From Clostridia bacterium (GTDB taxonomy: Bacteria > CBDUZB01 > JAGLHV01): DNA of 64,000 nt. This document shows positions 1 to 64,000 of this stretch, in pieces. Every line of letters starts with the position of its first letter. The stretch's first letter is position 1. The notes under the pieces are model-generated. The model had not been told where the DNA came from, ran no database searches, and worked only from the letters and a program-made list of their open reading frames with translations. The position numbers and the translations under genes are program-made. The stretch covers positions 9,672 through 73,671 of the forward strand of contig DAOVVV010000003.1 in NCBI GenBank assembly GCA_030637025.1. Direction: 5' to 3'.

Positions 1-215
1 TTCTTTAAATCATAATTATTTGCTTTTCTTGCGATATCTTTTATTTCTCCCTTTTTTTTCTCTAATATTTTTTCCAATTCTACCACTTCTCCCCATTCAA
101 TACCATTTTCCGTATCTACCAAAACCTTATTTCCCACGGCTAAATCCAAATCCCGGGGATTAAAATACAAAACTTCTTTGGTTTTTCTTATTTCCACTCC
201 TACAACTACCGGCAT
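1..215 (-). CDS. PSP1/RicT-family protein, N-terminal fragment (continues beyond window start)
   Basis: ATG at 213-215 (reverse complement) is preceded by GGAG. My translation is MPVVVGVEIRKTKEVLYFNPRDLDLAVGNKVLVDTENGIEWGEVVELEKIL..., which fits the PSP1 N-terminal pattern. It lies downstream of tmk-holB, a common synteny. Confidence 0.7.
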   Translation of the reverse strand, partial: MPVVVGVEIRKTKEVLYFNPRDLDLAVGNKVLVDTENGIEWGEVVELEKILEKKKGEIKDIARKANNYDLK

Positions 216-289
216 ACTATTTTCTCCTTAAAGTTAATTTTTTATCTACACTATTTTTTCTTTTTGTAACTAATTGTATATGCTGAATA

Positions 290-1297
290 TTAAATTATCC
301 GGGCAATCTCCTTGTCTTCGATTATTCTATTTATACTTAAAAACATTTCATCCAGAGCTATGCCTACATTTATATTCCTTTTTATATTTTCTTTCGTTTG
401 CAAAATAATTTCTAAAATGCTTTGATATTTGCCGTTAGGATTTTTATACATTTTTTGTTTATAGGCAGCCATCATTATACTTAAAATTTTTTCCAGTTCT
501 TCCCTATCCTTACTAAAAGATAATTTCTCACTTTCAGAAAATAAACTGATAAAATCTCCCTGGATGATTTTAGCAATTAAAAAGTCAGCCTTCTTTTTAC
601 TTTCCTCAGTCTTTCCCTGGGAAAGAGAAAAAGCCTTTCCTATACTGCCGTTAGACAATTGACTGAAAAACAAAGCTTTTTCTTCTTCTATTTTATATTT
701 TTCTCTTAAAGAGCGAACTATCAAATTATCCGAAAGCAAATTAAATTTAATCACCTGACACCTGGAAATAATCGTGGGTAATATTCCATATTTGTTTTGT
801 GCAATAAGAATAATTAAAACCCTATCCGGCGGTTCTTCCAAAAGTTTCAATACGCTATTTGCAGATTCTTTATTCATCATCCGGGCTTTATCAATTATGT
901 AAACTTTACAGCTGCCCTCCATCGGTTTAAATTGTGCCTGATATTTTAAAGTCCTCATCTGGTTGATACGAATATCTTTTTTTTCAGGATAAATAAAACT
1001 CACATCCGGATGAATCTGTTTTTCAATCTTTTTACAAGAAATACACTCTCCGCAAGCATCGTAAGTATTTATATCCTGCAGAGCTAAATCTGCCCCGGAT
1101 GCGTGCTTTTCTCCCTTGTTGTCTATCGCCACTCTATGTTTACAATTTAACAAACGGGCAAAAGCAAAAGCAGTAGATTTTTTGCCCACACCTTCCGGAC
1201 CTACAAACAAATAAGCATGCGCATATTTTTCCGCTTTTACTGCATTTTGTATAATTTTAAGGGGAATTTCCTGCCCCAAAATATTTGAAAAATACAT
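290..1297 (-). CDS. holB: DNA polymerase III delta-prime subunit
   Basis: 335 aa. It has the AAA+ clamp-loader P-loop AHAYLFVGPEGVGKKS, the Cys module CGECISCKK and the SRC motif PTIISRCQV. It directly follows tmk. Confidence 0.9.
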   Translation of the reverse strand: MYFSNILGQEIPLKIIQNAVKAEKYAHAYLFVGPEGVGKKSTAFAFARLLNCKHRVAIDNKGEKHASGADLALQDINTYDACGECISCKKIEKQIHPDVSFIYPEKKDIRINQMRTLKYQAQFKPMEGSCKVYIIDKARMMNKESANSVLKLLEEPPDRVLIILIAQNKYGILPTIISRCQVIKFNLLSDNLIVRSLREKYKIEEEKALFFSQLSNGSIGKAFSLSQGKTEESKKKADFLIAKIIQGDFISLFSESEKLSFSKDREELEKILSIMMAAYKQKMYKNPNGKYQSILEIILQTKENIKRNINVGIALDEMFLSINRIIEDKEIARII

Positions 1298-1312
1298 TTT
1301 CTAATCTCTTTT

Positions 1313-1969
1313 TTATTTTATTTTAATAACTATGTTAATACAACGAACTATTTCTCCGAAAACTTCCTCTATACTTCCTGTACCGGAAATTACTTTTATC
1401 CTTCCCGGTGCTTCCCGGGCAATGGCCAAATATCCCCGGCGAACCTTTCGGTGAAAAGAAATTTTCTCCTGTTCCAGACGGTCTGCTTTACCTTTTTTAA
1501 AATCCTTAGCCGTATTGACCGCTCTTTTCAAGCCTTGCTGTACACTTATATCCAAAAGCAAGGTCAAATCAGGAATAATTCCATCACCAACAAAATATCC
1601 TATTTTTTTTATTAAACTCCTGTCCAACCCTCTTCCGTATCCCTGATAAGCCAGGGTAGCATCATTAAACCGTTCACAGATAATAATTCTTCCTTCTTTT
1701 AACGCCGGCTTAATTACCTGCTCCATATGCTCTGCTCTATCGGCAAAATTAAGAAAAAGTTCGGTTTTAGAGTCAATTTTATTACGCGGATTTAATAAAA
1801 TTTTGCGCAAAACCCGGCCTAAATCCGTACCACCCGGCTCCCTGGTATGAATCACCGGAAACCCCTGAGCTTTTAAATATTTACAAATCTTCTTTGCCTG
1901 AAGGCTTTTCCCACTTCCCTCCGGCCCTTCAAAGGTAATAAATATCCCTTTTTTCCCTTGCTTTTTCAT
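1313..1969 (-). CDS. tmk: thymidylate kinase
   Basis: 218 aa. P-loop GIFITFEGPEGSGKS and HTREPGGTDLG are present, and the length is typical. Confidence 0.93.
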   Translation of the reverse strand: MKKQGKKGIFITFEGPEGSGKSLQAKKICKYLKAQGFPVIHTREPGGTDLGRVLRKILLNPRNKIDSKTELFLNFADRAEHMEQVIKPALKEGRIIICERFNDATLAYQGYGRGLDRSLIKKIGYFVGDGIIPDLTLLLDISVQQGLKRAVNTAKDFKKGKADRLEQEKISFHRKVRRGYLAIAREAPGRIKVISGTGSIEEVFGEIVRCINIVIKIK

Positions 1970-2346
1970 TGATTTTACCTTATTTTAGTCCGTCTACACC
2001 TATAGCACTTTATTATAACAAAATTACTTAAAAATATCAATATATTCTTTTAGTCCTTTTTCTATTCAAAATAGGGCTATATTTCTATACTTTTTTAATG
2101 ATTTTGTTTGTTTTTAGTAAAAGATTTATTTTTTAGGCAGAACATCCTGAATTCAGGAAAAATTCAGAATGTTTATTTGTTTTTTAAACAGAACCAAAAA
2201 TCCACTTTATTGCTTTCCTTATATCCTGAACAAAAAGGCTCACATCTCCCAAATACGTTTTTTTTCTTGTCCATCCTCTTCTTAAAATATTTTTTAATTG
2301 CTTATTATGATTATTAAATTCTTTTATCATAAAATCAATTAGTTTA

Positions 2347-3510
2347 TCAAATGTTTTCATCCCTTAATAATGTATTCTGATATAACTCAATCATTCGATC
2401 GGTTATTTTATCCCAGGTAAATTTTTCTGATATTAACTGTTGTCCGTTTTTTCCCATTTCTTTGCAAAGCTGTGGGTTATCTAACAACCTTACCAATGAG
2501 TTAACTAATTGCTTAACATCCGGCTCAATAACTACCCCTGCCTTAACTTCTTCTATTTCAGAGAAATTACAGCGACTTGTTATTACTATAGGAAGTTTAC
2601 ATGCCATAGCTTCTAAAATGCTTATGCTAAATCCTTCAAAATAAGATGGTAAAACGAAAATATCTGCTCTACTTAAAACTGCAAATTTATTATTTCCTGT
2701 TAACATTCCTGTAAAAATACTGTTTTCTAATGCCTGCTCATGTTTGAGTATTTTAACAATTTCTTTCTTGTACACATTATTATCATGGCCTGCTATAATC
2801 AATTGAACATCGTTTCTCTTTTTTAAAACAACGCCAAAAGCTTTTGCAAGCAGATCAAGACCTTTTTTAGGATACACCCGTCCCAAAAACAATATTACTT
2901 TTTTACCTTTCAATTGGGGATATAATTTTTCAATAGTATTTTTAGATGGAAGATTTTCAAAAGTTTTTAGATTTACGCCGTTTGGCAAGTAAAATATATT
3001 TTCACTGCGAACAAATCTATAGATTTCTTTAATTTCATTTTTAGAAATGGCCTGAATAGCTGAAGCTTTCTTCAAAATTTTTTTTTGGATAAAAAATGAA
3101 TAAATTTTTTTTTTGAAAGCTTTATGACAAAGTGGTAACGAATTAACTCCACCGTGCATCGTTACAATAAATTTTTTCTTTGAAAATTTTGCTGCCTTAA
3201 AAGCAGCAAAATGAGGGTAATGCCAAATTTCATGAATATGAATTAAATCGAAATTGGATATATCTTCCATTAATGCCTTTGCTAACAGGGGAGAATATGC
3301 TGTCCAAAATTTTGAAAAAAAAGTTTTTGGAAAAAGTTTTACATCAACTCCTTCCAGTTGATCAAGACATAAATCATCGTTTCTTCCCACAGAAGTAAAA
3401 ACAGACACCTTAATCCCTTTTTGAACCAAAGCTTTTGTCAAACCAATAATAACCTGCGTTGGACCGCCATATTTATAATCTAAACTTGGCACTACATATA
3501 ATACTTTCAT
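2347..3510 (-). CDS. glycosyltransferase, GT4 family (GT-B fold)
   Basis: 387 aa with the C-terminal GT4 signature IFVLPSYFEGFSISILEAMACKLPIVITS (E-x7-E). Confidence 0.85.
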   Translation of the reverse strand: MKVLYVVPSLDYKYGGPTQVIIGLTKALVQKGIKVSVFTSVGRNDDLCLDQLEGVDVKLFPKTFFSKFWTAYSPLLAKALMEDISNFDLIHIHEIWHYPHFAAFKAAKFSKKKFIVTMHGGVNSLPLCHKAFKKKIYSFFIQKKILKKASAIQAISKNEIKEIYRFVRSENIFYLPNGVNLKTFENLPSKNTIEKLYPQLKGKKVILFLGRVYPKKGLDLLAKAFGVVLKKRNDVQLIIAGHDNNVYKKEIVKILKHEQALENSIFTGMLTGNNKFAVLSRADIFVLPSYFEGFSISILEAMACKLPIVITSRCNFSEIEEVKAGVVIEPDVKQLVNSLVRLLDNPQLCKEMGKNGQQLISEKFTWDKITDRMIELYQNTLLRDENI

Positions 3511-3548
3511 ATCGCATTAATTTGAAACTTTATCCCTTTTTTTTATTT

Positions 3549-4775
3549 TCAAAATTTATGTATTTTTAACATAATATACTCATTGGGGAAATAAATTTTA
3601 AGTAATTGTCTTATTTGTGTTATCTGGTCTATTTCGAATATTGGTTCAATAGTTTCTAATCCTTTTTTAATTAAATGCTTCCTTTTTTTAGTGTCTCTTA
3701 TAATATTTTTAACGGCCTCGGCAATAACATCTTCGGATTTGGGCGGTATTATCAGCGCATTTTCTTCATGTTTCATTAGCCCTTTAATTCCACCTGCATC
3801 GGTAGTAATAATAGGTAAACTCTGGCTCATTGCTTCATACAAAACTCTGGGAAATCCTTCACTTAAAGTCGGCAAAATAAATATATCACATTCACGATAT
3901 ATTGTTATTAAATCCGGACCATTAGGAATATATCCCTTAAACTTTACCCTCTCATTTAAATTAAAATCATTTATTAAGTTAACCAAAATATTCTTATATT
4001 CTTTATTTGCCGGGCCAACAATCCAAAGAACTATTTTTTCTTTAATTAAAGGAATCGCTCTTATAAGATATTCTAAACCTTTCCACTGGTTTATTGATCC
4101 AACAAAAAGACACTTGATAATATGTCCCTGACAAGTATCTTCTCTAAAATATATATTCTCTTTTCTAAAATTAATTTCCGGTTGAGTTTCTATTATTTTA
4201 CCTTTTATTTTGTTTTTGTATTTATTTTTAAGTGCCTTACCAGATACTAATATTAACTTAGAACCTCTCATTACTATATATTCAAAACATCGGTTTACTT
4301 TTTTGTAAACAGGTAATAATAATTTTTTAGGGCCTTGATTCCATCGCCAGGTGTAATGTGATATTGCTTCCCAATCAGCACCGACATAAACCCAAAAAGG
4401 GCGATGTCCATATAATTTGTTTATAAAATAAGTTATTACAGATTGATAATTAGGAAGAAACAGATAAATCATTCCCCATTGTTTTATGTGTCTTGTAATA
4501 ACCCAGACACATTTAACATTCCGCCAAATTCTTTTTATGATTCCGGCATTTTCATCCTTATCTTTTGGCAATTCAAGCACACTTATCTTTTTCCCCCGAA
4601 GACAAAAGTGACAATAACTTTCATATGCTGATTTTCTGGGGTAAACTGAAGCACATAAAATAACTTCTTGAAATGTCAAAGATAAATCGACTAATAACTT
4701 TCCGAAAACATCTTTAACATAAAAATCTTTCCCATCAAATTCTATAGTTCCTCTTGATATTACCGTAAGCTTCAT
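3549..4775 (-). CDS. glycosyltransferase, GT4-like
   Basis: 408 aa with IFILPTLSEGFPRVLYEAMSQSLPIITTDAGG. It has a 4-nt overlap with the upstream GT gene. Confidence 0.8.
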   Translation of the reverse strand: MKLTVISRGTIEFDGKDFYVKDVFGKLLVDLSLTFQEVILCASVYPRKSAYESYCHFCLRGKKISVLELPKDKDENAGIIKRIWRNVKCVWVITRHIKQWGMIYLFLPNYQSVITYFINKLYGHRPFWVYVGADWEAISHYTWRWNQGPKKLLLPVYKKVNRCFEYIVMRGSKLILVSGKALKNKYKNKIKGKIIETQPEINFRKENIYFREDTCQGHIIKCLFVGSINQWKGLEYLIRAIPLIKEKIVLWIVGPANKEYKNILVNLINDFNLNERVKFKGYIPNGPDLITIYRECDIFILPTLSEGFPRVLYEAMSQSLPIITTDAGGIKGLMKHEENALIIPPKSEDVIAEAVKNIIRDTKKRKHLIKKGLETIEPIFEIDQITQIRQLLKIYFPNEYIMLKIHKF

Positions 4776-5941
4776 TTTTTATTTCCTATCGTATAATTTA
4801 CCGCTTTAATAAATTTATCGGCATAAAAGTCTACCCCTCTCGTAGAAATTGATTGAGATATTTTTGTTCTATTTGATAATTCAGAGAAATTATCAACCAC
4901 CATTTCAATCTTATCTTTAATATCTTTTACATCATAAGGGTCAAAAATATAACCATTTATACCTTCTTTCAGCAAATCATAAGCCGCTCCATCGTATTTA
5001 GAAACCAAAGTAAAAAGTCCACTTGCCAACGCTTCACTCACAACAATACTAAAACAATCTTTTAATGAAGGCAAAATAAACACATCAGCCAAGGCATAAT
5101 ATTTCACAATATCTTGTTTCTGTTTAAATTTAATGAATTTAACTTTTTCCTTCAACCCATTTTGAACACAAAAATCCAACAACCTGTTATATTGTTGTCC
5201 TTCACCTATTATTAATAAAATTATATTATTTTTTTTTATTTTTTTAAATGCCTCTAATAATTTTAATATACCCTTTTGCTCTATTAATCGACTTACACAA
5301 ACAAATATTATTTGTGGATATTTCTCCCTCGTTAAAATAAAATCTTCCTTGTCTCTTAAAACACAAGACCAATTCCTATAAAAATCAATATCCCCGACAT
5401 TACATCCTCTAAATATGCTGTTTTTCTCTGCTCCCAAAAATTGCAAATTCTCTTGAGCTTTGGTTCCATAAGCAATAAATGCATCACAATATCTAATATA
5501 AAACTTCTTCAATCTATCTCTAATTCCTACATGATTTTTGCAATGATTTTTATTAAAAACCACACTTCCCGACCACAATATTGTACACCTGCTAAATAAT
5601 TTTGCATAAAACAGGGCAATCCAACAAGTTAGAGAATCATATCCACCAAGAATAATAACATCCGGTTTTTCTAAACTCAAACGCAAAAAAATACCCATGT
5701 TAAAATGTATTTCCCATTCTTTTTTTTTGACAGGTATATGAAAACCTCTTAGTTTGCTAAAATTAAATTTTATGTCATTGTAATATATATTCCATTTGCG
5801 ATTAAATTCCCGTTCTTTCATAAAATAGACTTTAAAATCAAATTCATTCCTTTCCGCAATTTTATTGAAAAGGGGTATCCGGTAAGGAGACATCATATTA
5901 GTTATCAAAACAACTTTTCTTCTCTTCTTTAATATTTTCAT
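4772..5941 (-). CDS. glycosyltransferase, GT4 family
   Basis: 389 aa with VFILPSLKDCFSIVVSEALASGLFTLVSKYDG. Confidence 0.8.
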   Translation of the reverse strand: MKILKKRRKVVLITNMMSPYRIPLFNKIAERNEFDFKVYFMKEREFNRKWNIYYNDIKFNFSKLRGFHIPVKKKEWEIHFNMGIFLRLSLEKPDVIILGGYDSLTCWIALFYAKLFSRCTILWSGSVVFNKNHCKNHVGIRDRLKKFYIRYCDAFIAYGTKAQENLQFLGAEKNSIFRGCNVGDIDFYRNWSCVLRDKEDFILTREKYPQIIFVCVSRLIEQKGILKLLEAFKKIKKNNIILLIIGEGQQYNRLLDFCVQNGLKEKVKFIKFKQKQDIVKYYALADVFILPSLKDCFSIVVSEALASGLFTLVSKYDGAAYDLLKEGINGYIFDPYDVKDIKDKIEMVVDNFSELSNRTKISQSISTRGVDFYADKFIKAVNYTIGNKK

Positions 5942-5942
5942 T

Positions 5943-7157
5943 TTATTTTTCTGCCTTTAAACATATACTTAAGTTACACCTGCCTTTTCTATCCAAAAAA
6001 TTAAAAGTTTTTTGAGTTATTCTTTCCCATGTAAATTCTTTTTTTACTCTTTCTTTTGCCGCTATACCAAGATTTTTACACAATTTTTCGTTATGGTATA
6101 TAGATATCATAGCATTTTTCAAACCATCTAAATCATCCTGTTCAACTAATAATCCCGTTTTAGAATTAAGTACTACTTCCGGAACACCGCCGTGATTAGA
6201 AGCAATAGAAGGCTTCCCTCTGGCCGCTGCCTCAAGAAACGATATACCAAACCCTTCAACCCCAACACCAACCTGTCTACTAGGCATAATATAGACATCG
6301 CATAAGTCATAAATTGCAATTTTATCGCATTCCTCTATATATCCGGTGAAAATTACATATTTATCTAAATTATAATCTTGCACAATTTTTTTTAATTTTT
6401 TCATGTAAAACCCTTCACCTACAATGACATATTTTATCTTTTCTAGAATTTCTTTTGGCATATTTATTAAACATTTTAATACTAATTCATGGCCTTTTCT
6501 AATATCAATCCTTGATAATGTTAAAAACACAAAACAATCGATAGCTATACCCAATCTTTTTTTAAAATGATTTACATGTTTTATCGGTTCATACAACATA
6601 TTATGGCCAATCCCACAAGGAATAACATTAATTCTTTCAGAATTAACAAAATCTATATGATGTTGTTCAATCAAATGCTTTGTAAATTCACTAATAGTTA
6701 TTATTGCCTTTGCCCTATTAAATAAACCGGATGAAAGGAACTTCAATAATTTATTACTGCGATAGGCTAATATTTCCGAACCATAATTTGTAATGCTGAA
6801 TTCCAATGGAATTAATTTCGAAACAACATTTAAAGCAATTTGTGTCGGCCAATCGGTACAGTGAATAATATCATACTGTTTATAATTTGTTCTTAAATAA
6901 AAATAAGCATTGTATATCAAATAAAGCAAATTAATCTTCGAAACTTTTCTACCACCTTTATAACGTATAGTTTTAAAAGATTGACTTTCATCAAACGATG
7001 ATACATTTGGAAAATTAAATGAAGGAGCTAATAAAGTAACGTTAAATCCCAATTTTGCTGCTGTTTTTGCAATATTATAAGTATATGTTCCAACCCCTCC
7101 TATTTTAGGATAATATTCATAAGTAAAAATCATAATTTTTAAATTATTTTTTATCAT
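5943..7157 (-). CDS. glycosyltransferase, GT4 family
   Basis: 404 aa with VYIMPSRQVGVGVEGFGISFLEAAARGKPSIASNHGG. One nucleotide separates it from the next GT. Confidence 0.85.
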   Translation of the reverse strand: MIKNNLKIMIFTYEYYPKIGGVGTYTYNIAKTAAKLGFNVTLLAPSFNFPNVSSFDESQSFKTIRYKGGRKVSKINLLYLIYNAYFYLRTNYKQYDIIHCTDWPTQIALNVVSKLIPLEFSITNYGSEILAYRSNKLLKFLSSGLFNRAKAIITISEFTKHLIEQHHIDFVNSERINVIPCGIGHNMLYEPIKHVNHFKKRLGIAIDCFVFLTLSRIDIRKGHELVLKCLINMPKEILEKIKYVIVGEGFYMKKLKKIVQDYNLDKYVIFTGYIEECDKIAIYDLCDVYIMPSRQVGVGVEGFGISFLEAAARGKPSIASNHGGVPEVVLNSKTGLLVEQDDLDGLKNAMISIYHNEKLCKNLGIAAKERVKKEFTWERITQKTFNFLDRKGRCNLSICLKAEK

Positions 7158-7186
7158 AATTAATTACACAGTGTTAAAAAACCCTT

Positions 7187-8650
7187 TTAATTTAAACCGA
7201 AGTTATTGTTGGAATTTTTAAATAAAATTTTATCTGTTATAGGTAACAGAGCAAATAAAATTGCAATAACTAACGTATGTTTATATGACGAAAACCTATT
7301 TTGAGTAAATGACATAACAATTAAAGAAAAAATACTGGTTAAAACACCAAAAAGAAGACTTTTAAAATAGGGTGAATGACAATTTTTATAAATTTTTATA
7401 CCGTTATAAAAAAAAGAAGAAAGGATCCAGAAAACCGAAAGAACACCTAAAACTCCCCATTTCCATATAATTTGAGGAAGTACTCCATGGAGAGAACTTG
7501 CTATATATCCGGCTTTTGTTAAATAAGGAACATTTATAACTCTTCCGAACCCATCACCTAAAATAAATGAGGAAAAGGAATTACACCATATCGGCAAAAC
7601 GAGTAAAATTTCTTTTTTACGGTACCACATTGATTCACCCTGAAAAGATTCTTTTGACAATAATTGAATAAGTTTTGTGGGCATACTCAAGAATTCCGGT
7701 ATAATTTCTTTAGGTAAGAAAATAGAACACATCGAAATACAAATAAACAAAATAAGCAATGAGAAAAAAACTTTTACTAAACGGAAAAAAATCATCTTCT
7801 CAATTCCAAGAATTATTAAATAGATAGCAAAAAATGTTAATACGATAACCGTAACAAATATCGTTCTATTAAAAGTTAGAACCAAAGCATAAAAAAAACA
7901 AACAAAAAGTAATAGATAAATTTTTCTATGTTTTTGATTATTAAAAAATAAAAATCCTAAAATAAAATTTAAACCCAACAAAGAATAAACCTGTGTTTTT
8001 CCCAAAAGTAACTGCAAAACAGATAAATTTACAAAAGAACGGTGAGCTATCAGATCCGGCTTAAAAAAATACAGGACAATAGAAGAACAAATTAAAAATG
8101 TGGTAGATAACAAACAAATTTTCATCAATGTTTTTAGTTGTTTTTCTTCTTTAAAAATATCAATTACAATAAAAAATAGGATATAATAAAAATGAGGAGT
8201 GGCCTGTCCCCTAATATTATTCAAAGAATATCCCCTAATAAAACCAAGTATTGTTGCAAAAACAACTAACCCAATAAAAAAACCCATTTCTTTTGATAAT
8301 ATCCTGGATGTCATATCAAATTTAACATCTTTATATCTGATGAGTTTTTTAGGTATCCAGGTTAACAAAAGCATATAAAAAATTAATTCGGAAATATCAT
8401 GATTCCCAATCGGTGTATGAAATTCAAAATAAAAATTATCAGAAAATCCTAATTCCCACATACAAATAACAAAAACACTTATTATCGGAAATCTAAAAAC
8501 AAGAATAAAGAAAATAATTGTCATTAAAAATAAACATAAAAAACTATAAGAATAAAAATATGAAAACCCTATAATTACAGCGGATATAACAGTAATTACT
8601 CCGTTGAAAACTTTTCTATCAAAATTCACGCCAAAAAATCTATACTCCAT
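7187..8650 (-). CDS. polytopic membrane protein, Wzy-type polymerase / O-antigen-ligase-like (Wzy_C-like loop)
   Basis: 487 aa, almost entirely hydrophobic helices (10 or more). The loop ASSLHGVLPQIIWKWGVLGV resembles the Wzy_C motif. It is embedded among the GT genes. Confidence 0.65.
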   Translation of the reverse strand: MEYRFFGVNFDRKVFNGVITVISAVIIGFSYFYSYSFLCLFLMTIIFFILVFRFPIISVFVICMWELGFSDNFYFEFHTPIGNHDISELIFYMLLLTWIPKKLIRYKDVKFDMTSRILSKEMGFFIGLVVFATILGFIRGYSLNNIRGQATPHFYYILFFIVIDIFKEEKQLKTLMKICLLSTTFLICSSIVLYFFKPDLIAHRSFVNLSVLQLLLGKTQVYSLLGLNFILGFLFFNNQKHRKIYLLLFVCFFYALVLTFNRTIFVTVIVLTFFAIYLIILGIEKMIFFRLVKVFFSLLILFICISMCSIFLPKEIIPEFLSMPTKLIQLLSKESFQGESMWYRKKEILLVLPIWCNSFSSFILGDGFGRVINVPYLTKAGYIASSLHGVLPQIIWKWGVLGVLSVFWILSSFFYNGIKIYKNCHSPYFKSLLFGVLTSIFSLIVMSFTQNRFSSYKHTLVIAILFALLPITDKILFKNSNNNFGLN

Positions 8651-8679
8651 ACTAACTCCTCTTGAAGCTTTTATGAATA

Positions 8680-9948
8680 TTATTGATTAAAATTTATTTT
8701 TAGGATTCTTTCATACAATTTAATTCTAGTATCAACATTATTTTCTACTGTAAAAAAAAATTTAACTTTTTCATAACCATTGTTTCCCATTATACCTGCT
8801 ATATCAGGGTTACGAAGAATATGCGTTATTTTGTCTGCCATTTCATCAGTATTATAGGGATTTATAATATACCCGTTTACCTCCTTTTCAACAACTTCCT
8901 TACTCCCCCCAAAGCAACTTGCAATTACAGGCTTTCTTGCAGCCATGGCTTCAAAATTTAATCTCGGCAATGGATCAGGATATAAAGAAGGAATTACAAC
9001 CAAATTACAAGTTGCCAAAAATTTTTTAAAATCCTTTCTACTAAGCCAATCCGTAAATATAATATTATCTCTCACACCCATTTTTTTTGCTAAATTCCCC
9101 AAATACTTAGCATAAAGGTTTGGTCTTCCGCATAATACCAAACATACATTTTTCCCGAATTTATCAACTATCTTAACCATACTCATTACCAAACATTCAA
9201 ACCCCTTACGTTTAACAAATCTACCACCGGAAAATATTATTTTTTTCTTAACCAAATTGTTCTTTTTTTTAGTTTCCTCAATTTCTTTTTCCGTAACCTG
9301 AAATTTCTCAGGATTCACTCCATTATAAATGACAGCTACATTTTTAAAACCGTTTTGATTTAATATTTTTTTAAGTTCTTCACTTACAACTATTGTTTTA
9401 GAAACATAACGATTAACTAACTTTTTTATAAAAAAATTACGCAGTGGATTATGCCTGTATTTTTGGCATATAATACATTTAAAAGCTTTTATTTTATATA
9501 TATCTTTATTACTTTTGTCATTAATTTTAGACATACTACACCTTAAAGCACCCGGACAAATTAAATATAAATCATGTGCCGTCAAAACAATTGGAATTTG
9601 CAAACTGCCTATTATTTTTAAAACATAATACGACAAATGTATATGAACTCCATGGACCTGTACTATGTCCGGTTTTATTTTTTTTATTACCCTTTTAACA
9701 ATACCTACAGTAAATGGATTAAACAGAGAAACATATTCATTTAAAATCATCTTATAATTAGAATAGATTCTATATATTACTATGCCTTCATACACTATTT
9801 TACCGGTTTTTTCCTTTTCTTGAACAGAACTTATAACAGAAACTTTATTTCCTTTTTCAATTAATCTTTTCGCTATCAAAAAAGTACTGATTTCTGCTCC
9901 ACCCCAGTGATCCGGAGGAAAAAAATCCGTGATTATAAGAATATTCAT
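8680..9948 (-). CDS. glycosyltransferase, GT4 family, with Cys4 insertion
   Basis: 422 aa with LVVIPSLYPDPLPRLNFEAMAARKPVIASCFGG. An insert between the two Rossmann halves carries C131, C137, C158 and C161 (CPGALRC...CIIC). Confidence 0.85.
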   Translation of the reverse strand: MNILIITDFFPPDHWGGAEISTFLIAKRLIEKGNKVSVISSVQEKEKTGKIVYEGIVIYRIYSNYKMILNEYVSLFNPFTVGIVKRVIKKIKPDIVQVHGVHIHLSYYVLKIIGSLQIPIVLTAHDLYLICPGALRCSMSKINDKSNKDIYKIKAFKCIICQKYRHNPLRNFFIKKLVNRYVSKTIVVSEELKKILNQNGFKNVAVIYNGVNPEKFQVTEKEIEETKKKNNLVKKKIIFSGGRFVKRKGFECLVMSMVKIVDKFGKNVCLVLCGRPNLYAKYLGNLAKKMGVRDNIIFTDWLSRKDFKKFLATCNLVVIPSLYPDPLPRLNFEAMAARKPVIASCFGGSKEVVEKEVNGYIINPYNTDEMADKITHILRNPDIAGIMGNNGYEKVKFFFTVENNVDTRIKLYERILKINFNQ

Positions 9949-10083
9949 TATTGTATAATTCCTCTTTTTTTGTTTTTCTAAAACATGGTAATTTAAAATT
10001 TACAAATCAAATCTTACTTTCAAGTTTAAATATTATTTTTATTACCTAAACAAATCGGTGGTTTCTGTCATACTTAGATTTTT

Positions 10084-10833
10084 TCATTTTATTAGTAATC
10101 CAATTTGCAAAGCAAACCGGTTATAAAATGATTTTTCATCACTTATTCCCATAAAAACGTTTATTTTTATATGTATAGCTAATAAGTTTATTATATATTT
10201 AAATATAGGTTTATTCCCTAATATTTTAAATTTTAGGCTATACACCTTTAACCAAAACAAGGGATGCGTATTTATTAATTTGACATTGTTAAATACTTTA
10301 CATAATTCACTTTTAAATACAGACGATGAATATTCTTTTAAATGTAATTCGTCATAACATTTTCCTGCTACCTTAATTGGCGTAGTAATTATTGCCTTTT
10401 CATTATCTTTTAAAACTCTTTTCATTTCATACAACATCTTTTCCGGATTGTTTAAGTGCTCTATCACATCACTTGAAATTACTATATCAAAAACATTATC
10501 TTTAAAAGGCAATTCATAAACAGAAGCAACTTGATAATTTACTTTTATTTTTTTCTCTTTACACTTTTTTTTTGCCAAATCAATAGCACAAGAACAATAA
10601 TCAACACCAAAAACTATGCCACCTTTTCGGGCAAGCAAATAACATAATACTCCATCCCCACAACCCACATCAAGTATCTTTTTATTTTTAATCTCAGGAA
10701 TACAATTAACGATTAAATCATACCTTGCTTTTACAAATGCATTATGTTTTTTTATTGATTTTGAAATATTGTTCCAATGATATGCGCCATTTTTCTCATA
10801 TTTATTAAATTTAATTTCTTTTTTATCAACCAT
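10084..10833 (-). CDS. class I SAM-dependent methyltransferase
   Basis: Motif I is KILDVGCGDGVL and a later motif is FDIVISSDVIEHL. I start it at ATG 10833 (MVDKKEIKF). The ORF-track start at 10881 adds 16 codons lying inside the wzx 3' end. Confidence 0.85.
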   Translation of the reverse strand: MVDKKEIKFNKYEKNGAYHWNNISKSIKKHNAFVKARYDLIVNCIPEIKNKKILDVGCGDGVLCYLLARKGGIVFGVDYCSCAIDLAKKKCKEKKIKVNYQVASVYELPFKDNVFDIVISSDVIEHLNNPEKMLYEMKRVLKDNEKAIITTPIKVAGKCYDELHLKEYSSSVFKSELCKVFNNVKLINTHPLFWLKVYSLKFKILGNKPIFKYIINLLAIHIKINVFMGISDEKSFYNRFALQIGLLIK

Positions 10834-12142
10834 TAGACCGTCCTTTTGTAAAAAAAAGATACCCCATAACCAAAGTAACAATTAACATAGTTAAAGCACG
10901 ATTCATTATTATTCCGTATGCTTTAAAATAAAAAACAAAAAATATTAAAGGGATCAACATCAACAAATAAATAATTTTTGAAATATAAAGCTCCTTATAA
11001 AACTGTTTTGCTTTAAAAAATGTTTCTAAATAAAAATTAGGAATTGCAAATAAAATTACAAGAAGGAATAACCTGGCATAAGAAGCGGCTTCTAAAAAAT
11101 TCTGACCATAAAATTTTTCTACAATAAAAGGAAAAACTAACCAACAACAAATTAGAGTCGGAACCATTAACCAATAAATATTTAAGTAACTTTTAAAAAA
11201 AATTAAAGCTTTTTTGATGGGTAATTTAACTAATCTGGGTTGTAAGTATTGTTGTGAAATAATACATAGATTTTTTAGAACATCAAAAAATTTTTTTCCT
11301 ATACTATAAAAAGCAAGTGATTGATATGAAAGGAATGTCCCAATTATAAATCTATCCATATTTCCATGAATACTGCCGATTATTGAGACGAAAGACAAGT
11401 TTTTCGCGTATAAAAAAAAATCATAACTAAATTGTGTAACTGATGTTAATCTTTTCCTTACATAATTAAACATAGTAAAATACACTAATAATTTCCAAAT
11501 AAGAGGTAATAGAACCAAAATAGACAAAGGAACGTATTGTCTATACAAATAATTTGACAACAAGTAATATCCTGTAGCCATAATAATTATTGAAAAAGAC
11601 ACCGTGCTCTCAAAAATAAAATATATCTTATATTCTTTTTTTCCTATAAAATAGGATTTATAGTAATCAAAAAGATTTATCACTCCGGTTAATATTCCAA
11701 CAATCAAAAACGCACTTGCAATATCCAAATCCTTTTTAATAAACCATATCATTACACTCAATAACAGAGAAAAAAGTAAAAAAAAGGGAAACAATTTAAT
11801 TTTCTTTTTAAAAGCAATTTCAAAATCTCCTTCCGTTTTTTTTACAGTAGAATTTATTAATGCATTTTCTATCCCCGGTAATAAAACAAACAAGACCATA
11901 CTACTTAAAGAAAAAATATAATAATATTGTCCGAAATATTCCGATCCAGCTAATCGAGCAAAGATAATACTGCCAACAAAGCCAAAAAAACATTTTATAA
12001 CTAAATTTAAAATTATCCAGGATCCATCAGCTATTTTTTTTATTTGGTAACGAATAGTGTATATTTCATTGTCTAATTCTATTTTTTCTATTAACATTAT
12101 ATTAGTTTTTTTTCTTTTATAAATTTTACAGCAATCCCACAC
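10826..12142 (-). CDS. wzx: polysaccharide flippase (Wzx / MOP superfamily)
   Basis: 438 aa with about 12 hydrophobic helices and no soluble domains, sitting in a Wzy-type locus. The start is ambiguous: GTG at 12142 (GGGGG 8 nt upstream) or ATG at 12097. Confidence 0.7.
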   Translation of the reverse strand: MWDCCKIYKRKKTNIMLIEKIELDNEIYTIRYQIKKIADGSWIILNLVIKCFFGFVGSIIFARLAGSEYFGQYYYIFSLSSMVLFVLLPGIENALINSTVKKTEGDFEIAFKKKIKLFPFFLLFSLLLSVMIWFIKKDLDIASAFLIVGILTGVINLFDYYKSYFIGKKEYKIYFIFESTVSFSIIIMATGYYLLSNYLYRQYVPLSILVLLPLIWKLLVYFTMFNYVRKRLTSVTQFSYDFFLYAKNLSFVSIIGSIHGNMDRFIIGTFLSYQSLAFYSIGKKFFDVLKNLCIISQQYLQPRLVKLPIKKALIFFKSYLNIYWLMVPTLICCWLVFPFIVEKFYGQNFLEAASYARLFLLVILFAIPNFYLETFFKAKQFYKELYISKIIYLLMLIPLIFFVFYFKAYGIIMNRALTMLIVTLVMGYLFFTKGRSNG

Positions 12143-12201
12143 ATATTAGCCCCCAAACAAAATATCATTTTTTAAACCCATTAATAAACATAATTATTAG
12201 T

Positions 12202-14049
12202 TTATCTTTCTTTAATATCAACTTTTTCCATTCTATCTCTTAATTCTCCGATGGCAGAATTATAGGGTTCAAGTTTTAATGCCTGATTAAAAAGGCAACT
12301 TGCTTTATCATAATCCCCCGAACTTCCCACCAACCAGGCATAACTTGCCCAATACCTGCCTATGGAGGGGGCTAATTTTATTGCCTGAACAATTTCTGAT
12401 TGAGACTGTCCAATTAAAAGTTGACGGACTCGTAAAGATTTGGTCTGCTTGACTGATTCTTTTTGATAAGTTAATCCTAATTGATAATGATAAAGGGCAT
12501 TTTTAGAATCTATAGATGCCGCTTTTCCTAAATTTCTCACCTTATCATTTCCAATACTTGCTTTACGCAAGTATCTATCAGCAGTATATACTTTCCCCAC
12601 TGAAAAGACAAATACAAAAGAACATATTACAAACAAAAAACCCACCAGATATGCACGAAAAGATTTAATGGGTATAACTATAAAAGGGGTTTTATCTTTA
12701 ATCAAATTAGACATCACCACAACTAAAGCCAATATTATTATAAAAAGTACGGCATTAGCAAATATATGTAGGTTAAAATCAATAAAACTGTGTAATAACA
12801 TCGTTACTATTGAAGTAAGCCCAGCGATAAGCAAACCCGATAATGAATAGTTGACTTTATTTTTTTTAGCAAAAATCAAACTTTTTATTGTTTGTTTAAA
12901 TAATAAAATAAAAAAACTCAACACAATTACAAAACCTACAATCCCCGTTTCTGTAAGCAGTTGTAAATAATCATTGTGGGCATACCTGAAAAACATTGTT
13001 ATCTCGGGAGGACGGTAAATAGGGAAAGTGCAAAAATAAGTACCCAATCCTGTTCCCAAAAGGGGGAAAGCCCTAACTATCCCCATTGAAGCCTGCCAGA
13101 CAGGTAAACGGGGAAAAAGAATTCCTCCTTCTCTGTCTGCCAGGGTAGCCAGGCGTTTTATTACCGGCGCCCAATCCAGCCAGAAGACAAAAAGAACTAC
13201 CGTTCCTAATATCCCTGCGATATACCATAGTTTATTCTTTTCCGCTTTTTTAAAGAAAAAAAACATTGTACTCAAAAAAATGGTTGCTCCCAGAAAAGAT
13301 AGCACCCCACCCCTGGATACAGAAATGACTAAACTGGAAATCATTACTATGGTTATAAATCCAATAAATACTTTTATGGAATTATTCAAGCGGGATAAAA
13401 TCAAACCAAAACTTAAAGGAATCACTAAATTTATGTATCCGGCGAAATGGTCACGATTAATATAGGGACCAAATGGAGCTCTGCGTATAATATTTTTGCA
13501 CCAATATATTTTACCGTTCCAGGTAAATTTTTGAATAATAGCAAAAATACAAATAAAAAAACCAGTCAAAACCATGACCCAAAAAATCCTTTTTATCTGT
13601 TTTTGGCTGTCTATGTTATTAATAATAATAAAAAAAAGCAGGGCATAAGTGGTTATTTTTAATAAATCAATATAAGTAGCATATTGATAAACCGATAAAC
13701 ATTGCACCCCCCAGTTATTAATAACCGGTATATGAGAGGAAACGCTATTATAAAAACGGTAAGTATCGGAAAAAAATTTAAGGATAAATTCAGGAAAGGG
13801 AATTATTTGAAATAAAATCAAAACTATAAATGCCAGAATGGGAATACTTAATGATTTTTTTAAAAAAACAATTTTTTTTTGAATTATTATTTTCAAAATC
13901 CAGGTTGCCAGCATCAAAAAAACAATCAACTCTATTACTGTCTGAGACCAAACCTCTACACTGCCAAAAGCAAGCGGACTAAAAACAATTAAGAATAATA
14001 CTCCTCCTTCGATAATACCGTCTAATATTTTTATTGCTTTATTCTTCAT
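12202..14049 (-). CDS. O-antigen-ligase-family (Wzy_C) membrane protein with C-terminal TPR domain
   Basis: 615 aa. It is polytopic with the classical motif YAHNDYLQLLTETGIVGFVIVL. The C-terminal ~130 aa are soluble with TPR-like repeats (ALYHYQLGLTYQKE..., ASCLFNQALKLEPYN). Confidence 0.75.
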   Translation of the reverse strand: MKNKAIKILDGIIEGGVLFLIVFSPLAFGSVEVWSQTVIELIVFLMLATWILKIIIQKKIVFLKKSLSIPILAFIVLILFQIIPFPEFILKFFSDTYRFYNSVSSHIPVINNWGVQCLSVYQYATYIDLLKITTYALLFFIIINNIDSQKQIKRIFWVMVLTGFFICIFAIIQKFTWNGKIYWCKNIIRRAPFGPYINRDHFAGYINLVIPLSFGLILSRLNNSIKVFIGFITIVMISSLVISVSRGGVLSFLGATIFLSTMFFFFKKAEKNKLWYIAGILGTVVLFVFWLDWAPVIKRLATLADREGGILFPRLPVWQASMGIVRAFPLLGTGLGTYFCTFPIYRPPEITMFFRYAHNDYLQLLTETGIVGFVIVLSFFILLFKQTIKSLIFAKKNKVNYSLSGLLIAGLTSIVTMLLHSFIDFNLHIFANAVLFIIILALVVVMSNLIKDKTPFIVIPIKSFRAYLVGFLFVICSFVFVFSVGKVYTADRYLRKASIGNDKVRNLGKAASIDSKNALYHYQLGLTYQKESVKQTKSLRVRQLLIGQSQSEIVQAIKLAPSIGRYWASYAWLVGSSGDYDKASCLFNQALKLEPYNSAIGELRDRMEKVDIKER

Positions 14050-14082
14050 TTATTCATTGTCTTATGCTATTTTTAAATGATT

Positions 14083-15810
14083 TTACTTGTACTGGTCAGA
14101 ATAATAACTATATTCACTTTTTTCCACATCAATATTATTCAATACCGCACCCAAAATCCGGGCATTAACTTCTCGTAATATTTTTGTTGCCCGCTTTATA
14201 ACTTGACGGCTCACCTTTCCCCAACAAACTACCTGAATTACTCCATCTACTACCGTAGATAAACCAAGTACATCACTTACCGGAATAATCGGTGGAGAAT
14301 CTAAAATAACCCGGTCAAATTTAGTTTTAAGCAATTGCATAAATTGTTCAAGATTTTGCGGATTCAACAGTTCAGCAGGATTGGGAGCAAAAGCACCGGA
14401 AAAAATTACACTTAAATTTTTTACTTCCGTTTCTTTAATAATCTCATCTAATTCCGCCTCCCCCACCAAATAATCACTTACTCCTTTACCGTTTTTCAAG
14501 GTAAAAATTTTATGCACTGACGGCCGACGCAGGTCACAATCAACCAGCAGGGTTTTTTCTCCTAATTGAGCAAAAGCAGCAGCAAGATTGACGGCAGTAA
14601 ATGTTTTTCCTTCCTGAGGCCCCGTACTGGTAACTAAAATAGTTTTTAGTTTGTCCTTGGGTAAAGAAAAAATAAGCTTTGACCTAATGCTTTTTATCAA
14701 TTCGGAAATAATGGATTCGGAATGAACATTAACAAATAAATCTTTGTCCCTTACATTCTTATCTTTTCGTTTGTTATTGTTTATTTTCGGGATAAACCCA
14801 AGAAATACTAAACCTAAATATTGCTCAATATCCCTATCTCCTTTAACCGTATCATCCAGATATTCAAAGAGAAAAGCTAACCCACAGCCTCCCATTAAAC
14901 CAGCCATAATTGCTAAAATAATATTTAATTTAACTTTTGGCTTTATAGGAATATCAGGTATTTCCGCTTTATCAATTATCCTGATATTATTACCCCTTAG
15001 AGCACCGGAAAGTTCTGTTTTAAGACTTTCTACCACCCGTTTAGTTTCCCAGTTAATTCTATCTTCCATTCTCTCTAAAGTACTGGTTAATTCAATCATT
15101 GTAGGGTGTTTCTTTTTATAGCGTTTAGATAAATTAGCATATTTTGCTTCTACTTCTGCATGATCCATTTTAAGTTGTTGAATTAAAGGATTGTTTATTA
15201 CTGAAGGTAAAGAAGAAAGCTTTTCTGTATTTATGGCCAAATCTTCTATTTTTTCATAAGAACGCTCTTCCTCCGGTAATTTAGCTAAAATGCCCCTGGC
15301 AATAAAAATACTGCTTTCCAGATTTTGTTGAATATAAACATCGGCAAGGGTATTAACCATTTCAGCAGCTAATTGAGGATCTCCATATTCTACACTAATA
15401 TCCACTAACCTACTATTCCTTATAGGATTTACTTTGACATATTTTAAAAACAGAGTTACTGTATCTTTTTTAGTACCTGCTGTAAACCCTGATATTCTTT
15501 CTAAATGTAATTTCTTTACTACTTCCCGGGCAAAACGGCGACTTTTTATGATTTTGTACTGGGTTTGATAATAATCCTCCTGAGAGGTTTCCACTCCTAC
15601 AATTTCCTGAAAAGACATATTATTACTTTTTTCTTTTTCAATTAAAAGCCGGGTAGTGGCTTCATATACAGGCTTCATTTTAAATGAACCAATTGCCACT
15701 ATAGTTACTAAAATTATAAAGAAATTAAAAACAGTCCATTTCCTTTTAAGGATGACCCTTAAATAATCTTTAAAAGATACTTCTTCTTCCCAGGATTGAT
15801 TATTTTGCAT
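14083..15810 (-). CDS. wzc: polysaccharide co-polymerase / tyrosine autokinase (Wzc, BY-kinase)
   Basis: 575 aa. An N-terminal TM is followed by a Wzz-like periplasmic region and a second TM. Kinase motifs are Walker A VTSTGPQEGKT, Walker A' LLVDCDLRRP and Walker B VILDSPP. The tail is Tyr-rich (EKSEYSYYSDQYK). Confidence 0.9.
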   Translation of the reverse strand: MQNNQSWEEEVSFKDYLRVILKRKWTVFNFFIILVTIVAIGSFKMKPVYEATTRLLIEKEKSNNMSFQEIVGVETSQEDYYQTQYKIIKSRRFAREVVKKLHLERISGFTAGTKKDTVTLFLKYVKVNPIRNSRLVDISVEYGDPQLAAEMVNTLADVYIQQNLESSIFIARGILAKLPEEERSYEKIEDLAINTEKLSSLPSVINNPLIQQLKMDHAEVEAKYANLSKRYKKKHPTMIELTSTLERMEDRINWETKRVVESLKTELSGALRGNNIRIIDKAEIPDIPIKPKVKLNIILAIMAGLMGGCGLAFLFEYLDDTVKGDRDIEQYLGLVFLGFIPKINNNKRKDKNVRDKDLFVNVHSESIISELIKSIRSKLIFSLPKDKLKTILVTSTGPQEGKTFTAVNLAAAFAQLGEKTLLVDCDLRRPSVHKIFTLKNGKGVSDYLVGEAELDEIIKETEVKNLSVIFSGAFAPNPAELLNPQNLEQFMQLLKTKFDRVILDSPPIIPVSDVLGLSTVVDGVIQVVCWGKVSRQVIKRATKILREVNARILGAVLNNIDVEKSEYSYYSDQYK

Positions 15811-15843
15811 AAAATTTAATCTTCCTTTTTTTTGTTTTTAAAA

Positions 15844-15964
15844 AACCAACTACCCTGCAGCAAACTGCAAGACCCTTCGACTCCCTACAGTTGCCTCAGA
15901 ATCAATTCGACTACAGACTTTTCATCAGCTTCGCTGATGAAAAGTCTGTAGTCTCATTGAAATT
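15844..15964. repeat. GC-rich REP-like element, copy A (family also at 16735..16794 and 23512..23633), containing a perfect 19-bp hairpin at 15911..15951
   Basis: The core AACCAACTACCCTGCA...GACCCTTCGACTCCCTACAGTT is shared with copy B and, inverted, with copy C. The hairpin is CTACAGACTTTTCATCAGC-TTC-GCTGATGAAAAGTCTGTAG. The element lies between wzc and wza. Confidence 0.8.
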
Positions 15965-16025
15965 AAAAAAAACCCTCTTTATTGTAATACTTAGCATCTA
16001 TTAAAAAAAGAGGATTTTCGTTTTA

Positions 16026-16685
16026 CTAAAAAAATGTTTCAGGAATGACAATAATATCATTGGGCTTCAAAATAACATCCTTACTTTTGTCTCCTTTTTT
16101 TGTTATATCCGTTATTTTAACTATCACATTCTTCTCTACTCCATTTTCTATTCTGACAATTTTAGTCTTATCTACTGCAGCCAATTTGGTAAAACCGCCG
16201 GCCAGGGAAATAGCTTCCAATATAGTAAAGGATCTTTGTAACGGTAAATCATAAGACCCGGGTTTATTTACCGCTCCTAAAATAAAAATCTTCCGGGGAT
16301 GATATTCCTCAATAAAAATACTAACATGCGGATTTATTAAATAATCCTTTTTAAAAAGGTTAACTATTTTATTCTCTGCTTTAGAAACGGTCAATCCCGC
16401 TATTTTTACTTTACCTATAAGAGGATATGAAATGTACCCTGACTGAGAAACTCTGACTGTCCGATTAAGGTCTTTTTCCTGGTATACATTGATTCTTAAA
16501 ATATCGGAAGGAGAAATTTGATATTCTTTTTGGATTGCCTGTTTAATCAATATTTTTTTTTGTTTAGCAAAACTTTCCGGACGGATATTATTTCTTCCTG
16601 ACCGGCCGCAACTTAAATTTAATAACAAAAAAAATAGTCCTATTATAAAAAAAATAAATTTATTAATCCGCTTCTTCTGTTTCAT
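16026..16685 (-). CDS. wza: short outer-membrane polysaccharide export (OPX, Wza-like) protein, probable lipoprotein
   Basis: 219 aa. The signal peptide ends in LNLSC. A polysaccharide-export N-terminal region (ISPSDILRINVYQEKDL) and one SLBB-like domain (IFILGAVNKPGSYDL) are present. There is no C-terminal extension that could form a Wza-type OM helix. Confidence 0.8.
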   Translation of the reverse strand: MKQKKRINKFIFFIIGLFFLLLNLSCGRSGRNNIRPESFAKQKKILIKQAIQKEYQISPSDILRINVYQEKDLNRTVRVSQSGYISYPLIGKVKIAGLTVSKAENKIVNLFKKDYLINPHVSIFIEEYHPRKIFILGAVNKPGSYDLPLQRSFTILEAISLAGGFTKLAAVDKTKIVRIENGVEKNVIVKITDITKKGDKSKDVILKPNDIIVIPETFF

Positions 16686-16734
16686 TTATTCTTAACACGT
16701 TCATTTATTAAATAAAATTTAATAATTATTTTAA

Positions 16735-16794
16735 AGCCAACTACCCCGCAAAATTAAACCCGCGACCCTTCGACTCCCCACGGTTCAATGAGAC
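16735..16794. repeat. GC-rich REP-like element, copy B
   Basis: AGCCAACTACCCCGCAAAATTAAACCCGCGACCCTTCGACTCCCCACGGTTCAATGAGAC shares its core with 15844..15893. It ends exactly at the stop codon of the barrel gene (16795). Confidence 0.75.
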
Positions 16795-17976
16795 TTAAAA
16801 AGCAACTTCAATATTAACCGATGACTGATTATTATCATAATCATGGTTGTCAAAATTAGAATCTCTTTTTCGGTATTTGTAATTAATACCTAACGATATC
16901 CATTCCTGAACTTTATAATCCAGTCCCAGCGTTCCTTCTAAAATATAATCCGCTCTTTTCTGCGATATATCATTTTCCGTAGTTTCCAGCGGATAATTAT
17001 TAAAATATCCGCCTAAACCTATTGAAGCTGTAGTTTTATAATTAATACTCTGAGTAAATTTTAGAAAACCGCGGGTAGAATTAAAATAATTATTGTTTAA
17101 ATAAAAAGATTCACAAGCCTTACTCTGAGCAGATAAAGTAAACAAACTATATTCTGAAAACTTCTCTATCATTTCCATATTAAAAACAACCGTACTAAAA
17201 TCCTCTGTTGTCTCTTCTTCATAATCTCTCGATTCCATACCCGCTTTTATTGTAAGCAAAAAACGAGGGGTTATTTCTTTTCTTAAACCTGCCTTAATTT
17301 GAACAAAAGTTGAATTATTATCGCGATTCACATAATCAATCATCCCATAATTACCCTCTATTAAAAAAGAAGTCCTTGGTAAAAATTTATAAAAAACAAC
17401 CGGTCCAAAAGATAATTCATTTCGGTCATAAGTTTCATAAGCATCTTCTTTATAAAGATAACTATTATAAATAGTTACCAGTTCAAATATAATTTTTTTA
17501 TTTGTCCTCAACCCAACTTTAGCCTGAATATTAACATCTTTGTGTTCTATTCTCTCAGTCAATTCCACTGTTGGAGGGTCACAACCATCTTTAAAAAACG
17601 AACGCACTCTTAAATATGCCCTATCAGGAAAATTTAAATCGGCTATCAAGCTAATATTTTGCCTTTCACTGTTATTTTTTTCACTTTCTTCGCCGTAACT
17701 TACCAAATCAAAATGATACCCTAAACCAAAGGAATGGGTTTTTAACAGCATTTTTAAATCTAAACCCGGAGACACTTCGCTGATAAAACTTTGTTGTTTA
17801 TTTTCCGGTTCTAAATAAATATTATCATCCACCATACCTTTAAAATTTACATATGGGTGTATTTGAAACAAACCGGAATTAAAAGTTTGTCCCCACACAG
17901 AAGAAGCCATAGATAATATTATAATAACAAAACATATCCTGAAAAAATTTTTCCTTAATTCTTGCAATTTAACCAT
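16795..17976 (-). CDS. outer-membrane beta-barrel protein (polysaccharide-locus associated)
   Basis: 393 aa. It has a signal peptide (ILSMASSVWGQ), alternating-hydrophobicity strands throughout and a terminal aromatic residue (NIEVAF). The N-terminal motif VDDNIYLEP is typical of EPS-associated barrels. Confidence 0.7.
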   Translation of the reverse strand: MVKLQELRKNFFRICFVIIILSMASSVWGQTFNSGLFQIHPYVNFKGMVDDNIYLEPENKQQSFISEVSPGLDLKMLLKTHSFGLGYHFDLVSYGEESEKNNSERQNISLIADLNFPDRAYLRVRSFFKDGCDPPTVELTERIEHKDVNIQAKVGLRTNKKIIFELVTIYNSYLYKEDAYETYDRNELSFGPVVFYKFLPRTSFLIEGNYGMIDYVNRDNNSTFVQIKAGLRKEITPRFLLTIKAGMESRDYEEETTEDFSTVVFNMEMIEKFSEYSLFTLSAQSKACESFYLNNNYFNSTRGFLKFTQSINYKTTASIGLGGYFNNYPLETTENDISQKRADYILEGTLGLDYKVQEWISLGINYKYRKRDSNFDNHDYDNNQSSVNIEVAF

Positions 17977-17996
17977 TTTGTCCCCTTTTTATTTGG

Positions 17997-18626
17997 CTAA
18001 GGAAGATGAGGACTAGCCTCTAACTCTTCGATTACTTCCGGTTCCGGTTGAGGAAGATTTGATAAACGGCCTGTAATGTTTAGAAAACTCTTTATTATTG
18101 AACCTTGATTTGCTGTAAATCTTTCCTGTCCTCTTGTTACCCTGATTTTTCCTTTAATAACCGTTATTTTTGCTATTTTGCTAATTTCATCAATGGTGAT
18201 TTTTATCTTATCTCCCTTATTAACAATAACAAACATATCCCCTACGGATACTCTTATATTTGTTTTGCTTTCCTTAGGGACTACAACAGTAACTGTTCCT
18301 GTTTTTCGATTTTCCCAGAGTTTAATCCTTCCCCCTTTTTTAATAGTTATTTCTCCTACCCCTATATTTAACCGAGCTCTTCCCCAGACAACCTCTACCA
18401 TAGACCCTGATGGAATCCATGGGAGTTTGTCTTCTAAATCCACATGAAAAACCTTATTATCCGGACGGGTTACTATTATAGAACCGGTCCGCATCACTAC
18501 CTCAATACGGGATGGTTTATCGAAAACTCTTTTACTTCCCATAGCAAATAGAGAAGAATAACCAAACAACAACATTATTATCAAGACCATACTACTAAAA
18601 AATACCTGCTTAATTCTTGTTTTCAT
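17997..18626 (-). CDS. secreted beta-rich protein, tentatively FecR-like
   Basis: 209 aa with an N-terminal signal/anchor (VLIIMLLFGYSSLFA). The beta-strand-rich body has repeated V/I-x-V patterns. It sits immediately downstream of the cyclase. The family call is weak. Confidence 0.5.
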   Translation of the reverse strand: MKTRIKQVFFSSMVLIIMLLFGYSSLFAMGSKRVFDKPSRIEVVMRTGSIIVTRPDNKVFHVDLEDKLPWIPSGSMVEVVWGRARLNIGVGEITIKKGGRIKLWENRKTGTVTVVVPKESKTNIRVSVGDMFVIVNKGDKIKITIDEISKIAKITVIKGKIRVTRGQERFTANQGSIIKSFLNITGRLSNLPQPEPEVIEELEASPHLP

Positions 18627-18709
18627 TAATATCTCCTTCCAGATTTTATACTCTATAATATCTACCTGTTAAGTGTCAAGTAAAATATCAATCTATTTCT
18701 GTATTCAAC

Positions 18710-20044
18710 CTATTTCATACCCAATACTTCATAAACGGAAACAGCTTGTTCTCTTCCTTTTACCTTAATCGGCTCCAAAGAACGAATCAGACAATAATTT
18801 TTTACCTGTAAATAAGTCTTTTCACTTATATAAACCTGCCCCCGTTCACTAACCCTTTCTATCCTTTCTGCTAAATTTACCGGATCCCCAATTACTGTAT
18901 ATTCCATTCTTCGGCGAGTCCCCACACTCCCGGCGATAACCTCTCCTGTACTTATGCCAATACCTACACTTATTGGATCCTCGTTGTTTTTTTCCCTTTC
19001 TATATTAAAACGTTTAAGTCTCTCTTGAATTTCTAAGCCGGAACTAACGGCTTTTAAGGAAGCATTTTTTTGTTCTACCGGAGCACCCCAAAAAGCCATT
19101 ACCTGATCTCCGACATATTTATCTATAACCCCTTCATATTTAAATATTACATCCACCATTATAGCAAAACACTTATTTAATAATTCTACCACTTTCTGAG
19201 GAGGAATACTTGCCGCCAAAGCAGTAAATCCCCTTATATCGGCAAACAAAATAGTAACCTCCCTTTTTTCTCCTTCATCGGTTAACTGCTTTTTATCCCT
19301 TTGAGAAAGAATCTTATTTACTACCTGTTTAGCCACGTAAGTTCCAAACATTCGTTCAATAAATCCTTTTTCTTTCAATGATTTAACCATATTATTAAAA
19401 CTCTTAGCTAACACACCAATTTCATCATTACTTCCGGATTCTATTTGTATCTGAACATTCTCAAAATCATTACGATTAATTCTCTTGCTTATTTCTTTGA
19501 CTTGAGAAATAAGCTTGTTAATCGGCTTAACTATAACGATGGAAACAGCGATATTGGTTATAATAATCCAGATAATTAGTATCACCCCGGTTATACCAAT
19601 TATCGTATGGCGAATATTTTGTATTGTTTGTTCTATGCTTTTCAGGGAAAAACCAAAACAAGCACTTCCAATCTTTTCATTTCCAAACATAACCGGCACA
19701 CAAAAATCATACACCTCTTCTTTGCTGTAATCACCTGCTTTTTCACTGCTGCGAATTACTTTACCTTTTGCATCTAAAATTTTAGCATAAACTATATCCT
19801 CATCCTTTAACATCGCCCGGGTAAAAGAGGAGAGCATAAAAGTATCCGGTTCGGGAAGAAGAAATTCCCGCAAATTTTCTACGACACTTTTTGTTGAAGA
19901 CTCAATACGATCAATCGAAACTTCTCTCATTTTTTTATTTACGACATTTAAAACAACCGTATAAAGACAAATACCGGTAGCTAAAATAGGCACACTGACT
20001 AAAATTATTGATTTAATTTTTAACTTTATCCTTTTTCTAAACAC
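18710..20044 (-). CDS. membrane-bound class III nucleotidyl cyclase (TM-sensor-TM-HAMP-CYC), probably adenylate cyclase
   Basis: 444 aa with a GTG start. The catalytic core shows VTILFADIRGFTALAAS, KYVGDQVMAFWGAP and EYTVIGDPVNLAERI. The Lys (in KYVGD) plus Thr (in YTV) pair fits class IIIb adenylate cyclases. The HAMP region contains IVKPINKLI...NDEIGVLAKSFNNMV. Confidence 0.85.
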   Translation of the reverse strand: MFRKRIKLKIKSIILVSVPILATGICLYTVVLNVVNKKMREVSIDRIESSTKSVVENLREFLLPEPDTFMLSSFTRAMLKDEDIVYAKILDAKGKVIRSSEKAGDYSKEEVYDFCVPVMFGNEKIGSACFGFSLKSIEQTIQNIRHTIIGITGVILIIWIIITNIAVSIVIVKPINKLISQVKEISKRINRNDFENVQIQIESGSNDEIGVLAKSFNNMVKSLKEKGFIERMFGTYVAKQVVNKILSQRDKKQLTDEGEKREVTILFADIRGFTALAASIPPQKVVELLNKCFAIMVDVIFKYEGVIDKYVGDQVMAFWGAPVEQKNASLKAVSSGLEIQERLKRFNIEREKNNEDPISVGIGISTGEVIAGSVGTRRRMEYTVIGDPVNLAERIERVSERGQVYISEKTYLQVKNYCLIRSLEPIKVKGREQAVSVYEVLGMK

Positions 20045-20341
20045 AATTCGTTACCTGCTTATACTTTAAAATTAGCTCTCTCAATAAACAAATAATACAA
20101 TATTTCATTTTTTAAAATTAAAACATCTTAAGACTATTTAAAATACTATAACATTCATTGAAAAAAGTCAATATCCTTTCTATTATTCAGCCAAAAAACT
20201 GTTTTTCCTTTCAAGTATTACTTAAATCCTTTGTACAAGGCTTATAATCTTTCTATCTAAAAATGGTTTTTTTCTTGCTATTATTATCCTTTTGTGTTAT
20301 TTTTATAAAAAAGATATTCCCTTAATTTTAAAAAGAGGCCA

Positions 20342-21910
20342 ATGAAAATAAAAAGAGGATTGCATTTTAAATTCGTATCATCTATTACTTTTTTGATAAT
20401 ATTGGTAGCAGCAAGTATTAGTGGATTCTTTTTTAATTATCAAAAAACTCTTTTGACTGACTCCTTGATAAAAAGGGGTCTTTCTTTAGCTAAAAATTTA
20501 GCCTATAATTGTGAATATGGTGTTTTAATTGCCGATAAAACAATCCTTTCTAAACTCATTGATGGAATACTTAAAGAGCCTGATCTAATTTACGCTTCAA
20601 TCCAAGATAAAAGGGGAGAAATTCTCTCCCAGCGAAAACTTAATAAAATAGACATACCTGAATATAAAAAACCTATTCAGCCAATAAATAAATATTCTGT
20701 TAATTTTTCTCTTTCTTCCGGCCAAAAGATATGCCAGATACTGGTTCCAATAAGTATTCAGACAGATAAAAAAGAAATAGAAATGGAAGAAATGATGTTT
20801 ATAGATAAAGCCGAGTCTGAAAAAAAAATAACAGAAGTAATAGGTTTAGTTCACATAGGACTTTCTTTAAAAAAAATGGATTTCCTCCTTGTTCAAATCA
20901 CCAAAAAAATCGGATTAATAACTATCTGTATCATTATCATTGGGATAGGGGGAGCAATACTTTTAATCAGTGCCATTGTAAAACCTATACGAACATTAAT
21001 TGATGAAGCCCGAAAAATTGCCAAAGGTAATTTAAATCGACAGGTACCAATATATTCCCATGATGAAATAGGGGAACTATCCTCCGCTTTTAACCGGATG
21101 GTAAAAGAATTACAAAAATCAAAAAAAGAAATGGAACATTACAATAAAACCCTGGAAGAAAAAGTAGAAGAACGGACAAAAAAACTGAAAGATGCTCAAT
21201 CCCAATTAATTCAATCAGCAAAAATGGCCGCTATCGGACAATTAGGAGCTAGCGTAGCACATGAATTAAACAACCCTCTTGGCGGTATTTTAGGCTATGC
21301 ACAACATCTTTTAAACAAAATAAAAAAAACGGACTTTCGTGTAGTTGATTTCAAAAAATGCGAAAAAAATTTAACTTATATAGAAATAGAGGCTCAGCGT
21401 TGTAAAGAAATTGTAGAAAACCTGCTTATTTTTTCGCGAAAGCCTGTTTCCCCCCAAAAACCCCTTAATCTAAAACTAGTATTAGAAACTACACTTTTTG
21501 TATTGAACCACTCTCTCTCTTCACACAATATAAAAGTAATTTCCCATGTCGACCCGGATTTAAAAAAAGTAATCGGAGATGCTAACCAGTTACAACAAGT
21601 TTTTACTAATATAATTATAAATTCCCAGCATGCTATGCAAAAGGAAGGGACACTAACCATTATTGCTCAAAATAAAAATAAAAATGAGATTGAAGTGTCT
21701 TTTTCCGATACGGGTTGTGGAATTTCCAGAGAGAATATAAATAAAATTTTTGAACCGTTTTTTACTACGAAACAAGATCATAAAGGAACAGGTCTTGGAC
21801 TATCTATCAGCTATGAAATCATCAAAAAACATCAAGGAAAAATAAAAGTAAAAAGTGAAATAGGAAAAGGAACTACTTTTACTATCATATTAGCAATCTG
21901 TAAAGCTTAA
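20342..21910 (+). CDS. sensor histidine kinase (TM-sensor-TM-HAMP-HisKA-HATPase)
   Basis: 522 aa, with AGAGG before the ATG. The H-box is ASVAHELNNPLGG, the G1 box DTGCGI and the G2 box GTGLGLS. Confidence 0.92.
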   Translation: MKIKRGLHFKFVSSITFLIILVAASISGFFFNYQKTLLTDSLIKRGLSLAKNLAYNCEYGVLIADKTILSKLIDGILKEPDLIYASIQDKRGEILSQRKLNKIDIPEYKKPIQPINKYSVNFSLSSGQKICQILVPISIQTDKKEIEMEEMMFIDKAESEKKITEVIGLVHIGLSLKKMDFLLVQITKKIGLITICIIIIGIGGAILLISAIVKPIRTLIDEARKIAKGNLNRQVPIYSHDEIGELSSAFNRMVKELQKSKKEMEHYNKTLEEKVEERTKKLKDAQSQLIQSAKMAAIGQLGASVAHELNNPLGGILGYAQHLLNKIKKTDFRVVDFKKCEKNLTYIEIEAQRCKEIVENLLIFSRKPVSPQKPLNLKLVLETTLFVLNHSLSSHNIKVISHVDPDLKKVIGDANQLQQVFTNIIINSQHAMQKEGTLTIIAQNKNKNEIEVSFSDTGCGISRENINKIFEPFFTTKQDHKGTGLGLSISYEIIKKHQGKIKVKSEIGKGTTFTIILAICKA

Positions 21911-21930
21911 AAAAAATCAAGGAGAAAATT

Positions 21931-23448
21931 ATGAGCTGGGGGAAAATACTAGTAATAGATGATGAAGAAATTATGTGCCATCTACTTTCTGACTTATTAA
22001 AAGATAAGGGCTACAGTGTTAAATATGCCCAAACAGGTAAAGAAGGAATACAATCGGCACAAAAAGAATCTTTTGATGTGGTTATAACCGATATAAAAAT
22101 ACCTGATATGAACGGTGTTGAAATCCTGGCTAAACTTAAAGCTATCGACTCTTCTATAATCGTTATCGTAATTACAGCTTTTGGAACCATGGAAACTGCA
22201 CAACAAGCATTACGACTGGGTGCTTACGACTATATTACCAAACCTTTTGATGTAGAAAAAATTTCTTTTGTAGTAAAAAGGGCTCTCTCTTCGAAAAAAA
22301 TGATGCTTACCAATAAAAAATTAATGTATAAATTACAAAAACAAAATCAACTCCTGGAAAAAAAAGTAAAAGAAAGAACCCAACAATTAACTCTTCTTTA
22401 TAAAATAGGCATAGAACTTTCTTCTTCTTTAAAATTAGAAAAGGTTCTCCAGAATATAGTTGAAAAAGTTACTTCTCTTCTGAATTTAGAAATTTGTTCT
22501 ATCCTTTTATGGAATAATGAAAAAGAAGAATTATCCATTAAATGCGCTCAGGGTTTAAGTGATGACATTATCCGTACAACAAGAATTAAAAAAAATGACG
22601 CAATATCCGGATGGGTATTCGAAAAAAATACTCCTTTATTTATTACAGATATAGAAGACGACCCCCGTTTTAAAAAAAGGTCTCAGGAAAAATACTATAC
22701 CAGATCATTGATAAGCGTACCTTTATCCAGAGAAAACAATGTCATTGGAATAATAAACATTAATAACAAAAAAACAAAAAAACCTTTTAGTAAGGATGAT
22801 TTTAATCTACTTAAAGAAATAGCTATAGAAGCAACTATCGCTATTGAAAATGCCACCCTTTACAAAAAACTACAAGACACACATCTACGTACTATTACCG
22901 CTTTAACCGCAGCTATCGACGCAAAAGATCATTATACCCGCCACCATTCTGAACAAGTAACTAAATATGCTATAGCTATTGCCACCAAAATGCAGTTAGA
23001 TTCTTCTGAAATAGAAACAATCAAGCAAGCCGGTCAATTACATGACATAGGTAAAATAGGAATTCCCGATTATATCCTGACTAAACCGGGAAAATTAAAT
23101 GCTCAGGAATGGAGGGAAGTAAAACTTCATCCTATACGGGGGGAAGAAATACTGGAACCCTTAAATTATTTAAAAAAGGTAATTAAAATAATTAAACAAC
23201 ATCATGAACACTATAATGGAGCAGGCTACCCCGCCGGAAAAAAAGGGACTGATATCGAATTGGGAGCCCGTATAATGACCATCGCTGATGCTTTTGATGC
23301 CATGACTTCAGAAAGGCCTTATCGTAAAAAACTTTCCGTTGTAAGTGCAATTGAGGAACTGGAAAGAAATAAAGGAACTCAATTTGATCCGGAAATAGTA
23401 GATGTTTTTATAAGCGTTTTAAAGAAAAACCCTGATTTGATTACCTGA
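21931..23448 (+). CDS. response regulator with REC-GAF-HD-GYP architecture (c-di-GMP phosphodiesterase type)
   Basis: 505 aa. REC shows ILVIDDEE...FDVVITDIKIPDMNG, followed by a central GAF-like region. HD-GYP motifs are HHSEQV, LHDIGKIGIPD and HHEHYNGAGYPAGKKG. Confidence 0.9.
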   Translation: MSWGKILVIDDEEIMCHLLSDLLKDKGYSVKYAQTGKEGIQSAQKESFDVVITDIKIPDMNGVEILAKLKAIDSSIIVIVITAFGTMETAQQALRLGAYDYITKPFDVEKISFVVKRALSSKKMMLTNKKLMYKLQKQNQLLEKKVKERTQQLTLLYKIGIELSSSLKLEKVLQNIVEKVTSLLNLEICSILLWNNEKEELSIKCAQGLSDDIIRTTRIKKNDAISGWVFEKNTPLFITDIEDDPRFKKRSQEKYYTRSLISVPLSRENNVIGIININNKKTKKPFSKDDFNLLKEIAIEATIAIENATLYKKLQDTHLRTITALTAAIDAKDHYTRHHSEQVTKYAIAIATKMQLDSSEIETIKQAGQLHDIGKIGIPDYILTKPGKLNAQEWREVKLHPIRGEEILEPLNYLKKVIKIIKQHHEHYNGAGYPAGKKGTDIELGARIMTIADAFDAMTSERPYRKKLSVVSAIEELERNKGTQFDPEIVDVFISVLKKNPDLIT

Positions 23449-23511
23449 TTTGCTTATTGAATAATCACCCAGCTAAAACTTATCCCCTATTTAATCTTTT
23501 AAGAAAAAAAC

Positions 23512-23633
23512 TCTGTAGTCGAATTGATCCTGAGTACACTTCGCTGAGTTTATCCTGAGCACTTCGCTTAGCTCAGCATAAACTCCCTTGTAGGAAGTCG
23601 AAGGGTATCGGGTTTAATTCCCCGCAGCTTGAT
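23512..23633. repeat. GC-rich REP-like element, copy C (inverted relative to A/B)
   Basis: TCTGTAGTCGAATTGAT and TGTAGGAAGTCGAAGGGT are reverse complements of segments of copy A. It contains a ~22-nt direct duplication (ATCCTGAG(T)ACACTTCGCTGAG / ATCCTGAGCACTTCGCTTAG). It fills the convergent gap between the HD-GYP gene and coaBC and abuts the coaBC stop codon. Confidence 0.75.
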
Positions 23634-24833
23634 TTAAGGAAAGAAATCCAGAACTTTATTAATAATAAAAGAAGCAACTATTTTTTTGTCCCTAAAAGGA
23701 TATTTTTCTATATTCTTTTTTCGGTCAATAATAATTATTCTATTAGTTTGTTTTCCAAAAGATTCTTTTACTTTATTTGCCACAATAAAATCTAAATTTT
23801 TTCTAATTAATTTATTCCATGCATTTTTTTGTAAATGATCTGTTTCGGCAGCAAATCCAACTAAAATTTTATTCCCTTTTTTCTTTCCCAGGTCAGCAAG
23901 AATATCCGCAGTTTTTACTAATGAAACTTTAAGTTTTTCGCCTTTTTTAATCTTTCCTTTTTGCACCTTATCCGGACGCCAATCAGAAACCGCCGCAGCA
24001 GAAATAATAACATCGGCTAAAGGGAAATATCTTTTAACTTCTTTTTCCATCTCCAATGCACTTTTTATATAAATAATCTTAACTCCTAAAAGAGAAGGCA
24101 AATGAGTAGGCCCGCTTATTAAAGTCACCTCTGCCCCTCTTTCCTGAGCCTCCTGGGCCAAAGCATATCCCATTTTACCCGAAGAAAGGTTGGAAAGAAA
24201 TCTTACCGGATCTAAATACTCCCGAGTAGGTCCAGCTGTAATTAGAATATTTTTATTTTTTAAATCTTTATTTTTTGCTTCTCTTTCTCTTAATATTTTT
24301 TCTATCTTACCTACAATTTCATCTATCCTTAATAATCTACCCTCTCCTTTTACCCCACAGGCTAAATCGCCGTGTTCAGGACCGGCAAAGATAAACTTTT
24401 TTCCTTTTAGTTTTTTTATGTTTTCCTGAACAATTTCGTTCTTATACATGTTTTCATTCATAGAAGGACAAATTAAAATGGGAACCCTGGCAGCTAAAAT
24501 TAAACTGGTTAGTAAATCATCAGCCAACCCGCCTGCTAATTTTCCGATAATGTTTGCAGTAGCAGGTGCAATTAAAACCATATCAGCGGACTGTGCTAAA
24601 GATATATGGTTAATCTCCCATTTTGAAGGCTCCCCAAAAATATCTTCCACTACCGGATTTCCGGATATCGTTTGCAGCGTTAAAGGAGTAATAAACTGCT
24701 TTGCGGATTTAGTCATCACACAAACCACTTTCGCCTGCAATTTAACTAACTTCCTTACTAAGTCACAAACTTTATAAGCTGCGATACTACCGGTAATCCC
24801 TAAAACAATAGTTTTATCCTTTAACAATATCAT
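23634..24833 (-). CDS. coaBC: bifunctional phosphopantothenoylcysteine decarboxylase / phosphopantothenate-cysteine ligase
   Basis: 399 aa with the flavoprotein N-domain motif IVLGITGSIAAYK and the CoaB domain motif ITAGPTREYLDPVRFLSNLSSGKMG. Confidence 0.93.
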   Translation of the reverse strand: MILLKDKTIVLGITGSIAAYKVCDLVRKLVKLQAKVVCVMTKSAKQFITPLTLQTISGNPVVEDIFGEPSKWEINHISLAQSADMVLIAPATANIIGKLAGGLADDLLTSLILAARVPILICPSMNENMYKNEIVQENIKKLKGKKFIFAGPEHGDLACGVKGEGRLLRIDEIVGKIEKILREREAKNKDLKNKNILITAGPTREYLDPVRFLSNLSSGKMGYALAQEAQERGAEVTLISGPTHLPSLLGVKIIYIKSALEMEKEVKRYFPLADVIISAAAVSDWRPDKVQKGKIKKGEKLKVSLVKTADILADLGKKKGNKILVGFAAETDHLQKNAWNKLIRKNLDFIVANKVKESFGKQTNRIIIIDRKKNIEKYPFRDKKIVASFIINKVLDFFP

Positions 24834-24919
24834 ACCCTCTTAAATAAAAAAACCGGATTTTCTATTTTCGCAAAAGTTTTCTATCTTTTTCCTAAAATAG
24901 ATTTTTATATCTCATCTCA

Positions 24920-25192
24920 TCATTTTTTACTCGTAACCGGTTCCTTTTGGGAAGACTCCTCCTTGTTTTTCTTTTCCCCTTCTAATACGCTCCTAATCTC
25001 CTTTTGATTTACTTTTTTTGATAGTATATCTAAAATAGATTCCCTGGTTAAAAAATAAGTGTTCTTGAATTCCTGATTTTTTTTCTTTTTTAAAATTCTA
25101 GTATACTGAACAGCCAAAAATACTAACTTATACTTACACATCTTAGTATCCAATATTTTTTCATTTAACAAACCATCTTTTTCCTCATTCAT
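24920..25192 (-). CDS. rpoZ: DNA-directed RNA polymerase omega subunit (probable)
   Basis: 90 aa. CKYKLVFLAVQYTRIL resembles the omega core (N-R-Y-x-L-V-x-x-A-x-x-R-A). It occupies the conserved gmk-rpoZ-coaBC position. Confidence 0.6.
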   Translation of the reverse strand: MNEEKDGLLNEKILDTKMCKYKLVFLAVQYTRILKKKKNQEFKNTYFLTRESILDILSKKVNQKEIRSVLEGEKKNKEESSQKEPVTSKK

Positions 25193-25252
25193 TTTTACTC
25201 CTCCTTTTTTTAAATAATTAATTATTCTACGATAAACGCTACATACTAATAT

Positions 25253-25894
25253 TTAGGCCGAGAAATTATCCAGTGCTTTTTTCAAATAAAAATTCCTTGT
25301 TCTCATTTGTTCACTTTGGATTACATTTTTTAAATGCTCTGTTGCTTTATTGATGCTATCATTTATAATTAAGTAATCATAATTTTTTATTTCTTTTAAT
25401 TCTTTTCTTACATTATCTAACCTTGTTTTTATTGTTTTTTCATCATCTTTCTTTCTTGCCCGCAATCTTCTTTCTAATATTCTCAAAGAAGGAGGAATCA
25501 CAAATATTAAAACTGTATTAAAAGGATATCTCTTTTTTATCTTTATTCCTCCCTGAACATCAACATCTGAAATTACATTATTTCCCTTCTTTAAACAACC
25601 TTCCAAAAAATATCTGGGAGTACCGTAATAATGTCCATGAACTATTGCCCATTCAGACATTTTTTTCTCTTTGATTTTTTTTATAAATTCTTCTTTAGAA
25701 GTAAAAAAATAATCCTTACCGTCTTTTTCTCCTTTACGGCCCGGGCGGGTAGTCATTGATATAGAAAATCTCAGATTAGGAATAATTTTTAGGATTCGTT
25801 TACACAAAGTAGTTTTACCCCCTCCGGAAGGGGCAGAAAGAACAAACATTATTCCCCTAAACATATCATCATTTTTTTTATACTTTTTATCCAT
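25253..25894 (-). CDS. gmk: guanylate kinase
   Basis: 213 aa with P-loop FVLSAPSGGGKTTL and the TTRPGRKGEKDGKDYFF motif. The true start could be an internal Met (M11 or M16). Confidence 0.92.
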   Translation of the reverse strand: MDKKYKKNDDMFRGIMFVLSAPSGGGKTTLCKRILKIIPNLRFSISMTTRPGRKGEKDGKDYFFTSKEEFIKKIKEKKMSEWAIVHGHYYGTPRYFLEGCLKKGNNVISDVDVQGGIKIKKRYPFNTVLIFVIPPSLRILERRLRARKKDDEKTIKTRLDNVRKELKEIKNYDYLIINDSINKATEHLKNVIQSEQMRTRNFYLKKALDNFSA

Positions 25895-25987
25895 TTTATA
25901 TTACCTTATTAAAATAAACAAGACCCGCCTTATCCGCTAATCCACAAGGCGGAGCGGACAGGCAATCTAACCCAATAAAACCAATTC

Positions 25988-26049
25988 AACTGTCTTTTAA
26001 CTGTCTTTTAACTGTCTTTTAACTGTCTTTTAACCGTCTTTTATCTTTT
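25988..26049. repeat. tandem 11-nt repeat AACTGTCTTTT x4, plus one variant (AACCGTCTTTT) and a truncated unit
   Basis: Read directly from the sequence. Units are at 25988, 25999, 26010, 26021 and 26032, with a partial unit at 26043. Confidence 0.95.
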
Positions 26050-26073
26050 AACTTTGCTGAAGCGAAGCGAAAG

Positions 26074-26094
26074 TCCACCAATCTTTAAGGTGGA
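26074..26094. repeat. 21-nt hairpin TCCACC-AATCTTTAA-GGTGGA (family partner inverted at 43963..43983)
   Basis: 6-bp stem and 9-nt loop. The partner differs by a compensatory A-T to G-C pair. The flanking TTGCTGAAGCGAAGCGA is also shared. Confidence 0.8.
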
Positions 26095-26216
26095 TGCCTC
26101 TGTGCCTTGATGCCTTTGTGTCTTTTCTTTTGCCATTTGCACCTTTTGTCCATGAACTATGGCCTGTCGATTATGGACGAACTGTTATCTATTCACCATT
26201 TTTTATCGCCAAATAT

Positions 26217-27185
26217 TTAATATTTATAATTCTTTTCTAATATTTCCAATATCTCTTTGAAATCATCAGATAACGGCGCTGTAATTTTCATTCTTTTTTT
26301 CCGTTCGGGATGTAAAAATTCCAATTCGCATGCATGTAATAATTGCCTTTTTACCTTTTTTTCTCCCACGTTCCATTTTGTAGAATATTCCCTGTCTCCT
26401 AATATTGGATAACCTATATAAGCAAAATGAACCCTAATCTGATGCGTACGCCCTGTTTTAGGCTTAACTTCCAATAAAGTAAAACACTTAAAGCGTTTTA
26501 ATACTTTAAACCGGGTAATTGCTTCTTTATTTACCGGAGCACCTACTGCCATTTTTTTTCTTTCATGTGCCGCCCTTCCTATCGGAGCAATAATTTCTCC
26601 TTTTTTATCTTTTAGTTCCCCTGCAACTAACGCCCAATAAGTTTTTTTAACTTTTCTTTCTTGAAATTGTTTGGCCAAAAAAAATTGGGCTGTTTTTGTT
26701 TTGGCTACCAATATTAATCCTGAAGTATCCTTGTCTAAACGATGAACAATTCCCGGCCGATTATCCTCAAAAACAACAAATTCTTTCCATGAAGAAGATT
26801 TTTTTTTATCTTTAGCTAAAGAATCCCTGGCATAATATAAAAGAGCATTGACTAACGTTCCATCTCTATGGCCACATGCCGGATGAACAACCATCCCTGC
26901 CGGTTTATTTAAACCAATTATATCTTTATCCTCATATATTATATCCAGAGAAATATTTTGCGCTTCGATATTTTCATTTTTCTCCGGTAAAAAATTGACT
27001 TCTATAATCTCTTCTCTTTTTACTAAATAATTAGCTTTCGGAAAAACCTCTCCTATCTTTACTTTTTGTTCCCGAATTAATTTCTGGAAATAATTCCGGG
27101 AATAATCAGGAAAATAATCAGACAGATAAACATCCAACCTGATTTTTTCTTTAAGACTTATAACTTTAACTATTTTAGAGGACAT
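26217..27185 (-). CDS. rluD: 23S rRNA pseudouridine synthase, RluA/RluD family
   Basis: 322 aa with an S4-like N-terminus, the catalytic motif GIVHRLDKDTSGLILVAKT, and GRTHQIRVHFAYIGYPILGD. Confidence 0.9.
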   Translation of the reverse strand: MSSKIVKVISLKEKIRLDVYLSDYFPDYSRNYFQKLIREQKVKIGEVFPKANYLVKREEIIEVNFLPEKNENIEAQNISLDIIYEDKDIIGLNKPAGMVVHPACGHRDGTLVNALLYYARDSLAKDKKKSSSWKEFVVFEDNRPGIVHRLDKDTSGLILVAKTKTAQFFLAKQFQERKVKKTYWALVAGELKDKKGEIIAPIGRAAHERKKMAVGAPVNKEAITRFKVLKRFKCFTLLEVKPKTGRTHQIRVHFAYIGYPILGDREYSTKWNVGEKKVKRQLLHACELEFLHPERKKRMKITAPLSDDFKEILEILEKNYKY

Positions 27186-27187
27186 TT

Positions 27188-27964
27188 TTAACCTATTATT
27201 TTTTCTATTTTTTGGTTATTCTTAAGTTTATAATGAACTATCAGCCCCAAACACAAAAAAAGAACAGCTATCATTTGAAAAACAGAAAAACCAAATAACA
27301 TCGGCCCTCTTTCATCACCCCTGAAAAATTCTATAAAAAACCGGAAAAAAGCATAACTAATAATATAAAATAAAAATATTTGTCCTTTATAATGTTTATG
27401 CTTTTCTATTTGTAATAAAAAAAGGAAAATAATAAAGTTACCTACAGAAGAATATAGCTGTACCGGATGCATTCTAATGCCTAAAGGAGCCAAACTATAA
27501 GGATTGCTAAATGTTATTCCCAAGCACGAAGAAGAAACTTTGCCATAACAGCATCCGGCAAAAAAACAACCTATCCTTCCGATACTATGTCCTAAAGCAA
27601 TCACCGGTGCATATAAATCCGCTATTCTCCCTAAATTAAGCCTTTTCTTAAATATAAAAATAATGACACCTAAAACAGCAGCCACAAATCCACCATAAAA
27701 AACCAATCCACCCTTCCAGATTTTAAAAATTTCCACAGGATTATAAATATAAAAAGAAAAATTTATTAACCCCTCTAAAATCCTCGCTCCGATAATACCG
27801 GAAATTAAAATAATTAAACTTAAATCATAAATAATTTCATCTTCTATCCCAACTTTTTTCGCTCTATAAATAACTACTTTTAAACTAATTAAAAAGGCTA
27901 TGGCCATAAAAAAACCATAGGTATGAATAGTAAAGAAAGGGGTTTTTAATAATACTGGATACAT
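27188..27964 (-). CDS. lgt: prolipoprotein diacylglyceryl transferase
   Basis: 258 aa, polytopic, with GRIGCFFAGCCYG and the GGLVFYGGF motif. Confidence 0.9.
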   Translation of the reverse strand: MYPVLLKTPFFTIHTYGFFMAIAFLISLKVVIYRAKKVGIEDEIIYDLSLIILISGIIGARILEGLINFSFYIYNPVEIFKIWKGGLVFYGGFVAAVLGVIIFIFKKRLNLGRIADLYAPVIALGHSIGRIGCFFAGCCYGKVSSSCLGITFSNPYSLAPLGIRMHPVQLYSSVGNFIIFLFLLQIEKHKHYKGQIFLFYIISYAFFRFFIEFFRGDERGPMLFGFSVFQMIAVLFLCLGLIVHYKLKNNQKIEKIIG

Positions 27965-27978
27965 TTTTGCTCCTTAAA

Positions 27979-28494
27979 CTAAAAAACCGGTTTAAATTTT
28001 TTTCCTAAAATTGTAAATAAAAAAATGATAGAAATTCCTATACAAATAAAAGTATCAGCAAAATTAAAAATAGGCCAGATGCGGAAATCAAAAAAATCAA
28101 CTACTTCCCCTCTGAATATACGGTCAAAAAGATTACCTAAAATACCTCCTAAAATAAAACCCAGGGGTAACCTTAAAAAAAATTCTTCTTTATTTAATTT
28201 TTTGTATAGCCCAACAACCATTATTATTCCTACAAAAGAAATTAGAATAAAAATAAAATTTCCTTGCGGAAAAATACCAAAAGCAGCTCCTCTATTTACA
28301 ATATAGGTGAAATGAAAAACATTTTTTATTATGGGTATGGATTGCCCCATATCCATCTTATTAACCACCAATAATTTAGTGGCCATATCTAAAAAAAAGA
28401 CAGCTAAGGCAACCAGATAAAACATGATTAATATACTATCCCCTCTATATTTTTTATTGTAAACATAAATACATAAACAGCCCATAGCCCACAT
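27979..28494 (-). CDS. lspA: lipoprotein signal peptidase II
   Basis: YIVNRGAAFG and VVDFFDFRIWPIFNFADTFI are present. The ORF-track start at 28494 gives an atypical 23-aa leader. ATG 28425 (MFYLVALAVFFLD) is the more typical start. Confidence 0.88.
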   Translation of the reverse strand: MWAMGCLCIYVYNKKYRGDSILIMFYLVALAVFFLDMATKLLVVNKMDMGQSIPIIKNVFHFTYIVNRGAAFGIFPQGNFIFILISFVGIIMVVGLYKKLNKEEFFLRLPLGFILGGILGNLFDRIFRGEVVDFFDFRIWPIFNFADTFICIGISIIFLFTILGKKFKPVF

Positions 28495-28553
28495 TATGAA
28501 TTAAAAATGTCTTGTACTAAAATAGTTGACACTTTTTTATATCCTTTAAAATT

Positions 28554-28711
28554 AAAGGTAAAATGTGTTTTGAACGACTTAGCAAATTTTAACAAAAACA
28601 TGCGCAAAAAAAATGAGCCTGTTTGAACAAAGCGAGTTGCTCATTTTTAACCTGTTTTTGTGTGCCCGAAGGGTAAAATTATGCGTTTAGAGAAAAACAC
28701 ATTTTAGCTTT
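28554..28711. repeat. 158-nt palindromic (MITE-like or structured-RNA) element, full copy 1
   Basis: Terminal arms AAAGGTAAAATGTGTTTT / AAAACACATTTTAGCTTT are complementary. Inner arms are at 28592..28602 and 28651..28661. The central hairpin is ATGAGC/GCTCAT (28613..28618 and 28639..28644). It has the same length as the copy at 54938..55095 and about 85% identity to it. Confidence 0.85.
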
Positions 28712-28722
28712 AATAAACACCC

Positions 28723-31536
28723 TTATGCATTGCAGAGCATATTTTTCACCACTGTTACACATCGATGACACAACTGGGAATGTTCACTGTCTTCCCCCAC
28801 CCTTTCGCTATAATTCCAGCAACGCACACATTTCTCTCCTACAGCAAAGGAAACTTTTATTTTTAAAAGCGGCAAATCCTCATCCTTATAGGCATCAGAC
28901 GGACCCTCACTATCAAAAAAATCTACCTGAGAAACAATAAAAACTGTTGCCCAGATATTTTTATTTTCCTGTAAAAATTGATACCAATCCACAGCAGTAG
29001 TATAGATTTCTATTTTGGCTTCTAAAGAATTACCGATTATTTTTCCGGTACGTGCTTTTTCCAGTGCCCTGGTCACAATACTTTTAACCTTCAATATTTT
29101 TGCCCATTTTTCATCTAAATCATCATTTTTCCACAAGTTGTTTTCCCGGGGAAAATCTGAAAGAAAAACACTCTTTTCTTTTTTGGATAAAAATTGCCAG
29201 ACTTCTTCACAAGTATGAGAAAGTATCGGAGCCAACAATTTCACTATACTCAACAAAATTTCAGACATTACCGTTTGTGCAGATCTTCTTTGCTTAGAAT
29301 CTACCTGAAAAGTATATAACCTGTCTTTTAAAACATCCAAATAAAACGAAGAAAGCTGCACGGCACAAAAATTATGAATTAATTTATAGACCCGATGAAA
29401 TTGATAATTATTATATCCATAAATCACTTCTTCAATCAGTTTTTGTAATTTGTGCAATGCCCATTTATCTATCTCTTCTAATTGCTCATAAGAAACTTTC
29501 TGTTCAAAATTAAAATCGTTAAGATTGGACAACAAATAACGTATAGTATTACGTATGCGGCGATATGTATCTATCGATTGATTAATAATTTCTCCGGAAA
29601 GACGTATATCTTCTGCATAATTTTCCGAAGAAACCCAAAGCCTCAGGATATCCGCTCCATAATCCTTAATTATTTCCTGAGGGGCAATAACATTTCCTAA
29701 AGATTTACTCATTTTCTTCCCTTCTCCGTCTACTATAAATCCGTGAGTTAAAACAGAACCAAAAGGTGCTTTTCCATTTAAAGCACAGGAAATAAGCAAA
29801 GAAACCTGAAACCATCCTCTGTGCTGGTCTGACCCTTCCAGGTATAAATCAGCAGGCCAGGAAAGAAAATCCCTCATCTTCAATACCGCTTCACTACTTA
29901 CTGCAGAATCAAACCATACATCTAATATATCTTCTTCTTTTTTAAATACCCCTTTTCCACATTTTAAACAACGAATATCTGAAGATAAAATTTCTTCCGG
30001 TTTCCGGATAAACCAGCTGTCGGACCCTTCTTTACTAAATAATTCCCCTACTGCCTCTATTGCTTCTTCATTTAATAAGGGCTCATTACACTCCCGGCAA
30101 TAAAAAATAGGTAAAGGAATCCCCCAATAACGCTGCCGGGAAAGACACCAGTCAGGACGGTTTTCCACCATTGCTTTTATTCTCTTTTCCCCTGCGGAAG
30201 GGATCCAGTTTACTTTTGTGCTTTCTGCAACGGCAACAGAGCGTAAATCATTTTTATCTATCTTCATAAACCATTGGTCGGTAGAACGGAAAATAACCGG
30301 TTTCTTACAACGCCAGCAATGAGGATAAGAATGCTCAATCTCCCGGGTATAAAGAAGATTTCCTGATTCTTTAATTTTTTCAATGATTTTAGAATTACAA
30401 TCCCATACATTCTGCCCTGAAAATAACTCTACTTCTTTAGTAAATCTTCCTTTTTCATCCACCGGGGAATAAATCGGTAAATTATATCTTAAGCCTGCCG
30501 CATAATCTTCCTGGCCGTGTCCGGGAGCTATATGAACAACACCCGTTCCCTCCTCTATACTTACAAAATCACCCAATATTCCTACGGATATCTTTTCTAA
30601 AAAAGGATGTTTACATTTTATTCCACTCAGTTCTCTTCCTTTTAAAATCTTTACAACCTTATATTCTTCAATTCCTATCTTGTCCTTAAGCGCGGGTAAT
30701 AAATCCTTAGCGATAATTAACAGTTCTTCTTTATCGGAAGAAAACTTACAATAAGTTAAAGCATAATCAAATTCAGGATGAAAACATAATGCCTGATTAG
30801 CCGGTAAAGTCCAGGGAGTAGTTGTCCAGACTAAAACCGAGGGTAAAGAAGTAAATTTTTCTTTACCCAGCAAAGAAATACTTTCTTCTTTTAAATCAAA
30901 TTTTACATAAATAGAAGGAGAGGAATGATCCATGTATTCTACTTCTGCCTCAGCTAAAGCAGTTTCACAACTAATACACCAGTAAACAGGTTTTACCCCC
31001 CTGTAAATATATCCTTTTTTTACTAATTCTTTAAAAACTTTTATCGTTTTAGCTTCATAGTTAGGATTAATAGTTAAATAAGGATTTTCCCAATCAGCAA
31101 ATATTCCTAATCTCTTAAATTCTTCTTTTTGAACTTTAACAAACTTTAGAGCATATTGAGCTGCTTTTCGGCGAAACTTCACTCTTTCTATTTCATTTTT
31201 ATTTATGCCTAATTTTTTAAACAACTGAAATTCAATAGGTAAACCATGACAATCCCATCCCGGAACAAAAGGAACACTAAAATCAGACATAGATTTATAC
31301 TTAACAATAATATCTTTCAGTATTTTATTTAAAGCATGTCCCATATGAATATTCCCGTTAGCATAAGGAGGACCGTCATGGAGAATGAATTTCTTTTTAT
31401 TCATATTCTTTTTTTGAATTAAATCATATAATTTAAGTTCACTCCATACTTTTTGTATTTGTATCTCCTTTTGAGGTAAATTAGCTTTCATCGGGAATTT
31501 AGTCTTAGGCAAATTCAATGTCTTATTGTATTCCAT
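28723..31536 (-). CDS. ileS: isoleucyl-tRNA synthetase (type 1, with C-terminal zinc-binding Cys cluster)
   Basis: 937 aa with PYANGNIHMGHALNK (HIGH-type), GKKMSKSLGN (KMSKS) and the C-terminal CVRCWNY...CHRC. Confidence 0.95.
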   Translation of the reverse strand: MEYNKTLNLPKTKFPMKANLPQKEIQIQKVWSELKLYDLIQKKNMNKKKFILHDGPPYANGNIHMGHALNKILKDIIVKYKSMSDFSVPFVPGWDCHGLPIEFQLFKKLGINKNEIERVKFRRKAAQYALKFVKVQKEEFKRLGIFADWENPYLTINPNYEAKTIKVFKELVKKGYIYRGVKPVYWCISCETALAEAEVEYMDHSSPSIYVKFDLKEESISLLGKEKFTSLPSVLVWTTTPWTLPANQALCFHPEFDYALTYCKFSSDKEELLIIAKDLLPALKDKIGIEEYKVVKILKGRELSGIKCKHPFLEKISVGILGDFVSIEEGTGVVHIAPGHGQEDYAAGLRYNLPIYSPVDEKGRFTKEVELFSGQNVWDCNSKIIEKIKESGNLLYTREIEHSYPHCWRCKKPVIFRSTDQWFMKIDKNDLRSVAVAESTKVNWIPSAGEKRIKAMVENRPDWCLSRQRYWGIPLPIFYCRECNEPLLNEEAIEAVGELFSKEGSDSWFIRKPEEILSSDIRCLKCGKGVFKKEEDILDVWFDSAVSSEAVLKMRDFLSWPADLYLEGSDQHRGWFQVSLLISCALNGKAPFGSVLTHGFIVDGEGKKMSKSLGNVIAPQEIIKDYGADILRLWVSSENYAEDIRLSGEIINQSIDTYRRIRNTIRYLLSNLNDFNFEQKVSYEQLEEIDKWALHKLQKLIEEVIYGYNNYQFHRVYKLIHNFCAVQLSSFYLDVLKDRLYTFQVDSKQRRSAQTVMSEILLSIVKLLAPILSHTCEEVWQFLSKKEKSVFLSDFPRENNLWKNDDLDEKWAKILKVKSIVTRALEKARTGKIIGNSLEAKIEIYTTAVDWYQFLQENKNIWATVFIVSQVDFFDSEGPSDAYKDEDLPLLKIKVSFAVGEKCVRCWNYSERVGEDSEHSQLCHRCVTVVKNMLCNA

Positions 31537-31690
31537 CTTTCCTCCGGTTTAAAATTATCCAATAAATTTTATTTATCTTTTATAACTGTGTTATCCTCAA
31601 AAATAGCCAACACTTTCTTTTTATATTATCTAAAAGGGAAAGCAATAAAAAACCACATTCCCATTCATTCACAATTATAAATACAGCTTT

Positions 31691-31960
31691 TTATCCAATC
31701 ATCCATCTTTTCACCAAACAAAATAAACCTATTAAAACAAAAACAGTAGTCACGGATAAAGTAACTTCTCCTTTAATAGGTAAAAAAAGCCTGGCCTTTT
31801 TTAAAATAAAATCAGTTAATTCTTTAATGGCCGTTCCCATGGGTATTGTTCCAATTTCTTTCTTTTTTACATGAACAAATATTTTAATTAATAAAACCGC
31901 CGTAAAAAGAACTATCACACTGTTAACCAAATATCCAACAAATCTTAATAAAAAATCCAT
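31691..31960 (-). CDS. small membrane protein, YggT-like
   Basis: 89 aa with two hydrophobic helices. IKELTDFILKKARLFLPIKGEVTLSVTTVFVL resembles the YggT core. It lies directly downstream of proC, a common synteny. Confidence 0.55.
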   Translation of the reverse strand: MDFLLRFVGYLVNSVIVLFTAVLLIKIFVHVKKKEIGTIPMGTAIKELTDFILKKARLFLPIKGEVTLSVTTVFVLIGLFCLVKRWMIG

Positions 31961-31978
31961 TTCCCCTTCCCCCTTTAT

Positions 31979-32818
31979 TTATTTTATAGAGAGCTCCTCC
32001 GCTCTCTTTTTTGCTTTTTTTATTGCTTCTACTAAAATACCCGCAAAATATTTTTCTTCCAAATAGTCTAAAGCCTGCTGAGTAGTACCACCCGGAGAAG
32101 TTACCCGTTCCCGCAATTGGTCCGGAGATATTTTAGTTTCATTTACCATGTTTATCGCCCCTAAAATAGTTTGCTCTGATAGAATTTGCGACATTTCTTC
32201 CGGCAATTTCATTTCTTTTCCTGCTCTAATTAAAATCTCCAATAAATAAAAAAGGTAAGCAGGTCCGCTTCCGGATAAAGCCGTTACCGCATCCATCTCT
32301 TTTTCCTGGCATTTTAGTACTTTTCCAACACATCCGAAAATTTCTTCTGTTATTTTTTCGTGATTTATCCGGGAATATTTACCCGAGCAAAAAGCAGACA
32401 TTCCCTGTCTGACTAAAACTGCGATATTAGGCATCACTCTAATTAAAGGAACTTGGTCATTTATTTGTTTTTCAATATAAACAGTAGTAGCCCCGGCAAC
32501 AATAGAAATAACCAATTGATGCGGTAATAATTGCTTGCCTATTTCGTTTAAAACTTCCTCTAACATCTGTGGTTTAATCGAAAGAACAATAAAATCCACC
32601 TTTTCCACAGCATCCCGGTTATTTAAAAAGGTATTTATTCCTGTCTCTTTTTTAATATATTCCAGTCTTTCTTTTTTTATATCCGTGGCTATAATCTGCT
32701 GTTTATCCATTAATTTAGCCTTTAGGATACCTTTAATTAACGCTTCCGCCATATTCCCTGCGCCAATAAAAACAATTTTCTTATTATCAAAAATACTTGT
32801 TTCTGCTTTTGCTTTCAT
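31979..32818 (-). CDS. proC: pyrroline-5-carboxylate reductase
   Basis: 279 aa with the NAD(P) fold IVFIGAGNMAEALIKG and the C-terminal VTSPGGTTQQAL. Confidence 0.92.
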   Translation of the reverse strand: MKAKAETSIFDNKKIVFIGAGNMAEALIKGILKAKLMDKQQIIATDIKKERLEYIKKETGINTFLNNRDAVEKVDFIVLSIKPQMLEEVLNEIGKQLLPHQLVISIVAGATTVYIEKQINDQVPLIRVMPNIAVLVRQGMSAFCSGKYSRINHEKITEEIFGCVGKVLKCQEKEMDAVTALSGSGPAYLFYLLEILIRAGKEMKLPEEMSQILSEQTILGAINMVNETKISPDQLRERVTSPGGTTQQALDYLEEKYFAGILVEAIKKAKKRAEELSIK

Positions 32819-32987
32819 TTTCTAAAACCTTTCCTATTTGTTTTTATTCTATTGGTTACCTGATTCTACATGATTTACAAAAATTGAAATTTTTATTCAA
32901 CAAAGTACTGTTCTTAAGTTTTTTCTTGCATTTTTTCTGTCAATATGCTATATTTTATCACATTTATATTATCTAAAGGAGAAAAAA

Positions 32988-33179
32988 ATGTCTTTTCAAT
33001 GTACAATTTGTCACAAAAAATCAATGAGCGGAAACGCAATCAGCCATTCAAAAAGGCACACTAAACGAAAATTCAAACCAAACTTACAAAAAATCAATAT
33101 ATTAGTTTCCGGTAGAAAACAAAAAGTTTATGTCTGCACCCAGTGTATCCAGGCCGGAAAAATAACCAAAGCCGGTTAA
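32988..33179 (+). CDS. rpmB: 50S ribosomal protein L28
   Basis: 63 aa. C-x-I-C-x-K...GNAISHSKRHTKRKFKPNLQK matches the L28 core, and GGAG precedes the ATG. Confidence 0.9.
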   Translation: MSFQCTICHKKSMSGNAISHSKRHTKRKFKPNLQKINILVSGRKQKVYVCTQCIQAGKITKAG

Positions 33180-34222
33180 AAGGGTACGCTTAAAGAACAA
33201 AGGAAATTATTTATTACCTCATCGGAAGTTACCGATAAATGGTATCTCTTCATAGCTAAATCTACTACATATTCTTCTTTCTTAAAACCTATTCCTGCAG
33301 TATAAGTTATTTGTCTTGCCTGATTAAGATTCTCGCCGTTCATTCCCCCTCGTAAAAAAACGGTATCCATAATTATTTGTTCCAGTCCTACATGATAAAT
33401 CTTTTTGTCACTTGTCTTTTCATACATTCTATCCTCATAATCCCAGGAAAAAGTTAATAAATCAGTCATTTTCATAGCAAAACCCATTCTTACCACCAAA
33501 GGAAGTTGTTCTGTTTTATAATCATCCCAAAACATATAACCAGGGAAGTTTTGAAACATTATTCCTCCATGAAAAAATTTCCGTATGACATAAATAAATC
33601 CCCAATCAAAACTAAGTCCACTTCCGTCGGAAATATTCTGTTCCGCTTCACCCCATAAATCATTTACTTTGTTTTTCTCAGATACTGCCATTCGTCCACT
33701 AAGATAACTCATATTTATCCCGCCAATTAAAGATGCACTATAAGACTTGCAAACAGAAAACATATACTGACTTATCTTTACTTCTATATCCTTCCATGTT
33801 TCATGCCGGTCACCATCAATAACTTCCTGGAAATAATTATATTCCGTATAATTAGATAATTCCCTCCAACTAATTGCTCCCTGAGGACTGGCAAAAACTA
33901 AATGAGAAAATCTCTTGCCTCTCAATGGTTCATTGGCTATAACCTCCTCCCATAAGAGACTGCTCTGATAACTAAAATTAAGCATAAAAGAAAGAGAATT
34001 ACTTTTTAAATTATATAAACCGGCCGGATTCCAAAAAGGAGCATCTGCCGTATCAGAAACAGCAACAAAAGCTCCTCCCAGTGCAATCGGCCGTGCCCCG
34101 ATATCCATCCCATCATAAGCATAATATTGGGTAGGGGGCTTTTCTTTAGCAAAAACAACCATACTATAACTTTGACTTAAAAAAACCAGCAAACAAAAAT
34201 TAATTAAAATTTTTTTTCTCAT
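33176..34222 (-). CDS. outer-membrane beta-barrel protein (PorV/PorQ-like N-terminal motif; family tentative)
   Basis: 348 aa with a signal peptide (LLVFLSQSYSMVVFA). The motif is GARPIALGGAFVAVSDTADAPFWNPAGL. It has alternating strands and a terminal F (SLSVPF). Confidence 0.6.
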   Translation of the reverse strand: MRKKILINFCLLVFLSQSYSMVVFAKEKPPTQYYAYDGMDIGARPIALGGAFVAVSDTADAPFWNPAGLYNLKSNSLSFMLNFSYQSSLLWEEVIANEPLRGKRFSHLVFASPQGAISWRELSNYTEYNYFQEVIDGDRHETWKDIEVKISQYMFSVCKSYSASLIGGINMSYLSGRMAVSEKNKVNDLWGEAEQNISDGSGLSFDWGFIYVIRKFFHGGIMFQNFPGYMFWDDYKTEQLPLVVRMGFAMKMTDLLTFSWDYEDRMYEKTSDKKIYHVGLEQIIMDTVFLRGGMNGENLNQARQITYTAGIGFKKEEYVVDLAMKRYHLSVTSDEVINNFLCSLSVPF

Positions 34223-34266
34223 TTATCCCCCTAATATAATTTTACTTATCGCCAAATTAATAAATT

Positions 34267-35034
34267 TTAATCAGCTAAATATTTATTTTTCTTGTTTTTT
34301 TTTTCTTTAGATATTTTTTTACACAAATCATCACTAATAAATTCTTTTTCTATCTCCTTTTCCCTCATCTTTAAATATTCATCTATTTTGCAGGTAATTC
34401 CTTCCATTGTTTCTATTTTCTCCAATCTTTTTTCCATTTTATTTAATTCAGCCAGAATTAATTTAACCGCATCTGCGACCGGATCGGGCAATTTTCCATG
34501 CTCTAAATCCATTTTAAATTTTTCCTCCCGTTCTACCACTCTTCCCGGTACACCAATTACTGTCGACTGAGCAGGAACATCTCTGATAACTACCGAACCA
34601 GCACCGATTTTTGCCCCTTTCCCCACGGTTATCGGACCCAAAAGAATTGCCCCGGCACCTACGACAACATTTTCCTTAAGGGTTGGATGCCTTTTTCCTT
34701 TTTCTAAAGAGGTTCCTCCTAAAACCACCCCCTGATAAAGCAAACACCCATCTTCTATCCGGGTAGTCTCTCCTATAACAACACCCATCCCATGATCAAT
34801 AAAAAATCTTCTGCCGATTTCTGCTCCGGGGTGAATTTCAATTCCGGTAATAAACCGACTGAAATGAGAAATACAACGAGCTAAACAGGTTATCTTTAAC
34901 TTGAAAAATAAATGTGCTATCCGATGTAACCATAAAGCATGCAACCCCGGATAACATAAAAGAACCTCTAAGTATCCTTTAGCTGCCGGATCCTTAATGA
35001 AAACAACCTTTATATCTTCTAACCATTTAAACAT
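34267..35034 (-). CDS. cysE: serine O-acetyltransferase
   Basis: 255 aa with [27 protein letters not shown], hexapeptide repeats ([22 protein letters not shown]) and a Lys-rich C-terminal tail. Confidence 0.9.
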
Positions 35035-35092
35035 TTTTTATCTTCCTGTTATTTTTTAACGACAAATTTACCTACTATCTTTTAAAGATAAA

Positions 35093-36835
35093 TCAGGCTT
35101 CTTGTATTCCGCTACCGGAAGACATAAATTGTAATTCATATAATTTTTTATATATCCCGCTTTGCCCGATAAGTTCCTCATGCTTCCCTGCCTGAACAAT
35201 TTTACCTTTATCTATTACTATAATTTTATCCGCTTTTCTAATAGTGGATAAACGATGAGCAATTACTAATACCGTCCTCTTCTCCATTAAATGTTCCAGA
35301 GCTTCCTGAACTAATAATTCTGACTCTGTATCTAAAGAAGAAGTAGCTTCATCTAAAATCAAAATAGAAGGATTCCTTAAAATAGCCCTGGCAATAGCAA
35401 TTCTTTGTTTCTGCCCCCCGGATAACACAACCCCCCTTTCACCGATAACCGTATCATAACCTTCGGGCATCTGAGTAATAAAGTCATGTGATTCCGCTGT
35501 TTTAGCTGCGCGAATTATTTCCTCCTCCGAAGCATTCATATTTCCATATGCAATATTATTTTTCAGAGTATCATTAAATAGAATCGTCTCCTGAGTAACT
35601 ATTCCTACTATTTTACGTAAAGAACTCAACGTAAAATCCTTTATATTATTTCCATCTATAAGAATATTTCCCCGGCCGGTATCGTAAAAACGAAGTAATA
35701 AATTCACTATACTTGTTTTTCCTGCTCCCGAAGGACCGACAAAAGCTACAATTTCTCCTTTTTTTACGGTAAAATTTACATTTTTTAAAACATCTTCGGT
35801 GGAAGAATTATAACCAAAGAACAAATCCTTATAAATAATTTCTTTTTTAAAAGAGGTTAAAGGATATGCTTTTTCTTTTTCTATCACTGTTATTTTTTCA
35901 TCTAAAATCTGGAATATTCTTTCGGCCGCAGCTATTGCCTGTTGAATTTTATTGTTCATTTTGGAAAAACTTTTTATAGGATTATAAGCAGAAAATGCCG
36001 CTCCTACGAAGGCAAAAAAAGCTCCTGCCGTCCATAATCCACGAATAACATCCCTGCCGCCATACCAAATAATAAAAGCAACTCCCAATGCTCCTAAAAA
36101 TTCCATTACAGGAGAAGTTAATGCTTCTACTCTCATTGAACGCATTATTATACTGAAAAAATTACGATTTTCTTTTGCAAACTTTTCAACTTCATGTTTT
36201 TCCATATTAAATGCTTTTACTATTTTTACACCGGTAACGGTTTCCTGCAATATAGAATAAATATCCCCCATTTTTTTTTGTCCCTGTCGGCCAACCCTGC
36301 GTAATTTTCTGCCAAATTTCACAATAGGAAGACTGGTCAACGGGAAAATAAAAACAGCAATAAAAGCAAATTTCCAATGCAGATAAAAAAGTAATATAGT
36401 TAAAAATATAATAGTAAATCCATCCCGGATAATACAAGCAGGAACCCTTACTATTGCTTCACGCAAGGCATATATATCGTTAGTTAAACGTGACATTATT
36501 TCACCTGTAGAGTTTTTATTATAAAAATCCAGTGAAAGCCTTTGTAATTTTTCATATAGCTGATTACGAATATTTAAAACTACTTTCTGACCTATATAAC
36601 CCATAAGATAAGTCTGTCCATAAGCAAATAATCCTTTAAACATATAAATTAAAGGAACAACTACACAAATCAACAATAACATTTTTGTATTTTTTTCAAT
36701 CAAAATTTTATCCACTACATCTTTAAGGATATACATAGAAATAGCAGTTAAAGCAGCTACAAATATCATACACACCATTGATTCGGCAAATCTAAGTTTA
36801 TAGGGTTTAACGTAAGAAAGTAAACGCTTATACAA
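35093..36835 (-). CDS. msbA: lipid A export ABC transporter, fused permease/ATPase (MsbA-type)
   Basis: 580 aa with a 6-TM N-domain, Walker A GPSGAGKTS, signature LSGGQKQR and Walker B ILILDEATSSLD. It is adjacent to lpxB. Confidence 0.85.
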   Translation of the reverse strand: MYKRLLSYVKPYKLRFAESMVCMIFVAALTAISMYILKDVVDKILIEKNTKMLLLICVVVPLIYMFKGLFAYGQTYLMGYIGQKVVLNIRNQLYEKLQRLSLDFYNKNSTGEIMSRLTNDIYALREAIVRVPACIIRDGFTIIFLTILLFYLHWKFAFIAVFIFPLTSLPIVKFGRKLRRVGRQGQKKMGDIYSILQETVTGVKIVKAFNMEKHEVEKFAKENRNFFSIIMRSMRVEALTSPVMEFLGALGVAFIIWYGGRDVIRGLWTAGAFFAFVGAAFSAYNPIKSFSKMNNKIQQAIAAAERIFQILDEKITVIEKEKAYPLTSFKKEIIYKDLFFGYNSSTEDVLKNVNFTVKKGEIVAFVGPSGAGKTSIVNLLLRFYDTGRGNILIDGNNIKDFTLSSLRKIVGIVTQETILFNDTLKNNIAYGNMNASEEEIIRAAKTAESHDFITQMPEGYDTVIGERGVVLSGGQKQRIAIARAILRNPSILILDEATSSLDTESELLVQEALEHLMEKRTVLVIAHRLSTIRKADKIIVIDKGKIVQAGKHEELIGQSGIYKKLYELQFMSSGSGIQEA

Positions 36836-36849
36836 TTTATCATCCTTCT

Positions 36850-37980
36850 CTATATTAATAATTTTTGTATTTCTTCTGCCGCTTTTCTGGAAGCTCCCGG
36901 TTTTCCCAGTTTTTCTTTTACTATCTGCAACTTATCTTTAATTTTCAACAATACCTGTGGAGATTTCAACCAGGTTAAGGCTACTTTAATAATCTCTTCT
37001 GAATCTATTTCTTTTTGAATAAACTCAGGAACGATTTTTTCTTCTGCAATTATATTTACCAAACCAATATAAGGAACATTTATCAATCTTTTTGCTAAAA
37101 AATAAGTTACCCCGGAAACCTTATACATAATAATCATAGGAACATTTAAACAGGCATTTTCCAATGTTGCTGTTCCTGAAGCAACTAAGGCAAAATCCAT
37201 TATATTTCTTATATTATAATCTTTATCCCTAACCACTAGAAACTTATTATCCGGAATCTTAAATTGCCGAAGATAATTTTCCTCTATATTCCCGGATAAA
37301 GGCAAAACAAACTGCACTTCCGGCATCTCGGAAATTATTTTTTTACTTATCTTCAACATTGCCGGTAATAAATAATCAATTTCCTGTTTACGGCTACCCG
37401 GCATAATTCCAATAATAGGATTTTTTTCTTCCAACCCCAGCAAATTACATGTTTTACTTTTAGTCTTATTGGGATTTATTATCTCCAGCATTGGATGCCC
37501 GACAAAAGAAACATCTATTTTTTCCCTCTTATACATTCGTTCCTCAAAAGAGAAAAAAACCAACATTTTCCTGACCATCCGGGATATTTTTTTTATCCTG
37601 TTTTTACCCCATGCCCATACTTGCGGGGAAACATAATACACCACCGGAATATTCATTTTTTTGGCTACATTAGCTACCCTTAAATTAAATCCGGGGGCAT
37701 CAATTAGTACTATTATGTCAGGCTTTTCTTTTTTAAGAAAAGATTTAACCTGATTAAAAACCTTCCAAAAATCCACTAAATTTTTTAGTACCTCAAAAAA
37801 ACCTATTACCGTTAAATCCACTAAATTATATAAAAAATTAATTTTTTCCGCCTGCATTTTTTCTCCGCCTAAAGCATAAATTTCAATCCCGGGAGAAACT
37901 TGCCGCAAATTACTAATCAAACTTGCCCCATATGTATCACCGGAAGGATCTCCGGCAATAATAAGTATTCTTTTAGACAT
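36850..37980 (-). CDS. lpxB: lipid-A-disaccharide synthase
   Basis: 376 aa with the N-terminus ILIIAGDPSGDTYGASL and a GT19-like layout. It has an 8-nt overlap with the upstream oxidoreductase gene. Confidence 0.9.
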   Translation of the reverse strand: MSKRILIIAGDPSGDTYGASLISNLRQVSPGIEIYALGGEKMQAEKINFLYNLVDLTVIGFFEVLKNLVDFWKVFNQVKSFLKKEKPDIIVLIDAPGFNLRVANVAKKMNIPVVYYVSPQVWAWGKNRIKKISRMVRKMLVFFSFEERMYKREKIDVSFVGHPMLEIINPNKTKSKTCNLLGLEEKNPIIGIMPGSRKQEIDYLLPAMLKISKKIISEMPEVQFVLPLSGNIEENYLRQFKIPDNKFLVVRDKDYNIRNIMDFALVASGTATLENACLNVPMIIMYKVSGVTYFLAKRLINVPYIGLVNIIAEEKIVPEFIQKEIDSEEIIKVALTWLKSPQVLLKIKDKLQIVKEKLGKPGASRKAAEEIQKLLI

Positions 37981-38926
37981 TATTATTACATACCTTTAAT
38001 TTTTTCAAAATTTCCAAACCTACTTCCAAAGCATCTTTTCCGTGTTCCCCGGAAACAAGCGGCTTTTTTCCTCCTTTAATACATCCAACAAATTCTTCGA
38101 GTTCCGTTTTAAGAGGCTCTCTGGAAAGTAATTTTGGTTTAATTATTTCTATATCGGACATAGACTTCACGGAGGACAAAGACTTCTTCTTTTTATAAAT
38201 TTTTAAACTTTGCTTTGCATAATCCAAAGAAATATAAGCATTTTCCTGAAATATACGAATCTTTCTCATTGCTTCCAAAGTAACCCTGCTGGCGGTAATA
38301 TTAGCTACACACCCGTTTTCAAAGTTAATATGTGCAGTAGCAATATCTTCTTTATCGGTTAAAATAGCCGCCCCCACCGCATCAATATTAATTACCGGAG
38401 AATTTACCAGAAACAGAATAATATCAATATCGTGAATCATTAAATCTAAAACTACTCCTACCTCACTGGCCCGGGGATTAAAAGGGCCTAATCTGTAACT
38501 TTCAATAAACCGGGGATTGGATATATGTTTTTGCGCCTCACTAACAGCCTGATTAAATCTTTCAATATGCCCTACCTGCAAAATGCAATTATTTTCTTTG
38601 GCTGTTTTAAGTAATTCTTCTGCTTCCTCCAAAGAATTAGTAATTGGTTTTTCTATTAAAGTATGCACCCCCGCCTTTAAGAATTCTTTTCCAACGTTGT
38701 AGTGTAACTTAGTAGGAACAGCAATACTCACTGCTTGTATTTTAGAAGAAAGTTCCTCTATTGAAGTATAAACCGGGACTTTATATTCTCTGGAAATTTT
38801 TAAAGCCCTCTTCTCATCTACATCAATTATTCCTACTAATTCTACATCTTCCATTTTACTATAAATACGTGCATGATGCTGTCCTAAATACCCTACTCCT
38901 ACTACACCTATCTTTACTTTATTCAC
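37973..38926 (-). CDS. Gfo/Idh/MocA-family NAD-dependent oxidoreductase (possible GnnA-like UDP-GlcNAc 3-dehydrogenase)
   Basis: 317 aa with the Rossmann motif IGVVGVGYLGQHHA and LIEKPIT. It is embedded between lpxI and lpxB. Confidence 0.75.
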   Translation of the reverse strand: MNKVKIGVVGVGYLGQHHARIYSKMEDVELVGIIDVDEKRALKISREYKVPVYTSIEELSSKIQAVSIAVPTKLHYNVGKEFLKAGVHTLIEKPITNSLEEAEELLKTAKENNCILQVGHIERFNQAVSEAQKHISNPRFIESYRLGPFNPRASEVGVVLDLMIHDIDIILFLVNSPVINIDAVGAAILTDKEDIATAHINFENGCVANITASRVTLEAMRKIRIFQENAYISLDYAKQSLKIYKKKKSLSSVKSMSDIEIIKPKLLSREPLKTELEEFVGCIKGGKKPLVSGEHGKDALEVGLEILKKLKVCNNNV

Positions 38927-38977
38927 TTTGTCTTTCTCCCTGTTTCACCAAATTAACTAAAATCCTATGAGAAATAA

Positions 38978-39002
38978 CCCCGTACCCTGAAAAAGTACGG
39001 GG
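38978..39002 (-). terminator. Rho-independent terminator candidate downstream of lpxI
   Basis: The minus strand reads CCCCGTAC-TTTTTCAGG-GTACGGGG followed by TTATTTCTCAT. The stem is 8 bp and GC-rich, rare in this AT-rich DNA. It starts about 90 nt after the lpxI stop codon. Confidence 0.6.
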
Positions 39003-39092
39003 AAAATATCCTCTTCCAACATAAAATCATTCATTCCATTAGCTATTTTAATAACCCAATATCGGCAATACCCGTATTTCTTAATTTCTATC

Positions 39093-39893
39093 TTAAATTA
39101 CTACAATACTTATTCCTGCTTTATTGGCTAAAAAAATAACTTCTTCTCTATCAAAAATTAAAGTTTTATTTTCTTCAATAGCCAGGACAGATACCTTGGC
39201 CTGAATTAAAACCTCTATTGTCTTTTTACCAATCACCGGTACATCAAAACGCATATCCTGATTAGGTTTGGATACTTTTATTACTATTATTTTCCCTCTG
39301 CCTAATTGACTTCCCCGTAAAATACATTCATTTGTCCCTTCTAAAGACTCTACCGCTAACACACATTTATTTTTAACCACTACTGTCTGACCGATATCCA
39401 ACCCTGCAATTTTTTTAGCAATTTCAAACCCGAATTTAATATCCTCTTTTTCTTCCCCTGTAGGTTTCTTTAAGGTAAGAACTCCTTTTTTAGGAAGAAG
39501 GGAAGATAAAAAAAGGCAGGGATCAAGCAATTTAATTCCTTCTCTTTCCAATTCCTGCGCTACTGCTCCCAAGATAGAATCTGTTTTTTTATTCTCTATT
39601 CTACCCAGCAACTTAATTGTCCGAAAATCCAATTTTATTTCAGTAAACAGGCGCGTATGTTTTACCTGTCCGGCCATTACTGCTTCTTTTACGTTTTCCT
39701 GTTTTAAAACTTCAATTAATTTACCCAGTTTACCAACATTAATCCAATAAACCTTATCCGCTATTTTTTCTATTTGTTTGTCCGCTTCTCCTTTTAAGGC
39801 AATAATTACTATTTCTTTTCCCGTTTTTTTAGCTTTCTGCGCAAAAATAAAAGGAAATTTGCCATTACCGGCAATAATCCCTATCTTATTCAT
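39093..39893 (-). CDS. lpxI: UDP-2,3-diacylglucosamine diphosphatase LpxI (DUF1009)
   Basis: 266 aa with the N-terminus IGIIAGNGKFPFIFAQKAK. It sits between lpxA and lpxB and has a 1-nt overlap with lpxA. Confidence 0.85.
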   Translation of the reverse strand: MNKIGIIAGNGKFPFIFAQKAKKTGKEIVIIALKGEADKQIEKIADKVYWINVGKLGKLIEVLKQENVKEAVMAGQVKHTRLFTEIKLDFRTIKLLGRIENKKTDSILGAVAQELEREGIKLLDPCLFLSSLLPKKGVLTLKKPTGEEKEDIKFGFEIAKKIAGLDIGQTVVVKNKCVLAVESLEGTNECILRGSQLGRGKIIVIKVSKPNQDMRFDVPVIGKKTIEVLIQAKVSVLAIEENKTLIFDREEVIFLANKAGISIVVI

Positions 39894-40663
39894 TATTTAC
39901 ATATCCCTCTTTTCGATTGTTTAACAAAATTGATAAAGTATTTTACTTCTTCACTAAAACTTATCCCCTTTTGAAGTTTTTCTAATGCTTGCGTAGTATT
40001 AAGATTAGAATTAAAAAAAATTTTATACACTTTTTTTAACTCCTTTTTTAACGGAGAAGAAAAATTCACTCTCCGTAAACCTATTATATTTAACCCAAAC
40101 AACTTAATAGGACTTCCCGCGGCTTTACAATAAGGAGGAATATCTTTGCTTACACGCGATGCTCCACCCACAATAGCCAATCTGCCTATGCGAACAAACT
40201 GATGAATAGGAGTAACTCCCCCGATAATAACTCTATCTTCTACGGTCACATGCCCGGCCAAAGTGGCAACATTAGCTAAAATTACCCGGTTCCCAACAAG
40301 ACAATCATGAGCAACATGAACATAAGCCATTAAAAAACAATTATCCCCTATCCTTGTTTCACCGGTAGATCCAGTGCCTTTATTAATGGTAACATACTCC
40401 CTAACAATCGTGTTCTTCCCTATTATTACTTTAGTATCTTCTCCTTTATACTTTAAATCCTGGGGAATACTTCCGATAACCGCCCCGGTATAAATAGCAC
40501 AATTCTCTCCTATTTGGGTATCTCCCTCTATAATTACCCTCTGCCCAACAACACACCCTTTACCCAGTTTAACTTTGGGCCCAATTACAGAATAACAACC
40601 TATTTTTACTCCTTCTCCAATAACAGAGCCAGGGTAAACCAAAGCAGTCTCATGAATATCCAC
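39893..40663 (-). CDS. lpxA: acyl-ACP--UDP-N-acetylglucosamine O-acyltransferase
   Basis: 256 aa with left-handed beta-helix hexapeptides and the LpxA C-terminal helical region GLNIIGLRRVNFS...VYKIFF. Confidence 0.92.
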   Translation of the reverse strand: MDIHETALVYPGSVIGEGVKIGCYSVIGPKVKLGKGCVVGQRVIIEGDTQIGENCAIYTGAVIGSIPQDLKYKGEDTKVIIGKNTIVREYVTINKGTGSTGETRIGDNCFLMAYVHVAHDCLVGNRVILANVATLAGHVTVEDRVIIGGVTPIHQFVRIGRLAIVGGASRVSKDIPPYCKAAGSPIKLFGLNIIGLRRVNFSSPLKKELKKVYKIFFNSNLNTTQALEKLQKGISFSEEVKYFINFVKQSKRGICK

Positions 40664-40803
40664 TTTTTGAATCCTTCCTTTTTGTTTTTCTAATCTATTA
40701 TAATCTACTTGTCTCGTTCAGCAAATATCTAAGAATTTTTTTATTAAAGTATTTTTAAAAAAAATTGTTAATAACCCGGAATTTTATATCAATTTATAAA
40801 TAG

Positions 40804-42132
40804 TTATTTATCTACCAGAGAAAACATAAATTCTGCCTGAGCAGCTAACTTATCACCTACATAAGCTAATCCCTTAATAATTCCTCCTCTTGTTCTTGCT
40901 TTTAATATTTCTATTTCCAATCTTAATTGATCTCCCGGAAAAACAGGCCTTCTGAATTTTGCCTCTTTGATTGCCATAAAATACGCAATTTTATCTTTTA
41001 GATCAGGCCTGCTTAAAAATAAAACACACGATGTTTGAGCCATTGCTTCGACAATAAGCACCCCGGGCATAATGGGATGTCCGGGAAAATGCCCGTTAAA
41101 AAAATTTTCATTAATAGTTACATTTTTAAATCCTATTGCTTTTTTTTCTTCCACTATTATAATTTTATCTACAAAAAGAAAAGGATACCTATGCGGAATT
41201 ATTTCCTGAATCTGGGTAATATCAAAAACTTTACCTTCAATAACCTCATTTTTGGGCATCCGGTCATTAGGAAGAGAAGATACTGTTTTGGACCCGGAAG
41301 AAGACAACATATGTTCCTTTATTTTTTTAGCTAAAGCAATATTGGAAGGATGCCCGCATTTAACAGCAATAATATGTGCTTTTAAAAATTTCCCCATCAA
41401 ATATAAATCTCCGATTAAATCCAACACTTTATGACGAACAAATTCGTCTTTAAAGCGTAAATTCTTATTGTGAATGCCTTTCTCCCCGATCACTACCGCA
41501 TTTTCCAGACTCCCTCCTCGTCCCAATCCTTGTTTTTTTAATTCTTCTATTTCATAATCAAAACAAAACGTACGAGAAGAAGCAATTCCCTCCTGAAAAA
41601 TTTCTTCTGTAATTACAGAAGAAAAAAACTGCGTTTTTAACAGCGGATGATTATAATCAATAGTACAACTAATTTTAAAACCGTTATAAGGCAAAGCAAT
41701 TAATTGTGTCCCACCCTGAGAAAATTCTATCGGTTGATTAACAACAAAATAATTTTTAGGAACATTTTGAATTTTTATCCCGCTTTTTTTCAGAACTTCT
41801 AAAAAAGGCAGAGAACTTCCATCTGCTACCGGCAATTCTTTTGAATCAACCTCAACAATTAAATTATCTATTCCTAATCCATAAAAAGACGCCATTAAAT
41901 GTTCTACTGTATGTATTTCCACTCCGTTCTTACCAATAGTAGTACCCCTTTTAATTCCTACTACATTAGCAATACTCGCGTCAATTACCGGTTGCCCGGG
42001 TAAATCAACCCGTATAAATTTTATTCCGGAATCAGGCGGAGCCGGTTTAAAAGTAATTTTTGTTTTTACTCCCGTATGCAGGCCTACCCCGGAATAAGAT
42101 CCTTCTCTTTCTATCGTTTTTTGCTGCTCCAT
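40804..42132 (-). CDS. lpxC: bifunctional UDP-3-O-acyl-GlcNAc deacetylase / 3-hydroxyacyl-ACP dehydratase (LpxC-FabZ fusion)
   Basis: 442 aa. The N-terminal ~280 aa are LpxC (HTVEHLMASFYGLGIDN). The C-terminal ~145 aa are FabZ (FNGHFPGHPIMPGVLIVEAMAQ). Confidence 0.92.
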   Translation of the reverse strand: MEQQKTIEREGSYSGVGLHTGVKTKITFKPAPPDSGIKFIRVDLPGQPVIDASIANVVGIKRGTTIGKNGVEIHTVEHLMASFYGLGIDNLIVEVDSKELPVADGSSLPFLEVLKKSGIKIQNVPKNYFVVNQPIEFSQGGTQLIALPYNGFKISCTIDYNHPLLKTQFFSSVITEEIFQEGIASSRTFCFDYEIEELKKQGLGRGGSLENAVVIGEKGIHNKNLRFKDEFVRHKVLDLIGDLYLMGKFLKAHIIAVKCGHPSNIALAKKIKEHMLSSSGSKTVSSLPNDRMPKNEVIEGKVFDITQIQEIIPHRYPFLFVDKIIIVEEKKAIGFKNVTINENFFNGHFPGHPIMPGVLIVEAMAQTSCVLFLSRPDLKDKIAYFMAIKEAKFRRPVFPGDQLRLEIEILKARTRGGIIKGLAYVGDKLAAQAEFMFSLVDK

Positions 42133-42193
42133 TATTTTTTCTCCTCTTCAAATTTTACTATTCAAAATTATTAAATTTTATATTTATTCTTCT

Positions 42194-43231
42194 TTATTTC
42201 ATTTTCTTTTTTATTTCTTGAATTTCTTTATACATTTCAGGTAATTTTTGCATTAAAGCATTTATTTTTTTTGCCTTTTGATGCGGCCTGGCCGGATAAC
42301 CGGAAACAACTGCCTGGGCCGGAATACTATGCGTTACCCCTGCTTGTGCCCCAACAATAACTTTATCCCCAATACTAATATGCCCCACTACTCCTACCTG
42401 ACCGGCTAAAGTCACATTGTCACCTATCCGGGTACTTCCTGATATACCTACCTGTGCTATAATAAAACAATTTTTTCCGATTTTTACATTGTGAGCAATT
42501 TGAACCAGATTATCTATTTTTGTCCCCCGGCCAATGTGGGTAACCCCGCAAGTAGCACGATCAATAGTAGTATTTGCTCCAATTTCTACTTCATCTTCAA
42601 TCACTACTCTTCCTATTTGAGGAATTTTATAATGCTTCCCCTGAGAAGGTACAAATCCAAATCCATCATTTCCAATCACCGCTCCACAATGAATAATCAC
42701 CTCATTTCCAATTGATACTTCTTCCCGAACAGTCACATTAGCATAAATCAATGACTTAGCCCCTATCTTACTTTTCCTCCCAATATAACAACCCGGATAA
42801 ATAACCGTACCTTCACCAATTTCTACCTCATTCTCAATTACACAATAAGCACCTATTGCAACATTTTCACCTAAAATAACACCCTCCCCCAATAAACAAG
42901 TCTTATGTACCTCTTTGGTAATATAATCTTGTTTAGCGGAAGAGACAATATCCAAAACCTGCGAAAAAGCGAAATAAGGATTTTTTACTCTGATTAGAGT
43001 TTTATCCTTTATTGATTTTAAATCATGGGAAACGATAATTGCCGACGCCCTGCTCGTAGCTAAATCTTCTATGTATTTAGGATTGGAAAGAAAAGAAATA
43101 TCCCCTGCCGAGGCCTCTTTTAATCCGGTTACATTACGGATAATAATTTCTTCCTCCCCTTCTACTAGTCCGTTTATTGCCTGCGCAATCTCTTTTACTT
43201 TTAGGGGGAATCTCAAATTCTCTTTATTCAT
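42194..43231 (-). CDS. lpxD: UDP-3-O-acylglucosamine N-acyltransferase
   Basis: 345 aa with the N-terminal domain motif ISFLSNPKY, followed by long hexapeptide repeats. Confidence 0.92.
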
Positions 43232-43905
43232 TATTGTTTTTTTAACCTTTCTAATACCTTGTCTGTAATATCCAGCACTTCTTTACCGTAAAGAACTTCT
43301 CTTTTATCGAAAATCATACTAATTCCCTGCTCCCGGCCTACTTTTTTTACTGCCTCATAAATTATTCCTAATATTACTTCCGTATATTCTCTATCCAGGG
43401 AATTAATTTCTTTTCCTGCTTTTTTAATAAATTCCTTCAATGCTTTTTCCTTTTGTAAAATATGCATTTGCTGTTCATAGATTGTTTTCACGGTTGCAGT
43501 ATCTTGTTCAACTTTAAATTCACTGGTTTTTTCCTGAATCTTATCCCGCTTTAATTTTCCATCCTTTTCATTTTTTTCAATTTGAACTCCTTGCAGAGTA
43601 ATAGTATTTTTTTCAATCTTAAATTCAGTACTTTCTTTTTCCATAGCATTTTCTTTCAGCTTTTTTATTTCTTCTTTTTGCTTTTCTATCTCTTCTTTCT
43701 GTCTTTTTATTTCTTCTTTTTTAAGATTAATCTTTTCCTCTAATTTTTGTTTGGTTTTCTGTTTTTTAGGAAACTCATCAAATACTCTCTTAATATCTAC
43801 ATACCCGATACGCTCATAATCGGAAGATAAAGTTACAGCGTATAAAAAACTACTAATACAAAAGCAAAAAATAGAAAATAGTACTAAAAAAGTCTTTCGA
43901 TTCAT
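43231..43905 (-). CDS. skp: periplasmic chaperone Skp/OmpH family, with Lys/Glu-rich insertion
   Basis: 224 aa with a signal peptide and a coiled-coil-rich body. It occupies the conserved position between bamA and lpxD. It contains KEEIK-type repeats and the duplicated motif [15 protein letters not shown] / [15 protein letters not shown]. Confidence 0.75.
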
Positions 43906-43962
43906 TTTTTTACTCCTCTATCCTATCTCTTTAAAAACAAATACTAAATCCTATTATCTAAA

Positions 43963-43983
43963 TCCGCCTTAAAGACTGGCGGA
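43963..43983. repeat. 21-nt hairpin TCCGCC-TTAAAGACT-GGCGGA (inverted family partner of 26074..26094)
   Basis: Its reverse complement TCCGCCAGTCTTTAAGGCGGA differs from TCCACCAATCTTTAAGGTGGA at one loop position and one compensated stem pair. On the minus strand it follows the bamA stop codon and precedes TTTAG. Confidence 0.8.
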
Positions 43984-44046
43984 CAGGCTGTCGCTTTGCT
44001 CCAGCAAAACAAATTAGATATTGCAATCAACAACTCATAAATTTAT

Positions 44047-46353
44047 TTAAAAAAGCTGACCAATAGTAAAATACCATTGATGCCGGTTAGCTTCAGGAAC
44101 CGAATCTTTATGATTTAAACCATATCCCCAATCAAGCCGAATAGGAAATACAGGGGTTTTAAACCTGATACCCGCACCGAACCCTGCTTTCATTTGTCCG
44201 TCTCTTGATCCTATTTCCAGAGTCATTTTATCTTTTACTGTCCATGACCCTCCGGCATCAGCAAAAATTGCTCCCTGCAGAATTGTATGCCCTTTTTCCG
44301 TCACAATGGGAAATTTATATTCTACATTAAAAACGGCCATATAATTTCCTCCTTCTGCCGGACCAATCTGCCCACGATAATCATAGCCCCTCACACTTTC
44401 CGCTCCCCCTACATAAAACTTTTCATAAATAGGAACGCTGTCAGAACGGCCAAACTCTTCTACCCGGCCAACTTCAGCGTTAAAAGCCAAAACAAACCGC
44501 CAAATAGTAGGACAAAACCAACTGGTAGACAATATATTCTTAGTAAAATTATTATCTCCCCCTAAGATTCCCCCTGCTACCTCAGTAGAAAAACTATTTT
44601 TTGAGCCCCTGGAGGCATCAAAAACATTATCCCGGCTATCCCTTATAAAATAATGGGTGAAACTGCTGGTTGTATTTATTCCTTCCTGAGTTTGCATATA
44701 TTCAGAATCAGTATCAAAAATTTTTATTTCTTCATAAGCATAGGTAAGGCTGGTACTATATTTATCGGTTAATCGTCTACCTATTCTTAAATCCCCCCCT
44801 TTCCTGCCTTCTTTGTAACGGTCTGTCTTTTCTATGTCCTCTTCTGTTGTATAAATATAATCTTTTATTCTCACCATATCAAAAACATTGCATCCAAAAG
44901 AAGTTCTGGTTCCAAACATCCATCGTTCGGTAAACCCTATTTCATAATTCTGCTTTTTCTCTCCAAACTCCCAGAGAAGAGTTATTTTTTGTCCGCGGCC
45001 AAAAAGATTAGTCTGAGAAACCTGCATTGTCCCCAATACTCCATCCTGTGAACTATAACCTGCTCCTACACTGGCTAAACCTGTTTTTTGTTCGCTAAGC
45101 GATAAAACCAAATCTGCTTTATCTGCAACGTCTGTTTGTTCAACATCTATTTTTACATCACTAAAAAAACCTAAGTTATAGATCTTTTCCTGGGTACGCC
45201 GAATCTTCCCGACATTAAAAGGATCGCCTTCTTTTATTAATAACTCCCGCCTAATTACATATTCCCGGGTTATGGTATTACCTTCGATATAAATTTTATC
45301 TATATATACTTTTCCTCTTTCTATAAGCTTGAAATTAACATTCACCAATTTTTTTTCTCTATCCAGGCCTATTTGTGGATTAATTTCCATCCTGATATAT
45401 CCCTTTTCTGCATAAACACTTTGAATAATCATCATCCTTGTTTTATACTTATTGTCATTAAAGATTTTACCGGGAACAAGATCAAGTTTTTTTTTCAGGA
45501 ATCCTTCTTCAAAAACAGTATTTCCAGTAAACGTAATCTCACCTACTTTGAATTGTACTCCTTCATCAATAGGAATCTCAATATACATTTCTGTCCTTTC
45601 GGAATTATAATTAATCTGCGGTTCTGAAATCTTTATTTCCATATATCCTTTTTGTTTATAAAACGATTCTAATGTTTTCAAGTCCGTATTAAATACCTCT
45701 TCCTTATAAATTTTTTTCTTCTTTGTTTTTATTTTCTTTAAAACTTTCTTAAGGGGAAATCCCTTCACCCCGGATAGAGTGATTTCATTTATAGTAATCC
45801 GATTTCCTTCAGTAACAAAAAAAGTAACTATTACCAACCCTTCCTTTTCCAGGGTTGTCGTAAAAGCTTCCACCTTTACATCTGCATATCCTTTACCCTT
45901 ATATAATAAAGTTATTTTTTCAGTATCTTCTTCCATCTTTTTTTGGTCAAAAGCTTCTTTTTCTTTAAGACTTATTTCTCCTTTTAGTTTTTTATTGGAA
46001 AACTTTTTATTCCCTTTAAAATCTACTCGTTTAATTAGTGTCTTTTCTGCCACTTTAAAAACAACCTTTATTCCTTTCTCAAACGGTTCTACATCAAGAA
46101 CCACTTCATCAAAAAATCCAAGATTATAAATATTTCTTATATCCTGGTTAAGACTGTCCTCCTCAAATTCATCGCCTTTTTTAACTTCAATTACGGCAAT
46201 AATTTCCTTGCTGGCAATAGTTTTGTTTCCCAAAATCTCTATTTTTCTTATAACCTGGGCAAAAGCAGATTCCACTCCTGCTATAAAATATAAACAAATT
46301 AATACCAGGCACATATTTATAACTTTTTTTAAATTATACTTAAACATCTTCAT
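44047..46353 (-). CDS. bamA: outer membrane protein assembly factor BamA
   Basis: 768 aa with a signal peptide, repeated POTRA-like modules and a C-terminal barrel ending in WYFTIGQLF. Confidence 0.93.
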   Translation of the reverse strand: MKMFKYNLKKVINMCLVLICLYFIAGVESAFAQVIRKIEILGNKTIASKEIIAVIEVKKGDEFEEDSLNQDIRNIYNLGFFDEVVLDVEPFEKGIKVVFKVAEKTLIKRVDFKGNKKFSNKKLKGEISLKEKEAFDQKKMEEDTEKITLLYKGKGYADVKVEAFTTTLEKEGLVIVTFFVTEGNRITINEITLSGVKGFPLKKVLKKIKTKKKKIYKEEVFNTDLKTLESFYKQKGYMEIKISEPQINYNSERTEMYIEIPIDEGVQFKVGEITFTGNTVFEEGFLKKKLDLVPGKIFNDNKYKTRMMIIQSVYAEKGYIRMEINPQIGLDREKKLVNVNFKLIERGKVYIDKIYIEGNTITREYVIRRELLIKEGDPFNVGKIRRTQEKIYNLGFFSDVKIDVEQTDVADKADLVLSLSEQKTGLASVGAGYSSQDGVLGTMQVSQTNLFGRGQKITLLWEFGEKKQNYEIGFTERWMFGTRTSFGCNVFDMVRIKDYIYTTEEDIEKTDRYKEGRKGGDLRIGRRLTDKYSTSLTYAYEEIKIFDTDSEYMQTQEGINTTSSFTHYFIRDSRDNVFDASRGSKNSFSTEVAGGILGGDNNFTKNILSTSWFCPTIWRFVLAFNAEVGRVEEFGRSDSVPIYEKFYVGGAESVRGYDYRGQIGPAEGGNYMAVFNVEYKFPIVTEKGHTILQGAIFADAGGSWTVKDKMTLEIGSRDGQMKAGFGAGIRFKTPVFPIRLDWGYGLNHKDSVPEANRHQWYFTIGQLF

Positions 46354-46541
46354 TCCTCATCTCCTTTTTTTACAACAAATATTTTATCCCTTACTTTTAG
46401 ACAGTTTTGATTCCTTAAAACTTAGAGGTATTTCCCGGCAATGCAATATATTAATATACTTCCTTATGTGAGAATCTAATGGTTTAATAACAAAATAACT
46501 AAAAAAAAATTATATCAAAATACTTCAAAAAAGTAAAGAAA

Positions 46542-49500
46542 TTATTCCTCTTTTTCTTCCTGCCATCCAAAACGCCATTGATGTTCCAGAAAAACCTTTC
46601 TTTCTTCTTCACTCAGCCCTAAAACACTTTTGATATATAAGCTTCTTTTTAATCGATACGACATTTCTATTTCCTGTTGAAGATCCAACTTGTTTTCAAA
46701 TTTGTTGTACAGTCCCATAGAATATCCCAGGAAAAACCGGTCGCTCAAATACTTCCCTACAGTAATAGTAGTTCCGTTCCAAATACTGGGCTGGCTATCA
46801 GAAATCAAAGGAGTTTCCTGTGCTACTTTTTCTTCTTTTCTGGTCACTTTAATTACATCTACCCAACCCGTTCGTTTTAGGACGTTTTTTATAAAAGGAC
46901 TGGCCAGGGTTGCATCGAGAATCCTGAGCACTTCTTTTCTTAAAAATACTTCGCGATCTTCCGGGGCCATATTATCAACATCTACCCCGGTAATAGCTAA
47001 TTTCATTGCTTCTTCCGAATTAGTATTAGGAAAATTCTTAGAAGAAAATACCGGTTTGACCTCTCCTAATTTTCCTTTTTCAAAAACCATCGTAATAATA
47101 TCATCTGTCCATTGGCCCTTGCCATTTAGCTGTGATTCAAATCTCTGAACATGTGTTTCGGCTTTCCCCTCTAAATACTCAACTCCGTCTTTAAACTCCA
47201 GAATAGCTTCTTTAATATCAAAGTTTGTTCCTACATAATTTATATCCCCTTTTATCGCTTCCACTTTCCCTGAAACCTTAATTTTTTTTGTTTTGTCTTT
47301 AAGTTTTATCGAGCCTCTCACATTTACATTAGCAAACTTGTTTTCGTACCAAACATTTTCCACCGCATTTATCTGAAAATTCCAAATTGCCCGGTTTAAA
47401 AAACCCCATTGCGTACTTTTTTGATACCCCTGGTCTTCCCATATTTTCTTTGTAGGAAGCGGTGGATAAGTAAAATGCGTATTAAATAAGTCCGCAATTC
47501 CGTCTATGTGGTAATCCTGTGAATTTCCATAAAAACGGGCACTAATCTTAGCTTCCCCTGAAGAAGGTAAATTGGGAAACAAACGGTCAAAAAATCTATT
47601 CTGAGGTATTGGTATGTCTTCTAAAGAAAGGGGAATACCTCTTTCCTTGGAAGTTTCCAGATATAAATCAAATTTTTCTATTTTAAAAAATTCTTTTAAA
47701 TAGATGCGCCCCCATATATTTATATTTCCCTTGCCTATTTCGCCATAAACCTTCTTTATTTGTATTTGTTCATCTATCAAATTAATATCTACTTTAAATT
47801 TTTTAATCTTTCGCATTACATCCTTACTAACTATTTCCGCATTGTCAATAAGAAGATACCCTTTTACTTCCGGTTTTAATAATGTCCCTCCTACTTTAAT
47901 ATTTCCCTCTATCTCCCCTTTAATTTTTTTTATTTTATCAGAAAAAGAACTTAAAACAGATAAACCTTCTTTGCTTTGAAGAACAAGACTAATATTTATT
48001 TTTTTCATTTTATTTTTTTCTTGCCGCTTAGGACCAAAAACAAAAGGAATTTCTCCCGAGCCGGTAAGCAAACGCTCATTCTTTCTGGTAATATTCAATT
48101 CATCGATAATTATCATCTCTTCTTTCACAAATAATGAGCTTTTAAAGTTATCAAATTTAAATCCGGATAAACTGCCCTCTTCAATATCTAAATTACAGGA
48201 AAAAACAGGAGCATTAAAATTTCCTGTAAGATTTAAATTGAACCTGCTTTTTCCGGTAAAGTTAAAAGCTCTTATATTTAATATCTCCATAATAGTTCCA
48301 GCCTCTACACCTTCGTTCAATCCGCAAATCAAGAGATTTGTTTTATCTTTCTCTAAATCTAACCGTCCATCCAGAATAAATATTTCTTCTTCTTTTTTAT
48401 AAATTTTTACATCATTAAAGATAATCACTGATTTATTGCTAAAATCAATCCGTCCCTTCACATATTTATCTTTCTCATTAATAGGGATAAAGTCCAGGCA
48501 ATTTTCCTGAAAAGATATTTTTAAATTTTCTTTTTCAAAATTATGGTTATTTACCCATAAATTATCCGTAATTAACTCGGCTTTCACCTGTAAAACGGGG
48601 TTAAACTTTAAACTTCCCTTTCCACAAAAACCGCCAAAAAAAGAAATATTAGACAAATTAATATTTTTTAAAACCGGCATTACCTGAAAACGCCATAAAT
48701 CAGACTGAGAAAAATCCAGATAACTTCCGGGAGAAAAAACAATTTCTCCTTCTTTTTTTTGCACAGAAAATTGCGAAAAAGTTATTTTTTTATCGGCTAA
48801 AACAAATTTTGTATCTAATTTTTTTATTTGAAATGATTCAATACTTACATCTTCCCCCTGAATATCTCCGGATAAAACAGGCACGGATAAACTCCCTTTT
48901 AATTTTAATACTCCGTCTGCTATCCCTGTTAACTTAATCTTTTCTTCAGCTTTCAGGAAATATTTTAAAAATTTTAAATCTATTTTACTCAAATTAAAAA
49001 TTAAATTAGTTTCCTTAGACTCTCCGCTTTTATCTTTCAGAAAAACATTCCCCAAAATACGTACTTTTCCTTCTCTTCCAATTTTCAATAAAGTAGTTTT
49101 TAACTTCAACTCTCCCTGGTGATACAAGAAATTAGATAAAAAACTAAAACCTATACTGCGAAATTGTCCTCTAAAAATATGTAAGTAAGCTTTAATTTCC
49201 GGACTAGAAAGCAATCCTGAAATAAAAAATTTTGCTTTAATTTGACCTTTCGGTATAGATAATTTAGAAAATTTATCCGGCAATAAAGCAAAAAGAGAAG
49301 ATATCTCATTAATATTGACAGAGACGTCTCCCTTAACCTGCGGATTTTCCGAAAAATCAAATTTTAATTTACCCTTATATTCTTTGTTTAAATTAAACGC
49401 AGTACAATTGATTGTCTTTTGTTTATAAACAATATTACAGCTGGAAGTCTTAAATTTTTTATCATTCAGTTTTAAATCAGAAGACTGTATATTCCCTTTC

Positions 49501-51911
49501 ATACTTAAAGTCGGCTGATAAACAATGTTCCCCTTATACTCTGTACTCCCATTTATACGTATATCCCCAATTTTAAAAGATGTAAAATCAGCGGTTAATT
49601 TAATATTGTTTTCTGACTCTGACTGGTTATATAACGCAATCGCTCCCCAAAGCAATACTTGTCCGTTTTTTTGGCCAAGGGACAAGTTGTTTATTTTAAG
49701 TATTTGATTTTCCATAAAGAAATCCAGTTTTAGTTTCTCTAAAGACACTTTCTTAAAATCCGCTAAAGGGGATAAATTTATTTTACCCTCTATTTTCAAC
49801 TTTTTAAAATCACGGAAAGATCCGTTAAGAGTTACTGCCCCTGTTAATTCAGTCTCGTTATTTATGTTTAAATCAGGAAGGTTTAATAAAGAAAGAAACA
49901 TCTTAGCCTTTGCCCGGTCAGCTATTAATTCTGCTTCACCTGTATTCTCTCCGTTCAATTTCATCTTGAAAACACCGGAATAATTATTTAACTTAAAAGA
50001 AGTAATTTGTAAAACATCTTTGTTCAACTGTATATGGGCATTAAAGGTCGAACTGTTTCCGGCAATCATCAAATTCGAACTAAATAACCTGCCGCTGAGA
50101 AAAGGGTCCCTTAATTTACCCTTTATTCTGCCTTTGAAATCAAATTCTCCCTCTATATCATGAAAATATTTCTTTAAATAAGGTAATTCTTTTCCTTCAA
50201 TTTTTTCAGCGGTCAATTTAAGATTAACTTGTTTCTCGTTTCCCCTCGACATATCACCCGTAATATTTATTTTCCCTTTATTGGACATTACAATTTTAAA
50301 TTCATTTATTTTAACTTTTTCCTCAGTCAATTTTATCCGGCTTCTAATTTGATAACGTTGATTATCTGTTTTTCCCGTAATTTCCAAGTATTTATTGTCA
50401 TATTTAAAACCTGCCCTCAAGGTTTTAAATTTTTCTTCTTTCATATCTAAGTCAAATAAACTTATTTTCCCACTTATCCGGGGAGATAATAAAGAGCCCT
50501 TCGTTTTCAAATAAAAATTACTTATTCCTTTGATTTTCCCTAAGCCTAACAGTTTACTTAAAAAATTAAGCTCTATATTCTTTGCATAAATAAAAAATTC
50601 CGGGTTTTCAACAAAAGAAGGGAAATTAAAATCCAATACTCCATCCGCATAAACTTCCCCCTCTCCTATCTGGAAAGAAAAATTAGATAAATTAAAAACA
50701 TTTTTATTATATCGAAAATCGATGATTAAATTATCTACAGGGGTCCCATTTATCCTGCTTTTTTTTCCTTTCATTTCACCCGCAAAAACAAGATTGGAAG
50801 TACTGCCCTTAACCTTAAGATCTATTTCACCTTTACCTTCCAGTTTTATTCTCTCTAAATATTTTTCCTGAACAAATAATTTAGGAAACAAAGAAAAATC
50901 AAAATCGGAAGAAATTAATTTTAAATTAAAGTCCGGATTTATTAAAGGCTTTTCTATCCTTCCGGAAAAAGAAAAGGGAGAATCTCCTACATCTAAAGTC
51001 AACCGGGAAACTTCAATTTTCTTATTATTAAAAATCAATTTCCCATTTATATTAGAAAGGTTATCCGGATACGGATCAATTTTTACTATTCCCTTTTTAA
51101 CATTAATTGTACCGTCAAAAATCATCTTTTTTAAAAATTCTTTTTTTAGGGGAAAAGTTCCTTTTATGAAAAAATTTAAATCTAATTTTCCCTCAAGAAA
51201 TTTTACTCTGGGATCCCATTTTACAAATCTTGTACAATAAGCCGGATCTATTGCTTCTATATCGACTTTTAAGTCAAAATATTTTTTTTCTAAATCTACA
51301 TGCCCGAATAACTTTACTTTCTCTTTAGTATCCCTTTCTCTTTTTAACCAAACATTTCCGGTTATTACTTTATCCCGGTAAAGATTGAATTTCCCCGAAA
51401 CATCCTGAAAAGAAAAATACTTTCCTTCTTCATCTATAAAAAGTTTTCCTTTTTTGAGTATAACTTCTTTAGGCAATAACACAAAAGGAAAGGAACTTTT
51501 GGCAGAAGGAGTTATTTTCCCTATATTCCACTTATTTTCTTTTTTAGAAAGAAAAACCTGGGGAGAAACAATAACCACTCTATTTATCTTACTCTTTTCT
51601 TTTTTATTAAAAATGTGCCAGAAATTATAATAAAAAACTATACGCTTACTTTTTAAAAACACACCCTCTTTAAAATTTCCCGGGTTAGAAACAATAACAT
51701 CTTTTAAAATGATTTTATTAAAAAAATTTGAAGAAATTTTTCCTATATAAACTTCCTGTTTAAGTGTTTTTTCCAAATAGGGAGTGAGTAAAAGGTTTAA
51801 ACTTTGCGATACAATACCTGAATTCTGGAGAAAATAAATCAGTGTCCCTAAAACCAAAGAGATACTTATTATAATCACCCATTTTTTTTTGTTTTTTATC
51901 TTTATTTTCAT
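46542..51911 (-). CDS. tamB: TamB-like translocation and assembly module protein (AsmA-like/DUF490 C-terminus)
   Basis: 1789 aa with an N-terminal anchor helix (WVIIISISLVLGTLIYF). The body is very long, beta-rich and repetitive. The C-terminus is DUF490-like (ITVGKYLSDRFFLGYSMGL...YRLKRSLYIKSVLG). It lies directly upstream of bamA. Confidence 0.85.
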   Translation of the reverse strand: MKIKIKNKKKWVIIISISLVLGTLIYFLQNSGIVSQSLNLLLTPYLEKTLKQEVYIGKISSNFFNKIILKDVIVSNPGNFKEGVFLKSKRIVFYYNFWHIFNKKEKSKINRVVIVSPQVFLSKKENKWNIGKITPSAKSSFPFVLLPKEVILKKGKLFIDEEGKYFSFQDVSGKFNLYRDKVITGNVWLKRERDTKEKVKLFGHVDLEKKYFDLKVDIEAIDPAYCTRFVKWDPRVKFLEGKLDLNFFIKGTFPLKKEFLKKMIFDGTINVKKGIVKIDPYPDNLSNINGKLIFNNKKIEVSRLTLDVGDSPFSFSGRIEKPLINPDFNLKLISSDFDFSLFPKLFVQEKYLERIKLEGKGEIDLKVKGSTSNLVFAGEMKGKKSRINGTPVDNLIIDFRYNKNVFNLSNFSFQIGEGEVYADGVLDFNFPSFVENPEFFIYAKNIELNFLSKLLGLGKIKGISNFYLKTKGSLLSPRISGKISLFDLDMKEEKFKTLRAGFKYDNKYLEITGKTDNQRYQIRSRIKLTEEKVKINEFKIVMSNKGKINITGDMSRGNEKQVNLKLTAEKIEGKELPYLKKYFHDIEGEFDFKGRIKGKLRDPFLSGRLFSSNLMIAGNSSTFNAHIQLNKDVLQITSFKLNNYSGVFKMKLNGENTGEAELIADRAKAKMFLSLLNLPDLNINNETELTGAVTLNGSFRDFKKLKIEGKINLSPLADFKKVSLEKLKLDFFMENQILKINNLSLGQKNGQVLLWGAIALYNQSESENNIKLTADFTSFKIGDIRINGSTEYKGNIVYQPTLSMKGNIQSSDLKLNDKKFKTSSCNIVYKQKTINCTAFNLNKEYKGKLKFDFSENPQVKGDVSVNINEISSLFALLPDKFSKLSIPKGQIKAKFFISGLLSSPEIKAYLHIFRGQFRSIGFSFLSNFLYHQGELKLKTTLLKIGREGKVRILGNVFLKDKSGESKETNLIFNLSKIDLKFLKYFLKAEEKIKLTGIADGVLKLKGSLSVPVLSGDIQGEDVSIESFQIKKLDTKFVLADKKITFSQFSVQKKEGEIVFSPGSYLDFSQSDLWRFQVMPVLKNINLSNISFFGGFCGKGSLKFNPVLQVKAELITDNLWVNNHNFEKENLKISFQENCLDFIPINEKDKYVKGRIDFSNKSVIIFNDVKIYKKEEEIFILDGRLDLEKDKTNLLICGLNEGVEAGTIMEILNIRAFNFTGKSRFNLNLTGNFNAPVFSCNLDIEEGSLSGFKFDNFKSSLFVKEEMIIIDELNITRKNERLLTGSGEIPFVFGPKRQEKNKMKKINISLVLQSKEGLSVLSSFSDKIKKIKGEIEGNIKVGGTLLKPEVKGYLLIDNAEIVSKDVMRKIKKFKVDINLIDEQIQIKKVYGEIGKGNINIWGRIYLKEFFKIEKFDLYLETSKERGIPLSLEDIPIPQNRFFDRLFPNLPSSGEAKISARFYGNSQDYHIDGIADLFNTHFTYPPLPTKKIWEDQGYQKSTQWGFLNRAIWNFQINAVENVWYENKFANVNVRGSIKLKDKTKKIKVSGKVEAIKGDINYVGTNFDIKEAILEFKDGVEYLEGKAETHVQRFESQLNGKGQWTDDIITMVFEKGKLGEVKPVFSSKNFPNTNSEEAMKLAITGVDVDNMAPEDREVFLRKEVLRILDATLASPFIKNVLKRTGWVDVIKVTRKEEKVAQETPLISDSQPSIWNGTTITVGKYLSDRFFLGYSMGLYNKFENKLDLQQEIEMSYRLKRSLYIKSVLGLSEEERKVFLEHQWRFGWQEEKEE

Positions 51912-52233
51912 TGAAAACCAAACCCCTAAATTAAATATTCTTTTTCTTAAAATCCCTTTGACTTATCTATCCACTCTACCCGCAAAATTGCGGATTATAC
52001 GTATCTATAACCAAAATCCGTAATTAGATTTATTTAAGCACCGTCATGTGTCTAAATAAGATTTCTTAACCGACTACTTTTATAAAGGAATTCCAACTTT
52101 ATAGTATATAACATTTTCATAAATAAATCAAATTTTCAAGGAAAATAAAAAATTGGATACTGCGGATTTTAAGATTGGTAACCAGCCAGGGACAAAGTAT
52201 GAATTTTTTACGTTTTATTACTCATATGTCCGG

Positions 52234-53190
52234 TTATTGACCTGGATTTTTTAAGCCTGTTTTAACCGCTGGTAAGTATTCCCCTGCCCGGTAAGAACTA
52301 CGCACATAAGGGCCACTAACTACATAAAGGAAACCCATTGATTTTGCTTTGTTCTGATAATAAGTAAATTCCCGGGGATGAAAATATTTCTTTACCGGAT
52401 AATGCTGCAAAGTAGGAGCCAAATATTGCCCGATACTTAAAAAATCACATCCTGCCCGACGTAAGTTGGAAAAAGCACTCAAGACCTCTTCTTCTTCTTC
52501 CCCTAAACCCAACATCAGTGATGATTTTGTATAAATTTGAGGATTAAAATCCTTAACTTTTTCTAAAAGAGTAAGTGTTCTAAAATAATCCGCTCCTTGA
52601 CGCAAATCTTGATACAAACGGGGAACAGTTTCTAGATTATGGCCAATAATGTCCGGTTTTGCCCGGACAACGATTCTAAGAGCATCTTCGTTCCCTCCAA
52701 AATCAGGAATAAGAACTTCTATGGTAACTTTTTTTTCTTTTGTTTGTCGGCGAATACTAAAAATAGTCCGGGCATAAATATCCGCTCCACCATCAGCAAG
52801 GTCATCCCTGGTAACACTGGTAATTACTATATGTTTTAATTTAAGCCGGGCTACTGCCTGAGCAACCCTTTTTGGTTCTTCTTCATCAGGAGCAGAAGGA
52901 ATCCCCTTATCTACATTACAAAACATACATCCACGAGTACAAGTCTTACCCAGTATAAGAAAAGTTGCTTCTCCCCGGGAAAAACACTCTGAAATATTAG
53001 GACAGGCAGCTTCCTGGCAAACAGAATGCAAATTTAAATCACTAATTAAACTCTTTATCTGCCTACAATCATTAAAATTAATTTTTTTATTCAACCACTC
53101 CGGCTTCCTGATATACACAGTAAACCCCGCTTTCCAAACTAAAATTTTGATAAAAGACAGGCACAAAGGCATCAAGGCACTGAGGCACAA
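52234..53190 (-). CDS. lipA: lipoyl synthase
   Basis: CQEAACPNISECF and the radical-SAM motif CTRGCMFCNV are present. The ORF-track start (TTG 53190) lies inside an AGGCAC repeat module. ATG 53172 or GTG 53118 (VYIRKPEWL) are more plausible starts. Confidence 0.92.
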   Translation of the reverse strand: MCLSALMPLCLSFIKILVWKAGFTVYIRKPEWLNKKINFNDCRQIKSLISDLNLHSVCQEAACPNISECFSRGEATFLILGKTCTRGCMFCNVDKGIPSAPDEEEPKRVAQAVARLKLKHIVITSVTRDDLADGGADIYARTIFSIRRQTKEKKVTIEVLIPDFGGNEDALRIVVRAKPDIIGHNLETVPRLYQDLRQGADYFRTLTLLEKVKDFNPQIYTKSSLMLGLGEEEEEVLSAFSNLRRAGCDFLSIGQYLAPTLQHYPVKKYFHPREFTYYQNKAKSMGFLYVVSGPYVRSSYRAGEYLPAVKTGLKNPGQ

Positions 53191-53198
53191 AGTTAAAA
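53155..53198. repeat. AGGCAC-word module (AGACAGGCACAAAGGCATCAAGGCACTGAGGCACAAAGTTAAAA), copy 1
   Basis: It occurs as a direct repeat at 53305..53340 and inverted at 26096..26124. Confidence 0.85.
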
Positions 53199-53304
53199 AA
53201 TAAACATTAGTCCATAGATAACAAAAACAGACAAATCCTAAATTCGAATATCTAAATACTAAACAAATTCTAAATCCAAAATACTAAATTCAAAACAAAG
53301 ACAA

Positions 53305-53340
53305 AGACAGGCACAAAGGCACAAAGGCACAAAGTTAAAG
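53305..53340. repeat. AGGCAC-word module, copy 2
   Basis: AGACAGGCACAAAGGCACAAAGGCACAAAGTTAAAG was read directly from the sequence. Confidence 0.85.
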
Positions 53341-53356
53341 ACTAAAGGCAAGAATG

Positions 53357-53400
53357 AAGGCGAAATGTGTTTCGAACGATTTAGCGAATTTTAGCAAAAA
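53357..53400. repeat. left arm of the 158-nt palindromic element (solo half copy)
   Basis: AAGGCGAAATGTGTTTCGAACGATTTAGCGAATTTTAGCAAAAA aligns with 28554..28597 and 54938..54981. Confidence 0.75.
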
Positions 53401-53453
53401 TAAACGTTTTCAAACCGCTTTTTTTAAAACCTCAATTTAATCAATTTAAACTT

Positions 53454-53580
53454 CCAACTCATATATCTGTTGTCTTTATTCCGTTGTCTATGGACTATCG
53501 ACTGTGGACTATGGACTATTTTGTTTTTACGTGCCCGCAGGGTAAAATTATGCGTCCAGAGAGAAACATACTTTGCCTTT
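53454..53580. repeat. 127-nt block duplicated at 59612..59736 (includes the 33-nt WORD repeat 53485..53517 and the right arm 53531..53580 of the palindromic element)
   Basis: The first 69 nt (53454..53522) are identical to 59612..59680. The remainder differs by a 2-nt T-run indel and a few substitutions. Confidence 0.9.
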
Positions 53581-53611
53581 ATTCTACTCCTCCCCTTTTA
53601 ATCTCTAGAAT

Positions 53612-53702
53612 AAAGGTAAAATATGTTTCGAACGATTTAGCGAATTTTTCGAGTAAGGCAACCCTTTGAGTCTTTCGGGCGACCAAGGGTCGCCCCTACA
53701 TT
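53612..53702. repeat. left arm of the palindromic element (53612..53648) followed by the GC hairpin module (53662..53702)
   Basis: AAAGGTAAAATATGTTTCGAACGATTTAGCGAATTTT is followed by CCCTTTGAGTCTTTCGGGCGACCAAGGGTCGCCCCTACATT. Confidence 0.8.
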
Positions 53703-53758
53703 ATACCTTTTCCTTTTATCCTTTAACCAATCTAACTAATAAAACCAATCTGAACCAA

Positions 53759-54574
53759 TTAAACTGTCTTTCTATAAACATTCCATTCTTCCCCACTATA
53801 TTTTGTTTCCCTTAAGTCCTGTGCCAATTTTTTTTCCTCAAAACTTAGTTCTTCTTCCCTTAAATTAACCGAAAAAGTCTCCCGGAAAGATTCTATAAGT
53901 TTAAGTTGTATCTCATTAAAACTTACTTCTTTTCCCATTACTTCGGATAGGGAACATATTCTTTTTTTTATTCTTCCCGATTTTTTTTTTAAAAAAGGAG
54001 TAACCTCATCTATATTTAATTTTAAAGGAATTGACCCATGTTGAAAAATCAAACCCTTTCGCCTTTTTTGCGCATTACCCCCTATTTTTTTTCCATTAAT
54101 AAGAATATCATATTCCTCTTTGGAAGCAAAACAAAAGCTGGAAGGTTTTCCTAATTTTTCACCTTCTACTTTACCCTCTACGGCAAAATATGCCTCTATG
54201 CCCAATTTTTTATACATATTAATTAAAAAAGAACAGATTGTTTTATAGGAACCTTTTACCCCGGGAAGCATCTCCATTTCTTCCCGGGAACAAATAAAAC
54301 TATAAGTTACTTCCTGATGATGAAAAATTATTCCTCCACCGGTTATTCTTCTTACGAAATTAATACCCTGCCGGGTACATCTCTCTATATCCAGTTCTTG
54401 CCGGACATCCTGAAAATAACCCAGGGAAAAGGCAGGAGGATTCCACCCGTAAATCCTCAGCGTTGGAAGTGTATTCCCTCTATAATGTTCCATCAAGAGC
54501 GCCTCATCTATAGCCATATTATTATAAAGGTCACTAAATCCTGTTTGAATTAACCGCCACTTTTTATTTTTCAT
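53759..54574 (-). CDS. lipoate-protein ligase family protein (LplA catalytic domain / LipM-type octanoyltransferase)
   Basis: 271 aa with RRITGGGIIFHH and the catalytic-Lys region NGKKIGGNAQKRR. It lacks the LplA C-terminal accessory domain and lies between lipA and the gcv genes. Confidence 0.85.
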   Translation of the reverse strand: MKNKKWRLIQTGFSDLYNNMAIDEALLMEHYRGNTLPTLRIYGWNPPAFSLGYFQDVRQELDIERCTRQGINFVRRITGGGIIFHHQEVTYSFICSREEMEMLPGVKGSYKTICSFLINMYKKLGIEAYFAVEGKVEGEKLGKPSSFCFASKEEYDILINGKKIGGNAQKRRKGLIFQHGSIPLKLNIDEVTPFLKKKSGRIKKRICSLSEVMGKEVSFNEIQLKLIESFRETFSVNLREEELSFEEKKLAQDLRETKYSGEEWNVYRKTV

Positions 54575-54780
54575 TTTATTTTTTTTATCTCTTTCGTAAA
54601 TAAATTGAAAACAGATTTAGTCCATAGTCCATAGACTAAAAAATAAATTCAAAATTAAAAATTCAAAACAAAGGACAAAAATAAAAACATATTTAGTCCA
54701 TAGATAAAAACAAAAGACTGTAAATGGTAAATAGCAAAAGAAAAAAAACTAAGATATAAATAAGGAATAAAGATAATTCG

Positions 54781-54840
54781 CGTAGGGGTGGGTTTGCCCA
54801 CCCTTTGAGTCTTTCGGGCGACCAAGGGTCGCCCCTACAT
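54781..54840. repeat. GC hairpin module, double (inverted-duplicate) copy
   Basis: The sequence is CGTAGGGGTGGGTTTGCCCACCCTTTGAGTCTTTCGGGCGACCAAGGGTCGCCCCTACAT. The GGGCGACC-AAG-GGTCGCCC hairpin is the same as at 53662..53702 and 59574..59606. Confidence 0.85.
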
Positions 54841-54863
54841 TTAAATAACTAGCCTGTTTTTGC

Positions 54864-54913
54864 GTGTCCGAAGGGTAAAATTATGCGTCCAGAGAGAAAC
54901 ATATTTTGGCTTT
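54864..54913. repeat. right arm of the palindromic element (solo half copy)
   Basis: The sequence is GTGTCCGAAGGGTAAAATTATGCGTCCAGAGAGAAACATATTTTGGCTTT. Confidence 0.8.
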
Positions 54914-54937
54914 ATTAAACACCTATAAACAAAAAAT

Positions 54938-55095
54938 AAAGGTAAAATGTGTTTCGAACGATATAGCAAATTTTAGTAAAAATAAGCGTTAAAAAAATAA
55001 GCATGTCTGAGCAAAGCGAGTTGCTTATTTTTAGCTTATTTTTGCGTGCCCGAAGGGTAAAATTATGCGTCCAGAGAGAAACATATTTTGACTTT
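54938..55095. repeat. 158-nt palindromic (MITE-like or structured-RNA) element, full copy 2
   Basis: It has the same length and architecture as 28554..28711. Terminal arms are 54938..54955 and 55078..55095, inner arms 54976..54986 and 55035..55045, and the central hairpin ATAAGC/GCTTAT is at 54997..55002 and 55023..55028. Confidence 0.85.
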
Positions 55096-55106
55096 ATTCA
55101 ACAACC

Positions 55107-56552
55107 TTATTTTTCCCATTTTAAATTGAGTTCGCGTGCTGCTTTAGTCTCATCAAGCCTTAAAACAGGAGTAGTCAAAGGAGCTTCTTTTATTTTTTCA
55201 GGATGCTTTTTAGCTAATTCGGCAATCTCAATCATTACCTCAATAAATTTATCCAGTGTTTCTTTTGATTCTGTTTCAGTAGGTTCAATCATAATAGATT
55301 CTTTTACACTAATCGGAAAATATATTGTCGGAGGATGAAATCCTTTATCAATTAAATATTTAGCAATATCTACGGCACGCACACCTTTTTTAACCTGCCG
55401 CAAAGCACTGCATACGCATTCATGCATACAAATTTTCTGATAAGGAATATCATAATAATTCTTTAGCCGGGTTCTACAATAATTGGCATTAAGTACAGCA
55501 ATATCACTAACCTCTATTAAACCCGCCTTTCCCAGAAGCAATATATAGGCATAAGTTTTCAAAATTACCAGAAAATTACCATAAAAAGGAGCAACAGAAC
55601 CTATTGATTTTTTATAATTATACTTTAATTTAAACATTCCCTTTGAATCTTGTACTACCCGGGGCACAGGTAAAAAAGAAGAAAGCTCCCTGGTCACACC
55701 TACCGGCCCTGATCCCGGACCACCCCCTCCATGAGGAGTAGCAAATGTCTTATGTAAATTCAAATGTACTACATCAAAACCAATATCACCGGGTCTACAT
55801 TTACCTAATATTGCATTAAAATTTGCGCCGTCATAATAAACAAGGGCATCTACACTATGGGCTAAATCGGTAATTTCTTTTATTCGGGAATTAAAAAGCC
55901 CTAAAGTATTAGGACAGGTTAGCATAACCCCTGCTACTTCCGAATTTAATCTGTTTTTAAATTCTTTCATATCCATATAGCCCTGACTATCCGTAGGAAT
56001 AACAATTATTTCATAACCCAGTAAACCGGCACTAGCAGGATTAGTTCCATGTGAAGAATCCGGAACAATTATATACTTTTTTTTGTTCCTTTTTTTTCTA
56101 TGATAAGCAGCAATTAGGAGTAATCCTGTAAATTCTCCATGTGCCCCAGCCAAAGGCTGCATAGTAAATTCATCCATTCCGGTAATTTCAGAAAGTAACC
56201 TTTCCGTACGATAAATAACTTCTAAAGCACCCTGTACAAATTTTTCTCCGGAATAAATTTGGGGAAATAAAGGATGTAAACCTGTAAAACCTTCCAGAGC
56301 GGCAGCCTCTTCGGTAAATTTAGGATTATACTTCATCGTACAAGAACCTAAAGGATAAAAATGAGTATCTACACAAAAATTCAATCTGGAAAGATTAGTA
56401 AAATGCCTTACCACATCTAATTCGGATACTTCAGGTAAAAAAGGTTCTTCCGTACGTAAATATTTTTCTTCTATTTTCTGTTGGGGAACATCAAAATCCG
56501 GTATTTTTATTCCCCGTCGCCCTTTTTCACTTTTTTCAAAAATCAGTTGCAT
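55107..56552 (-). CDS. gcvPB: glycine dehydrogenase (decarboxylating) subunit 2
   Basis: 481 aa with the PLP-lysine region NLHKTFATPHGGGGPG. It has a 10-nt overlap with gcvPA. Confidence 0.93.
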   Translation of the reverse strand: MQLIFEKSEKGRRGIKIPDFDVPQQKIEEKYLRTEEPFLPEVSELDVVRHFTNLSRLNFCVDTHFYPLGSCTMKYNPKFTEEAAALEGFTGLHPLFPQIYSGEKFVQGALEVIYRTERLLSEITGMDEFTMQPLAGAHGEFTGLLLIAAYHRKKRNKKKYIIVPDSSHGTNPASAGLLGYEIIVIPTDSQGYMDMKEFKNRLNSEVAGVMLTCPNTLGLFNSRIKEITDLAHSVDALVYYDGANFNAILGKCRPGDIGFDVVHLNLHKTFATPHGGGGPGSGPVGVTRELSSFLPVPRVVQDSKGMFKLKYNYKKSIGSVAPFYGNFLVILKTYAYILLLGKAGLIEVSDIAVLNANYCRTRLKNYYDIPYQKICMHECVCSALRQVKKGVRAVDIAKYLIDKGFHPPTIYFPISVKESIMIEPTETESKETLDKFIEVMIEIAELAKKHPEKIKEAPLTTPVLRLDETKAARELNLKWEK

Positions 56553-57877
56553 AAAACTTCCTCCATCGCGGCGGCAAATTGTACAATTTCTTCTTTAGTT
56601 CTTTTTTCAGTTACTGTTACTAAAAGGCTCTTATTACTTTTTTCATAGTATTTTCCTAAAGGAAAACCAGCAATAAATCCTTTTTTCAACATCGGTTTTA
56701 TTACTTCCTTTGCCTCTTTAGGAAGTTCAATAACAAATTCATTAAAAATAGGCAAATCCTTTTCAATTTTTACGCCATTTATTTTACCCAATAATTCTTT
56801 AGCAAACATAGCCTTATTAAAATTCAAACTGGCAACTTCCGCCAAACCCCGCTTTCCCATTACAGAAAGATAGATAATTGCCCTTAGAGCACATAAAGCA
56901 TTGTTAGAACAAATATTAGAAGTAGCTTTCACTCTTTTAATGTGCTGTTCTCTTGCCTGTAAGGTTAAAACAAAACTTCTTTTATTATTAGTATCTACCG
57001 TTGCCCCCACGATACGGCCAGGCATTTTTCGTACAAATTTCTTTTTTGTCGCCATAAATCCCAGATAAGGACCGCCAAAACTAAGAGGCAAACCCAAACT
57101 CTGCCCTTCACCAACAACTATATCTATCCCCATTTCTCCCGGGGTCTTTAAAATACCCAGGGATAAAGGATAAACAGAACCGATTATCAATGCTCCATAA
57201 TAATGAAAAGGCTCGACGATATCCGAATAATCATCAATAACCCCAAAAAAATCAGGATTTTGTAAAACCACAGCAGCAGTAGTATGATCCAAATGTTGAA
57301 AGAGATAAGACCTTTTATCCTGTCCGAATTTAACCGGTATTTCGACAAATTTTATTGAGTGATTAAACATAGAGGTTCTAATAATATCCCTGTATATAGG
57401 ATTTACATTTTTGCTTATAATTATTTTATTCTTCCCCGTAATTTTTATAGCCATCATTATTGCTTCTGCCAGTGCTGTCCCGCCATCATATAAAGACGCA
57501 TTAGCCGCTTCCATCCCGGTTAAATTACAAATCGCAGTTTGATATTCATAAATAGATTGCAAAGTTCCCTGTGCACATTCCGGCTGATAAGGGGTATAAT
57601 TTGTATAGAATTCCGACCTCTCAGCCAACTTATTTACCACTGCAGGTATATAGTGATCATAAAATCCTGCACCCATAAAATTTATTGGGGAAATGTTTTT
57701 CGCCGCAAGTTTTTTTAAATAACTCATTACCTCTTGCTCAGATTTACCTTCGGGTAAATCAAAAGATTTTGCTTTTAAATAAGGACTTATATCACCAAAA
57801 AGTTCTTCAATGGAAGAAACTCCTATGACCTCCAGCATTTGTTTTATTTCTTCTGTAGTATGGGGAATATAATTCAT
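56543..57877 (-). CDS. gcvPA: glycine dehydrogenase (decarboxylating) subunit 1
   Basis: 444 aa with an N-terminus typical of P-protein subunit 1 (MNYIPHTTEE...). Its position between gcvH and gcvPB fits. Confidence 0.92.
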   Translation of the reverse strand: MNYIPHTTEEIKQMLEVIGVSSIEELFGDISPYLKAKSFDLPEGKSEQEVMSYLKKLAAKNISPINFMGAGFYDHYIPAVVNKLAERSEFYTNYTPYQPECAQGTLQSIYEYQTAICNLTGMEAANASLYDGGTALAEAIMMAIKITGKNKIIISKNVNPIYRDIIRTSMFNHSIKFVEIPVKFGQDKRSYLFQHLDHTTAAVVLQNPDFFGVIDDYSDIVEPFHYYGALIIGSVYPLSLGILKTPGEMGIDIVVGEGQSLGLPLSFGGPYLGFMATKKKFVRKMPGRIVGATVDTNNKRSFVLTLQAREQHIKRVKATSNICSNNALCALRAIIYLSVMGKRGLAEVASLNFNKAMFAKELLGKINGVKIEKDLPIFNEFVIELPKEAKEVIKPMLKKGFIAGFPLGKYYEKSNKSLLVTVTEKRTKEEIVQFAAAMEEVLCN

Positions 57878-58269
57878 TTTGATAACTGCTCCACATATTT
57901 ATGATAGTCAGAACCCGACATCAAATCAGACTTTTCCTCTTCATCGGAAATCTCTATTAATGCTAACCATCCTTCATTATAAGGAGATTGATTAATTTTT
58001 TCAGGAGAATCGATAAGCATCTCATTTGTTTTTACCACTTTACCTGAAAGAGGCATATATATATCCGAAGCCGCCTTTACTGATTCAATAGAAATAAATA
58101 CCTTATTTTTATTAAACACCTCGCCTGCCTCCGGCATTTCCACAAAAGTAATATCTCCCAGGGAATTTTGAGCATAATCTGTAATCCCTACGGTTCCTAA
58201 CTTTCCTTCTATCTTTATCCACTCATGTTCTTTGGTATAAAAAAGATCTTCAGGCACAGAACTCTTCAT
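57874..58269 (-). CDS. gcvH: glycine cleavage system H protein
   Basis: 131 aa with the lipoyl-lysine motif IESVKAASDIYMPLSG. Confidence 0.93.
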   Translation of the reverse strand: MKSSVPEDLFYTKEHEWIKIEGKLGTVGITDYAQNSLGDITFVEMPEAGEVFNKNKVFISIESVKAASDIYMPLSGKVVKTNEMLIDSPEKINQSPYNEGWLALIEISDEEEKSDLMSGSDYHKYVEQLSK

Positions 58270-58291
58270 TGTTTAGATTTCCTCCTCTTCT

Positions 58292-59386
58292 TTATTTTTT
58301 TAATGAACCTTGTTTATAAAAAGGCTTATCAGTAATAACCGCAGAGATTTCTTTTCTCCCATCTTTAAGAGTAATGGCTAAATTTTTTTTTACGTCCATT
58401 TCCGACCGGACATATCCCATACCTATACCATAGGCTAAACTGGGAGAAAAAGAACCGCTGGTTACTATTCCTATTTCCTGATTATTTAAAAAAATCTTAT
58501 AATTATGCCGGGGGGACTGGCGAGAAGCAGTAATAAAATAAATAAGTTTACTGGATACTCCCTTTTCTTTTTGTTTTATAAGGGCCTCCCGGCCGATAAA
58601 ACTTTTGCTAAAATCTATGAAACATTCCAACCCGGCTTCTAAGGGGGTGATTTGTTCATTTATATCCTGACCACAAAGGCTATAAGCCATTTCCAGTCTT
58701 AAGGTATCCCGTGCACCCAATCCTGCCGGTTCTACCCTTTCATCCTCAAGAAGTACTGACCAAAGTTGAACTATCTTATCTTGATTTAAATACAACTCAT
58801 ATCCTAACTCTCCGGTATATCCGGTACGACTTACTATAGCCTCTTCACCCTGGAACAAAAAATGAGCAAAATTATAAAACTTGAGTTGATCTAATAAAGA
58901 GGTATCTATATATGCTTTAAGTATTTCCCGCGAAAGCGGGCCCTGTAAATCAATCTTTCCCAATTTTGCCGAAATATTTTCTAATTTATATTTTCCTAAA
59001 AGATGTTCTCTGAAATGTTTTTCATCTTTTTGAGTGGTAACAGCATTAACTACAAACATAAATCTTTCTTTGTTTATTTTATAAACAACAAGGTCATCAA
59101 TTATTCTTCCTTCTTCATTCAATATAAATCCGTAACGACATTTATTATCCTGCATCTTGCTCAAATTAACAGTTACTATTTTATCTAAATTAGTTTCTTT
59201 CGGATCCCCATAAATAATAATTTCTCCCATATGGCAGATATCAAAAAGCGATGCCGATTTTCTAGTCCAGTGGTGTTCAGCAACAATACCTTTATACTGA
59301 ATAGGCATTGACCATCCACCAAAAGGACCCATCCGCGCTCCTAATTTTATATGTTCTTTATTTAAAGGAGATAATTTTAAATCCAT
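58292..59386 (-). CDS. gcvT: glycine cleavage system aminomethyltransferase T
   Basis: MGPFGGWSMPIQY is present. I start it at ATG 59386 (MDLKLSPLNKEH), which has GAGGT 8 nt upstream (59395..59399). The ORF-track start at 59401 is a TTG five codons upstream. Confidence 0.92.
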   Translation of the reverse strand: MDLKLSPLNKEHIKLGARMGPFGGWSMPIQYKGIVAEHHWTRKSASLFDICHMGEIIIYGDPKETNLDKIVTVNLSKMQDNKCRYGFILNEEGRIIDDLVVYKINKERFMFVVNAVTTQKDEKHFREHLLGKYKLENISAKLGKIDLQGPLSREILKAYIDTSLLDQLKFYNFAHFLFQGEEAIVSRTGYTGELGYELYLNQDKIVQLWSVLLEDERVEPAGLGARDTLRLEMAYSLCGQDINEQITPLEAGLECFIDFSKSFIGREALIKQKEKGVSSKLIYFITASRQSPRHNYKIFLNNQEIGIVTSGSFSPSLAYGIGMGYVRSEMDVKKNLAITLKDGRKEISAVITDKPFYKQGSLKK

Positions 59387-59413
59387 AGAATGATACCTCA
59401 AAAAACAAAAGAT

Positions 59414-59491
59414 AGTCCATAGTCCACAGTCGATAGTCCATAGACAAAGACTAAAGACAGTCCATAGTCCACAGTCAATAGTCCATAGATA
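59414..59491. repeat. two tandem 33-nt WORD repeats (59414..59446 and 59459..59491), inverted relative to 59643..59675
   Basis: AGTCCATAGTCCACAGTCGATAGTCCATAGACA is the exact reverse complement of 59643..59675. The second copy has 2 mismatches. Confidence 0.95.
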
Positions 59492-59573
59492 AAGACAAAA
59501 AACAAATAATAAATACTAAATCCTAAACAAACACTAAATTCAAAAATCAAAATCCAAAACAAAAAATATAAAG

Positions 59574-59606
59574 GTCTTTCGGGCGACCAAGGGTCGCCCC
59601 TACATT
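59574..59606. repeat. GC hairpin module (third copy)
   Basis: The sequence is GTCTTTCGGGCGACCAAGGGTCGCCCCTACATT. Confidence 0.85.
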
Positions 59607-59611
59607 AACTC

Positions 59612-59736
59612 CCAACTCATATATCTGTTGTCTTTATTCCGTTGTCTATGGACTATCGACTGTGGACTATGGACTATTTTTTTTGTGTGCCCGAAGGGTA
59701 AAATTATGCGTTTAGAGAAAAACATATTTTGCCTTT
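59612..59736. repeat. 125-nt block duplicated at 53454..53580 (contains WORD repeat 59643..59675 and palindromic-element right arm 59687..59736)
   Basis: This comes from hand alignment. The first 69 nt are identical. Confidence 0.9.
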
Positions 59737-59756
59737 GTTCTCCCCCCCCCCACTTC

Positions 59757-61298
59757 TTAATCTTTATTTTTTTCTCCAAAGACCTGAGCAGAAAAAATAT
59801 AAATTTCTACATCCTTGTCCTTCCATGCATCAGCAGGCAACCCCGCCTTATGAGAACAAAGTGCGGATAAAAATTCTTCCCTGCTCCATCCTGTTTCATC
59901 CGCCACTTGCGGCAAAAAAACTCCCTGACTAAAACCCTTTTTTATTATAACCCCGTGTTTTCCCATAACTATTTTTTCCACATCCTCAACCCTTTCCAAA
60001 GGAGTCAACACTGAAATCTCAATATCTATCTGATTTAATTCCTCCTCGGTTACCGGGGAAAACCGGGTATCATTGAGTGCAGATTCTATTACCATATCAC
60101 GAATAGTTTTCCACAAAACTTTCCGGCCAACTATATTCCCAATACAACCTCGAAGTTTATTGTTTTTATGGAGAGTAACAAATGACCCTCTTTTCTCGTT
60201 TAAAATTTCATCTTTTATCTGAAAATCCGGCTTAACTTTTGTAGCAAGATAAGTCTCTAAAGTCCGGCGGGCAATTTTGAGTAATTTTTCTTTTTGCAGT
60301 TCATTTAATAACATTTTTTCCTCTTTTTTATCATTGTTCAAATTTTTTTTTTTAACTGTCTCGCTTTTTGTTTTATCCGGAGAAGAAAAGCCGGTAATTA
60401 TTAGTGAACTATATCCTACTACTCTATTTCTCTTTTTAGTTACATCACCGGAATTAGCATATTTTAACAATTTTATTTTCTTTGCTCCTAAACTTTTACA
60501 ACTTTCCATTACTGTAACCACCCCGGCTGCCCCACACAATTCACAATCCCTTTTTTCAATATGTTTTATTAACCCCTCGATATCATAGTCCTCCAGCAAA
60601 TTGATGGTTAACCCATCCATCAAACAAGCCTTTCCATATACATAATAATGAGACAAATCAGTAGAAGCTATCAACAAAACTTTTTTTTCCGGGGGAATTG
60701 AATCTACAATTGCTTTTGCTAATATACGGCAATCATCCGGATTATAAGTCCCGGTGAGAACAGGAACAATTTTAAATTCTTTTAATACCTTTTGCAAGAA
60801 AGGAATTTGCACTTCTATAGAATGTTCTTTTTGATAAGGTTCCTCGAAATAACGAATGTTTTCATTTTTATTAACAATACTGCGGGCAAGAACAGTATCT
60901 ACATTTATTACCCCTAAGGGCGTTTCCCAATATTTTTTATCCAACAGTGCTGCTCCTTTAAAATGAACGTAATGGCTGGGTCCCAAAATAATAACCGTAT
61001 CAAAATGCTGTCCTTCTAAAAATTTATATCCAAAGGCAGCCACCTGTCCCGAATAAACATATCCGGCATGAGGGCTAATCAAACCCATAATTTCCCCTTC
61101 TATTTTTTCCGAAGAAACATTTCTCAAAAACCTTTCAATCATTGCCTGTAATTTTTCCTTTGACCGAGGATAAAACTTCCCGGCTACTACCGGGTGGTGA
61201 ATAAAACCAAACATTTCTTTATCTTCCCGGGCACAGGCAAAAATGGAAAAAAAGAATAGCCCGGTTATCATGGTGAAAATAATTATTTTATTATTCAT
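59757..61298 (-). CDS. Memo-like (AmmeMemoRadiSam protein B) / AMMECR1 (protein A) fusion protein with N-terminal signal or lipoprotein-like sequence
   Basis: 513 aa. The N-terminus MNNKIIIFTMITGLFFFSIFAC is hydrophobic and ends in Cys. The Memo domain shows VAGKFYP...ISPHAGYVYSG. A Lys-rich linker follows, then the AMMECR1 domain (RGSFVTLHKNNKLRGCIGNI). AGGAG lies 10 nt upstream of ATG 61298. It has an 8-nt overlap with the upstream gene. Confidence 0.85.
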   Translation of the reverse strand: MNNKIIIFTMITGLFFFSIFACAREDKEMFGFIHHPVVAGKFYPRSKEKLQAMIERFLRNVSSEKIEGEIMGLISPHAGYVYSGQVAAFGYKFLEGQHFDTVIILGPSHYVHFKGAALLDKKYWETPLGVINVDTVLARSIVNKNENIRYFEEPYQKEHSIEVQIPFLQKVLKEFKIVPVLTGTYNPDDCRILAKAIVDSIPPEKKVLLIASTDLSHYYVYGKACLMDGLTINLLEDYDIEGLIKHIEKRDCELCGAAGVVTVMESCKSLGAKKIKLLKYANSGDVTKKRNRVVGYSSLIITGFSSPDKTKSETVKKKNLNNDKKEEKMLLNELQKEKLLKIARRTLETYLATKVKPDFQIKDEILNEKRGSFVTLHKNNKLRGCIGNIVGRKVLWKTIRDMVIESALNDTRFSPVTEEELNQIDIEISVLTPLERVEDVEKIVMGKHGVIIKKGFSQGVFLPQVADETGWSREEFLSALCSHKAGLPADAWKDKDVEIYIFSAQVFGEKNKD

Positions 61299-63393
61299 TC
61301 CGCTTATTCTCCTTTGGGAAAGATTTTTTCAAAGGAACAAAATCTGTTTTTTCTTCTTTGTTATCGTCTTTTTTAACCTTTTCATTATTATTTTTATTGT
61401 TTTCGACAGAATTACCTTTGTTGTTATTATCTTTCTGCTTATCTAACTCCTCTGCTTGCTCCACTAATTTTTCAGGAATCTCTATTGCCTGTACATATTG
61501 AAAAGCAATATTTTTTTGTTTCTCTTCTTTTTCTATCCATTCTGTCTGAGCAACCACCATATAACGACCATCCCGTTTCGGATAAAATTTATTAATTTTA
61601 ATCTTAAAAGGAACAACAACCTCATAAGCAGGACCGATTATCTTTATTTTTTTACAATTTTTACCTATTACTTTTATGCCCTTTTGAGGCAAAATTCTAA
61701 CTTTAATATCACATATTTCTTCAGGTTTTAAATTATTTACTTTTACTTTAATTCTAAAAACTTTATTAAAAACAGCTTTTGAGGGAGCTAAAACATCGGT
61801 TTTTAAAAAATATATTTTCCATTTTTCCCTCAGTCTTGAAAAAAGTGCCCCTCCGGCCAACATCCATTCATGACGGGAATAAGGGCCCCGGCGTCCCCAT
61901 AAGATACGGGATAAACAGTGAATAAAAACCCCTTTACTTATTCCATCCTTATATATTTCATTTACGGCTCTCATACTCCGATTATACATTTCTTCGGGTC
62001 CGGCGGGATTAACAGTGCGTTGATGTAGAGGCCAATCAACAATATTCCCTCCAACAATATTAGCCTGATTCTTTCCCATATATTTATGCCAATCATTGAT
62101 TAAGGTATCATATTGTTCTTTATCCGCTTCATAAAGCATTACTGCATCTATATCTACCCCTGCAGCATTAAACATTACCGGATCCTGCCCATGTTGCCAG
62201 CCTTTATCCCAACTTAAAGTATACGCCCACAAAGGTTTTTTCAGTTTAACCTCTTTTCTTATTTTCTTAATTATCAATGCCGTTTGCCGGGCCCGCCACC
62301 ATTGCCATTGATCAATAAGTGCCCAATCCTTACGCGCAATTTTTTTCCTGGCTAACCAAATCATTCTTTCCTGTCTACTAAATTCTTTCCATTGGGGAGG
62401 GGTCTTTACTTCCATTTCAGCAACAAAATCATCTACTAATTCATAGCCTCCCAGGGCATTACGAATATAATCAATTCCGATATAATCAATTTCCGGCATA
62501 TTATTTAAATATTTGATAAATTCAATAATATCTTTTAACCTCTTTTTATCCCCTATAGAAACAGACCTGGTAGGAAAACAAATATTTTTCTTTGCATTAT
62601 ATTCCCAGGCATAATCATAATTAAGTTCTTTATGTGCCCGGCCAAAAGTCAAATAAGCAACTACCCATGCACCAAATTTAATCCCTCGCTGATGGGCATA
62701 AGCAGCAAATTCAGGCATAAACTCCAGATTATCTTTTATCCAGGGAAAATCATCGGTTAAGTTTCCATGTCTATAATTTGCCGTTTGACCGGCTAAATAC
62801 CAAAAAGTATTTCCTCCGGCAAATTCTACCCAATCAAAAATTTTCTTCCAATCCCCCTTTTCCCCATCCGGCCCTTTAAATACTTTTCTCTTCAGGGGAA
62901 CGGGGTTTTCAAAAGTTATCACACACAATCCCGGTTTTAAATCAAAAGGCACCTTTCTTTTTATTGAAAATTTAGTTTCTAATTTTGTGTTTTTTCCTTC
63001 ATTTATTTTCTGAATTTGTTGTGGAAAAAATAATTTAACTAAATACTCCCCCTCATCAGCATTCCAGAAAACAGGCCAGCTTCCCTCCCACAATTCCTTA
63101 TCTTTATTATATTTAAAGCTTATTGCTTTCTTTTTTCCAATAGTGCTTTGTACGATATTGTCTTTATAAACAAGCGCATAAAAATTATTTTCTTTTAAGA
63201 AATTCTGCACCTTTTTATCATTAATTCCAACAGTAATCTTAACAATATCATAGTGCAGATATTCCGGCTGGGAAAGAGATAAAACAACCACCGGCAAGCA
63301 ATCCCTTTTAAATAAAAATCGTCCTTCTACTCTATTAGGGGAAAAATAGAATATATTTATTATCAAACTTAAAGAAATAAAAATTTTTTTCAT
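61291..63393 (-). CDS. secreted multidomain protein with glycoside-hydrolase-like TIM-barrel core (GHL10/DUF187-like, tentative) and low-complexity Lys/Asn/Glu tail
   Basis: I start it at ATG 63393 (MKKIFISLSLIINIFYFS, a signal peptide). The ORF-track start at 63468 overlaps dtd. The core FAGGNTFWYLAGQTANY...AAYAHQRGIKFGAWV and IDYIGIDYIRNALGG resembles GH-like TIM barrels. The tail is DKQKDNNNKGNSVENNKNNNEKVKKDDNKEEK. Confidence 0.6.
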   Translation of the reverse strand: MKKIFISLSLIINIFYFSPNRVEGRFLFKRDCLPVVVLSLSQPEYLHYDIVKITVGINDKKVQNFLKENNFYALVYKDNIVQSTIGKKKAISFKYNKDKELWEGSWPVFWNADEGEYLVKLFFPQQIQKINEGKNTKLETKFSIKRKVPFDLKPGLCVITFENPVPLKRKVFKGPDGEKGDWKKIFDWVEFAGGNTFWYLAGQTANYRHGNLTDDFPWIKDNLEFMPEFAAYAHQRGIKFGAWVVAYLTFGRAHKELNYDYAWEYNAKKNICFPTRSVSIGDKKRLKDIIEFIKYLNNMPEIDYIGIDYIRNALGGYELVDDFVAEMEVKTPPQWKEFSRQERMIWLARKKIARKDWALIDQWQWWRARQTALIIKKIRKEVKLKKPLWAYTLSWDKGWQHGQDPVMFNAAGVDIDAVMLYEADKEQYDTLINDWHKYMGKNQANIVGGNIVDWPLHQRTVNPAGPEEMYNRSMRAVNEIYKDGISKGVFIHCLSRILWGRRGPYSRHEWMLAGGALFSRLREKWKIYFLKTDVLAPSKAVFNKVFRIKVKVNNLKPEEICDIKVRILPQKGIKVIGKNCKKIKIIGPAYEVVVPFKIKINKFYPKRDGRYMVVAQTEWIEKEEKQKNIAFQYVQAIEIPEKLVEQAEELDKQKDNNNKGNSVENNKNNNEKVKKDDNKEEKTDFVPLKKSFPKENKRNE

Positions 63394-63445
63394 TTTTTTT
63401 AGAACCTTTCTATTTTTATGGCTTATTAAAAGCTTACTCTGTCTA

Positions 63446-63922
63446 TCATCTCTGTGTCTTCCCGGCAAAAATAATTTGAGTATCCAATATTAAAGTAACC
63501 GGGCCGTCATTATGCATACAAACCAGCATATCTGCACCAAATTTACCTGTTTTTACGGTTAACTTGTCTTGTTCCAGCATAAAAACAAACTGATTATATA
63601 ATTCTTTTGCTTCCCGAGGGTCAGCAGCATAGGTAAAATCAGGACGCCGCCCTCTACTGCAATCAGCATAAAGAGTAAATTGAGAAACAACCAGTATTTC
63701 TCCTTTTATATCCGACAAAGAGTAATTCATTTTCCCTTCATCATCTGAAAAGATACGCAAATCAATAATTTTACGCACTAACCATTGCAGATCTTTTTCA
63801 TTATCTTGTTTGCCTATACCCAAAAATACAACTATTCCCTGCTTAATACTTTCCCTTATTTCCTCTTTTTCATTTTTAATAATAACTTCTGCCTGAGATA
63901 CTCTTTGAATGACTGCTCTCAT
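63446..63922 (-). CDS. dtd: D-aminoacyl-tRNA deacylase
   Basis: 158 aa with MRAVIQRVS..., SQFTLYADCSRGRRPDF and GADMLVCMHNDGPVTLILD. Confidence 0.93.
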   Translation of the reverse strand: MRAVIQRVSQAEVIIKNEKEEIRESIKQGIVVFLGIGKQDNEKDLQWLVRKIIDLRIFSDDEGKMNYSLSDIKGEILVVSQFTLYADCSRGRRPDFTYAADPREAKELYNQFVFMLEQDKLTVKTGKFGADMLVCMHNDGPVTLILDTQIIFAGKTQR

Positions 63923-64000
63923 TTATTTGCCTTTTATTTAACTTAAACATTCTATCGGCCGCTAAGCAATAATAGAATGCATAGAAAAACAATTTCCTTC

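Follow-up and report, generated by a model that had tools for sequence, protein, structure and literature searches.

Is a palindrome whose copies differ by paired substitutions maintained through selection on an RNA or single-stranded DNA structure, or is it decaying neutrally? The question arises from two palindromic elements of equal length found in a stretch of 64,000 nucleotides (hereafter the window, meaning the whole stretch of DNA analyzed), each able to form one long hairpin. A small RNA, a hairpin-dependent MITE, and a REP/RAYT-like substrate had been put forward in the original prediction. The fold of the two copies, the family to which they belong, and the strand on which the fold is kept are described below, before the possible explanations are weighed.

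The basic unit and its fold

Upon realignment, copy 1 (28554–28711, + strand) and copy 2 (54938–55095, + strand) both measure 158 nt and align without gaps, with 134 of 158 positions identical (84.8%, close to the 85% first estimated by hand); 20 of the 24 differences are transitions. Both correspond to the basic form of the family (type A below) and score 187 bits (copy 1) and 190 bits (copy 2) with a covariance model. Copy 1 sits between ileS (28723–31536, − strand) and lspA (27979–28494, − strand). Copy 2 directly adjoins the TAA stop codon (55107–55109) of gcvPB (55107–56552, − strand), upstream of lplA, and another assembly of this species (L137) carries an identical copy there. The ends first assigned to the copies are correct as coordinates, but the palindrome continues ~3–7 nt past them, and a fifth compensatory pair lies in this outer part (A–T versus T–A, columns 11–172 of A2). 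The basic unit is ~158–169 nt long with terminal inverted repeats of roughly 22 bp, and the elements range in size from 158 to 270 nt.

Each full copy folds into a single long branched hairpin, made up of a terminal helix, an internal loop, two further helices (9 bp and, for the inner one, 12 bp), and two hairpins, one central and one at the side (GCCC-NNA-GGG). The terminal helix (~22 bp, AAAGGYAAAATRTGTTTY with its complement) is paired in 95.5–97% of cells (11–27 copies), and the central loop TGAGCAAAGCGAGTT is nearly invariant. On the + strand, the minimum free energy (MFE) is −42.5 kcal/mol for copy 1 and −44.0 kcal/mol for copy 2 (z −3.9 and −4.8, with 0 of 200 shuffles as good), in agreement with the one long hairpin proposed for each copy; on the − strand, the values are −36.5 and −30.7 kcal/mol.

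The four double changes noticed between the two copies all keep the pair: T–A to C–G at 18–141, A–T to G–C at 39–108, C–G to T–A at 46–101, and G–C to A–T at 62–89. The same 24 substitutions placed randomly give a mean of 0.85 such changes (P = 0.004 for at least four). Likewise, the T/C mismatch of copy 1 (pair 48–99) is A–T in copy 2. The reading of pair 40–107 had to be corrected, as the change leads to a T·G wobble and not to T–A.

The signal persists when more copies are compared. Among 11 type A copies, 10 of the 64 pairs display two-sided, pair-keeping changes versus 2.5 ± 1.3 in shuffles (0 of 500 reach 10); the alignment used is ungapped and blind to structure, and registers slid by 1–3 columns give 0–2 pairs. 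With 27 copies aligned to the model, there are 12 two-sided pairs versus 3.9 ± 1.5 expected. The central hairpin occurs as ATGAGC/GCTCAT, ATAAGC/GCTTAT, ATGGAA/TTCCAT, or ATGGAA/TTTCAT, and pair 30–342 as U–A (12), U·G (7), or C–G (6). Wobble intermediates are frequent at the covarying pairs, which fits a stepwise change. The left-arm variants C..TA and T..CT show perfect linkage in 11 copies and are for the most part linked to G/A in the right arm, so that many covariation cells reflect few events; part of the covariation is inheritance inside subfamilies. In addition, individual compensatory pairs may stem from one-step template switching, a known non-selective source of such changes (PMC8794818). 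The original contrast between selection on structure and neutral decay holds in one respect: the covariation does not fit the decay of a random palindrome, but the constraint is seen only in the variants shared between copies.

Distribution, modules, and insertion sites

A 29-nt pattern of the right arm occurs five times in the window (0 expected) and, among 185,579 species genomes, at 32 loci belonging to three MAGs only (CSMAG_496, RS_13_36, and SRR21487743_metabat2_78). A covariance model derived from 11 full-length copies recovers at least 39 copies or fragments in the window and the three related MAGs; it recovers nothing from the gcv loci of Omnitrophota that are more distant. GcvPB of the window is 89–90% identical to that of two MAGs and 62–68% identical to those of MAGs labelled Candidatus Omnitrophota, which identifies the host as an uncultured diderm related to Omnitrophota. 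The hosts of the family form a narrow clade of such bacteria, within a phylum without cultured, genetically tractable members. A 20-base right-arm pattern has 0 matches in JGI metagenome contigs and 0 in IMG/VR viral contigs, and this search gives no evidence for a wider distribution or a phage origin. Rfam yields 0 matches at the gathering score over the whole window; at E ≤ 10 over 53100–55200, the best match over the element (22.9 bits versus a cut-off of 127) is not credible. In line with the first impression, the element matches no Rfam family, and the repeat family, confined to those three species genomes and the present one, is undescribed.

The family is modular. In type B, a 31-nt GC-rich hairpin, headed by GTAG, takes the place of 8 nt in the inner left arm of the 158-nt form (type A); in type C, the central hairpin is swapped for a module of ~110 nt. 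Combined forms exist, and solo left and solo right arms are similarly numerous. A full-length type C variant with both arms occurs at 53357–53580 (+ strand; 110.7 bits, model 1–182), with a center of ~110 nt ending in GGACTAT-type heptamers. The segments 53357–53400 and 53531–53580, first taken for solo arms, are the two arms of this variant, while those at 53612–53648, 54864–54913, and 59687–59736 stand as solo arms. The left arm at 53612–53648 is followed by a degenerate B module and a GTAG hairpin, D8 (53661–53702), and the whole fragment (53612–53702, + strand) is without a right arm. At 54780–54841, an inverted pair of REP-like GTAG hairpins, B (GTAGGGGTGGGTTTGCCCACCC, + strand) and D8 (GTAGGGGCGACCCTTGGTCGCCC, − strand), is joined to the following right arm; the right arm at 54850–54913 (+ strand; the D1 reference copy), without a left arm, lies immediately 5′ of copy 2. 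A further fragment (59565–59744, + strand) contains a D8-like hairpin (59565–59606), a partial type C center (59607–59684), and a right arm (59673–59744). It lacks a left arm and lies ~20 nt from the stop of Memo/AMMECR1, at a position orthologous to a copy in RS_13_36 (L030).

Many copies are located at contig ends. Assemblies of the same species exist from several metagenomes of a single study (ZHAN22-2), and their contigs typically end at these repeats; knowledge of the repeat should thus aid scaffolding and avoid chimeric joins. Two population variants, L136 and L139, present a different 5′ end and a 182-nt deletion between two right arms. They may be assembly collapses of repeats, possibly joins of this kind, and were left out of the evidence.

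Two coding readings were rejected. All right arms contain a small sense-strand ORF of 17 codons, MF(L/F)S(R/K/G)RIILPxGHAKTS, the only small ORF that recurs, whose variable sites are distributed 6:5:3 by codon position and are mostly non-synonymous. The 271-aa ORF between the left arm at 53612 and the right arm at 54913 was considered as cargo. It is a lipoate-protein ligase (LplA-B_cat, 7e-45) and is found at the same place in a relative with neither a full-length copy nor an arm pair around it; its identity and this position make it neither a transposase nor cargo. In the 48 ORFs of the window, no transposase, integrase, or HUH domain (Pfam) is present, which bears out the first impression that the window holds no transposase.

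Promoter and terminator consensus scans around both copies give no site at the element, with counts not above those of shuffles. The upstream sequences of the copies differ, and no sigma-70-like promoter is shared between them. On the sense strand, a weak AU-rich stem precedes a run of 6–7 U (ATTTTTTTGTTT) and might act as a Rho-independent terminator, typically a GC-rich stem with a U-run directly after it; on the + strand, the hairpin is followed by UUUAUUUU.

Copy 1 was inserted at the TA within the TAA stop of ileS, and the first base of the element restores this stop codon. In RS_13_36, the ileS–lspA spacer is 33 nt long and without element (gcaTAATTTTGTAAGATAAAAAAATTAAGGGAGACAAGT-ATG); in the window, the site reads gcaTA-[169 nt]-TA-ATTTTAAAGGATATAAAAAAG. 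By comparison with the empty site, the inserted unit is 28555–28723, with TA at 28553–28554 and 28724–28725, the right-hand TA being that of the ileS stop. In L056, the empty site (gcaTA|ATTTTG) is compatible with a duplication of TA, although it is the single clean empty site and TA is common at 32% GC. At the gcvPB stop, the arrangement around copy 2 matches that of copy 1, with 169 nt bordered by TA on either side; by analogy, its unit would be 54939–55107, with TA at 54937–54938 and 55108–55109. One clean empty site and the geometry at copy 2 are the grounds for a possible target-site duplication. In CSMAG_496, the flanks of the copies are themselves conserved (AAAACAAAAAAAT ... ATTTTCCTCGTT) and the ends ambiguous, and the ileS–lspA spacer holds a different filler.

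There are other differences in occupancy between relatives. The gcvPB–lplA spacer contains no full copy in L034, and in L033 its copy begins ~120 nt past the stop versus 11 nt in the window. In L019, two copies fill positions at which the syntenic spacers of the window (38927–39092 and 43906–44046) are devoid of the element. On the other hand, several copies are found at sites that are orthologous between MAGs (L016/L020, L023/L026, L009/L024, L010/L022, and L030 with the 59.7-kb fragment of the window), which implies that part of the family predates these species; much of it may be old and immobile now. A search of the genome contigs for a parent IS through the 18-nt terminal repeat gave, among the matches listed, nearly all chance matches and no inverted pair 1–2 kb apart. 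Conservation beyond the neutral level was also considered between CSMAG_496 and RS_13_36 and abandoned, because whole spacers are ~95% identical in alignable blocks and the comparison has no power.

Strand asymmetry and orientation

On the + strand, in the palindromic register, there are 170 G·T cells versus 18 A·C cells, and this mismatch spectrum is that of a single-strand fold. The RNA MFE is lower on the + strand in 26 of 27 copies, with a mean gap of 14.5 kcal/mol (only 4.1 kcal/mol with DNA folding parameters), and the consensus reaches −50.75 kcal/mol on the + strand versus −24.2 kcal/mol on the complement. Mutation bias was rejected as the cause of this asymmetry. The GC skew is −0.34 in other intergenic DNA (+ strand), +0.35 at third codon positions (sense strand), and 0.00 in the element. 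Such a skew implies a loss of G from the + strand, where A·C mismatches would consequently be expected, the opposite of the G·T excess.

The asymmetry is not found in all variants. Singleton non-Watson–Crick states comprise 10 G·T, 9 A·C, and 11 others, whereas those common to at least four copies comprise 10 G·T and 0 A·C (Fisher P = 0.011 for the G·T:A·C contrast). The density of singletons is 0.203 per site in stems and 0.125 per site in loops or unpaired regions; stems are no more conserved than loops, and this equal conservation of the loops could reflect a function at the sequence level. Since private mutations show no pairing bias and shared variants respect pairing on the + strand, resident copies decay neutrally, and selection seems to act on the amplification of the element and not on each resident copy. 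Alternatively, the host could be slowly purging variants that break the + strand fold. The family offers a clean case, accessible from sequences only, in which selection on repeat amplification can be separated from selection on resident copies.

The orientation is nearly fixed. Around the 39 copies, the closest stop-to-stop ORFs with a length of 120 aa or more number 61, and all but one of them (60 of 61) run opposite to the AAAGGTAAAATG reading of the element; the well-folding strand is antisense to the neighboring genes. In the window, gene orientation is near-uniform (46 of 48 large ORFs on the − strand), GC makes up ~32% of the bases, and G is abundant on the sense strand. Judged by the usual GC-skew rule, the well-folding strand would be the leading-strand template. 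With gene orientation almost uniform, the directions of transcription and of replication are confounded as causes of the lock.

The sites are AT-rich intergenic spacers. The two full copies of the window and the ~59.7-kb fragment begin 11–20 nt past a stop codon. Copy 2 belongs to a cluster with, in transcription order, gcvT, gcvH, gcvPA, gcvPB, lplA, and lipA, and the other fragments of the window sit in spacers of the same gcv cluster. The remaining ORFs are housekeeping genes (lpxA/B/C/D/I, BamA, Skp, TamB, a polysaccharide cluster, and holB/tmk).

Possible explanations and related systems

Among the options first listed, a hairpin-dependent MITE fits best, and neither a small RNA nor a REP/RAYT substrate is supported for the element itself. 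Our preferred reading, advanced tentatively and with somewhat less than even confidence, is a lineage-specific family of MITE-like mobile repeats that are small, non-coding, and non-autonomous and whose structural requirement bears on one strand. The terminal inverted repeats, the small size without transposase coding, the many dispersed copies with presence/absence differences, and the probable TA flanks together give a MITE-like anatomy. The mobilizing enzyme would be encoded elsewhere. Amplification would need this one strand to fold, as ssDNA or RNA; fold-keeping lineages would spread, and copies, once inserted, would decay neutrally. The lock could have two causes: either only those insertions giving the poorly folding complement in operon mRNA would be tolerated, or integration itself would be strand-specific. 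The opposite orientation would introduce a ~−50 kcal/mol hairpin, with UUUAUUUU (a U-run) after it, into operons such as ileS–lspA and gcvPB–lplA, where it would be a likely terminator or RNase III substrate. The most economical account would combine fold-dependent amplification with the survival only of insertions leaving the poorly folding complement in mRNA.

To our knowledge, ordinary cut-and-paste MITEs display neither an orientation lock nor a strand-specific wobble bias. These two features suggest a mechanism that differs at least in part from the one of Correia or ERIC; the lock and the wobble bias of the antisense strand are atypical of the ERIC, Correia, RUP, and bcr1 families, and they point to a testable strand-specific step in mobilization or in host tolerance. 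Should the hairpin affect operon expression, it would do so within essential operons (ileS–lspA, glycine cleavage/lipoylation).

Relative to known systems, the family is new and comes from an uncultured phylum, but the kind of element is already familiar from ERIC, Correia, RUP, and above all bcr1. ERIC or IRU (Enterobacteriaceae, ~127 bp) and Correia or CREE (Neisseria, ~104–157 bp) are similarly palindromic, MITE-like intergenic repeats. Correia elements have TA at both termini, and both ERIC and Correia elements occur in the two orientations, whereas here all flanking ORFs but one are antisense to a single reading. There is no sequence similarity with either, and they differ from the present element with its branched fold, extra GC hairpin, and swappable modules. 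ERIC-type elements also have TA at both termini, and bcr1, ERIC, Correia, and RUP are all MITE-like repeats of 100–160 bp (PMC3184786). When co-transcribed, ERIC and Correia form long hairpins with orientation-dependent effects on the mRNA, involving RNase E (ERIC) and RNase III (Correia) (PMC3049150). The closest likeness is with bcr1 of the Bacillus cereus group (~155 bp), in which, as summarized in PMC3184786, compensatory changes keep a long folded structure. Size, interspersed intergenic positions, strain-variable locations, and short direct flanking repeats are also shared according to that summary, although it gives 5-bp duplications for bcr1, instead of the TA flank seen here. The summary in PMC3184786 reports neither an absolute orientation lock nor an antisense-strand wobble bias for bcr1. 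No relationship in sequence to bcr1 is apparent.

Nothing here requires a new class of system, and we consider it unlikely that the family represents a new mode of mobilization or function based on one folded strand. Two routes to such a mode can be conceived. A hairpin-recognizing enzyme outside the IS200/IS605 group could insert a palindrome with terminal inverted repeats strand-specifically, with the folding strand antisense (leading-strand template), or ~100 or more dispersed structured antisense RNAs could punctuate the operons of this Omnitrophota lineage.

A mobile element acting as an ssDNA hairpin, its folded + strand taken up by an HUH-type (IS200/IS605, RAYT-like) or integrase-like enzyme in integration coupled to the fork, is improbable in our estimate. 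Strand-specific integration at the replication fork would by itself give an orientation lock, here near-absolute, and the wobble bias is strand-specific and confined to the variants that propagate. Moreover, GTAG-headed REP-like hairpins, which are the usual substrates of RAYTs, occur in or beside many copies. IS200/IS605 elements, however, use the lagging-strand template, whereas the well-folding strand here would be the leading-strand template (judging from the skew at third codon positions); instead of two direct subterminal hairpins without duplication, there are long terminal inverted repeats and apparent TA flanks, and the strand gap falls to the low value cited above with DNA parameters. 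The window contains neither an HUH nor an integrase gene. PATEs derived from IS200/IS605 differ from the element in the same respects, to which its single small GC hairpin can be added.

REP, BIME, and REPIN sequences are, like the present element, extragenic palindromes located after genes, thought to be mobilized as single-stranded hairpins by HUH enzymes (RAYT), and GTAG-headed GC-rich hairpins lie in the same spacers, even inside some copies. The 158-nt element is, on the other hand, AT-rich, five times longer, and without a GTAG head. A GC-rich palindrome of 20–40 nt with a GTAG or GTGG head is found only in the separate B, D8, and GGGTGAAC modules, and the window ORFs include no RAYT (Y1/HUH) gene. 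Coupling to replication is documented for IS608 (PMC5027513), and strand-specific folded substrates for integron attC sites, whose folded strand in sedentary arrays (e.g., Vibrio cholerae repeats) is on the leading-strand template (PMC5371416). The attC sites are also imperfect palindromes (57–141 nt) between co-oriented genes, with a fixed orientation and one folded strand used; the present element lacks the R″/R′ core sites (RYYYAAC/GTTRRRY), an integrase, and a cassette array, and its neighbors are syntenic, conserved housekeeping operons (ileS–lspA and gcv–lplA–lipA).

A host-selected, cis-acting RNA element in operon mRNA (attenuator, terminator, 3′-end stabilizer, or RNase site) is likewise doubtful. 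The fixed orientation between co-directional genes, the starts soon after stop codons, and the sense-strand hairpin with its U-run would suit it, and such effects on co-transcribed mRNA are known for BIME, ERIC, and Correia (PMC3049150). Pneumococcal BOX, RUP, and SPRITE are, in the same way, modular (boxA/B/C) small repeats between co-transcribed genes, some of them terminator-like (PMC3049150); BOX is a tandem modular array and not one long palindrome, and a matching IS has been proposed for both RUP and BOX, for which there is no evidence here. The well-folding strand is, nevertheless, antisense to the neighboring genes, which disfavors a simple cis structure in operon mRNA: the sense fold is far weaker, and the wobbles turn into A·C in the mRNA. 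Orthologous spacers of close relatives are without the element, private mutations do not spare stems relative to loops, truncated or rearranged copies are numerous, and the consensus scan places no terminator-like site at the element.

Multi-copy structured sRNAs, transcribed independently from the + strand and antisense to the operons, appear less probable again. Helices rich in G·U and poor in A·C, against the mutation bias, are what an RNA fold on the + strand classically leaves behind, and both the UUUAUUUU tract after the hairpin and the near-invariant central loop would agree with an sRNA. Against this stand the lack of a shared sigma-70-like promoter upstream and of any Rfam match, the commonness of half-elements and center-swapped variants, and the decay of resident copies regardless of pairing.

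Least probable, and by our assessment very much so, is a neutral palindrome in which template switching or arm-to-arm conversion, with subfamily inheritance and no selection on the fold, made the compensatory pairs: switching is on record as generating perfect hairpins and preserving them (PMC8794818), the arm variants are linked in two subfamilies through few events, and private mutations look neutral, but switching restores Watson–Crick pairs, whereas the shared states are all G·T, against the mutation skew, and the wobble intermediates at covarying pairs fit stepwise change.

Hairpin modules headed by GTAG

GC-rich, REP-like hairpins headed by GTAG fall into three families, GTAGGGGCGACCCTTGGTCGCCC, GTAGGGGTGGGCTTGCCCACCC and GTAGGGGTGAACCCCTGTGTTCACCC. 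In the window, the head lies on the minus strand at 53661–53702, 54800–54841 and 59565–59606 and on the plus strand at 54782–54803; other hairpins occur at various sites in L001–L032, the related loci from the three MAGs (CSMAG_496, RS_13_36 and SRR21487743_metabat2_78). Two of these hairpins lie in opposite orientations at 54782–54841, as a REPIN-like doublet. One of the three families is also the insert diagnostic of the type B copies of the palindromic element (those with 8 nt of the inner left arm replaced by a GTAG-headed hairpin). This suggests that the genomes carrying them contain a RAYT-type system somewhere.

Two copies of the D8 module, a REP-like GTAG hairpin, stand on either side of the lipoate-protein ligase gene lplA (53661–53702 and 54800–54841, 42 nt each, 100% identical and 1139 nt apart) and are joined to different arms of the palindromic element, one to a left arm and one to a right arm. 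It looks as if a single composite element had been split, or as if two elements had been partly deleted. In the gcvPB–lplA region of a relative (L034), lplA occupies the same position without the two D8 copies.

In the palindromic element itself, the small GC hairpin GCCC-NNA-GGG (28671–28679 and 55055–55063 in the window, and present in all copies) has a stem unchanged in 27 copies and a loop with hypervariable bases 1 and 2 (GA, AT, GC, AA or AC), their variability being far above that of every other unpaired position of the element.

Other repeats of the spacers

Short tandem repeats fill the window spacers at 53133–53346, 53484–53516, 54619–54640 and 59401–59500, with a 7-nt unit (GGACTAT/AGTCCAT and variants), an 8-nt unit (GGCACAAA) and units resembling AAATACTAAATTC; these repeats adjoin the palindromic element again in all four genomes. 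An 11-nt tandem repeat, TTTTAACTGTC, with about 5.5 copies, occurs at 25985–26046, within the spacer of 322 nt that precedes the guanylate kinase gene.

A further interspersed module, reading GCTGGAGCGGAGCGGAAGTC...GCCAGTCTTTAAGGCGG in sense orientation, is found at 43964–44010 of the window, at 120–170 of the related locus L033, at 5405–5450 of L034 and in many L0xx loci. It frequently adjoins the palindromic element directly, and it occupies one spacer whose counterpart in CSMAG_496 contains the palindromic element.

Related assemblies and gene context

Two other assemblies of the species carry variants that may be either true recombinants or assembly errors induced by the repeats. In L139 (4293–4406), a 182-nt deletion extends exactly from the right arm of copy 2 (54938–55095 in the window) to the adjacent solo right arm. 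In L136 (4660–4760), a different 3′ end of gcvPB is fused to a right arm containing a poly-G, which resembles window 59741–59751.

The MAG with the largest number of copies of the palindromic element bears the deposited name "Clostridia bacterium CSMAG_496". At L019, its genes are 75–83% identical to those at 39–46 kb of the window, including the LPS, BamA and Skp cluster, and the nearest named relatives of the window GcvPB are Omnitrophota. Judged from such gene comparisons, the "Clostridia bacterium" label of CSMAG_496 is probably wrong.

Over the whole window, the gene-strand bias is extreme, with 46 of the 48 large ORFs on the minus strand; the only plus-strand genes encode a histidine kinase and an HD-GYP-like response regulator (20342–23448). 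GC skew is pronounced: the sense strand reaches +0.35 at third codon positions, and intergenic regions have −0.34 when read on the plus strand.
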